Made by a program: the position numbers and the translations under genes. The notes under the pieces are model-generated. The model saw nothing but the letters and a program-made list of their open reading frames with translations, was not told the DNA's origin and made no database searches. Shown in pieces: positions 1-47,163 of a DNA stretch of 47,163 nucleotides; the stretch's first letter is position 1, and the number at the start of each line of letters is the position of its first letter. This stretch comes from Salisapilia sapeloensis CBS 127946 (Eukaryota; Protista; Oomycota). Location of the stretch: assembly GCA_023334545.1 (NCBI GenBank), contig JAADVB010000149.1:1-47163 (forward strand), in the 5' to 3' direction.

Positions 1-117
1 GCCTTGGTTGCCACCGTTCTGGCCTTGGTTCTGGCCCTGGTTGTTGCCGTCTTCGTAGCCACCGTTCTGGCCTTGGTTACCACCGTTCTGGCCTTGGTTC
101 TGGTCCTGGTTGCCTCC
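1..117 (-). repeat. Coding imperfect tandem repeat (NQGQNGG units) in the LPMO tail
   Basis: CACCGTTCTGGCCTTGGTT occurs at 12-30, 60-78 and 81-99 on +, with degenerate copies between; it encodes NQGQNGG on the minus strand. Confidence 0.85.
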
Positions 118-795
118 ACCGTAAGCGTTGCCGTTGTCGTTAGCCGGAGCCTCGAAGTTGTTTTCATCACCGTTGGCAGCAGAGTTCTCCGCAGCCGGAG
201 GTGCACCGCCGGCTTCACCGCCAGATCCATTTTCAATCTGGACACAGTTCTTGTACACCTGCCAGTCAGCTTCGTGAAGAGCAAGCCAGTAGAAGGTCAG
301 CTCACACGTGCCAGAGCATTTGGAGTAGTCGACCGGGATGGCAGCCGGGAAGTCCGGGTACGTGGAAACGCAGTTGTCATCCTGAGCAACCATTTGGTCG
401 TCAATCCAGACTTCGCACGGGCCAGTGTGGGACTTGACGAATCCGACCTTCTCCTGATCATTCTGCCAGGTCAAGGTGCTCATGCCACTCACATCGACCG
501 GAGTGGCCTGGCCGTCCGTAGCACCACATCCGTCAACGTTGGCGTCGATGAGCTCCTTGAGGCTCTTGTACTTGGAGTTGGCAAAGGCGTCCGAGAACGT
601 GTCGACGTTCTGTTGCGGGCTGCCATTCCATTTAAGGCCGCCAAATGCGTCCGGGTCAGACGACTCGGAAATGGTCGTGAGGAAAGAAGTGTCAACTCCA
701 TTTGGGAACGTAGCCTCCGGCTGGGAAACGTAGCCGTGGGCGTGGGCCTGATGGGCAGACAAAGCCGCGAGAGCGATCGAGAGGAAGAGCTTCAT
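1..795 (-). CDS. Secreted AA17-family lytic polysaccharide monooxygenase with N/Q/G-rich low-complexity tail (3'-partial, runs off window start)
   Basis: Manual translation from ATG 795: MKLFLSIALAALSAHQAHA|HGYVSQP...GFVKSHTGPCEVWIDD...FYWLALHEADWQVYKNCVQI, then NQGQNGG repeats. A signal peptide is followed by an N-terminal His (codon 738-736), a second His in SHxGPCE and a WQxYxxC motif, matching oomycete AA17 LPMOs. The frame is stop-free to base 1, which is why the ORF track omits it. Confidence 0.87.
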   Translation of the reverse strand, partial: MKLFLSIALAALSAHQAHAHGYVSQPEATFPNGVDTSFLTTISESSDPDAFGGLKWNGSPQQNVDTFSDAFANSKYKSLKELIDANVDGCGATDGQATPVDVSGMSTLTWQNDQEKVGFVKSHTGPCEVWIDDQMVAQDDNCVSTYPDFPAAIPVDYSKCSGTCELTFYWLALHEADWQVYKNCVQIENGSGGEAGGAPPAAENSAANGDENNFEAPANDNGNAYGGGNQDQNQGQNGGNQGQNGGYEDGNNQGQNQGQNGGNQG

Positions 796-1846
796 GTTGT
801 TCTTTCTGATGGTGTGCTCGGATGAAGGCAAATTGCAGAATGAGATTAATCGCCTTTGCTAGATCGACGACATCCGTCCATCCACCCTGGTTGCTAGCTT
901 CGTCAGCTCGACCTTCCCTCTAACCAGATGGCAAGCGGGTTTTTTACGAGATCTAATTTACGATCAAAAGACTCTAGTCCGAAGTATGCTACTGCACAGC
1001 GGGTTGCGATGTTACAATTGAACGCTGCTTAATCGTCGTCTGTACCCACTACATCGCACATATACTTTATCCAAGTGATAAAGCTGCGTTTAATCCAGAT
1101 GGTTTGGGTGCGCGCACGTCTTTCCAGGACTACAGGAAAGGCTGGCGAGCAACCTCTTGCCAAACGTTCTTTTCTGTCTCTATATATGACTGTTCTTCAT
1201 ACAGCACGTGCCTAGAATGGAGTTTCTTGGATATTATATATGCGATCTTGTTGACGAGTGAGCAAGTTTTACAGATAGTCGCTGTCCTATGCTTCAAATT
1301 GTTCCTGCGTCTGATTAATGCGATGTCTGGCACGTTTGCTCTGGATTGACTCAGAATGCTTTATAGAGTGAGCGTAAACTCAAATTTCTACTTGCTCTAG
1401 AAACAGCTTGCATGCATACGCGATAACTTTTGTTTCCCGAGACTGCTCTACAACTTTATTCAAGTCCTATCTACGGCTTTGAACCAACCCACGCGACAAA
1501 ATGCGAAATTACCATCGCAATGTGCCGTGTTAGCGACGTAGCTTGGAGGCACTACTTTCTACGATAAGGCGCCCAAATATCCATACGATTCATCCCACAC
1601 AAAATCTTGTATTCACCATATCCTGACGTCAATATCACATCTCAACTACTTGTACAACCACAGCAATAAGCTATAAATATCATCACTACTTCCAAATCCA
1701 CGCTGCCTTCGTAAGGCCAGAAGATATTTCTGATCCTTTGGATATCATGTTCCACCAACCAAATTTCATTGTTTAACAATCTATCCAATCAGCTTGTCTT
1801 AGTCCGCCCGCGTCCAAACGCGTTCTCACCGCCATCCACGCAAAGC

Positions 1847-3895
1847 ATGACCGACGCCGCTCCCCTCGATATCGACGGCCTTCGTGCCCAAGTCACCCGC
1901 CAAGGTGCTCTCGTTCGTGAGCTGAAACAGAACGGCGGCGCAGCAGCCGATGTCAAGGCTGCCGTCGACAAGCTCAAGGCTCTCAAGATCGAGTTCGAGG
2001 CCGCTGCGGCCACTCTCGACACGTCCGATACACTCTCGAAGAAAGAGAAGAAGGCGTTAGATGATTTGCTTATCCGTAAGATGTTTGTCGTCCCGTCCTT
2101 TGAGATCTACGGTGGTATCGGTGGTTTCTACGACTATGGTCCACCCGCCTGTGCCTTGAAAGCCAATCTCCTCCAGACCTGGCGACAGCACTTTGTTTTC
2201 TCCGACAAGCTCCTCGAAATTGAATGCACCAACCTCATGCCAGAGATTGTCCTCAAGACGTCCGGTCACGTCGACCGATTCACGGATCTCATGGTCAAGT
2301 GCGTCAAGTCGGGTGAATGCTACCGAGCGGACAAACTGCTCGAAGACCACGTCGACAATCTGCTCGACAAGAACCCGTCCATGTCTGATGAAGAGCGCGA
2401 TCGTCACCAGATGCACGCCACTATGGCCGAGTCGTATTCTCCTGAAGAGATCCACAAGGTTTTCCAGGAATATGGCATCAAAGCTCCTGGCACTGGCGCC
2501 GACTTGAGCTTCCCTGTCCCGTTCAACCTCATGTTCCAATGCCAGATCGGTCCGGAAGGCAATCTTCAAGGCTACCTCCGCCCCGAGACGGCGCAAGGCA
2601 TCTTCCTCAACTTCCGTCGGTTGCTCGAGTACAACGCCGGTAAAGTTCCATTCGGTTGTGCTCAAATCGGCAGCGCCTTTCGTAACGAGATCAGTCCTCG
2701 TGGCGGTCTCTTGCGTGTGCGAGAGTTCGCTCAGGCCGAGATCGAGTACTTTGTCAACCCGAAAGACAAGGCACACCCGAAGTTCAGTACCATCAAGGAC
2801 AAACAATTGGCGTTATTAACGAAAACACATCAGCTATCGGATGGCAAGACCATCTACATGACGTGTGGTGATGCTGTGGAACAAGGTGTGATTAACAACG
2901 AAAGTCTGGCGTACTACCTCGCACGTACGTATGCTTTCGTGCAAGCTATTGGCTTGGACATGGAACGCGTACGCTTCCGTCAGCACTTGGACACTGAGAT
3001 GTCGCACTACGCGACGGATTGTTGGGATTTGGAAGTCAAGCTGTCGTCTGGATGGGTCGAATGTGCTGGACACGCGGATCGATCCTGCTATGACTTGACG
3101 GTGCACTCGAAGAAGAGCAAGGTCGAGATGGTCGGTACGCACAAGTTCCCGACGCCAGTGAAGCGACAGGTCGTGGAGATCCAGGCGAATAAGGGCAAGA
3201 TCGGTCGAGCGTTTAAGAAGGAAGCAGCTCTAGTGAATGAAGAGCTAGAGGAGCTGAAGCAGGATCTAGAAAAAGCACAAGAAGTGGAAGCCGAGTTGGA
3301 GAAGAATGGCAAGGTCACGATCGGTCCGAACTGCACTGGAAAGGAGTTCGAGTTGGAGCGAGACATGGTGTCGCTGCGTATTGTCGAGAAGACTTTGAAT
3401 GAAGAAAAGTTCATTCCATCCGTGATCGAACCGTCCTTTGGTGTCGGTCGGATCCTCGCGGCCATCTTTGAGCACAGCTACTCTGCGCGAGAAGGAGATG
3501 AGAAGCGTGGTGTTATGGCGTTTGCACCGAAGATTGCGCCGGTGAAGGTGTCGGTGCTGCCGTTGAGCACGAACACTGCATTCGATCCGATTGTAGAGAA
3601 ACTGGAAACAGAGTTCTCGGACGAAGGTGTCGAGTGCAAGGTGGACTCGAGTAGCGCTGCCATTGGCCGCAAGTACGCTCGTGCGGATGAACTTGGCATC
3701 CCCTTCAATGTGACGGTGGACTTTGATACGACCAAGGATGATACCGTGACGCTCCGAGAGCGTGACTCGACGAAGCAGGTGCGACTTCCGATGAAGGATG
3801 TGGTCGATAATGTACGCAAGTTGGTGCGTGGTACGCGTTCGTGGGAAGAGATGACGCAGGAGTATCCTGTAGTTGCCACGCCGGATGACAAGTAA
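1847..3895 (+). CDS. GARS1: Glycyl-tRNA synthetase (eukaryotic alpha2 type) with N-terminal WHEP domain; intronless
   Basis: WHEP-like QVTRQGALVRELK...AAVDKLKALK, then FEIYGGIGGFYDYGP, SGHVDRFTD, LRPETAQGIF, LLRVREF, VIEPSFGVGRI and the anticodon-domain IGRKYARADELGIPF. First in-frame ATG is 1847; the track start at 1769 is TTG. Confidence 0.96.
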   Translation: MTDAAPLDIDGLRAQVTRQGALVRELKQNGGAAADVKAAVDKLKALKIEFEAAAATLDTSDTLSKKEKKALDDLLIRKMFVVPSFEIYGGIGGFYDYGPPACALKANLLQTWRQHFVFSDKLLEIECTNLMPEIVLKTSGHVDRFTDLMVKCVKSGECYRADKLLEDHVDNLLDKNPSMSDEERDRHQMHATMAESYSPEEIHKVFQEYGIKAPGTGADLSFPVPFNLMFQCQIGPEGNLQGYLRPETAQGIFLNFRRLLEYNAGKVPFGCAQIGSAFRNEISPRGGLLRVREFAQAEIEYFVNPKDKAHPKFSTIKDKQLALLTKTHQLSDGKTIYMTCGDAVEQGVINNESLAYYLARTYAFVQAIGLDMERVRFRQHLDTEMSHYATDCWDLEVKLSSGWVECAGHADRSCYDLTVHSKKSKVEMVGTHKFPTPVKRQVVEIQANKGKIGRAFKKEAALVNEELEELKQDLEKAQEVEAELEKNGKVTIGPNCTGKEFELERDMVSLRIVEKTLNEEKFIPSVIEPSFGVGRILAAIFEHSYSAREGDEKRGVMAFAPKIAPVKVSVLPLSTNTAFDPIVEKLETEFSDEGVECKVDSSSAAIGRKYARADELGIPFNVTVDFDTTKDDTVTLRERDSTKQVRLPMKDVVDNVRKLVRGTRSWEEMTQEYPVVATPDDK

Positions 3896-4095
3896 AGAAA
3901 ACAAGAGCATTGCATTTGTCATAGCATTTTCACTAAAAGGTTTTATGGGCGGTAGTGGAGGTTATATCTAGGCTACTTGGATATTGATTGTAGAGGTTTC
4001 TTGATCTTTATCTACTGCAGATACAGATCGACTTGAAGGATATTATAAGGATACATGCTGTATTATATGTCTATCGCTCCTAGTAACATGGCGAG

Positions 4096-4591
4096 CTATA
4101 TGCATGGACGAAAGTAGATCACGTCGACACCTTTACATCTCATAAACTGCTTGGCTCCTTCCAACCTACTCGCAGTACATTTTGTTACCATCACTTGTGA
4201 ACTACCTTCTGCACAGGTTGTAAATGGACCTTATTCGCAATGTACCTTCGTTCTCTATTTCGTACGTCCATTCAATCCCAGTCTTGTCGCCTACAGACCG
4301 TCAGCATCACTTGCTATTTCGATAGAAATCCATGATCTACATACCTTCCACAAGGAGAAGACAACCATGCGTTCGATATGGTTGCTCTGATGCAGGTGCA
4401 TGCTGAAACGTATTGGTCACATCCACTTCTCCATCTTCCTCCATTCGAAATATTTTAAAGTCTAGCTTTCCCTCGTCAAAGCATACTCTCAGCTTCGTTC
4501 CTCCCTTCTTCAACGCACGCGTCCAATCGAGCGCAGTATTTCCAAACGCATCGGTACTCTCCCATGTCCCCTTTAACTCTTCCGTCGACAT
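4096..4591 (-). CDS. Small multi-exon hypothetical protein (3' exon structure uncertain)
   Basis: ATG 4591 opens 82 codons (MSTEELKGTWESTDAFGNTALDW...). A 54-nt GTATGT..CTGTAG intron (4344-4291) joins in phase to GDKTGIEWTYEIENE. Several further splice paths exist, one ending at TAG 4098-4096. No family recognised. Confidence 0.4.
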
Positions 4592-4716
4592 GTATAATAA
4601 TTTTGTGTTCAAGATGAAACGACTAGAGGTAGAAAATCATTCTTGTTTCTCTCCTCCAAGATGGAACTTGCTAAGCTACGGAAATAAAAGTAAAGTTCTT
4701 CATACAAACGCCTTTT

Positions 4717-7407
4717 CTAGACGATCGAAGTAGGTCCACGTCCATTGTTCGACGCAAACTGTTCATCCTCATGCAACGCCGCGTAATGGTCTTCCAACTG
4801 TCGATTTGAGTTCTCTGGATACCCATTGCCATTTCCAGCACGAGACTTGTCAATCAACTGACGACGAATACCTTCCGTATGGATGTACACGAGGTGGCAG
4901 ATGCTTCCAAGCAATCTCGCGCCGTTAATCACCGCAACGATGATGAATAGCACAGGTAAAAAGTCATGCGCTTTCACGTACGTGGTCATCACGAGAGCAT
5001 AGATGACGTTCGCAAATGCCCATGTGATCAGGATATTCGTTCGGAAGGCCTCAAACTGACGCTTTTTACCGTCCATACGTTCTTCCATGTCCCTCCTCTT
5101 CTCTTCCAACGCCTTGCGTTTCGCCAAGACGTCTTTAAAGTCTCCTTTCTCACTCTCATCGGGTGCAGCAAGTCCTGCATCTTGTGTTAAGCCCTTGGTT
5201 CCCCACGACAGGTCTTGTAGATTACAGAACGAGTAGATCGTAAAGATATTCACAAAGCTAGGGATGAGGGCCGTGTAGTGCGTGAACGTCAGGACGATAT
5301 GATGGACTTCCCCCTGAAGCGCTGGACCGATAAAGAAGACACCGACCGTCAAGAGAGACACGACGATGGCGTATTTGTCTAAGGTGCCAGTGAAGAAGAC
5401 ACCGATACCAACGAGGGAGCTGAGGATCATGATGATGCCGAAGAGAGCGCTGACAAAGTAATACGTGAACTTCATGTGCTTTGGATCGTTTCCGAGACCG
5501 ATGATGATCAGCATGAGGAGACCGAACAGGTAGATGATGTTGAACAGGTAGACAGCAGCGTCTCTCGCTGCATCTGAGTAGTCCGACGTGTCGATAAATC
5601 CAAGTCGATTCTCTTGGAAACCTTGGAAGACGATGAAGAAGAGCGCGAGGTAGACATTTGCTGGGAGGACGAACGAGAACAAGGTGAAGAGGACGTGGTA
5701 GATGTAGTAGAAGAGCAGGAAGAACTTGCGGAAGAACGAGTGAGAGCTCTCCGAGTACACGCGACGCCAGTTCCAAATGTTGAACAGCGTGGCGAAGAAG
5801 GCACCGTTTAGCCAACGCTTGCGCTGGGCAATGAGACCGACGAGGTCATGCGGCACATCCGTTCTTGCAACTGCATCCTTCACGTAGTGCATCGTCCAGT
5901 TACAATTCTTACGAGCGAGGATCTCAAAGCATAGAATACGATCCTCTGCAAGGTACATGTTCCCGATGAACGGTCCAAGGACATCCAGATCGACATTCAG
6001 CGTCTGGAAATACGCGTCCAAAGGCGCTCCTCGAATCGCCACCCATCTATAGGCGGAGAAAGCGCCTGGGAGGACACTAATGTATCCAAAGCAGCTTTCG
6101 AGACTCTTGTCCAAGATGTTCGAGATCTTGTACTCAAAGTTTTGAGCTGACACGACCCAGTTCGCAACGTTTTTAAACGGATCTTCCACGGCTAATTGAC
6201 CACACGTGCCTCCGATCTGATGGTTGTTTTCAAAGGCGTATAGCGTGTGGTACAAGGCGCTCTTCGTCGGCATCGTCCCGACGTCCATGATGACAGTGTA
6301 CTCTGGCTGGATCTGCTCTGCAAAGGCACTAAAGTACCAGTGGTGCGAGTCCAGCTTCGATGCTTTATTCTCTTTCAAGGCAAAGACCGTTTGCATCGGC
6401 AACAAGCTCTTGCCGTTCACACTTAGCTGTAGCGTGTGCTCGAAGACGTGGCAATGAGCGCCGATACCAGCACTGTTAATGGTCAGCAAGTCTTCGTCGT
6501 ATAGCCCGATGGCTTCCAGGTAATCCAGCATCTTCTCATTGATCTGCTGTCGACCATCGGCAATGATACACACAACAACGTTCTGCCAAATGTCTTCGCC
6601 ATAGTACGTATTCGTAAGCGACTTATCGTGGTTGGCTTGCTGGTTACGCAAGTACGCGAGGTTGTTCCCAAGCTTTCTCAATGTCGCTTTCAATTGCTGC
6701 GGTCCCTCGTTGTAAATCGTGATACCGATCATCAACCTCGGTCGTCGGTTCATCTCGACGCATCGTAATCTGTATCCGGCGTTCGTAAAGTCCACTGGGT
6801 TCGGACAATAGACTGGCGTGTACCACGTCCGCTTCGCCTCTTCTTCTTCCAAGAACGGTCCGACCCAATCGTCATCCCAAAGACTGACGGGAATACCCAC
6901 CTTGTGGACACCTGGACGAGGGTATCGTTCATCCACGCGGCCCTCAATCCAGTCACAGAGCTTTCCACACCAATTGAGCATCTCAAAGCCTTTGCTCGTA
7001 AGCAAGTTACAGATCTTGGGATTCGGCTGACGTTCCGCTACATTTGCCATGGCATATCCACCATCCAGGTAGAGCTTTAAAGCGTCTCGATAACGTCGAG
7101 TCTTGAGCGCTTCTGCCGCACGATCGAGCGTCGATAGAGCCTCTTCCACGGACGGAATTTCATTATATGTTCGCACGAGGTCCGTCGCACTCGCGTATGA
7201 CTTCATGGACCCAATGAGATCCTGTACACTACGTGGGGGGAAGGCACTACTCGTCGGGATGTAACTCGACGTGTAGGCTTGGGAACCACACGAGCGGATC
7301 GACGCTGGTGGCTGTGCTTCATAATCGCCATTGGATTGTACGGAGGATGGCGGTGCCTGTGCTGATAACGGAGGTAAAAGGTGCTGCGAGTTCGGATGTC
7401 CGCTCAT
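4717..7407 (-). CDS. CHS: Chitin synthase (GT2) with N-terminal MIT domain; intronless
   Basis: MIT-like helices (EEALSTLDRAAEAL..RYRDALKLY), ITIYNE, IIADGR, MDVGT, SVLPGAFSAYR, YLAEDRIL, QRKRW, C-terminal TM helices and SWGTKG. Start placed at MSGHP (7407); an in-frame ATG at 7491 is an alternative. Confidence 0.96.
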   Translation of the reverse strand: MSGHPNSQHLLPPLSAQAPPSSVQSNGDYEAQPPASIRSCGSQAYTSSYIPTSSAFPPRSVQDLIGSMKSYASATDLVRTYNEIPSVEEALSTLDRAAEALKTRRYRDALKLYLDGGYAMANVAERQPNPKICNLLTSKGFEMLNWCGKLCDWIEGRVDERYPRPGVHKVGIPVSLWDDDWVGPFLEEEEAKRTWYTPVYCPNPVDFTNAGYRLRCVEMNRRPRLMIGITIYNEGPQQLKATLRKLGNNLAYLRNQQANHDKSLTNTYYGEDIWQNVVVCIIADGRQQINEKMLDYLEAIGLYDEDLLTINSAGIGAHCHVFEHTLQLSVNGKSLLPMQTVFALKENKASKLDSHHWYFSAFAEQIQPEYTVIMDVGTMPTKSALYHTLYAFENNHQIGGTCGQLAVEDPFKNVANWVVSAQNFEYKISNILDKSLESCFGYISVLPGAFSAYRWVAIRGAPLDAYFQTLNVDLDVLGPFIGNMYLAEDRILCFEILARKNCNWTMHYVKDAVARTDVPHDLVGLIAQRKRWLNGAFFATLFNIWNWRRVYSESSHSFFRKFFLLFYYIYHVLFTLFSFVLPANVYLALFFIVFQGFQENRLGFIDTSDYSDAARDAAVYLFNIIYLFGLLMLIIIGLGNDPKHMKFTYYFVSALFGIIMILSSLVGIGVFFTGTLDKYAIVVSLLTVGVFFIGPALQGEVHHIVLTFTHYTALIPSFVNIFTIYSFCNLQDLSWGTKGLTQDAGLAAPDESEKGDFKDVLAKRKALEEKRRDMEERMDGKKRQFEAFRTNILITWAFANVIYALVMTTYVKAHDFLPVLFIIVAVINGARLLGSICHLVYIHTEGIRRQLIDKSRAGNGNGYPENSNRQLEDHYAALHEDEQFASNNGRGPTSIV

Positions 7408-7764
7408 CTTGCAACGAGACGGTAAATTGGCAAGTGAGGTCGTTCCATTCACTCGGGTTCCTGCGGGAGATGCCAAGCGACTCTCTCCCATGCAGAACCT
7501 TTTCAAGATACGTTCGTATATAATAAACTATTGGAATGACACTTCAACGTTTCAGACGAAACCTGCGTTCATCTGTACATGAGCTAAGTGGAGAAGGTGT
7601 AAGACGTGGTAGATGATTTATCTCCAAAAGCATGTTCATCAGAAGGTAGAGAAGTGCAGTTGATACGGAAGAAGGGATTGGACTAGATAGGAAAGAAGAT
7701 CTATACTTTGTCTCATACTTTAAAACTACTTTTTCCCGCCCAAACAAATCCAAAACAGCAAGAA

Positions 7765-8058
7765 ATGACCAAGTCGAGCGAGAAAGAAGCTACTGGACAC
7801 ACTGGGAAGCGAAAGCGTTCAGCTCGAGCTGTCACCACGGCTTCGCGTCTACGCACGAGTGAGTTGCTCGCTTCTACTCGTGACGAGTTGGTCCAGATCA
7901 AAGTACCTTTCCACCATCCATTCTTATCATCAATCGGCTAATTCACGTATCAACAGTCGGATCTAGAATCCATTGGTGCCGAACGTCGTGTCTTAATCGA
8001 TGAAGATCCAAAGAGTATTAAAACGACATTACCGCTTCAAGTCGCCAAGAAAAATTAA
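7765..8058 (+). CDS. 79-aa two-exon hypothetical protein
   Basis: Exon 1 7765-7902 (46 codons), 54-nt intron 7903-7956 (GTACCT...CTAAT...CAACAG), exon 2 7957-8058 open in phase 0. Product MTKSSEKEATGHTGKRKRSARAVTTASRLRTSELLASTRDELVQIKSDLESIGAERRVLIDEDPKSIKTTLPLQVAKKN. Confidence 0.6.
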
Positions 8059-8064
8059 TTCCAT

Positions 8065-9141
8065 CTATTGCTTCATGAAAAACGAACGTAAATCCTTTTG
8101 CTTGCCAGGAGCAGCACTCTTCGCGACTTGTTTCCGCTTTTTAGCGGTTGCCAATTGCTCCTTCCGCTTTGCTTCCCGCATACTCTTCTCCTTGGCGATT
8201 TCCTCTGCACTCATCTCCACTTCTTCCACACTCTCCTCCGTTACCATGTATCCTTGCTCATTAATCCTCGTCTTTGGTACCACTACCTGGCGTTTCGTCG
8301 GCACTTCAATCTCCATCGACACGTCTTCATCCGATTCGTTATTCGCCGTCCCGGTCGTTGTCTCGGGATCATTCGATTCTGGAGACGCAACTAACTTTCG
8401 TTTCACCGAACGAGACTTTGGCTTCTCTACTTCTTCCTCATCGTCCTCAATGATCCGTTTACCGGTCTTAGGCACAAACTTGGGAGCATCGTTATCGCTA
8501 TCACTGTCACTATCAACCGATAGAACGTTGTCCATGTTCGAAGGGTCTACTTTCTGTCGTTCCTCCTTCTTTGGTGGAGGTTGCACCACTTTTGGTTTGG
8601 CGCTTTTCTTACTACTAGCAGGGAAGAATGGTTTGCTAGGCTTGGGTGCTTTAATAGAATCGAATAACGAAATAGCTTCTTCTCCTTTGGCTTGAGTAGC
8701 ATTCTGTCGAGATGCGATATGAGTATTGGCGATGGGAGATGTGTAATAGGACTCAAGAGACGAAGTTAGACCGTGCTGCTTGGGTTGATCGTCAAAAGCA
8801 GCATTCCTATTCTGACGCTCTTGTAGCCACAGTGCAGTCGGAAGTGAGGATGGTTTGACGGTAGAGCTGTAGATGCCATAGATAGAGGACGAGTCGTCAG
8901 CAGTGGAAGGACGTAAGCGGATGGTACGAGAGCGAGGATCTACACCAGGTTTCGAGGTCCCATTAATCTCGACTTGGACGTGGAGGGTCTGCACGTCCGT
9001 AGCGTGAGAAGCAGCAAAGTCGCGAAGAGCAGTGCGACTAGTACTAGTGTCTACTTGGGATACTAAACTAAGCGATCGGTAGGATAGCGGCTCCTGCCCA
9101 TCCAGCACTGTCGTGGCAATCGCCTCCTCGCATGCACTCAT
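8065..9141 (-). CDS. POLD3: DNA polymerase delta subunit 3 (p66/Cdc27)
   Basis: N-terminal VLDGQEPLSYRSLS and SSSIYGIY segments, long disordered K/E/S/P-rich middle, TRINEQGYMVTEE motif and a C-terminal PCNA PIP box QKDLRSFF. ATG at 9141; the track start is TTG. Confidence 0.87.
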   Translation of the reverse strand: MSACEEAIATTVLDGQEPLSYRSLSLVSQVDTSTSRTALRDFAASHATDVQTLHVQVEINGTSKPGVDPRSRTIRLRPSTADDSSSIYGIYSSTVKPSSLPTALWLQERQNRNAAFDDQPKQHGLTSSLESYYTSPIANTHIASRQNATQAKGEEAISLFDSIKAPKPSKPFFPASSKKSAKPKVVQPPPKKEERQKVDPSNMDNVLSVDSDSDSDNDAPKFVPKTGKRIIEDDEEEVEKPKSRSVKRKLVASPESNDPETTTGTANNESDEDVSMEIEVPTKRQVVVPKTRINEQGYMVTEESVEEVEMSAEEIAKEKSMREAKRKEQLATAKKRKQVAKSAAPGKQKDLRSFFMKQ

Positions 9142-9732
9142 CTCGCGTTCGTTGTGTGCTTTTCGCGCCAATTTGGACCAAAGAAAAGAATTTAGACGAA
9201 AGAAAAGATGTAGGCAGGTGTATCTTGAAACACTGTGCGATCCGGCTAAGTTGAATAGCTATTCGTCCCCTTCTCAGGGTTTGATCCGGGTGTCCAAGTG
9301 CTTTCGCAACATATTGAAGCCTTTTTGCATAACGTAATATTGAGGATGCGAACTTGATATCTCTTTATTGTTCCTGTAGCCTTGTATACGCCTCACCAAT
9401 GCCCTGGAGTATGGTTACTTTGGCTCTCTTCCGCCATCTCTGACTCATTCACGTCCACACACTTTATAACAGCCATCTCATGGAGCGATTTAAAGGCACA
9501 GAGTCTAATTACGTCAATCGACTATTGTAGCTCTCTTCAAACGCCTTGTAATCGAGTCCGAATGGATGCCTTTAAGCTCTCAATCCAGACCAACGTAGAA
9601 CCAATACTCGCAATAAGACACAACAAGGTACTATGTACGTATAGAGCCAAACTATTCTGTCTTTCGTCTTGGTTCCTTTTTACCTAAAACATCTCGATAT
9701 CTGTCGTACCTACTTTTTCAGAAAACTCCAAT

Positions 9733-11109
9733 TTACTTGAACTGGTTGTTGATCCATTCGCTCGTGATCGACTTCGGGCGCTCAAGCGGGAGACCCAATG
9801 CACGGTCCCAGAAGAGCTGCGAGAGGACACCAATGGCACGAGACACACCGAAGAGCACCGTGTAGTAGTTCTTCTGCGTCATGCCGTAGTACTGGAGCAA
9901 CACACCAGAGTGCGAGTCGACGTTCGGGTACGGGTTCTTCGTCTTGCCGTGCTCGGTCAAGACACCCGGGACGACCTGGTAGATGGTGTCGACGATCCTG
10001 AAGAGCTCGTCGTCCGGCATGTACTTGAGGCCGAACTCACGCTGGCACGTGTAACGCGGGTCCGTGATACGGAGGACGGCGTGGCCGTAGCCAGGCACAA
10101 CCTTACCGGCGTTGAGCGTGTCCCACGCGTATTGCGTAATGTTCTCCTTGGTGACTTCAAGGCCACGCTCGTGGAATTCGGCCTGGAGACCCTGGATCCA
10201 GCCGAGGACTTCCTGGTTAGCAAGACCGTGCAACGGACCGGCAAGAGCGTTCAAACCGGCCGAGAGCGAGAGGTACGGGTCAGACAAGGTGGATCCGACC
10301 AAGTGCGTCGTGTGGGCAGAGGCGTTACCACCTTCGTGGTCGCTGTGGATGACGAGGTAGAGACGCATGAGCTCTTCGAATTCCTTGTTGTCAAAGCCAA
10401 GCATCTGCGTGAAGTTGGCCGAGTAGTCCTTGCTCGAGTCGTACGGACGGTTCGGCTCGTTAAAGTACGTGTTACGGTAGATGAGGGCAGCAACTTCCGG
10501 CAAGCGGGCAATCAGGTTCAAGCAGTCCTCGTACGTGTGTTCCCAGTACGTGGACTTGTGGATACCCTCGGCGTACTTCTTGGAGAAGATCGAGTCCGTG
10601 TTCATGGCCGTGACGGCAGCAGAGAGCTGGGTCATCGGGTGGGCGTCCTTGAGGCTCGTCACGAGCTTCTTGACGCGCTCCGGGAGCTCCGAGCGAGCGT
10701 GCAATTCCTGGGTGATGCTATCGGCCTGCGCCTTCGTGGGCACTTCACCGGTCAACAAGAGCCACAAGAGGCCTTCCGGCATCGGCTCACCGCCTTCGGA
10801 CTGCACCGGCATGACCTGTTGGAGTTCCGGGATGGAGTAGCCACGGAACCTGATGCCCTCATTGGCGTCGAGGAGAGACGTTTCCCAGAGCAGGCACTTG
10901 ACACCACGCGCGCCACCGAGCGCCTGGTCGACAGTGACTTCACCGAGCGACTTGCTGCCGTGGTTCTGCTTGAGCTGCTTCAACGCGTCTTGGCGCTGCG
11001 GAACCTGTTCCTTGAGGACGTCCAAGAGAGATGCAGAGGAGGACGAGAACGACTTGGCGAAAGTCGAGCGTCCCATGGACACGCCTTGACGGAGAGCACT
11101 GACAAGCAT
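9733..11109 (-). CDS. CS: Mitochondrial citrate synthase; intronless
   Basis: Presequence-like N-terminus, [54 protein letters not shown]. Confidence 0.98.
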
Positions 11110-11396
11110 TTTGTATTGGAGATGGATTCGAAGAAGATCTGTGGATCGGGCGGCAAATTCGGAAATGAACTCCTGAGCCGTACGTTGAGATCGGTTTTTA
11201 GCTATGCTTGATCAAAGGTTTGATGTGAATATAATACATACAAACGACTTTGTTTAGTGAACGGAATATTAAACATGAGAGGTTGAAAGATGTTAATCGT
11301 TTAACACATCAGCTTCGTCTCTGCTATGTGCTGGCAAAGTCGAGGAAATATTAGGTTGGGAAAGTGGCAGTGGGATGAAGGCAAAGGTAGAAGACG

Positions 11397-11892
11397 ATGA
11401 ACGCTAGGGAGCGATGCAAGTCCGGCTGCACGTTGGTTTTCATACGTTGCATGTGCGCCGATGACGTTGAGCAGGAACAGGCGCCGGACATTTCGAGTCA
11501 GATGCTTGACGCCCTCGCACGATGTAAACAACAGCATTGTTTAGTGTACTTGGAAGGCTTCCATGGAAATTTGTACTTGTGCTACATTGTATGAAAGTCG
11601 ATCGATACGGGATACAATTGACTTTTTTGGATTGATTTCTTCGTAAAAGTAGTCTCGTCAAGCTATATTTCTGCTTGGAAATACATGTATGTCTCTGACG
11701 GGTGGCCACGAAGGCGCGACGATTCGATGTCTGCTTGATATAAGTCGCATCCAGGTGTCGTTGCACATGGACAGCTTGCAGGCCCAAGCACCAATCCAAG
11801 GATCTTCTTCCCGGCGCTATGACTCTCTTCTGACTACACTATGCCCTTCCAAACGCACAAAACACGATTCATCGTCCACCATCTTCATCTGA
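11397..11892 (+). CDS. Possible two-exon hypothetical protein (~143 aa)
   Basis: Track ORFs 11397-11594 and 11689-11892 join in phase 0 through a 64-nt GTATGA...GTAG intron (11589-11652), giving ...HGNLYLCYI|SRQAIFLLGNTCMSLTGGHEGATIRCLLDISRIQ.... No family recognised; start uncertain. Confidence 0.4.
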
Positions 11893-12298
11893 TAAGCCCC
11901 GTCACACGACATGAAGGAACGAAATGCTCATGCACGTCCAGTAGATTGCATGATCTCCTTTTATCAATTTCCACAATAGTGGGTGTTCACATACCATTAA
12001 CAACTACGGACGCAACGACATAGACGGACTTGTCTCAATGATCTCGACGAAATACCCATCGTTATCTTGCACATATCTACCATTTGACGCCAGCCAGATT
12101 GCTACATCTCTGCTCGTTCGTAATTAGATGAAACGCAACCTCCGCTTCTACGCCGTCTCAAGATCTTTCATCTCGTACTTGATCGAATACGATATCCCAA
12201 CGAATCGCCTTCGTGCAGCTAAGTGAGGAGTCGGCCATCGCGACGCTCTGAACCGCCTTCATACCACCCGTACTCGTACTATTAAACACACAGAGATC

Positions 12299-13871
<1,573 letters not shown>

Positions 13872-14100
13872 GCGATGGAATAGAAAACATCATTTACTCG
13901 ATCCTTTTTGTGTTTATGATGAAGAAGAAGATTGTCTTTTATTTGTTTCATGTGTTTGTACAAGTGCGTATGCGTCTAGACCTTGTAGGAATGTGATCTT
14001 CTAGCCATTGAAATAATGTTGAAGTTGTCTTGAAGAGAGGATTCCTGGAAGTCTACTAGACCTGGATCGAGGTACTGCACGCACGTCGATTACCAGTGTT

Positions 14101-14805
14101 TCAATGAGCTGTCCAAGCTTTAGCACGGTCGGTAGGAAGGATAAGATCTGCCAATTGAACGCTATTCGTGTATTCTCTTTCACAAGAACCTACTTCCTAG
14201 ATGATAGCTGCTAAGATTTCAAGATCCTGATGGTCATCACTAATATCTACCTTCTTTCTCAAATTGTCCGCTTGCGTTGTCTCAAGCTCGTCCGTAGTCC
14301 ATAAGCTGGTTGACAGTCCGTACAAGACAGAGAAGAATTGACTGAACCACGTACTTGAATCCTCATAATCCACCTTATCTGCATCTTGCATCTCCATCTT
14401 GGATGGTAACTCAACATTCGATACCGTTTTGGGCTCCGGATCCAAGCATACTACCGTATAATTTTCAAGCACTTCATGATCTTTTTGAGGTTTCCTAAGG
14501 CTATTGTCAGGCTGTACTTTAGCAATCGATCCAGCCCTCTCTGGCGTTAAGACCGCACTCTCAACCTTATCAGCTTGATCATTCTCCCCATGCTTCGTCC
14601 CAATTACACGCCGTTGCAACGCGTGGAAACTATCAGCAACTGCAGTCCAAGCAATGAGCAAGTGAGCGAAAATCCAATGGACGAAACCATTGCTATGCTG
14701 TGCTTTCGAGTCGAAAACATGAACTGGATCGGTCCAAGTCGGACGCACGACCAAAGTATCGACCACCGGCGTCATTGTAACTGTTTCGACAGAGGCACTT
14801 GCCAT
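14101..14805 (-). CDS. Hypothetical protein, 2 exons
   Basis: ATG 14805. The track ORF's TAG stop (14199-14197) is also the acceptor of a 54-nt phase-0 intron (14250-14197, GTAGAT...CTAG), after which the frame continues EVGSCEREYTNSVQLADLILPTDRAKAWTAH to TGA 14103-14101. Two moderately hydrophobic segments; no family recognised. Confidence 0.58.
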
Positions 14806-14983
14806 ACTACACTCTCCACGTCCTGTCTAGCTAAATAGCAAATCTCTAAGACTAGAACGTCCACCATCTCCTTACAGCAAACCAAGACAAAGGTAAAAAA
14901 GCTAATTGCAACAGTTTCTTTCATTCTTCCTCCATGCTGGTATAAACTTCTACCATGCTATCTGCTGCGTCTTCACTCTCTTT

Positions 14984-15555
14984 TTACTCGGTCGGGCATT
15001 CACTCTTCTTTTGCGAAAGGATGAGTGCAACGATAAGACCGTAAAGTCCCAAGGCTTCAGCGAAAATCAGGATGAGCATCATGTTGACAAACAATTTCTC
15101 CTGTTGACCAACGGCACGGACACCAGCATCTCCGACGACACCAATTGCCATACCAGCCGCCAAACCACTTAACCCACAGCAAAGTCCAGCCGCCAAGTGG
15201 GCGAATCCGGCGTACGAGCCGTACTGCGGGGAGTTTCCGTTTGGCGGATCGATCGACCCTTGAATGATGACTGCAACGATCATACCATAGATACCGAGGA
15301 CACCAGCCATGACGACTGGGATGGTGTTTCGCATGGCCAATTCCGGACGCATGACGCCCATGGACGCGATACCGACACCGGATTTTGCCGTTCCGTACGC
15401 CGCTCCGAGATCTAGTCAACAGCAGATAAGGATACGACCAAAAATGAATACAAGAAGATCTTTTTACTAGCAAAGACGAGGGCAGAGGCGACGCCCATGA
15501 ATCCAAAGAAGGATGCCGACGAGGGGCAGACTTCAGCAGCAAGTTCAGCGATCAT
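14984..15555 (-). CDS. ATP6V0C: V-type H+-ATPase 16 kDa proteolipid subunit c, 2 exons
   Basis: Exon 15555-15468 ([29 protein letters not shown]), 56-nt intron, exon 15411-14984 ([24 protein letters not shown]...[15 protein letters not shown]). Four TM helices and the conserved proton-binding Glu. Confidence 0.97.
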
Positions 15556-15779
15556 GATAGTTTACTTGGAACGGGGGTACACTCTTCTATCTAATAAAAG
15601 AACGAAATGAGTTACGCCGACTATCGTTGCGTACGAGGGAAGGAACGTACGGAGAGATCAACCGGCGGCTCAACTCGTTTTCGTTTGTGGGTTTTTTACA
15701 GGAAGATTGAGGTTTTATTCTACCAAAGGTGTACCATGGATGTACCGCGGAAGTTGATCTCGATGCCCACAAGACGAGA

Positions 15780-16270
15780 ATGGCGGAAGAGTATCGGCAG
15801 CGACTGGATAACAATGCTGAAAAGTTGGTGGAGAACTTCAAAGGGTTGCTAAAGACAGCCAAGATAAAGGACCGAACGAATACGTCGAGAGAGACGTATC
15901 AGAACTCCATTTATGCTACGTCACTGGTACACGAAATGGATCAAGTCGATTGATAGGATAGTAACAGGGTGCTAGGTCCAAGCAAGTGAGAGTCTATTGA
16001 AGCTAGTGTCGGAAATGAAGCTTTCGTTGGCGCTGGGAGACTTTGAAGGGATGAATCAGAACGTGGATGCTACCATCGAAGACCTATATCGACGGTAAGC
16101 AGCTCGTGTCTTGACTAATGAAACGCTTCTGACCTGGCACTAGATGCGATGACATTGATACGCACATCACACACTTGGGCGCAGACATTTCGTCTGCGTT
16201 ATTCGAGCTAGAGAACCACTACTACCAGTCTAAATGGCGTCTTGATCCGGAGGAACAAGCTCAACGTTAA
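15780..16270 (+). CDS. MED22: Mediator subunit 22, 3 exons (5' end uncertain)
   Basis: Exons 15780-15926, 15976-16094, 16144-16270 with 49-nt introns. Product YRQRLDNNAEKLVENFKGLLKTAKI...SIYATSLVQASESLLKLVSEMKLSLALGDF matches the MED22/Srb6 pattern (RL..DNF..IIK.AK; A.ESL.KLVS.LK..L.L.DF). Confidence 0.85.
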
Positions 16271-16285
16271 CATTTTCCATTCGTC

Positions 16286-18205
16286 TTACTCTTTCTTCTG
16301 TCCATTCGCTTGGACGTTCCCAATGGCACTCTTGGGTAAATTCTCTCTCCGTCGCCATTCTTCCAACCGCCTCGCATTCTCCTCTTCCGTCATTGGCAAG
16401 TACCTACATATATCATTAACATATATTTCGTCTAGTAGAAAGCAAGGGTAGCATACTTTGCTTTTTCCTTTTCCGATAGATTCTTCCACATCTCTCCAAG
16501 TACTTTAGATGCGTCTTTCGCACTTTGACTGGGATGTGTGATCGGCAATTGCTTACGCTGTTCTCGACAGAACATGAGGAACGAGTTCACTGGCTTTGGA
16601 GGTTTCGTCCGAGCGGATGCCAAGGACATGACATTCGACGACGAGACGGAAGTCGATGGACGTGGCTGAGTTTGAGACTGAATCCGTCGAAGATCTGTCT
16701 TCTCTAATAGCTGAACGTCGTCTGCTAGTAGGAATTTCACACGTGGAGAGAAGGAAGCAGTTTCGCCTCGATCTCGAAAGACCATTTCCACTTGTGGTAA
16801 TCGAGTCACTTTATCCTGTTTTCCTTCTCGAAGCAACTAGATAAAGAGTGAGTATTTGTAGGTAGATGAGTGTCTGTACAAGGTACTTTGGCATAGATAT
16901 GTAGTTGTTCTCGGATGGAAAAAGCGACTTGAGCTTCGAATTCGCCACTTAGACCCTATACATGGCGTTAGCTGTCAATCTTTCTAATGTAAGAATCGTT
17001 GTACGTACGCATTCAGCACAGACGATACGAGCAAAGTCATCTGGACTGTTGCTTTCGTTGTTTAGATCCCACTAGAAGACACATGAGACTTGTGTTAGAA
17101 CTAAATCAAGAGGAAACGTACTTCGAAGCGATCGATAAAGATGGTGTCGTGGATACGAATGTTGATGAGAATCGGATGGAGACTCTCCTTGTTATGCGTC
17201 GATTTGGTAAGTGGTACGGTGGGTCGAATTGCTTCTACTTGACGTCGAATAGACTGAACGATCGGTTGAAAGATTGGTTCAGGGAGATTCGAATCACGCA
17301 TTAACGTCGCAGCGAAACTTTCGTACGTGAAATCGCTTTCATAACTAGAGCGAGGTGAGTTGATGATGGAGGAAGTAGACATAAAGTAGCAAGTACATAT
17401 TCCAGCAGAAAGAATCGACGTAACGAGTGCCTTCTACATCCACATCCAGACGAATGGGAACGAGTATCGTGTCAGGTGCAGGTGTCTATCTCCATGTGAG
17501 ATTCTATAATAGATAGAAGATGGGGATGGACGTACCTTTGGGTAATGATATGCTTGTCGCTGTCGTAAATGACGATTACTTTCTCTATTGCGCTGTCGAT
17601 AAAAGTGTAGAATTGCTTTTGTAAAGGAATATACCTGGCTGCTTCCTGCATGCTATCATTCATTTCATCCAGCTTCCGCTTGAGTTTTGGTGACACGTGC
17701 GCGGACTGCATCACTGTATCATGGATGAATAGTATGTTCTACGACACGAGTATATCATTTTACTTAGAAGGTTCTTGTCCATTGGTTTGCCACCTCGACG
17801 TCGAATCAACCACGTTTCCATGAGTCCATTGATCTAACATCATGTGAGACGAAGACGAGGTAGAGTATCTCGTCCTACATACTCGAGCGACGTTGCCTTT
17901 ATACCGACCAAGCATCCATTGAGAAAGCATACTGGCATTCACACCGCATTCCTTGGACACATCGACTTGTCGTAACCCGATTTTACCACGTAACGACTCG
18001 ACCTAGTAGCATTGCATGAATACTAGAGCTTTGTGAATACAAAGTAGACAAGTACTTCTTGTGCTAGAACAGCACGTTCCATCTCGGCATTTTCCTGTGA
18101 CTAAGTAGGGATCAGTCGGAGTTTTCTGCTGGACTCTAGATAAACATAAACTACCGACGGCACCGCCGGCACCTCCGTCTTGGCAGCATTCGTACTCGTA
18201 CTCAT
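16286..18205 (-). CDS. SNF5: SNF5/SMARCB1-family SWI/SNF subunit fused to an N-terminal HTH and a C-terminal HMG box; 12 exons, ~450 aa
   Basis: Manual splicing over 11 GT-AG introns gives one frame: MSTSTNAAK...LRQVDVSKECGVNASMLSQWMLGRYKGNVARINGLMETWL...ILVPIRLDVDVEGTRYVDSFCWNIYESDFTYESFAATLMRDSNLP..IVQSIRRQV...ILINIRIHDTIFIDRFEWDLNNESNSPDDFARIVCAECGLSGEFEAQVAFSIREQL...KPPKPVNSFLMFCREQRKQL...DASKVLGEMWKNLSEKEKAKY. Both SNF5 repeats and the HMG signature are clear. Confidence 0.88.
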
Positions 18206-18603
18206 GTCGACTTGCCCGTAATTGGTTTCTGAAGTGGCTGAAGTAGTCCATTTTCATTGGACAATAGTAGCGTCACATTAGTACACGAGTATCTCTCCTG
18301 TCTCTTCGCCTCGTCAAGTATCACCCACCCATCTACTTGATCAAGTACTAAGTACACTTGTACGTATACATATACAAATATGAAGAGGATAGAAAGGAAG
18401 ATAGTAGAATGAAGTAGCGAGTGTCTATTGTCTGACCTGCGACGTGTAGAATGGTTGTCTCAGTAAAAACACCCCACTTATCGTGTTTTTTGAAGGCGAG
18501 AAAGCGGCAAAGTCGACTCGGACGGTGTTCGTTTTACACTGGACACTCGCCGTTCTGCATCTTTACGCGTGACTTGTACGTCCGATAGCCTGTCAAACGT
18601 ACG

Positions 18604-18618
18604 TCATTCACACTTTTC
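18604..18618 (+). promoter_or_regulatory. Candidate oomycete Initiator + flanking element (INR/FPR-like) upstream of PP4R3
   Basis: TCATTCACACTTTTC, 100 nt before the PP4R3 ATG, is a near match to the oomycete TCATTYBNNNWTTY core promoter (one mismatch). Confidence 0.35.
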
Positions 18619-18718
18619 TATCGCCTCGCTTTCGTCTTTATAAGCTTGAACGGATTTGCATTTCCCGACCAATCGCTCCAGCCGTCGTCGAACGAGATTG
18701 ACAGTCGTGTCGAGTAAA

Positions 18719-20898
18719 ATGGACTCGAATGAGGTCGTGTCGATGCCCAATAGTGACCCAGAAGACTGTGATAGCCCAGAGTACGTATAGATAGCGTACG
18801 ATACGAATGGCTATGTGAATGACGCATCTTGGTGATCATGATAGACCGGAGCTGCCGCCGTGCCAAGTCGAGCGACTGCCAGATATTCTACTAACGATCC
18901 AATCGACTCGAACAGACCATCGATGTCGACTTGCTGAAAAGCTCTACAGTGATGTATGCCTATGGATGCTGTGTGAATAATTTCTATCTCCTATTGACTC
19001 TACCTTGGTACTAGAATGGTTCGTACATTGAAAAGCTACTCAATCTCTTTGACGTGTGTGAATTGGAGAATGACAAATACATTATGGATCAGTTCTTTCA
19101 CATCTTCTTCGCACTCGGTACGTCTCTCCATCTACGTATCCAACTACCTAGATACTAATTCATCGGACTAGTCGAGTTGGGCAGCAAAGACATTCTGCTC
19201 GTACTTGTGAATGACACCAACTTCTTCTCGGTCCTCGGTGTCTTTGGTCACAATCCGAGTCTCTTACACGAAATGGATTTTCGATCGACGTTGGAGCAAA
19301 CGGACGGATATAAGGAGCTCATTCCGATCCGAGAGAACCAGATACGACATCTCGTGCATGCCAACTTTCGTCTTCACGTACTCAAAGACAATGTCCTGGC
19401 ACGTACGTTACCAGAGAACGCTGCCATGTTGATCGACCACATCTTGAATGAACACAACCATCGTATCTTGACGTACATTTCAGAATCCGAAGAGTACTTG
19501 GACGAGCTCAAGCGTCTTTTAGCAGATGAAAATCAGAGAAAGGAAGCGTTAGGTCTTGTGAAAGAACTTGTGCAGCTCGTTCGGTCGACGAAATCTAATG
19601 ATTCCATGTTCCGATCGAATAACTTGAATGGCGTCCAAGTACCATATCGTGCACTTCATGAAGACTTTTTCGTCGATCAGAAGCTATTTGATGCCTTAGC
19701 CAATGCACTTGCAAGTGACCAAGAACAAGAACGTTCGACTGCGTTGGATATTCTATCGACGCTTCTCTATTCGCACGGTCCAGACAGACTACGAGCACAC
19801 GTCGTGCAGCATGAAAAGACCGAGATTCCGATGCCTCAGGACGATGAGTACTTGGTCTCGAAGAAAGATCAGTCGCTCTTACGAGGGCTCGTCTCTAGTC
19901 TCATGCAAGCAGAGGATAGAGGACAGGTAGTGTCGATTCTAAAGGAGTTATTTCGAGTACCTCTCGGTCAAGACGACCAGTTCCTCGGTCTCTTGTATCC
20001 AAACTACATGGCGTGGTTGTTACAACCACTCAAGAGTCGTCCGAGTGTCTCGACAAAGGACTTGTTTTCCCTCCAAGCAAGTATTCTAGACCTCTTTGCC
20101 TTCTGTACAGAGCATCATGGGTATCGTATCAAGTATCTCTTAGGTCGACAACCTATTGGGACGTACATGACACCATTCCTCGAGTCAAAGAACAAGTTCT
20201 TAGCGATGGAAGCTATCAAGTGGGTACGCGTCTGTGTTCTCCGTCGCGAGAATTTCTTTTCCAAGTTTTTGATCCAACAAAATCTACTCGCTCCACTTGT
20301 ACATCGACTTGCAGTCCATGGACAGAAAGATACAGCCATGACATCGGCCGTATTAGATGTCCTCGCGACGATCGAACGAGAGAATTTAGTCTCACTCGTC
20401 GAGTATTTGTTCAAGCACTTTTACGACACGTATCAATCGACTTGTCCGCTTGTGTTTGAAGCGATTCGAGTCCGGTATCAAGATAGGAATGGACAGGAAG
20501 ATGGCGAGAGCACGCCTGTGATGCACGGCATGGATGCAGAGGAAGAGCGGTACTTTGATAAAGACACCAAGGAAGATACGCCCAAGTTGGTCGACTACGA
20601 GGAGGATGATGAGGATGGAAAGGAGCTGGAACTACCAGTACGACCGAAAGAAGAGGAAGAGGAAGACGTCTTTCATGGAGGTTTACCTCCCGCTCGAGAA
20701 ACTCCTGTGGCGAATGGCAAGAAAGCATCTCCGAAACGCATGCAGAATATGTTTGCTCACGTCTCGTGGACGTTGCAGCCGAGTAGTGAGGAGCAGAAGG
20801 AGAAGGGAGAGAAGAGGAAGTTAGAGTTAGGCGACGATGAACAGGGTGCTAGTCCAGTCAAACGAGGCAAACCCTGTACACGTGTGCGTTCCAGCTAA
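18719..20898 (+). CDS. PPP4R3: Protein phosphatase 4 regulatory subunit 3 (SMEK/Psy2/SMK-1), 4 exons
   Basis: Exons 18719-18780, 18845-18953, 19015-19117, 19172-20898. Motifs PELPPCQVERLPDIL, YIEKLLNLFDVCE, QIRHLVHANFRLHVLKDNVLAR, LFAFCTEHHGYRIKYLL, SAVLDVL, DxEEERYFD, LVDYEEDDED. Confidence 0.86.
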
Positions 20899-20977
20899 AG
20901 ACAATACTTGCTACTTTTTTTACATGTTCGTCTTGATATGTGCCTTGCTGTCGTTCATACGTTAAAAACACTCGTGG

Positions 20978-22280
20978 ATGCTACGTCAAGCGAGAAGGAT
21001 GGCTGGTGTGTCGAGCATGATTGATATTGGAGCTAATTTGACCGACCCGGTCTTTTGTGGGTCGTATCGTGGAAAGCAAAAGCATGATGTACGCGTTCTT
21101 GTTGTATATGAGCTGTACGATGGCTTATAATCTATAGAACGACTATGACACGGTGTTGACACGAGCCAAGGCGAACGGCGTCGACAAGATCATCATTACA
21201 GGTACAGTAGAAAGCGCATGAGAGTCCTTGGCGTGCTTAACAGTTATATGCAGGAGGCAATTTGGAGGAAAGTCGCAAGGCACTGGAGCTAGCGAAACAA
21301 ACGGCGGATGATGCGATGCCTATGCTGTACAGTACGGTTGGTGTCCACCCAACGCGATGTGATGAGTTTAAAGCAGACCCGGAAAAGTACTTTGCCGACC
21401 TGGTAGAGGTCTGCCAGCAAGGGATGCAAGACGGGAAGGTTTGTCGGAAGGATCGGACTAGAGCAAGACAGTCAGGACTAAAAATGGACTAGGTCGTGGC
21501 CGTTGGTGAATGCGGTCTAGACTACGACCGGCTCGAGTTCTGTGAGAAAGCGACACAACGAATGTACTTTGAGAAGCAATTCGAGCTTGCCGAACGCATG
21601 CAGCTACCTCTCTTTCTACACAATCGCAATACGGATGGCGACTTTTACGGTAAGATGCATGCCAAGGTCGATTTGACATGATGCTCATCATGTTGATAGA
21701 GATGATTGCCAAGAACCGACATCGATTCACCAATGGCGTTGTCCACTCTTTCACGGGGACTCAAGAAGAAGCACAAAAGCTACTGGAATTGGATCTGTAC
21801 ATCGGTAGAACACATGCCTCCGACACTAGTTGTCAACTACTCATAGTCATCTTGTAGGTGTGAATGGATGCTCTTTGAAAACGGAAGAGAATCTGGAAAC
21901 AGTTCGTAGCATCCCTCTTGATCGTCTACTACTGGAAACAGGTAGGATCATCAGCTTCCTGTTCGTCAAATTTTAGGCTGAATGTATCGTAGATGCGCCT
22001 TGGTGTGACATTCGACCGACGCATGCCGGTTTCCATCATGTTCAAACGAAATGGCAATCTAAGAAGCCAGACAAGTATGAAGACGGGAAATTGGTGAAAG
22101 GACGCAATGAGCCATGCACAATGACGTGAGTTTTTCTTCGGTAGCCTTGTGACTCGACTGTTCTAACTGCACCACAGGCAAGTGCTGGAAGTCGTTAGCG
22201 GTATCCGTGGTGAAAAAGCTAACGATATTGCTTCGGCCGTCTACGCCAACACGCTTAAAGTCTTTTTCCCGACAGAATAA
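20978..22280 (+). CDS. TATDN1: TatD-family DNase (TATDN1-like), 8 exons
   Basis: Seven short GT-AG introns join [14 protein letters not shown]|[55 protein letters not shown]|APWC, KGRNEP. Upstream in-frame ATG 20978 adds [13 protein letters not shown] before ATG 21017. Confidence 0.93.
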
Positions 22281-23529
22281 AATGGCTTGCCATGGAAACG
22301 CTGCACTATCGTTTCGAGCATTAGCGTCCTTAAAGTCGAAGGCATGATGTTACGTTGGATTCCAATGTGCACTTTTGCTTGCTTGTTCATCTTCTATTGA
22401 CGAGATAACCTATTTGCCCACAGTAGGTAGAATGCAACTAAGTGGTAGTGATTCGCAATGTAAGAAAAGGCTTTCGGACGTGTAACATAAATGCTATCCA
22501 CTCTCGGACATTCGTATTAGACTCGTGCTTTATGATCAATGACATCGACTTATAAAGTGTCAATGCGAACCATGCGAACCAGCTCAGCTTTGACCTTATA
22601 CGTCTGGTTCTTAAAATTTGTTTATGATGCCATAGAGCAGTTAAAAAGCGAAAGCTAGTCGAGAGTTAGAGTAGAGTGCACGGATCAGCGATGATAGCGG
22701 TACCGACACCCACTGACTGGATACGACACCAATATGTTTGAAGTGCACCGTTACTCGGCGTATTTGTCTGAAGTTCGCCTCGTGCGATCTGAAAACACTT
22801 CGAGTCACGAGTAGAAAAGATTCAATATAGAGAATGCGAATCTCTGTACTAGGCAGTACGATTGAACGGAAGCAAAAGCGGAAGCAAACGTATCGTTTGC
22901 AGTCTTACGAATCTTTCAAAGTAGTGCAGTTAGCGGTGTATGCAAACACAGTGCAGATGAAGATGGGCAACACACTATAACTCCCAACAAGATGTCATGA
23001 TGCTGTTAAAATGGATGACAATGGGTCGAGCTTCAGAGCATGACGGAAATGCCGACATACTTTAGACGAATCGCTATACAATGAAATGGACGCGAGGACA
23101 AATCTTTATGGTAAAAATCCAATTGATCCTTGCTTTAAAGAGAAACAGCAGGCACTAAGTAGCATCCAGCCTCATGAGACGTGCATCTTACCATCCACCT
23201 TTGGTTCAGCTCGCAGCTACAATCATCTTAAGGTATCAGCTTCCTACACTACTAATACATACAAATAGCTCATCATATTAGTTCCAGTCCGTTTCTGTTC
23301 TTTTTGCAGCTCTCTCAATACATTATTATCAAATTCACACGTACTTGCTCGCGCCTTCAGGGCACATCTACCACAAGTAACTTTCCGCCCTTCGAGAAAT
23401 CTTTTGTCCATCCCTTGAAGATCGCATACAAATTCCAAGTGAAATCAGTTGTTGGCTTCGAAGCATTGCCACCAACCACAAGACACGAAATCTCCCCAAG
23501 CATAATTCAATCAGATAAAGACAGCAGAA

Positions 23530-24192
23530 ATGGGCATGCAATTTGATAACTTGGACACGGACGTTGGTCTCAAGAAGCTCAATGGCTTCCTTACGTCCCG
23601 AAGCTACATTGAAGGAGTCTCGACCTCCAACGCGGACTATGAAGTCTTTAACAAACTCGCGTCGGCCCCGGACGCTGACAAATTCCCCAACATCTACCGT
23701 TGGTATGTTCACATTGCCTCCAAGTCTGGCCTCCGTGCTGCTTTGAGCAAGAAGGCCCCGGCCACTGCCGCCGCCGAGCCGGCCAAGAAGGAGGAAGAAG
23801 AAGACGACGACGACGACCTCTTCGGTGACGATGATGACGAGGAGGAAGACGAGGAAGCCAAGGCCGCTGCCAAGAAGCGTGCTGAGGAGGCCAAGGCCAA
23901 GAAGGACAAGAAGAAGCCGGCTGAGCGATCGCAGGTCGTGCTTGAAGTGAAGCCGTGGGATGAGAACACGGACTTGGAAGAGTTGGCTGACAAGATCAAG
24001 TCGACCGAGGTCGAGGGCCTTAAGTGGGGTGAAGGCCACAAGAAGGAGCCGGTCGCGTTCGGTATCTTCAAGTTGTTGGTTCAGTGCATCATTGTCGACG
24101 ACCTCGTTGCGTTGGACGATGTGACGGAGATCATTGAGCAGTTCGAGGACGACGTCCAGAGTGTCGAAGTGGCGTCCATGAACAAGGTCTAA
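23530..24192 (+). CDS. EEF1B: Translation elongation factor 1-beta/delta; intronless
   Basis: LKKLNGFLTSRSYIEG, NIYRWYVHI, acidic DDDLFGDDDDEEEDEE, SQVVLEVKPWDENTDL, PVAFGIFKL, VQSVEVASMNK. Confidence 0.96.
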   Translation: MGMQFDNLDTDVGLKKLNGFLTSRSYIEGVSTSNADYEVFNKLASAPDADKFPNIYRWYVHIASKSGLRAALSKKAPATAAAEPAKKEEEEDDDDDLFGDDDDEEEDEEAKAAAKKRAEEAKAKKDKKKPAERSQVVLEVKPWDENTDLEELADKIKSTEVEGLKWGEGHKKEPVAFGIFKLLVQCIIVDDLVALDDVTEIIEQFEDDVQSVEVASMNKV

Positions 24193-24611
24193 GCAAAGAT
24201 TTTTGCTCGGATCTGCTTTGTTTTTTCTTAGATGAAGCTTGCCAATCAATAAGAAAAAAGTGCAAATGCATACGAAGACGTTCCTGTTCCCTACAACATT
24301 CCTCTTCTCTCGAAAGTATCCTCGTGGATTACATCATCTCCATATTACATCATCTCTGTCCATCTTCTCCGCCTTTTGATTATAAATCTCCTGATGATAT
24401 CCTCATTTGGCATAAAGCGTCCAAATATGTTCACTTTCTGCAGATGAGTTTGACACGGAAGGTCCGTCATTAGTCAGTAGGTGTGTTGTGATTGGATAAA
24501 AGTATCTGCTAGCGCCACCGACTGCATTAAAACCCGAGAGCTCCTCGTCATTTCGAATTTTGCAAGGTAGCACCCACGCGATCTTCAAGTACACGAGCAG
24601 ACCTTTGAACC

Positions 24612-25827
24612 ATGGCAAGTGAAGTCGACCACTCGAACCCCATCACGCTCTCCCGCTTCATCCTGTCTGAGAAGGAAATTCAGTCCAATGCTGACCTCTC
24701 GATGCTCTTCTCTTCCGTCGAACTCGCTTGCAAAGTCATTGCGAGTGCTGTCCGTCGTGCCGGTGCGTTGTGTTAGGTCCTTTGTAACGAGTAGAAACTT
24801 ATGATTGATGTAGGTCTGACTGGACTGTACGGTCTTGACGGTCGGGAGAACGCCACGGGCGACGCTGTGAAGAAGCTCGATATCTTGTCGAATGACATTT
24901 TCATCAATTCTCTCCAGTTTTCCACCAAGATTGAAGTCATGGTGTCGGAAGAGAATGAAGACCCGATCCTTGTGGAGAACATTGGTGACGACGGAAGTAC
25001 GTTTTCATCGAACTTGGATGTTGGCAGTGTATTTATAGTCTCTGAATAGCCAAGTACTGCATTGCGTTCGACCCGTTGGATGGATCTTCCAACATTGACT
25101 GCAACGTCTCGACTGGTACCATTTTTGCCATCTACCGTCGTGCCCCGGAAGCCCAGGGCGGGTATGTCTGCATTCTATTCTACTCCTATCTCGTTTGCTC
25201 ATTCCTTTAAAAGATACAAGGACATTCTTCAACCTGGCAACAAGCTGGTTGCAGCTGGATACTGCATGTATGGTAGCTCCACACAGCTGGTGCTAACGTG
25301 GGGTAAAGGCGTCCACGGCTTCACGCTCGACCCGACGATTGGTGCGTTCATCCTGTCGCACAAGAACATCCGTATTCCGGATGAACCCAAGACGATCTAC
25401 TCTTGCAACGAAGGCAACTACGCTCTCTGGGACGCCCCTACCCGTGCCTTTGTTGAAGAGTGCAAGAACAAGACGCCCAAGCCATACGCCGCGCGTTACG
25501 TCGGCTCCATGGTTTCCGACGTCCACCGTACGTTGCTGTACGGAGGTATCTTCTTCTACCCGTCGGACTCGAAGAGCAAGGACGGAAAGCTCCGACTGCT
25601 CTACGAAGCCAACCCGATGTCTTACATCGTCGAACAGGCTGGCGGCATGTCCACCACTGGCACCCAACGCGTCCTCGACCTCATTCCTGTACGTCTATTT
25701 ACTTCACTCGTCCTCGTCTACTTCTAACAATTGCTTCTAGACGAACATCCACGAGCGATCGCCTATCTTCCTCGGTTGCAAGCGCGACGTCTCTCGTGTC
25801 ATTGAGTTGTACGAGCAGCACAAGTAG
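24612..25827 (+). CDS. FBP: Fructose-1,6-bisphosphatase class 1, 5 exons
   Basis: Exons 24612-24762, 24814-24996, 25050-25161, 25214-25688, 25741-25827. Motifs [60 protein letters not shown]. Confidence 0.96.
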
Positions 25828-25885
25828 GTGTGGACACGATCATATAACTGGAAAAACATAAACGGAAGAGTTCTTTCATTTAAAC

Positions 25886-27599
25886 CTACATGTCTGCCAC
25901 GGCGTATCGATACGCATCATCATTTTCAGCTGACTTTTGATTCTGATGCAGCAAGAGCTTTTCTTCCCATCCGTTCCCACGTACGACACCATCCCAGCGG
26001 TATCCTGGCGTAATGTTAAAGCGATTCTGAGGTGGAGGAGGACCACTGTACTTTGGCTTGCCCCCCTTCTTCTTTTTGGATTTTTTGGACTTCTTTTGGA
26101 ACACACTGCTATTCATCGGATCGAACCAATGCATGCGCTCCTTTCTCTTCTTCTCTAGCTCCTCATCATCTTCCTTTCGAGCAAATGGAAGACTCTTTGC
26201 ACGTGCCATCTCTTCTTCTCGGTCAAGAGCTTCCTGCTTCTGGACTTTACCAGTGCCCCACTCGTACTCTTCTCGAGCCTCTCGTTTCCTCTTGCCTTCC
26301 ATGAGCTCCTGCTGGCGAGTCATTTCGTTTAGCATGTCTAACTTTCGACCTCGACGATCACGATAGACCGTCTCGGCCTGAGCGCCGAGGTCCTTGTCGC
26401 TTGCACTGTTCATATTGTCCTTGTCGGTTCTCGATTTTTCCACCTGGCTTTGGAACTCTTCCTTTGAAAAGAGACCAGCTTTGCGCGGTGCCTCCTCTTC
26501 TGAATGAGTGCTTTGTCGACGTGGAGACGCGTCTTCCTTTGCTGGGCTAGACTCGGCTCTAGATGCCTGACGTCGACGTGGAGACGCATCCTCCTGTCGA
26601 GACGACTTTCTACGACGAGGTGGAGAAGCGTCCTCCTGCCTGGATGACTTTCGACGGTGTGGCGGAGACGCATCATCCTCCTGCTTGGATGACTGGTGAC
26701 GACGATGAGGCGAAGTATCCTTCTGTCTGGATGATTGCCGACGGTGAGGAGACATTTCGTCTCTATCGTGGGAAGGCTTTCGACGACGAGGAGGGGAAGC
26801 ATCCTCTTGCTTTGATGGCTTTCTGCGACGAGGAGGCGAAGCATCTTTCTCTTGTAATGACCGTTGACCGCGTGACGGAGATGCATCGCCTTCCTGAGGT
26901 GATTTTCGACGATGAGAAGGGGGAGCGTCTTCATCTTGTTTGGACGATTGTCGGCGCGGTGGAGACGCGTCACCTTCCTGCTGAGATGGTCTCTGACGAC
27001 GAGGTGGGGAAGCATCATTTTGCTGGGAAGGTTTCCGACGGCGAGGTGGAGATGCGTCATCCATATCTTGAGCTGTTGGCTTATGTGGAGGGGATTCGAC
27101 CATGCTTTGGCTATTCTGTTTTGGCTTTCGTGGTGGAGAAGCGTCTGGTTCCTCTTGTTTGGCAGATGCACGGTACTCATCCAAGTAGTCCTCAGCATTC
27201 ACGTAGACAGGACGATCTTGTTCATCTTCGATATCGTCGTTTAAAACGACTGGTCGTTCGTCTATTTCCAAAGCTAGTATCCTTTTACTCCTTTCTATTA
27301 TGTATATATAGCCGTACCGTCAACATCATTACGACCCCAGTTCTCTTCAACAGCATCAGCATTCAGTGCGACAGCATCTAGCTCTTGGCTTTCGTCTACG
27401 ATGCGCAGTCCATGGCCAGCACTCGAGTGCTTGGTCTTCTTACGTAACTTCTTCTTTTTCTTCCTTTCACCATCACCTGTACACAAGTGCATCATTAAAT
27501 CAGTCTATAAGGAGATAGAAGAGCAAGTGAGGTGGCATTTAGAATACCTGTAGAACCAGAAGATAGGTATTTCTGCAAGTACTCGGCCTTGGAGCTCAT
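25886..27599 (-). CDS. BUD13: BUD13 homolog (RES complex), 3 exons
   Basis: Exons 27599-27548 (MSSKAEYLQKYL), 27476-27318, 27261-25886. SPPRR repeats, then AETVYRDRRGRK, WGTGKVQ, HWFDPM, PPPQNRFNITPGYRWDGVVRGNGWE. Confidence 0.92.
26515..27145 (-). repeat. Coding tandem repeat, about a dozen imperfect DASPPRR(R/Q)xSxQ units in BUD13
   Basis: Recurrent DASPPRR-like units spaced about 15-16 aa apart, visible in both protein and DNA (e.g. GACGACGAGG, GGAGACGC on +). Confidence 0.85.
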
Positions 27600-27815
27600 T
27601 TTCCTGCGTTCTGTCCACGTTTTGTGTCCAGTCCATAAAAATAGCTATCTTTATCTCTATTATGAGACCCTAGTTTCCACTAATGACATAATCATTTCAA
27701 GACATCTACTTTGTTACTCGCTGGCATGCGTGGAAACCTCATGGGAAACAAAGTCTGTAGTCAATACTACATTATTGTCATTATAAAGCACGTCGACCAT
27801 GTTTTACTTTTAAAT

Positions 27816-30800
27816 TTATCCAAACGCAGTTGGGTAGTCTGCAAACTTGCGTTCTACCTCCGACTCTCGTTCTGTCGGTTGACCAGAGCCGTAGAAACTC
27901 TCCTTGTTACCATCTGCAGGGATCCGAAGCTCCAGCTCTGCCACTCTTGTAACGGTCTGGGACAAAAGCATCATCGCTTGAGCGTACTGACTCTGCTGAT
28001 CATCAGCTCGTTTCCTCAGTTCAGCGTTCTTCTCCTCCAGCTCATTGATCCGCTGCTGCAAAGACGCCACTAGTTCGCTAGAGTACCTCTCGCTCTCGCC
28101 ATAACTTAGTGTTGTGTCACTCGTATTCCTTTCCACCTCTGCATGCTCCGACTTGCCACTCGTCGGAGGAGCAATTGTCATCTTGAGGGTCGGTCGACTT
28201 TTCGTCGAGCTTGTGGACGATCGAGGTCTGTTCAGAGGTCCATTCGAAGCCGGCGTGACAGTATCTGAAGTAGACGGCATAGCAGGTACGAACGATGTGG
28301 TGTCGCTCGTACTGTCTGCTTTAGTAACTGAAGACACATCGATTAGTTTGTGATCAATAGAAGACTTCTGTCTGCGCTGTGTCTGTAGCTGCGATGCACT
28401 CATTCGACTCGTAAACTGTGGACCCATGGTCGCAGATCCACGACCTAACACGGTCTGTGTCGAGTTTGATCGTTCCGCTCGTCCTTGGAACGACTTCGGA
28501 TGGAAACTCATGCTGGATAATTCATTCGGAGCAATGTCCTCCTTCTGCTCTGCCTTTGGAGCACTCGACGGACCTTCGGAGCGAGTGCTTTCGCCATTGA
28601 ACGTCGTACTCCGCTGCGTGCTTTGTGCGTCACGTCCGAGGAGAGAAGACGCGGACGACGACTTGCCGAGCAAGGAGCGAGACGAATGTGCATTTGGACG
28701 ATTGAACTGCGGAGCAGGGACTTCGCCCATCGGATCGAGATGGAAGCGACGGAAGCAGTCGCCACAAACGGACTGTTTCTTTGTGAAACCTGGCACCATC
28801 ATCTTACCAGCAACGTGCTTCCGACAGAGGTACATGTGGCAGCCTTTGCACTGGTGTTTAGTACGAAAGACGGAAAATTTTTTGTAGCAGACGTTGCAGA
28901 GAGCAGGGGAGCCGCCAGCTCCACCAGCAAGGAAAGAGTCTCCAAGCATGACAGTGTCTCCCTTGTCTGACGTGGTCGTATTCGTGTGAGAGAGTGGAGG
29001 CTGTCGACTGAACGACAGTTTCCCTTCGCTCGTCACAGACTTGCCTGGCTTCCGACCCGCTCGCTCGCTTTCACTTCCATCCGTCGTCCCATTATCATTA
29101 TGTACACTTGGAGAAGCAGGTTCGTAGTCTAGTATCGGCATATTCATGTCTTCAGACTGCTCTTCTTCTTCTTCTTCATGTTGCTCCATGTGGATACTTT
29201 GGGCGCCAGATCCTTTCCGACTTTCGTGTTCCTTCGTTCGACTCGACATGAACGACATGCTTTGACGAAGCAATTGGCTCTGACGTTCAATTTCACGCAT
29301 CGACTCTTCAATACGATTCGGTCCAGGCATGTCATCCTCACTACTGACAGGTTCATCGTCCGTACTGCTCGCATCGTTCAGATATTTTTGTTCAGCTCGA
29401 TGCAGCACGGCTAGGCAATCGCCAGGCATCTCTTGTTCCCTCGCGAGCTCAGCAGCATTCTGGCCAGCAGGTGTCCTCTCCAACACACAGCTCGGTCGTG
29501 CATGGCACAAGATCGCAAGAACTGCCGCAGTCGTCCTGGCTTTCAATGCGATGTGAAGTGGCAGCAATTGAGCTCGATTGCGCATGAGCACAGCCTGTGG
29601 ATAAGCAGCTACGAGCGCTTTGACTGCAGGTAAAGGCGCCTCGGTTTCAAGACAAGCCCAGTGCAGTGGCATCATCCCGTGCTGGTCTTGATGACTCGCC
29701 AAGTCCGGTTGTTCCGTTAGTCTCGAGACGAGGATATCCCACTTGCCCATCTCTGCTAGTCGAATACCTTCTTTCGATTGTCGATGACGTTGAGAATGGA
29801 ACGTACGAGTGGATTGAGATGGCTCTGGCACTCCTTTGCGTTCGAGACCAGACATCCTTTCGAGCGTAGAGTTTCGATCGCTTAAAGTCGAAGCGCGTTC
29901 AAGGGGCGCAGTGAGGCTCTCCAAATACGAAGTGGACGACTTCGTCCTCACCTCTCCTTTCACATCCGCTATTTCGGTTTCATCCGACATGCCTGTCGCT
30001 GGCGTTTGCGTGTCATGCACTTCTTTCTCATGATCATTACTTTCCACAACAGGAACTGGTGATACAGTTGTCGTTTCTGACTCATTTGATACTTTTGCAG
30101 GAACCGTTTCCGACTCCTCCTGAAGCTCTTGATTATCTGTTGAAATCGGTTTTTCAGATCGTTCTTTTAGAAGGAACTTTTCTTCCGTTTGTTCCTCGTC
30201 ATTTGTGCTCTTGCAGCGTTGTTTCTCGAGAAATTGGATCATTTCAACGACCGATCTACGTTTGTCTTTTGGAATGTTATCCACTGCCTTGTCAAAGGAG
30301 CTACTGGACCGGAGCCTTTCATGTTCCGATTCATTGGAATCTTTGTCTGATACAGACAGGGGATGAGGAGTGGCGTCACCATCGCCCACCAAGTCTGGAG
30401 GATTTGTGCGCTCTTCATCGATAGGAAGATCAATATCAACATCGTTGTCCTTGGCGATGTGCGCCATCTTGCTGTCACTCTTTCGACGATCTCGAATCGT
30501 ATCGGACTCGGTCATAAGCACCTCCTCGGCCTTCGAGTCCTCGCCCGTGGCTTTATCCATTCCCGTCTCGCTGTGAGAGGAAAGCGTGTGGATGTTACCA
30601 GATTCCATATTCGCTGGTACCTCCTCACTCGTGCTTCTTTTTACGCTTATCAGCGAATCAACTACCTCACTGATCTTCGCGTTCGCGTCCGTGCTGAGCT
30701 CCAATGACTGTGAGCTCGACAACTCTAGTGTCATTTGCTCTGATCCAGGTGAAGTCAGCGGCGGTTCGTGCGTACCGTCCGGTGCAGAGGGATTAGATGG

Positions 30801-30893
30801 AACAGATTGGATTGAAGCAGCTTGCTCCGTGTTCGACTTCTTCGCTGCTTTCGATTTGCTGGACGCATTCGCTTTGCGTGATTTCTTCCCCAT
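27816..30893 (-). CDS. 1025-aa protein with ankyrin repeats, FYVE-like zinc finger and C-terminal coiled coil; intronless
   Basis: Ankyrin-like GMMPLHWAC..LVAAYPQAV..RAQLLPLHIAL..GQNAAELA; zinc finger CNVC..F..FRTKHQCKGC..LCRKH..VCGDC; coiled coil SLQQRINELEEKNAEL; remainder low complexity. Confidence 0.85.
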   Translation of the reverse strand: MGKKSRKANASSKSKAAKKSNTEQAASIQSVPSNPSAPDGTHEPPLTSPGSEQMTLELSSSQSLELSTDANAKISEVVDSLISVKRSTSEEVPANMESGNIHTLSSHSETGMDKATGEDSKAEEVLMTESDTIRDRRKSDSKMAHIAKDNDVDIDLPIDEERTNPPDLVGDGDATPHPLSVSDKDSNESEHERLRSSSSFDKAVDNIPKDKRRSVVEMIQFLEKQRCKSTNDEEQTEEKFLLKERSEKPISTDNQELQEESETVPAKVSNESETTTVSPVPVVESNDHEKEVHDTQTPATGMSDETEIADVKGEVRTKSSTSYLESLTAPLERASTLSDRNSTLERMSGLERKGVPEPSQSTRTFHSQRHRQSKEGIRLAEMGKWDILVSRLTEQPDLASHQDQHGMMPLHWACLETEAPLPAVKALVAAYPQAVLMRNRAQLLPLHIALKARTTAAVLAILCHARPSCVLERTPAGQNAAELAREQEMPGDCLAVLHRAEQKYLNDASSTDDEPVSSEDDMPGPNRIEESMREIERQSQLLRQSMSFMSSRTKEHESRKGSGAQSIHMEQHEEEEEEQSEDMNMPILDYEPASPSVHNDNGTTDGSESERAGRKPGKSVTSEGKLSFSRQPPLSHTNTTTSDKGDTVMLGDSFLAGGAGGSPALCNVCYKKFSVFRTKHQCKGCHMYLCRKHVAGKMMVPGFTKKQSVCGDCFRRFHLDPMGEVPAPQFNRPNAHSSRSLLGKSSSASSLLGRDAQSTQRSTTFNGESTRSEGPSSAPKAEQKEDIAPNELSSMSFHPKSFQGRAERSNSTQTVLGRGSATMGPQFTSRMSASQLQTQRRQKSSIDHKLIDVSSVTKADSTSDTTSFVPAMPSTSDTVTPASNGPLNRPRSSTSSTKSRPTLKMTIAPPTSGKSEHAEVERNTSDTTLSYGESERYSSELVASLQQRINELEEKNAELRKRADDQQSQYAQAMMLLSQTVTRVAELELRIPADGNKESFYGSGQPTERESEVERKFADYPTAFG

Positions 30894-31700
30894 GACAATA
30901 GAGATGTCTCGAGTACCTTCGGGATAGGACCGTAGGTCTGTCCTTCAGTTTCCAGTTGCAAGCAAAAGACTGGAAATGTGCATCGATGAAATCAGTACGT
31001 TCGCCATCACTCCATTACCTATGTGATTCCTTCCGGATCTAGTCGTTGATCGCGCGGGCATAAAGCCATTGAGATCACATACAAAAGGAATAAGAATCGT
31101 CGTCGCATTGCGCGCTTCAAGCTGGTCGAATGTATCCTCGAAGTAGAACCTTTGAGAGCTCAAGGAGAATGTCTCGTGCAATTGAAGGGAGTAAAGGCTT
31201 GGAGCAAGGGGCTAGCGAATTATATCAACATCTATATTCGCGGAAAAGATATGATGTCAAGAAACAACATCGGTGACAGGAATGATTAGCCTTTGTCCCT
31301 TGAGAGCCTTCGCGAAGAAACATTACACATAGATGCACCTTTTGACAGGCACATCACGCCCATCATGCACATCTATATGAACCGCCGACGAACGCTTACG
31401 GTAGGTATCGCATGAAAGCCACCGCGAAACAAATAAAACTCTATCGTTTTGTACTGTATGTCGATCGACATGAACACCCTCTTTCTTGCCAGGATATCAT
31501 GTGCAATGTTTCACGTGATTCGATCACGAAGATAAACAGAGCCAAGTTGAAGCGCCAGGCTCAGCACCTTGCTGCGTTGAAACGGATAGATGGTCGTCGG
31601 TTATTTTAATATGGTCGTTTCATGAGATCTTTCGTCTACTACTAGTTTCCTTGAGTTCGTGAATAAAAACCAAAGAAGTTTTCATTAAGACGCAACTAGT

Positions 31701-33607
31701 ATGAACGACCCCTTTGGTGAGCTCGACCCGCTAGGAGGTCAAACCCGAAGAAACCCGTACCAGACATCTCCAGCAACTTATACTGCCAATGCCGGCATTT
31801 CTGGACAGTATGGATCGAACCAAGCACCGGGAAACCCATTTGATACGTATGCAGGGTTCTCTCCTGCCAACTCACATCTTCCGACTCAGCAACAACTCTA
31901 TAATATGAACTACTCCAATACGCCACCTCCAGCACCCTACAATGCTAGTTATCCAACCGCACCATCCACTTCCTACCCATCATTTTCCATGACGGGTCAA
32001 ACACCAGCTTATAACCAACCTTCGCCGCCGGGTAAGCAAGCTTCGGATATTAACCCAACTCAGCCTTCATTTGGACATCCGATGAGCTACGGATCTCCAT
32101 TTACAACCCAGCAAGCATATCCGCCGGCTGGAAGCATGAAGGACTACAATGTGCATTCTACTGAGCCCTCTGTTAGAGCTCCGGAGCCTACCCATCCTCC
32201 GAACATTGCTGTAGACGCAGCACCACGTTCTTCTATCATTGCTGACTTTGATCCATTCAGTCCACATGAAGGAACGCCGCAATTTCCTTTTTCGTTCGAC
32301 TCGATGCGCGAACAGAATGCTGCCACGACTTCATCGGTTACCAGTAACCCTTCAGCACGTCAAGCTTCTGCGTTGGAGGATCGACTGGGCAATAGACGAA
32401 AGACACAAGAAGAACAGCGCACCCAACTCGGCTTTAGTCCTGATGCTTTTTTAATGAACACAGGCCAAAACAATGCGCAGCGTGTCGGTGGCGTATCCAT
32501 TCGTGACTTTGTAAGTACCTCAGAAAGTGGTGAGATGCAGTCTGATTACTCTAAACACCAGAAGCAAGCTGAGGAAGACACCTCGTTTTATGATTTCTTC
32601 TCGGACTCGAATTCCAATCCTTTTGTGCATGATGAATTTGATAATCCAGACGATAACGTGTCCTCCACGTCCAAGCATTCAGGACATCAAGAAGTCGATT
32701 CAGACGACAATGGGCTTGGAGAACGCGAAGAGGACGAATACGATATTACATTTGAGACTGGTACAAAGCTTGGTGTGTTATTAGAGCGCGTGGACTGGGT
32801 AAATAGAGCTGAAGACAAGAAATATCAAGCTGCCGTTGTGAAGCTTGTGATGGAGAACGGTGCAGCAGATGCACTTGGAGTCACTGTTGGCAGCTCAGTC
32901 GTTGGTATCAACCATCGTGATATGACCGACGAATCTTACGCGACGATCCTCCAACTCATCAAGACAGCGTCTAGACCGTTGCAGATGCGCTTTAAGCGAG
33001 GCACAATTAAGAAAGATACGACGCAAGGAGCGGTTCTTACTAGAATATCAAGTTCGCTCCAATCGGCACAACTAGTTCTAGCAGATCATTAATTCACATA
33101 CGATGTAGATGGCACGTTCAGTGTTGGCAACTTTACCCGAGGCAACGCTAATTGGGACACCAAGTACTTTGCATTTGGAGGAACAAGGATGGATGTGCTT
33201 CAGCTCTTTGTATCTCGAGCAGCTTATCATGAGGTATGAATTGATAATATTCTTGCCGCATTTATCTACTAACTGCTGTGGCCCGCACAAGTGTATCATT
33301 TCGCTGTATGAAAAGCGTACGGTGCACACGCAGATTCAGTCATTCCGCCTTTGCAGAGACCACAAGATTTCACCGATCAAAAGCAAAATCTACAAGGGAT
33401 ATGGTACGTCGTCCTTTTACACTATACAATTCACTTGACTAAATGGAAACCTCGTCATACGTAGGAAGTCTGCATTACTTTTCATTGTCAGTGCCCTCTT
33501 TGCGCTTTATTGCTGCCAAGTTTGCGAGTGAAGACTATAGCGTCATCAAGATGTTGTGGGATCACACCTTTGAAGCAATCGAGAGAAGGAAGAACAGCTA
33601 CGACTAG
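31701..33607 (+). CDS. Disordered NPF/DPF-motif protein with PDZ-like and C-terminal PH-like domains, 4 exons
   Basis: Exon 1 31701-33051 carries a PDZ-like fold (YDITFETGTKLGVLL..NGAADALGVTVGSSVVGIN..ILQLIKTASRPLQMRF). Three short introns add NWDTKYFAFGG..VLQLFVS..HYFSLSV..KFASEDYSVIKMLWDHTFEAI, ending at TAG 33605-33607. Confidence 0.8.
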
Positions 33608-33830
33608 AGATGAGCAATTGAACTTTAGAAGGCATAGCTATAACAGTAGGATAGATGGGATGACAAGTACGCTTTCATTGCATAAAAACTATAAATCTAC
33701 TTGAACTACAGATTGTTAATTACCGAGTCGTTTCATTCGCCTGCATCCTCAAGTATAAAGTTTATTTTCGGATTAAATCTCGAGAAAGCTTGTGAATCAT
33801 ATTGTCCGTGAGTAAACCTTTAGTAGATTG

Positions 33831-36065
33831 ATGAACAACCTCATTCAAGCTGCACGCCGATCAAGTAAGGCTGCGGTGAAATACAATGTCCAGCTTGCGA
33901 TCCATCGGCTGCATGCCTCCCTTGAAGATCTAGGATTTGCTTCAGATGTCGATCCTGAGCTACATGTAGTGGTATCACGTCATAAGAAAAAGGTTATGAC
34001 CAAGGCTGCCGCGATAAAGAATACCGAAACAGTTTGGGGAGAGATCGTTCCACTTTCATGCACGTTATTCATGAACAAGGTAGGAACCATTGAACCCAAA
34101 CAGTTTGAGATCAACATCCAAGACTTTAAGACGGAGAAAATAGTCGCTCGATTTGTTCTTGACATTGCCGAGTATGTTCAGAAAGACTCCAAATGTTCTG
34201 TTACGTTGTCAGCTACCCATGTGAGCAATGTGACACTGTCGCTTACAGTTGTGAGCTCAATCTGTAGTCCAACTGCAGAGCGCTTTAAAAGTAGATACAT
34301 AGCAGGGAGAAGCTTTGAATGGGAGAATGAGTCGAATGGAGATGACAATCGAAGCGAAATATCCGCTGCATCAAGCCGATGCACAACACACTTTCAAAAT
34401 GTCTATGATATTGATTCCTTGGGTGGATCTAAATCGGACGTGATTCGTTCTGCGTCATGCTCAGATGTTGGGCCATCAATTTCACTCGAAGCTTTAGCAG
34501 CTCATCAAAAGAATGCCGAGCTCCAGAAGACTATTTCCAAGTTACAACACCAGCTAGACGAAAGCAACGAGAAAATTTGTGTACTGTCAAACGATATCGA
34601 GAATCTTCAAGCCAGCAATGAGAGCTTGCGTGCCGATAATAGTGACATTCGGGATCAGATGCAAAATCTCACTCGAGATGCTGCTGTCAGTCCGTTATCA
34701 GTCGACGAAAGCAATGATACGAAAAGCATGCTTGGAGATGAAGACAGCGATGATGGTGTAACAGCTCCATCAGAAACGACCATGAATGAACAAGGGTTCG
34801 ACAAAAACAAGTTGGAAGTGGAAAATGAGGTGTTAGCTGATCTCCGAGAACTCTACAAGGATGTTCATGAGGAGACAAAGCAAGAATCGCTAGAGCAGGA
34901 GATGGATTTACAGCTTGAACGACGTGTTCTGCGCTCAGAGTTGGAGGTAGCTCAAAGAGATTTGAAAGAGACACAAAATACTCTGGATGAGCTGGTCCGC
35001 AAGCACTCGACAGTTCTTAATGCTGTGCATGATGCATACGTTAGCATATCTCATTTTAAATATTCTCAAAGCGGTGATTTATTTAGCACACCGAGTACGC
35101 GTGAGGACTGTGTAACTGATGATATACCTACTTCTGGTGAAGATAGTGGCACATTGGCTTTGCAACGCTTACAAAGCATTATTTCTGCCTATACGACGAG
35201 TGCCATTGAAAGAACTCAAAAATTAGAGCAGGTCGATGCTTTGCGCGAAGCATTAGAAGAGACGAGAGGTGAGCTTACGAGTGCTCAGCAATCGATGACA
35301 ATCCTCATCGAAAGCAATGCGAATCTCCAAATGCTTGTAGATAAAAGTGAGCAAGTTCGAAACCAGATAGAGGGTCGTGCTCATAGTGCTGAAGTAGAAG
35401 TAGCTGAACTTCAAAGTCAAATCGAGCAAGCTAGTGGCGAAAAAGAGGAAACTACTCAAGAAATGGAAACTTTGAGGGAGGTGGCTGTGTCAAAAAGTAT
35501 TGCCGAAGCGAATGCTTCTGGTCGATGCGTTGAACTTGAGCTCATCATCCGGAGGCTAGATGCAGAGAAAGAGCAGGCGCATGAACGGGTGGAGGAATTG
35601 GAGCATCAGGTACAAAAGATGAATGATACAGGATGCGAACGGGAACAAGAGCTACGAGACAAAGTGAACGAACTGCTACTTGACATTTGCACTTTACAAA
35701 ACGATTTGAACGACATGACGAAAGTAAAAGAGGAGCTTGAGCAAGAGCTCGTGAAGTGCACTGCGCAGGTGGAACAGTTGTTGGCGGAGAAGTTTGCCAC
35801 AGACAGTGATTGGGTTTTGCAGCAAAAGTACAAGGAGGTGCAGGATGAGCTACAAGACCTTCATCTCTCTTATCAGAGAAACGTGGAAGAGGCTGCTCAA
35901 GCCCAGAACGACATCATCCTAAAACTAGCATCCACATCACTGGAACGAGATGAATATCGTGACGAACTTATTAATTGCAAAGTCGACCTCGCAAATGCTT
36001 TGCAAAGAAGTGATGAGCTAGAATGCGCGAATCGAAATTTACGCGCTCGAGTTGTGCAATCGTAA
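33831..36065 (+). CDS. NT-C2 (EEIG1/EHBP1-type) domain protein with long coiled coil; intronless
   Basis: VKYNVQLAIHRL..VVVSRHKKKVMTK..VWGEIVPLSCTLF..EPKQFEINI..VARFVLDIAEY matches NT-C2, followed by about 500 aa of heptad-rich sequence. ATG at 33831. Confidence 0.85.
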   Translation: MNNLIQAARRSSKAAVKYNVQLAIHRLHASLEDLGFASDVDPELHVVVSRHKKKVMTKAAAIKNTETVWGEIVPLSCTLFMNKVGTIEPKQFEINIQDFKTEKIVARFVLDIAEYVQKDSKCSVTLSATHVSNVTLSLTVVSSICSPTAERFKSRYIAGRSFEWENESNGDDNRSEISAASSRCTTHFQNVYDIDSLGGSKSDVIRSASCSDVGPSISLEALAAHQKNAELQKTISKLQHQLDESNEKICVLSNDIENLQASNESLRADNSDIRDQMQNLTRDAAVSPLSVDESNDTKSMLGDEDSDDGVTAPSETTMNEQGFDKNKLEVENEVLADLRELYKDVHEETKQESLEQEMDLQLERRVLRSELEVAQRDLKETQNTLDELVRKHSTVLNAVHDAYVSISHFKYSQSGDLFSTPSTREDCVTDDIPTSGEDSGTLALQRLQSIISAYTTSAIERTQKLEQVDALREALEETRGELTSAQQSMTILIESNANLQMLVDKSEQVRNQIEGRAHSAEVEVAELQSQIEQASGEKEETTQEMETLREVAVSKSIAEANASGRCVELELIIRRLDAEKEQAHERVEELEHQVQKMNDTGCEREQELRDKVNELLLDICTLQNDLNDMTKVKEELEQELVKCTAQVEQLLAEKFATDSDWVLQQKYKEVQDELQDLHLSYQRNVEEAAQAQNDIILKLASTSLERDEYRDELINCKVDLANALQRSDELECANRNLRARVVQS

Positions 36066-36270
36066 TAGATCCTTTGTCCATCTCCCTCTGACCGTTTCGA
36101 TTCAGTTTTGCTTGCTTTCATGCCAGTTTGCGGTATGTTATCAGATTACGACGGCACAGCAATGGTACCACGTATCGGCTGTACCAGGCGACCAATCATG
36201 TCCACAGAGAAGAAGAAGACCGGAGGGATCAGCGATCAGTACGCGGTGATTTCGGATATTGTTCGATCGA

Positions 36271-39200
36271 ATGGATAGTCGAAGCACGGGAGATGAATTG
36301 CACGGTCCGAATCCGACGGATTCGTCCACTGGCACATTCTCTCGCGCAAATGACCTCTGGGACGAGTCTGACACGCCAGGTAGGTCAGCTGCCGACGAGG
36401 CGCGTCGAATACTGAGCGAGATGCAGGCACTCGATTCTTGGGGATCATCTAACAACGAACAGTATGAGCACCAATTACTCCACCAACTGCGTGAATGTGT
36501 ATTGGAAGAGAGTCGATTGCAGGAACTGGAAGCTCTGCCCAAGCGCATGTGTGCCTACGAATTTAAGCCTGGAGATATCGCTTGGAACTGTAAAGTTTGT
36601 CAGGTATAGTTCACTACGTCTCTCATTATACAAGTGTATCGCCATGGTATACTTGTCTCTATAGAGTCCAGGACGGTGGTACTGATATAAATCATGTTGC
36701 TCTCTAGGTCGATGAGACTTGTGTCATGTGCAACGACTGCTTCATCAGTAGCGACCATGAAGGACATGAAGTCTTCTTCTACTATACACACAGTGGTGGC
36801 TGCTGTGACTGTGGTGACCCGGAAGCTTGGGCGCCTGAAGGCTTTTGTACTCGGCACAAGGTACTATCCGCAATTTCTCTTCGCTCAGTCGCAAGTATCA
36901 ACCTGTAGTATCGTAGGGAGCCCAGGATGTTGATCCGTTGGTTTTCTTCCCACAAGACTTGCTCGTCACAGCTCGAGACTGTCTAAATCAGGTCGTGCCC
37001 ATGGTAGCGTCAGTGCTTCATGAAGCGCGATCGATTCCTGTTATGACCGATGACGATGCGACCTACGCGTCAGAAAGACTAGACGCCGCTGGAATTGGAT
37101 ACCGGTTCTCTGTGATTGCGCATTTTAATGAACTCCAGACATCCCAAGAGTTCGCTTCCACCATTAACACGGCGCATTCGACTATCCAGTATCAGTTGCT
37201 AAAGATCGTAAACGACATGACTGCACACAAACAGAGCGTCGTACGTGCCGATGGCGCTAATGAAGAAGTCACGGAGCTCGTGCAAGCACTTCATAAGAAC
37301 GGGATCATCACTTCCATCGTCTCGACAGGGTACAAGAACAAGATCCCACTTGTCAATTCCTTGCTACACTGGCTAGCAAGTCTTGCGAATCTCTCCGATG
37401 GACTCTGTCGACTCATTTGTGAGGAACTAGTCACTTCTTCTACAGATAAAAACGAAGTAGAGAGTGATGACGGCGGGAGCACACCCATGGAAATCGACAC
37501 AGACCCTTCGGAAGACGCATCACATAATCTACAGGCACTCATTCTCGCTGATGCGTTCTTACCAAAAAGTACAAGCGATTCGCTACACAGTCTCCTCATG
37601 GCTTTGTTAGCAGACCCATGGTTTAAGAAAACATTCGCCGTTGCATTCACCTGGTCATATCAGCAACTCTATCGTGAGTTTGCGTCCGGCTTGGGTAGTT
37701 CTAGTCTTACGATCTTAACGTTTGGTGTTCAATTCTTTAATCGCGCCAGCTTCGTGCGTCTCCTCGTGGATGAACATGAACTCCTCGAAGTGCTCATGAG
37801 CTCTGTCCTAGAGACATTGCGCTGTCGAGCGAAGCGGCTGACGGTTGATCCAAGCGCCACAGACCGCTGCATGGGACTGCTCTTCCAGCCTGGTCATCGC
37901 ACGCACATTTGGGATATCTTTGCACTCGGTGTCGCACGATCTACCTCGTTGTATATGAATGGCGTGGACTTACAAGCACTACGACATGAGGCAGAGAAAT
38001 CAGGACTCCAAGTCCGAAATGCAGATGACCCGTGCTTCTTCCTACGTCTGCCACACGACACGAAGCTACCCGGTCGACATGAACTGGACGTAACGTCACC
38101 AGTCTTTGTCTATCGGAGATACATGTCCGGACTGCTAGATTTGCGGTATGCGCTGCAGATTGACGGAGTCTCAGAAAGCTTTGTGTTAGAGCGTCATGGC
38201 GCACGATTCTCTGAATTCCTCTTGTACTTGACGTATATCCAAGGTGTATGTGCTGAAACGAGGCAGCGTGGACAGCACGTAGAGCTAGAATCGCGTGGAT
38301 GGGTCGTTACGGTCGAGTTCGTTTCCACTGCATCCGACGTGTTCACGTGGATCATTGCGAATGTCTTTAAAGGACTCGAATCGGACGCTACGAGAAACCG
38401 ACTGGAGCAGCTTGTACCGAACATCACACAGCCGATTCTAGACGCACTCTACTTGTGGCTGTCAACGTCCGACAAGTACTTCCCACCGGCGGACTATACC
38501 TTAGGGAGTACAGTGTTGCCGCATCATATCGACACTGCCGTCTCGTGCCACTACCCAGTCCATCGCACTCTGTCTCAATTAGTCCGGACGCTCTGTACGA
38601 CTAGCCATGGCTTTAACCTGCTGTGTACGTTGCTTGGTGGATCCTACGGGTCCAGACAGGATGTTCAGGAACTGTGGACACATCCGAAGCAGACGCCCAT
38701 TGGCTTTTGGCATCGCATTCAGCTCGTGCAACCTGTGCTTCAAGCAATCGTATGGGATGCACAAGTGCATGCTGGACTGTGGGTACGCAACGGCATGTCG
38801 GTCGTCAACCACAGCATGAACTATGGTGAACCTCCTTTCTGCGCTCGATTCCGAGACTTGGATTTGCTACTACTGCAGTTTGGCGTCCAGCTCCTCGGCA
38901 TCGACTGGGTCGTGACTTCCATCTTGCAACAATTCGGCGTCGCGGACTGGCTGCACCCGAACAGCTATTCGTCCGAATCTGAGAATGAAGACAAACAGTC
39001 TTCTGCCATGATGGTCACTGAGTGTCTATCGTTGCTGTCTCAGCTGGCATCCGAATTGCCACCGAAGATCGCCACGGACGACATCCTCAAGAGCATGTAT
39101 CCCTACTTACGTCGTGAAGTCGTGCAGCGACTGTGCGTCGGACCTTGTGCTCACTCAGACTTGTCTAAAATCGTCACCGAGTTCTTCTTAACGCATGAAA

Positions 39201-42200
39201 GCCTCATCGGAAGTAACTTTTCAGGCGAACCAGTCTTGGACCAAGTACTCAAGGAAGTATGCGTCCAATCGTCTGCTTCGGGTGAGCCGAATATGGGCCA
39301 ATCTGTCGACCGTCCGTCCGGAGGGAGGTTCATGTACGTGCTCAAGCCGGAACTTTTCGCCGAGTACAACCCGACATTCATCCACTTGACTCGCAAGCAA
39401 CATGAGCAGGCACATGAAAATTGGTTCCTCCATCGTGTTCGAGCGTCGAAACGTCGTGAACAGAATGAAGAGGACGGAGCACCGAACGCTACGCACTCTT
39501 CTTGGTTAGACTTTCCACTTGTAAACATGTTCTTACCATGCACTGGAGGCTTCCGATCGACTCGGACAGCGATTCTGCATGAAGGAGCGCGACGTGTCGT
39601 GTACGAAGCATGCTCTCGAGCTGTACACGATGCGAACGCTAGTTTATCCGTACTCTCTCGTGCCATCCACTTGTTCACGTTGCAGCTGTATGTCGTAGAA
39701 GAGCTACAGTACATTTCTTCCTGCGAAGAGCAAGATGCAGCTGTGCAGGAAGGCATGGAATTACGAGAAAGCTACCTCCAGTGGCTAACACAAGTTCCGG
39801 ATCAAGGAGCGAGTGTAGTGCAGTTGCTCTTGCGACTCAACCCATGGTCTCCATCCGGTGGCGACAGCCAGACGGTCTTGGATGGAGACCAAAAGCATGA
39901 GATCGGACGAGGAATCGATTGGTTACTGCATCGAGCAGCAAGGTTGAGTCCTGCATGCGACCAGCTCGTCAAGGACTACTGGAGCAACCAACGTGCATCA
40001 GAGGATGACCAGGCGAGGAAGCAGGCTATGCTGAAGCGTAGGAAGGACGCTCAGATGCGTGCTCTGCAGCAGATGCAGCAACGACAGGCGGCGTTTGCAG
40101 CGCAGATGGAGAAGATGGCTGGGGAGGAAGAAGCTCATGAGGAGGAGGATGCAGATCTAGAGGCTACTGCTGAAAAGGTGGAGAGGCAGAGCCAGTCGGA
40201 GGTGGAGGAGGAAGAAGCGGACGTTGACATGCGCGTGGAGGAAGTTGCAGAGCGACCTGAATGCGCCATGTGCCACTCGTTCGAATCATCCGATAGTTTC
40301 ATGTGCTATGTAGGCTTCGCTCAGTGCTCACCCGTTTGCTCTCGTGTAAATGGCGGCAACTCGTTTAGTTCGCCTTTGGATGAGATGCATCGAGGTCAAG
40401 ACGTTCCAGTGTACTTGCGCTTATGCGGTCACTCGGTGCATCAGAGCTGTTGGGAGGCGTACCACGCGTCTCAGTTCCAACGCGCGATTACTGGTGGCCA
40501 TCATCGCTTAGCACTAAATACTGTGGACGTGACCAAGAAAGAGTTCTTGTGCCCTCTTTGTAAGAGTATATCGAATGTCCTTGTACCTAGCGCCACAGAA
40601 GCGTTAGAGGACATCCTTCCGTGCGTACGTCGTAGTGAGAAGAATGTGACGCAAGCGAGTCCGTCAGACATGATGCAATGGCTCACGGATGTCGTAAGGG
40701 TAGATAGTATCGATGATCGAAGTGTCAAGGAACGTGATGGAGAGACCATGGACATGGACGATCTGGAGGAAAAACCTCCAGCAGAACTATCGTCTAGCGC
40801 CGAGACACTGGCTGTTGCTGCTGGTCCTGGTGGAGTCGAAGAGCTCGGCCAGTGGCTCGACTATGGTCTCTCAGCTCTATGTATGTCTATCCACAAGGTT
40901 GCGTGTGGCGCAATGCAAAAGTCACGTCCAGATAGGTATACTTCATCAGCTTCGACAGCGCTGTTCCATACCCTACTGTGCTCCTTCTTAAGTGCGGAGG
41001 ACGGTAGTGGACAGATGCAAGTCAAGCTTGAGCAACAGTTCTTACAGTCCATGCGCTTCCTTCCGATCATGCTACAGCAACAGTCTGGACCTGGAATCAA
41101 AGTGACACCAGCGACGGTCCAACGCGATGTGGCTCATCTACTCTACTTTGGTGGATCCAACCTACTAGATGATGGATCGGTCGTCCTAGAAGACGAAAGA
41201 CCGAGTACACAGACACAGACGCGAAAGCAGAGTCAATGGGGTAAAGTCCGATGGCCGACTCGACCGCTCTTGCTATCGCACATGGGAAGTTTACTCGTCA
41301 AGAGTGTGCTCTTGGCACGTACAGAAGAGGAAGCAGTGTACACAACGAGACTGTTACTACTAGCAAGAGTGGTGCAGACATTGTTGTGGTTTATTCTGAC
41401 AAAGGATAGCGACCATTCGTCTTGTATGGTCGACGAAGCGTCCAACCATGATGAACACATTTCCTACTTTGTATCCTCTTTCTTCTCTGACTCGACGACG
41501 AGGGAGGGAGCAGCGGATGCACTCGACAGTCTCGTGAAAGAAATCGTTCCGACACTATCGGATGCTTATTCCATCAGCCGACTGGATACGTCCAGCAAGA
41601 TGCAGCTACTCAACGTCGTGGCATGTGAAGTAGCACCCATGACACGCATCGCGACCTTCTTGCTCCAACGTTGCCATCCATGTATCGGCAAACGGACGAG
41701 GTCACCAGTAGACTTTATCGTGCGCATGAACCCCGTAGCGATCTCTGCGAACGAGACGAAGCGCATTGGACTCTTACCACTAGATCAACTGTCCCAGTCA
41801 TCCGTCCTTCCACTCCTTCGACGATGGACAGTGCGGTTCAAAAGCGCATATGATGAAATGTCAGATCCTTCTGGAGTCCTTGGACAATGGCTCACGAATA
41901 CAAATGCCGAACGCAACATGTCGTTGACGTTTGCGTCGGTGCTACACCGAGACTTGCACACTGCTCAAGTCGGTCTGTCGATGGTTTTATCTGCAACCGA
42001 ACGCACTCGGTACCTCCGGTCACTCCCACGACCGTATGTCAAGTTCTACGCGGACTTGGCCAAGCGAAAGTGTGAGGCATGTGGTCAGTTCCCATCTCGA
42101 CCGGCCGTGTGTCTGCTATGCGGACAGCTCCTGTGCGCAGCAAACACTTGTCCGTCCGTCCAGCAAGATAAAACGTATCCGGAGGAATCCAACCCAGGCG

Positions 42201-42499
42201 CATGCACCGTCCACGCTCGAAAATGTGGTCGTGGCTCCGGTCTCTTCCTCTTAGTGCTGGAAGGAGCTGTCTTACTAGTGTATTGGAAGTTAGCAGCCTA
42301 CGTCGGCAGTCTGTACGTAGATGAGTACGGCGAGGAATTTGGCGAGCGCAATCGCGAGTTGAACAAAGGCCGACCGTTGTACCTTCACGAAGATCGACGA
42401 AGGCAACTCTTACGTCTCTGGCGTCGACATGGTATCCCGAATGAAGTCGTCAAGATCCAAAATAGCTCCGAACGGGTCATCCGGAATAGCCACTACTAA
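36271..42499 (+). CDS. UBR1: UBR1/PRT6-like N-recognin E3 ubiquitin ligase, 3 exons
   Basis: Exons 36271-36603, 36708-36860, 36917-42499. UBR box CAYEFKPGDIAWNCKVCQ|VDETCVMCNDCF..HEGH..GGCCDCGDPEAW..FCTRH; RING CAMC..CGHSVHQSC..FLCPLCKS; C-terminal CLLCGQLLC..HARKCG..GLFL..SLYVDEYGE. Confidence 0.93.
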
Positions 42500-42653
42500 T
42501 CTGGAATGTCAGGAATGAATTACCAAATGATCTTTTTCTCGTGACTAGTATTGGTTGAAAATGTTATGGATTATTACCAATCAAAAGCAACCAGGAAGCG
42601 TAAATGAGCGGCTCTAAAGCACTTCAGACTCGATTCTATCTAGCGAATCCAAT

Positions 42654-43610
42654 ATGTTAGCAAGGAGTGCACCCGCTGTGAAGGCTCTGCGAACGCAGGG
42701 TACCCGCGCCATGTCTGCGTCGGCCAATGTGTGGATTAACAAAGACACCAAAGTGATTTGCCAAGGATTTACCGGAAAGCAAGGTACTTTCCACTCGCAG
42801 CAGGCGATCGAATACGGCACCAACATGGTCGGTGGTGTGACCCCGAAGAAGGGCGGATCGACCCACCTTGGCCTCCCAGTCTTCAACACAGTCGAAGAGG
42901 CCAAGAAAGAGACCGACGCCGATGCCTCGGTCATCTACGTTCCGCCTCCGTTCTGCGCTGATGGTATTATCGAAGCCATCAAGGCCGAGATCCCCCTTGT
43001 TGTGGCCATCACCGAAGGTATTCCGCAGCAGGACATGGTCCGTGTCAAGTGGCACTTGCGTCAGCAGAACATCACGCGACTCATCGGACCGAACTGCCCC
43101 GGTATCATTAAGCCGAACGAGTGCAAGATGGGCATCATGCCAGGCTACATCCACACTCCTGGTAAGATCGGTATCGTCTCTCGATCTGGTACCTTGACGT
43201 ACGAGGCTGTTGCCCAGACGACCGAGGTCGGACTTGGCCAGTCGACTGTCATCGGTATCGGTGGAGACCCGTTTAACGGCACCAACTTCATCGACTGTCT
43301 CGAACGATTCACGAACGACCCGGAGACAGAAGGTATCATCATGATCGGTGAGATCGGTGGCACGGCGGAAGAGATGGCTGCCGAGTGGTTGCAAGAGCAC
43401 GGTGACCCGAACAAGCCTGTTGTCAGCTTCATCGCCGGCACGACGGCGCCTCCTGGCCGCCGAATGGGTCACGCCGGAGCCATCGTTTCGGGCGGCAAGG
43501 GCACTGCGCAGGGCAAGTTTGAAGCGTTGGAGGCTGCTGGTGTCACGGTGACGCGATCTCCGGCCAGACTTGGTACGACGATTCTGGAAGAGATGGCCAA
43601 GCGCGCTTAA
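42654..43610 (+). CDS. SUCLG1: Succinyl-CoA ligase alpha subunit, mitochondrial; intronless
   Basis: [52 protein letters not shown] (catalytic His). Confidence 0.98.
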
Positions 43611-43669
43611 GAAAGTAGGTCGCTCGTGAGATCAATAAAAAGAGATGAAAAAAGCTTTTTTCCTGTTTC

Positions 43670-43998
43670 TTAGAGCCGAATGTTATCGTATTTCCAACGG
43701 TCTTTCTGGAGCTCGGCGGATTTCTGACGTAGCGATGCGAGAGTAGCTTGATACGATTCTAGTCACCACTTTAGTTTGTATGAAATAGGTAGAATCTAGC
43801 AGTGTCATACCGGTTTGAACGTTGGCAGCAGCTTCTTCCATCGCAGCACGTTCGCGGTGGAAGTCATAGATTTGCTCATACTCTAGGCATCTCATAAGAT
43901 GGATTATGTTATCCTTAATAAACGTCTAAACTACTTCGATCATTCAATGCTGCGCCGCGAGCTGGCGCAAGCCCCGTCAAACTCCGTCGCTCTGCCAT
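43670..43998 (-). CDS. 74-aa three-exon microprotein, possibly APC16-like
   Basis: Exons 43998-43935, 43882-43811, 43758-43670; two 52-nt GT..TAG introns, both phase 1, give a stop-free frame: MAERRSLTGLAPARGAALNDRKYEQIYDFHRERAAMEEAAANVQTESYQATLASLRQKSAELQKDRWKYDNIRL. The gene model is well supported; the family call is tentative. Confidence 0.72.
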
Positions 43999-44086
43999 GA
44001 TAAAAAACGAATTTCAAAAGTTATTTGGACTTTATACAAATGTTTCGTCACAGATTTATCCGGAAGCGACCGGAAACCGACACGAC
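43999..44086. promoter_or_regulatory. Putative 88-bp bidirectional promoter between the microprotein and the CENP-B-like gene
   Basis: Lies between minus-strand ATG 43998 and plus-strand ATG 44087. It has an AT-rich half and the tandem CCGGAAGCGACCGGAAACC. Confidence 0.4.
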
Positions 44087-44965
44087 ATGGAGACAAGTGC
44101 CGACGATGAGACTGCCAAGCCTCGAGAGGAGCCATCCGAGGTTTCGACACCACGTCAGAATAAGCGCAAGCGGGTTGTTCTGAGTATTCAGCACAAGCAA
44201 CAGGTGCTGCAACGGTTAGATCAAGGAGAGACGCCACTAAGTCTCGCGAAAGAGTACAATATTAGTCGCCAGCAAGTGTCCGACTTGAAAAAGAATCGGG
44301 AACGCATCTTTCAGTTCTGTTTAGAAGCCCAGCACCCGTCTACACTACAAAGAAAGACGATCCAGTCGTCTTATAGCCCCCATCCAGCCATTGAGCACCA
44401 CGTTTATCAATGGCTCATCCTTCAACGCACCCTTGCGAACGAGGTCACGGGCCAAACACTGGCAGACAAAGTCACTGAAATTTTCTTACAGTTTGCAGAT
44501 GACCAAGCTAAAGTCACGTCGAATCGAGTGGCCGATTGGGTACGCAAGTTTCGACTGGCACACAATATCCGGTCGTTGGCAACAGAAGACCTACAACATT
44601 TACCAGTAGATTTCACGTCGGTCATGGAACCAAAAGGTCTTTTGGACCACAGGATGTATGAAGGCGAGCCTGCTACAGACTTATCGAAGTCAGTCGACAT
44701 AGCGTCCAATTTAATGCCTGCTTCCAACTCTTTCTTCGATTCTTTGGCTGAAAATACGAGCGACTGTGTGGAAGGATCGAGTGACAGGACTGGGAAGATG
44801 AAAGTGATACCCAAGGGTCATTTGATACAAGAGAGAATCTTGTCTACTCTAGACCACTTCATCCAAAACTTCCATGAGGAAACAGAGGCTCGATTTTCGA
44901 CACTTGAAACGAGACTGGCTCAACTACAGAGAGCGATTGAAGAAAGAGAATGTACTCGTGTATGA
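44087..44965 (+). CDS. CENP-B/pogo-type double-HTH protein lacking the DDE domain (probable domesticated transposase)
   Basis: RKRVVLSIQHKQQVLQRLDQGETPLSLAKEYNISRQQVSDLKKNRERI (CENP-B N-terminal HTH) and HPAIEHHVYQWLILQR..VTGQTLADKVTEI..DWVRKFRLAHNIR (Tc5-type HTH), then a disordered linker and a coiled coil. Start placed at 44087; the track start 43997 overlaps the opposite gene's ATG. Confidence 0.82.
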   Translation: METSADDETAKPREEPSEVSTPRQNKRKRVVLSIQHKQQVLQRLDQGETPLSLAKEYNISRQQVSDLKKNRERIFQFCLEAQHPSTLQRKTIQSSYSPHPAIEHHVYQWLILQRTLANEVTGQTLADKVTEIFLQFADDQAKVTSNRVADWVRKFRLAHNIRSLATEDLQHLPVDFTSVMEPKGLLDHRMYEGEPATDLSKSVDIASNLMPASNSFFDSLAENTSDCVEGSSDRTGKMKVIPKGHLIQERILSTLDHFIQNFHEETEARFSTLETRLAQLQRAIEERECTRV

Positions 44966-45114
44966 TCGAATGTGATGTGACCGTTTAATCCATTCATGTT
45001 CATGTATTCTTTCTAAAACCAGACTTTTGTTCATGCATACTCTAGCTTGCACTACTTTCATTTGCAATCTCTAGCAAGCGGTAACAAAGTCGTATGCATC
45101 TAGAAGCCATCGCA

Positions 45115-46810
45115 TTAGACCGTGTCTAGTTGCTGATTGCTAAATCCCATCTTCACCTTAGTAGGTGAGTTCGGAGATACTGGTGTAGCTTCACGCACTT
45201 TTAGACTGGCATTTTTTTCATTGGACTGGAAACTTGCTTTGTTATGTAGCTCTGGAAGAACAGGTCTCTCCTTTGGTTCATAGCCGAGCTCATCCATCGG
45301 TAGACCGTACTCGTTCATCTTTAGCTGTACAGCTCTCGACAGCTCCTGTTGGCTGTTTACAATTTTTTCCAATTGCTTCTGTAAGTCAGTGATCTCCTGT
45401 GTCTTTCGTGACACGATGTCTCCAAGCCTACTCTTCACACGATCCACGACATCCGGTTCTAGTTTCGCATGTACAAGTATTTCATTTAGCTCTGCATCTT
45501 TCTGATCCAACCTTTTGGTCATTGCCGCTACTTTCTTTTCTAAAACAAGATTCTTTAGCCCGGTCTTTTGCTGGACATCGTAAATACTGTCTTGGAAATG
45601 GCTATTCAGATCTTCATACTCCTTTGTCACTTGATCACAACGTTGCTGAAGGACTTCGAGTTCCCAAGAGAGAGTTGCATATTCGTTTTCAAGGACAAGT
45701 AGCTTCTTCTTCGCTTCGCCAAGATCCAGCCGCTCGTTTTGATATGTCACTCGGTCGGATCGAAGACGCTCAACATCACGTAAAGCTCTTTTTAACGGCT
45801 CAGACATGCGTTTATTCTCTTGAGAGATTTCAAACAACATCTTTTCATCCTGAGCTTCCTTCTTTTTCAATTCACTCACTTCTTCTTTTAAACTTTTAAT
45901 TAAATCAAGATTGTTATGCGTGATATCGTTGTAATAGTTTTTGATCTCTGCAAAGGCTTTCTCATGGCTGCTCATGAGTTGAGCAAGATGTTGGTTCTTC
46001 CTCTCTTCAATCGACTGTGTCTCTTGCTTCCGCTTTATTTCCAACTCATCTCGTACAGCCTATACATATGAGGATGATGTCGAGTCAACAATAATAATCA
46101 AGTGTAGTACCTTTCGTTTGCGCTCGAACTTTTGTTGTAGCTCTTTCGAATGTCGTTCGAACTCTTGTCGAAGCATAGTGATACGACGATCATGATCTTG
46201 TTTCAAAGACTTTAAATAATCTTCGTGAGATAGCTCTGCTTCTTTCAAGTCTAGTTTCAAACGGCGTCGATCTTTCTTTAATTGCTTTTCACTATTGTGA
46301 TACTCATCCTCTCGTATCTTAATTTCCTTCTCCATTTCTACGATTACATTCAGTCAATCATATTAAATGTATATACAGACAATACTACCCTTCTTTACTT
46401 TGGTAATCTCATTCTGATGTTCGTACAACAAATGCTTAACTCTTTGCTTGTAGACCTAGTGACGCATGTTAGAAGTGCTTGTGGTAAAAGCTTGGATGTT
46501 GTACCTTGATCTCAGCTTGATGCTTTTCTTCCAAATCCTGTCGTTCCCGTTCCTTATTTCTTAATTCAGCTTTCATGTCTTCCAAGTTCTTCTTTTCAAC
46601 GATCCAAAAGTAGTTGATCTTCTCTCGCTGCTGTTGAAACTCAGTGAACGATTGTTCCTCTTTCTTTGTCATCTCAAGTAGTGATTTTGCTTGCTTCACA
46701 AGATCCAGGCGTTCCTGTTCCTGTTCATCCACCACAGCTTTCTCTCCACCACCCTTCTTACCCCCTCCTTTTCCTTTTCCCTTTCCTTTCTTCCCCTTCT
46801 TGGGCGCCAT
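45115..46810 (-). CDS. GAS8: Dynein regulatory complex subunit 4 (GAS8/trypanin), 4 exons
   Basis: Exons 46810-46505, 46455-46389, 46337-46111, 46059-45115. Motifs MAPKKGKKGKG, REKINYFW, KHQAEIK|VYKQRVKHLLYEHQN, HEKAFAEIKNYYNDITHNNLDLIKSLK, QQKTGLKNLVLEKK. Confidence 0.94.
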
Positions 46811-47163
46811 CCTATTCCAAAGAGTTGCCACGAAAGGACTATTCCAAGCTCAACTCTCACACACCGTTTCATTACTCTTGTCAGCTATAAATACATGCAC
46901 TACTTCTACACAACGTCCGAATCAGCACCTGCAGAACTGGTAACAAGTTTCACTAACGCTAGACCGGTTTGCAGATACATCGCCAAGGTTGCTACGTACT
47001 TCCTACTTTTTCAGCCAATCGACAGGCAGAGAATGGCGGCAATTGACAGCCGTGTCACCGACTTTTGAAGTGTCGGTAAAGTAGCGCAAACTGGTGCTTC
47101 GAGGATAGCAGCTTCATTCGGACGAAATGGACGGGCAGGATCAGTGCAATGGGGACAAGACGC

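Follow-up and report, generated by a model that had tools for sequence, protein, structure and literature searches.

The window analysed here, a stretch of 47,163 nucleotides from Salisapilia sapeloensis CBS 127946, carries a gene that probably encodes the local orthologue of oomycete SNF5/SMARCB1, a core subunit of SWI/SNF-type remodelers, built as a three-module chain typical of this lineage; the roles of the subunit are assigned by analogy with the animal and yeast complexes. This conserved subunit, SMARCB1/SNF5, keeps SWI/SNF remodelers attached to the nucleosome. From the raw sequence of the minus strand (18205-16286) we rebuilt a predicted model in which 12 exons give a single frame of 451 codons (a CDS of 1356 nt), with one stop that is terminal. 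All 11 introns begin with GT and end with AG, measure 49-54 nt, and keep the frame across every junction. The original prediction had proposed this 12-exon, single-frame splice model with the helix-turn-helix (HTH) exons at 18002-17883 and 17833-17764; the model was confirmed, and both pairs of coordinates are exact. The order of modules in the chain is an N-terminal lambda-repressor-like HTH, both SNF5 repeats followed by the SNF5 C-terminal tail, and lastly an HMG box, distributed over the exons as follows:

18155-18205, minus strand: exon 1, start codon and a 17-codon leader (MSTST...), not conserved, placed by the frame and the GT donor.
18056-18100, minus strand: exon 2, conserved lead-in (…NAEMERAVLAQE) and first part of the long HTH helix 1.
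17883-18002, minus strand: exon 3, HTH helices 1-3, among them the recognition helix, with the invariant …LSQWMLGRYKGN… stretch.
17764-17833, minus strand: exon 4, HTH helix 4 (…INGLMETWL; modelled helix 62-77) and a basic RRRGGKP tail.
17536-17713, minus strand: exons 5 (17713-17635) and 6 (17584-17536), the poorly conserved linker from the HTH to the SNF5 core.
17122-17485, minus strand: exons 7 (17485-17397) and 8 (17344-17122), SNF5 repeat 1 and the beginning of repeat 2.
16887-17071, minus strand: exons 9 (17071-17009) and 10 (16955-16887), SNF5 repeat 2.
16603-16836, minus strand: first part of exon 11 (16836-16457), SNF5 C-terminal tail with its conserved helix motif (…ADDVQLLEKTDLRR…) at about 16678-16725, then a Ser/Thr/Pro-rich linker of ~25 residues.
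16457-16602, minus strand: remainder of exon 11, helices 1-2 of the HMG box.
16286-16403, minus strand: exon 12, third helix of the HMG box followed by a short tail and the stop codon TAA (16288-16286); an acidic tail is absent.

Three oomycete orthologues aligned with the window by tblastn matched the same exons in order with E values down to 3e-54, which is far beyond chance. The exon sizes of 120, 70, 79, 49, 89, and 69 nt are identical in S. sapeloensis and Phytophthora infestans, and the two species share the gene neighbourhood PP4R3 / SNF5-HMG / Med22. Their intron positions also match, except that the 283-nt exon of P. infestans corresponds to exons of 223 and 63 nt in S. sapeloensis, which has one extra intron. 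Exon 2 is 60% identical to its P. infestans counterpart, has its 3' boundary at the same place as exon 2 of that species, and belongs to the modelled helix 13-32. Exon 1 shows no similarity to the N-terminus of the orthologues; since no other part is without support from conservation, the model is least secure at the start codon.

Two observations, exon 11 itself and a transcript of P. infestans, support the original prediction that these modules belong to one gene. A single uninterrupted exon (ORF 16432-16836) encodes both the SNF5 tail and the beginning of the HMG box, so that the SNF5-HMG fusion is independent of any splice call. In P. infestans, the Logan contig L004 holds all three modules in one ORF of 499 amino acids and is intron-less relative to the genomic contig L003; it is a spliced transcript contig. 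The supposition that two or three adjacent genes (for example, one each for a small HTH protein, SNF5, and an HMG protein) were misjoined by the splice model could draw on the poor conservation of exon 1 and of linker exons 5-6, and on some orthologue models in the databases that are truncated or one domain short (e.g. SNF5 only). Against it stand the shared exon and the P. infestans transcript, together with the frame maintained through all the short GT-AG introns, the exact agreement of exon sizes, and full-length orthologue models in more than 10 genera; it is extremely improbable, and already close to refuted. It is just as improbable that the gene in the window is a decaying or non-functional copy, with the working subunit encoded elsewhere. 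A second SNF5-HMG gene does exist on contig C589, and the protein from the window lacks the acidic tail as well as an arginine in the C-terminal motif. However, its frame is intact over 12 exons with no internal stop, its HTH helices 2-3 are the same as in all other oomycetes compared, the syntenic orthologue is the copy in the window and not that on C589, and the latter is the more divergent of the two.

For the SNF5 core, Pfam was run exon by exon on the S. sapeloensis gene, with the P. infestans transcript contig as proxy for the whole protein. Exon 7 matched the SNF5 family (PF04855) at profile positions 6-29 (E 5.8e-6; 26.6 bits against a cut-off of 21.8), exon 8 at positions 34-74 (E 6e-4), and exons 9-10 at positions 134-153 and 155-177, the last two exons being 65-79% identical to the orthologues. 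The profile segments of exons 7-10 are collinear, and a six-frame profile search of the genome's contigs gave 44.6 bits for SNF5 at exons 7-8. The P. infestans orthologue matches the same family with E 8e-41, and its core aligns with human SMARCB1 (E 6.5e-31) into the C-terminal helix, up to residue ~371 of 385; this homology of core and C-terminal helix extends to Sfh1 and Snf5. On the collinear Pfam matches and the human alignment, both of the predicted SNF5 repeats are present. The motif of the C-terminal helix reads …EREDFKRMR invariantly in the orthologues and …EKTDLRRIQ in S. sapeloensis; the 59-residue tail of the latter, when compared alone with solved structures, found no significant relative.

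The HMG box, which the original prediction called complete, scores above the Pfam cut-off from exon 11 alone (PF00505, E 1.1e-12, 48.6 bits against 25.4, profile positions 1-48 of 69), with helix 3 supplied by exon 12, where identity to Albugo laibachii is 61%. In the orthologues the match covers profile positions 1-64 and spans the exon 11/12 junction, and in the profile search of the genome's contigs the box scored 57.5 bits. Its closest solved sequences are box B of HMGB1 and Abf2, both of the non-specific class, and weaker matches were obtained to SOX2 and SRY (1e-6 to 1e-4) and to the HMG of SMARCE1 (E 4.4e-7). The box carries the motif …KPVN(S/T)F…, the Asn of which matches SRY at the aligned position; Asn at this position typifies the sequence-specific (SOX/TCF) class. 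The D/E-rich acidic tail present at the C-terminus of the aligned full-length orthologues (the Lagenidium model, which ends inside the HMG box, falls outside this comparison) is absent from S. sapeloensis, and this absence, together with …LRRIQ in place of …KRMR, suggests that regulation of the box may differ in this species. Other HMG-box genes lie on contigs C597, C1144, C114, and C744, showing that free HMG proteins exist in this genome. A search of the genome with Ssr4_N (PF08549) for a SMARCE-like gene returned no match, its controls being silent too, and the Pfam scan of the orthologue listed no family for the SMARCE1/BAF57-Ssr4 region.

The N-terminal domain matches two Pfam HTH families in a consistent way, albeit below threshold: exon 3 gives HTH_3 (PF01381) at E 6.6e-4 and 20.1 bits against a cut-off of 23, and HTH_31 (PF13560) at E 5e-3 and 17.5 bits against 27, while the whole P. 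infestans domain reaches 22.0 and 23.3 bits against the same two cut-offs. The fold was taken from an alignment-based AlphaFold model of the orthologous P. infestans domain, a predicted structure with pLDDT 80 overall and about 93 over residues 20-75, in which helices run over residues 13-32, 36-43, 47-54, and 62-77. It superseded a single-sequence model (pLDDT 60.7) for which the fold searches also placed Mu B first (E 0.59, Z 5.1). The alignment-based model matches the N-terminal domain of Mu B (PDB 2mqk) best, with VIA Z 9.9 and an rmsd of 1.9 A over 63 of 65 residues, and a Foldseek TM of 0.81; Z scores up to 9.9 fall in a range where, by VIA's own warning, small helical bundles can score. 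POU-specific domains come next (OCT4, Oct-1, and Brn-5; Z 7.1-8.9), followed by lambda/XRE repressors, and the top matches from Foldseek and VIA are all lambda-repressor-like. The domain is thus predicted to adopt a four-helix lambda-repressor-like fold with helices 2-3 forming the helix-turn-helix; the original HTH call holds on the Pfam matches and the model, and the likeness to the Mu B N-terminus that it had noticed reappears as the best structural match. In sequence, no significant match to Mu B was found (16-17% identity), and the gene contains no AAA+ module. We therefore regard the domain, as modelled, as resembling that of Mu B but not as a member of the Mu B family. In the full-length P. 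infestans orthologue, Pfam detected neither the animal winged helix INI1_DNA-bd nor a Pou or homeodomain family at E <= 1. No second copy of exon 3 occurs anywhere in the S. sapeloensis genome. An HTH in the paralogue on C589 was considered and rejected: three tblastn queries fell on the same N-terminal ORF at E values of 8-10 only, Pfam gave none, and hhalign returned a probability of 0.1%.

The three-module layout is the standard one in oomycetes and occurs in every sequenced oomycete of the databases searched: Albugo, Phytophthora, Globisporangium, Bremia, Plasmopara, Peronospora, Lagenidium, Saprolegnia, Achlya, and Aphanomyces all have the architecture. The orthologues share the order HTH - SNF5 repeats - HMG and identical HTH helices 2-3, whereas outside the HTH the S. 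sapeloensis protein is only about 35-50% identical to them. Exon 3 is 85-90% identical to Albugo and Aphanomyces and 88% to P. infestans, exon 4 is 83% identical to the latter, and 29 consecutive residues of the HTH are invariant across the orthologues. Mean pairwise identity among orthologues amounts to 92% for the HTH, 77% for the HMG box, 64-67% for the SNF5 repeats, and 40-48% for the linkers, that between HTH and SNF5 core standing at about 42%. The SNF5 core itself is less conserved than either of the two added domains. Whether the architecture was already catalogued had been left open by the original prediction, and the answer is twofold. About 45 oomycete entries carry it by automatic annotation, which makes it less novel, under names such as "HMG box domain-containing", "Lambda repressor-like, DNA-binding domain", and "HTH cro/C1-type" (for example, Albugo candida CCI47041.1 and Aphanomyces astaci XP_009841118.1); the P. 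infestans entry is labelled 'HMG (high mobility group) box' and that of P. cactorum 'Lambda repressor-like, DNA-binding domain'. A paper describing the architecture, on the other hand, was not found: the literature searched yielded no study of an oomycete SNF5, and a wide survey of remodeler subunits does not mention the oomycete arrangement (PMC9170682). With the S. sapeloensis gene, this lineage-specific architecture, catalogued but unstudied, gains another member. Word-indexed protein searches returned the HTH or the HMG box in oomycete proteins only, the remaining hits being a few SNF5 or SNF5+GATA proteins; as these searches require shared 5-mers and similar length, stramenopiles beyond the oomycetes may escape them.

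Does the HTH touch DNA? In cryo-EM of MuB filaments the N-terminal domain was not placed on the DNA and its role is unsettled (PMC11292022), so that the fold alone is no proof of DNA binding by the oomycete domain. We consider it rather unlikely that the fold serves purely as a protein-protein or regulatory module, docking for instance a remodeler subunit, a transcription factor, or a histone surface, with the HMG box alone in contact with DNA. Such a role would agree with Mu B being the closest structural match, with the sub-threshold Pfam scores, and with the ~40 near-invariant residues, which include expected surface positions and fit constraint on several faces. On the other side, helix 2, the turn, and helix 3 align with those of an operator-binding repressor, P22 c2 (the alignment covers helices 1-3), and the recognition-helix motifs match (…ISQWE against …LSQWM). 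Furthermore, the domain has a surplus of basic residues (12 K+R against 5 D+E) and is followed by the RRRGGKP tail, DNA-binding POU-specific domains are the second-best structural matches, and the HTH occupies the place of the winged-helix domain in animal SMARCB1. A more far-reaching proposal, in our estimate distinctly unlikely, makes the invariant HTH a sequence-specific reader that together with the HMG box would form a POU-specific-like + HMG pair built into a core subunit, a pair that in animals reaches BAF in trans, by way of pioneer factors (OCT4 and SOX2, for example). If true, the oomycete SWI/SNF would need no separate targeting factor to be directed to a fixed DNA motif. As a rider to this sequence-reading proposal, and more weakly still, the HTH might have been captured from a Mu B-type gene of a phage or transposon in the oomycete ancestor. 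A scan of viral contigs for a phage or bacterial donor returned only four ordinary XRE repressors (43-46% identity over ~37 residues, sharing an 8-mer seed) and a scan of prokaryote genomes for a bacterial donor found none, leaving a recent transfer from phage or bacteria without support in either. The Atlas neighbours of the HTH are small hypothetical proteins of bacteria and phages (0.90-0.91), which count as leads only.

Under the favoured reading, that of an orthologous SNF5/SMARCB1 core subunit, the SNF5 repeats would dock the protein in the base module of the remodeler, while the conserved basic C-terminal helix would rest on the acidic patch that H2A-H2B forms on the nucleosome, in line with the anchoring of the complex to that patch by SMARCB1 described in PMC11975040. 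Tethered just behind this helix, the HMG box may bind and bend nearby nucleosomal or linker DNA. The net-basic HTH, in turn, would replace the animal winged-helix DNA-binding domain and contact DNA through its canonical recognition helix. By this analogy we infer a possible 'sequence-reading and DNA-bending' function for the oomycete subunit. Binding and bending of DNA would fall in animals to BAF57, an HMG subunit distinct from SMARCB1, and in Toxoplasma to a likewise separate HMG-domain protein, found to co-purify with SWI/SNF (PMC13377188); SMARCE/BAF57 was not found outside opisthokonts (PMC9170682).

The supply of DNA-contact modules to SWI/SNF appears to vary by lineage: animals have the SMARCB1 winged helix and BAF57, some fungi a GATA domain on Sfh1, and in a whole eukaryotic class an HTH and an HMG box are welded to the core subunit and kept more conserved than the core. 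This amounts to a natural experiment on the DNA contacts that a remodeler needs, and opens chromatin regulation to concrete tests in a group that counts major pathogens of crops and fish among its members; its value is comparative and hypothesis-generating, with no claim to a new principle. Animal SMARCB1 (BAF47/INI1) has the same two SNF5 repeats and, as aligned with the P. infestans orthologue, the C-terminal helix region, and likewise a DNA-binding-type domain N-terminal to the repeats; that domain, however, is a winged helix (Pfam INI1_DNA-bd, found in the Atlas only in the chordate SNF5 cluster) instead of a lambda-repressor-like HTH, and there is no HMG box. No counterpart of the invariant 60-residue HTH domain was detected in animal SMARCB1 or in the plant SNF5 clusters examined. 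SMARCE1/BAF57 also places an HMG box within a SWI/SNF-type complex, to which the oomycete protein would belong by analogy, but it forms a polypeptide of its own, which the NHRLI/coiled-coil region defines, whereas the oomycete HMG box is covalently fused to SNF5. The Mu B N-terminal domain has the same four-helix lambda-repressor-like build with long first and last helices as the predicted oomycete HTH, but is joined to an AAA+ ATPase and only distantly similar in sequence. The POU-specific and CUT/HNF1 lambda-like domains of animals are, again, four-helix DNA readers of eukaryotic chromatin proteins with a …WL ending; the homeodomain adjacent to POU-specific domains is absent from the oomycete gene, and the likeness is at the level of the fold only. 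Finally, fungal proteins of the Sfh1/Snf5 type (P0198, and P0201, Sporothrix 'sfh1') differ in having a GATA zinc finger in place of the HMG box and no N-terminal HTH, but share with the oomycete protein a DNA-binding-type domain appended C-terminal to the SNF5 core.

The gene on the minus strand at 18205-16286 was rebuilt from the raw minus strand with a scripted splice model, which yields 12 exons. As the original prediction had stated, the ORF list shows this gene only as fragments, and the exon coordinates proposed there for the HTH (18002-17883 and 17833-17764) are exact in the rebuilt model. The coding sequence amounts to 1356 nt (451 codons and a TAA stop), and all 11 introns are of the GT...AG type, each 49-54 nt long. 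Similarity searches were made with single window exons or with the contiguous orthologous transcript of Phytophthora infestans.

Exons of the SNF5-HMG gene (splice model) and its two neighbours in the window. Sizes in parentheses are those of the P. infestans coding exons (transcript contig L004 against genomic contig L003); SNF5 profile positions are from Pfam, exon by exon.
18205-18155, minus, exon 1, 51 nt (33 nt)
18100-18056, minus, exon 2, 45 nt (39 nt)
18002-17883, minus, exon 3, 120 nt (120 nt)
17833-17764, minus, exon 4, 70 nt (70 nt)
17713-17635, minus, exon 5, 79 nt (79 nt)
17584-17536, minus, exon 6, 49 nt (49 nt)
17485-17397, minus, exon 7, 89 nt (89 nt), SNF5 profile 6-29
17344-17122, minus, exon 8, 223 nt (283 nt, together with exon 9), SNF5 profile 34-74
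17071-17009, minus, exon 9, 63 nt, SNF5 profile 134-153
16955-16887, minus, exon 10, 69 nt (69 nt), SNF5 profile 155-177
16836-16457, minus, exon 11, 380 nt (368 nt)
16403-16286, minus, exon 12, 118 nt (301 nt)
19177-20898, plus, PP4R3, same neighbour as in P. infestans
15729-16098, plus, Med22, same neighbour as in P. infestans

The gene encodes, in a single chain and in this order, an HTH, the SNF5 repeats and an HMG box; it has orthologues, and the chain is strongly constrained. Exon 3 matches HTH_3 of Pfam below the cut-off (E 6.6e-4; 20.1 bits, cut-off 23) and also HTH_31, the SNF5 profile matches of exons 7, 8, 9 and 10 are collinear, and exon 11 matches HMG_box well above the cut-off (E 1.1e-12; 48.6 bits, cut-off 25.4). 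Exon 11 lies in a single open frame (ORF 16432..16836) that runs from the SNF5 C-terminal tail through a linker of about 25 residues into HMG helices 1-2; because this frame is uninterrupted, the SNF5-HMG fusion is free of splice assumptions. The P. infestans orthologue (P0159) was found both on L003 and on L004, a Logan run-assembly contig in which its 499-codon ORF is unbroken. Aligned to L003, L004 falls into blocks with GT-AG gaps of 61-117 nt between them and is therefore a spliced transcript. The exon sizes match so that 10 of the 11 window introns lie at P. infestans positions, the window having one extra. The original prediction had named transcripts that stop after the SNF5 repeats, before the HMG exon, as a sign of two genes; L004, from P. 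infestans, does not stop there. The splice model, Pfam and the orthologues thus confirm one gene with all three domains, and support the domain interpretation first given to it.

An all-against-library HMMER search returned single-stretch matches spanning all of exon 11, and no protein more than 50% identical to it. The matches are oomycete proteins (Albugo candida, Aphanomyces astaci, Phytophthora kernoviae, Globisporangium, Thraustotheca and others) in which Pfam finds SNF5 and HMG_box; those with a modelled N-terminus also share the sub-threshold HTH_3/HTH_31 hit. With the Albugo protein as query, a word-indexed search gave 50 entries, all 45 with an organism name being oomycetes: Albugo, Phytophthora (many species), Globisporangium, Bremia, Plasmopara, Peronospora, Peronosclerospora, Lagenidium, Saprolegnia, Achlya, Thraustotheca and Aphanomyces. 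Nearly all 50 carry precomputed SNF5 and HMG_box domains, and public names of orthologues include "HMG box domain-containing protein", "HTH cro/C1-type domain-containing protein" and "Chromatin structure-remodeling complex protein BSH"; the architecture is therefore already catalogued by automatic annotation. The literature searched contained no paper on an oomycete SNF5. The window gene adds a new and fairly divergent member to an SNF5 architecture found across oomycetes, which public databases auto-label and which, in the literature searched, is unstudied. In searches that depend on shared 5-mers and similar length, and hence speak little on other stramenopiles, the HTH alone matched solely oomycete SNF5 proteins, while the SNF5 core alone matched oomycetes and four SNF5 or SNF5+GATA proteins, one of them fungal (Sporothrix). 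Scans of viral contigs and prokaryote genomes found no close phage or bacterial donor of the HTH.

The HTH is the most conserved part of the chain. Across 13 aligned orthologues of ten genera, 29 consecutive positions (G33-N61, Albugo numbering) are invariant, and the corresponding residues of window exon 3 are identical. Mean pairwise identity among ten full-length orthologues is 92% in the HTH, 77% in the HMG box, 64-67% in the SNF5 repeats and 40-48% in the linkers; the add-on domains are therefore more tightly constrained than the family-defining core. With 12 K+R against 5 D+E the domain is basic overall, and the sequence RRRGGKP comes after it.

As reference for the HTH fold we took P. 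infestans L004:78-347 (90 aa; 88% identical to window exon 3 and 83% to exon 4), which scores slightly under the curated Pfam cut-offs (HTH_31 E 7.8e-5, HTH_3 E 1.7e-4). Against sequences of solved structures it reaches E-values of only 0.1-0.3, with Xre antitoxins and the P22 c2 and 434 repressors aligned over helices 1-3 (recognition helix …ISQWE versus …LSQWM). AlphaFold did poorly from the single sequence (pLDDT 60.7); with a 16-row alignment the pLDDT rose to 80 over the whole model and to about 93 in residues 20-75, with four predicted helices (13-32, 36-43, 47-54 and 62-77). Foldseek gave at least 500 matches to this model, the top ranks all lambda-repressor-like with probability 0.97-1.00, at E-values of only 0.07-0.25, the domain being small. 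Geometrically the best match is 2mqk, the N-terminal domain of Mu B (TM 0.81 normalised to target length, rmsd 1.6 A), which also ranks first in the independent VIA search (Z 9.9, rmsd 1.9 A, 63/65 residues). Next come the POU-specific domains of OCT4, Brn-5 and Oct-1 (Z 8.9-7.1), then HNF-6 CUT, lambda cI, SATB1 CUT and HNF-1A, and then generic XRE proteins (Z 5-7). Because a VIA Z below about 13 may reflect an arrangement common in helical bundles, the fold call rests on the agreement of sequence and structure. The suspected resemblance to Mu B is thus borne out in predicted structure at the level of fold; membership of the Mu B family is rejected, as identity is 16-17%, the sequence search gave no Mu B hit and the oomycete gene has no AAA+ module. 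Nor does the fold alone prove DNA binding, since in cryo-EM of the MuB filament the N-terminal domain could not be placed on DNA and its role was called unresolved (PMC11292022). Elsewhere in the genome, HTH_3-like matches occur only at C560:3790-3945 (strong, 49 bits, in a 146-aa open frame that may be MBF1) and, more weakly, at C113:6544-6645 and C512:49747-49872 (long open frames of 642 and 336 aa).

The orthologue SNF5 core matches human SMARCB1 (E 6.5e-31), Sfh1 (1e-20) and Snf5 (7.5e-19). The alignment to SMARCB1 extends to about residue 371/385, into the C-terminal helix, where …EREDFKRMR is invariant in oomycete orthologues and the window reads …EKTDLRRIQ. The HMG box of the orthologue is nearest in sequence to HMGB1 box B and yeast Abf2, followed by SMARCE1 (E 4.4e-7), SOX2 (~1e-6) and SRY. 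Every aligned orthologue model reaching past the box ends in a D/E-rich tail (18 D+E versus 2 K+R in P. infestans), recalling the acidic tail of HMGB1. The window protein differs in having none, because it stops 38 codons into exon 12 (16286-16403) and the convergent Med22 frame ends 15 nt past that stop, leaving no room for one.

Another SNF5 gene of the genome (22.4 Mb, 1365 contigs) lies on contig C589 (158532-161900, minus strand, about 2285-1094 within that locus) and is the more divergent of the two. It has both SNF5 repeats and, just downstream, an HMG box that is 36% identical to that of P. infestans and likewise starts with …P(V/I)N.F…, but no detectable HTH. Both genes having the box and one the HTH, the HMG fusion probably predates the duplication. 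Their sequences suggest two SNF5-HMG subunits, perhaps for two remodeler subtypes, like Snf5 and Sfh1 of yeast.

By analogy with solved animal and yeast complexes, the SNF5 repeats would dock into the base module and the C-terminal helix would lie on the acidic patch; the HMG box, some 25 residues beyond that helix, could reach and bend nearby DNA, and the N-terminal HTH may stand in for the animal winged helix as a DNA contact. SMARCE/BAF57 was not found outside opisthokonts in a subunit survey whose main text is silent on oomycetes and stramenopiles (PMC9170682). SWI3 of Toxoplasma co-purifies with an HMG-domain protein that is a chain of its own (PMC13377188). In some fungal Sfh1-type proteins a GATA finger occupies the C-terminal site at which oomycetes have the HMG box; among the SNF5 proteins from outside the oomycetes, P0198 and P0201, one of them named Sporothrix sfh1, have such a zinc finger behind the SNF5 core. 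DNA-binding modules have therefore come to this part of the remodeler repeatedly, by fusion or by recruitment, and in oomycetes a covalent form with two of them has become fixed. Of interest is whether the invariant HTH reads specific sequences.

In P. infestans (L003) the gene lies between a divergent PP4R3 and a convergent Med22. The window (15729-20898) keeps this order despite an identity of only about 35-50% in the SNF5 gene outside the HTH. The convergent reading frames end 15 nt apart in the window versus 87 nt in P. infestans. At window 16241-16289 a good donor-like GTAAGA overlaps the last sense codon and stop of the SNF5-HMG gene, with an AG 49 nt downstream, which equals the local intron size; splicing there would trade the stop for five extra codons (…RHLDW) within the Med22 3' region, and the putative intron may be due to chance. 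In L004 (1665-2069) the SNF5-HMG and convergent Med22 mRNAs are merged into one contig, which implies that their 3' ends overlap.
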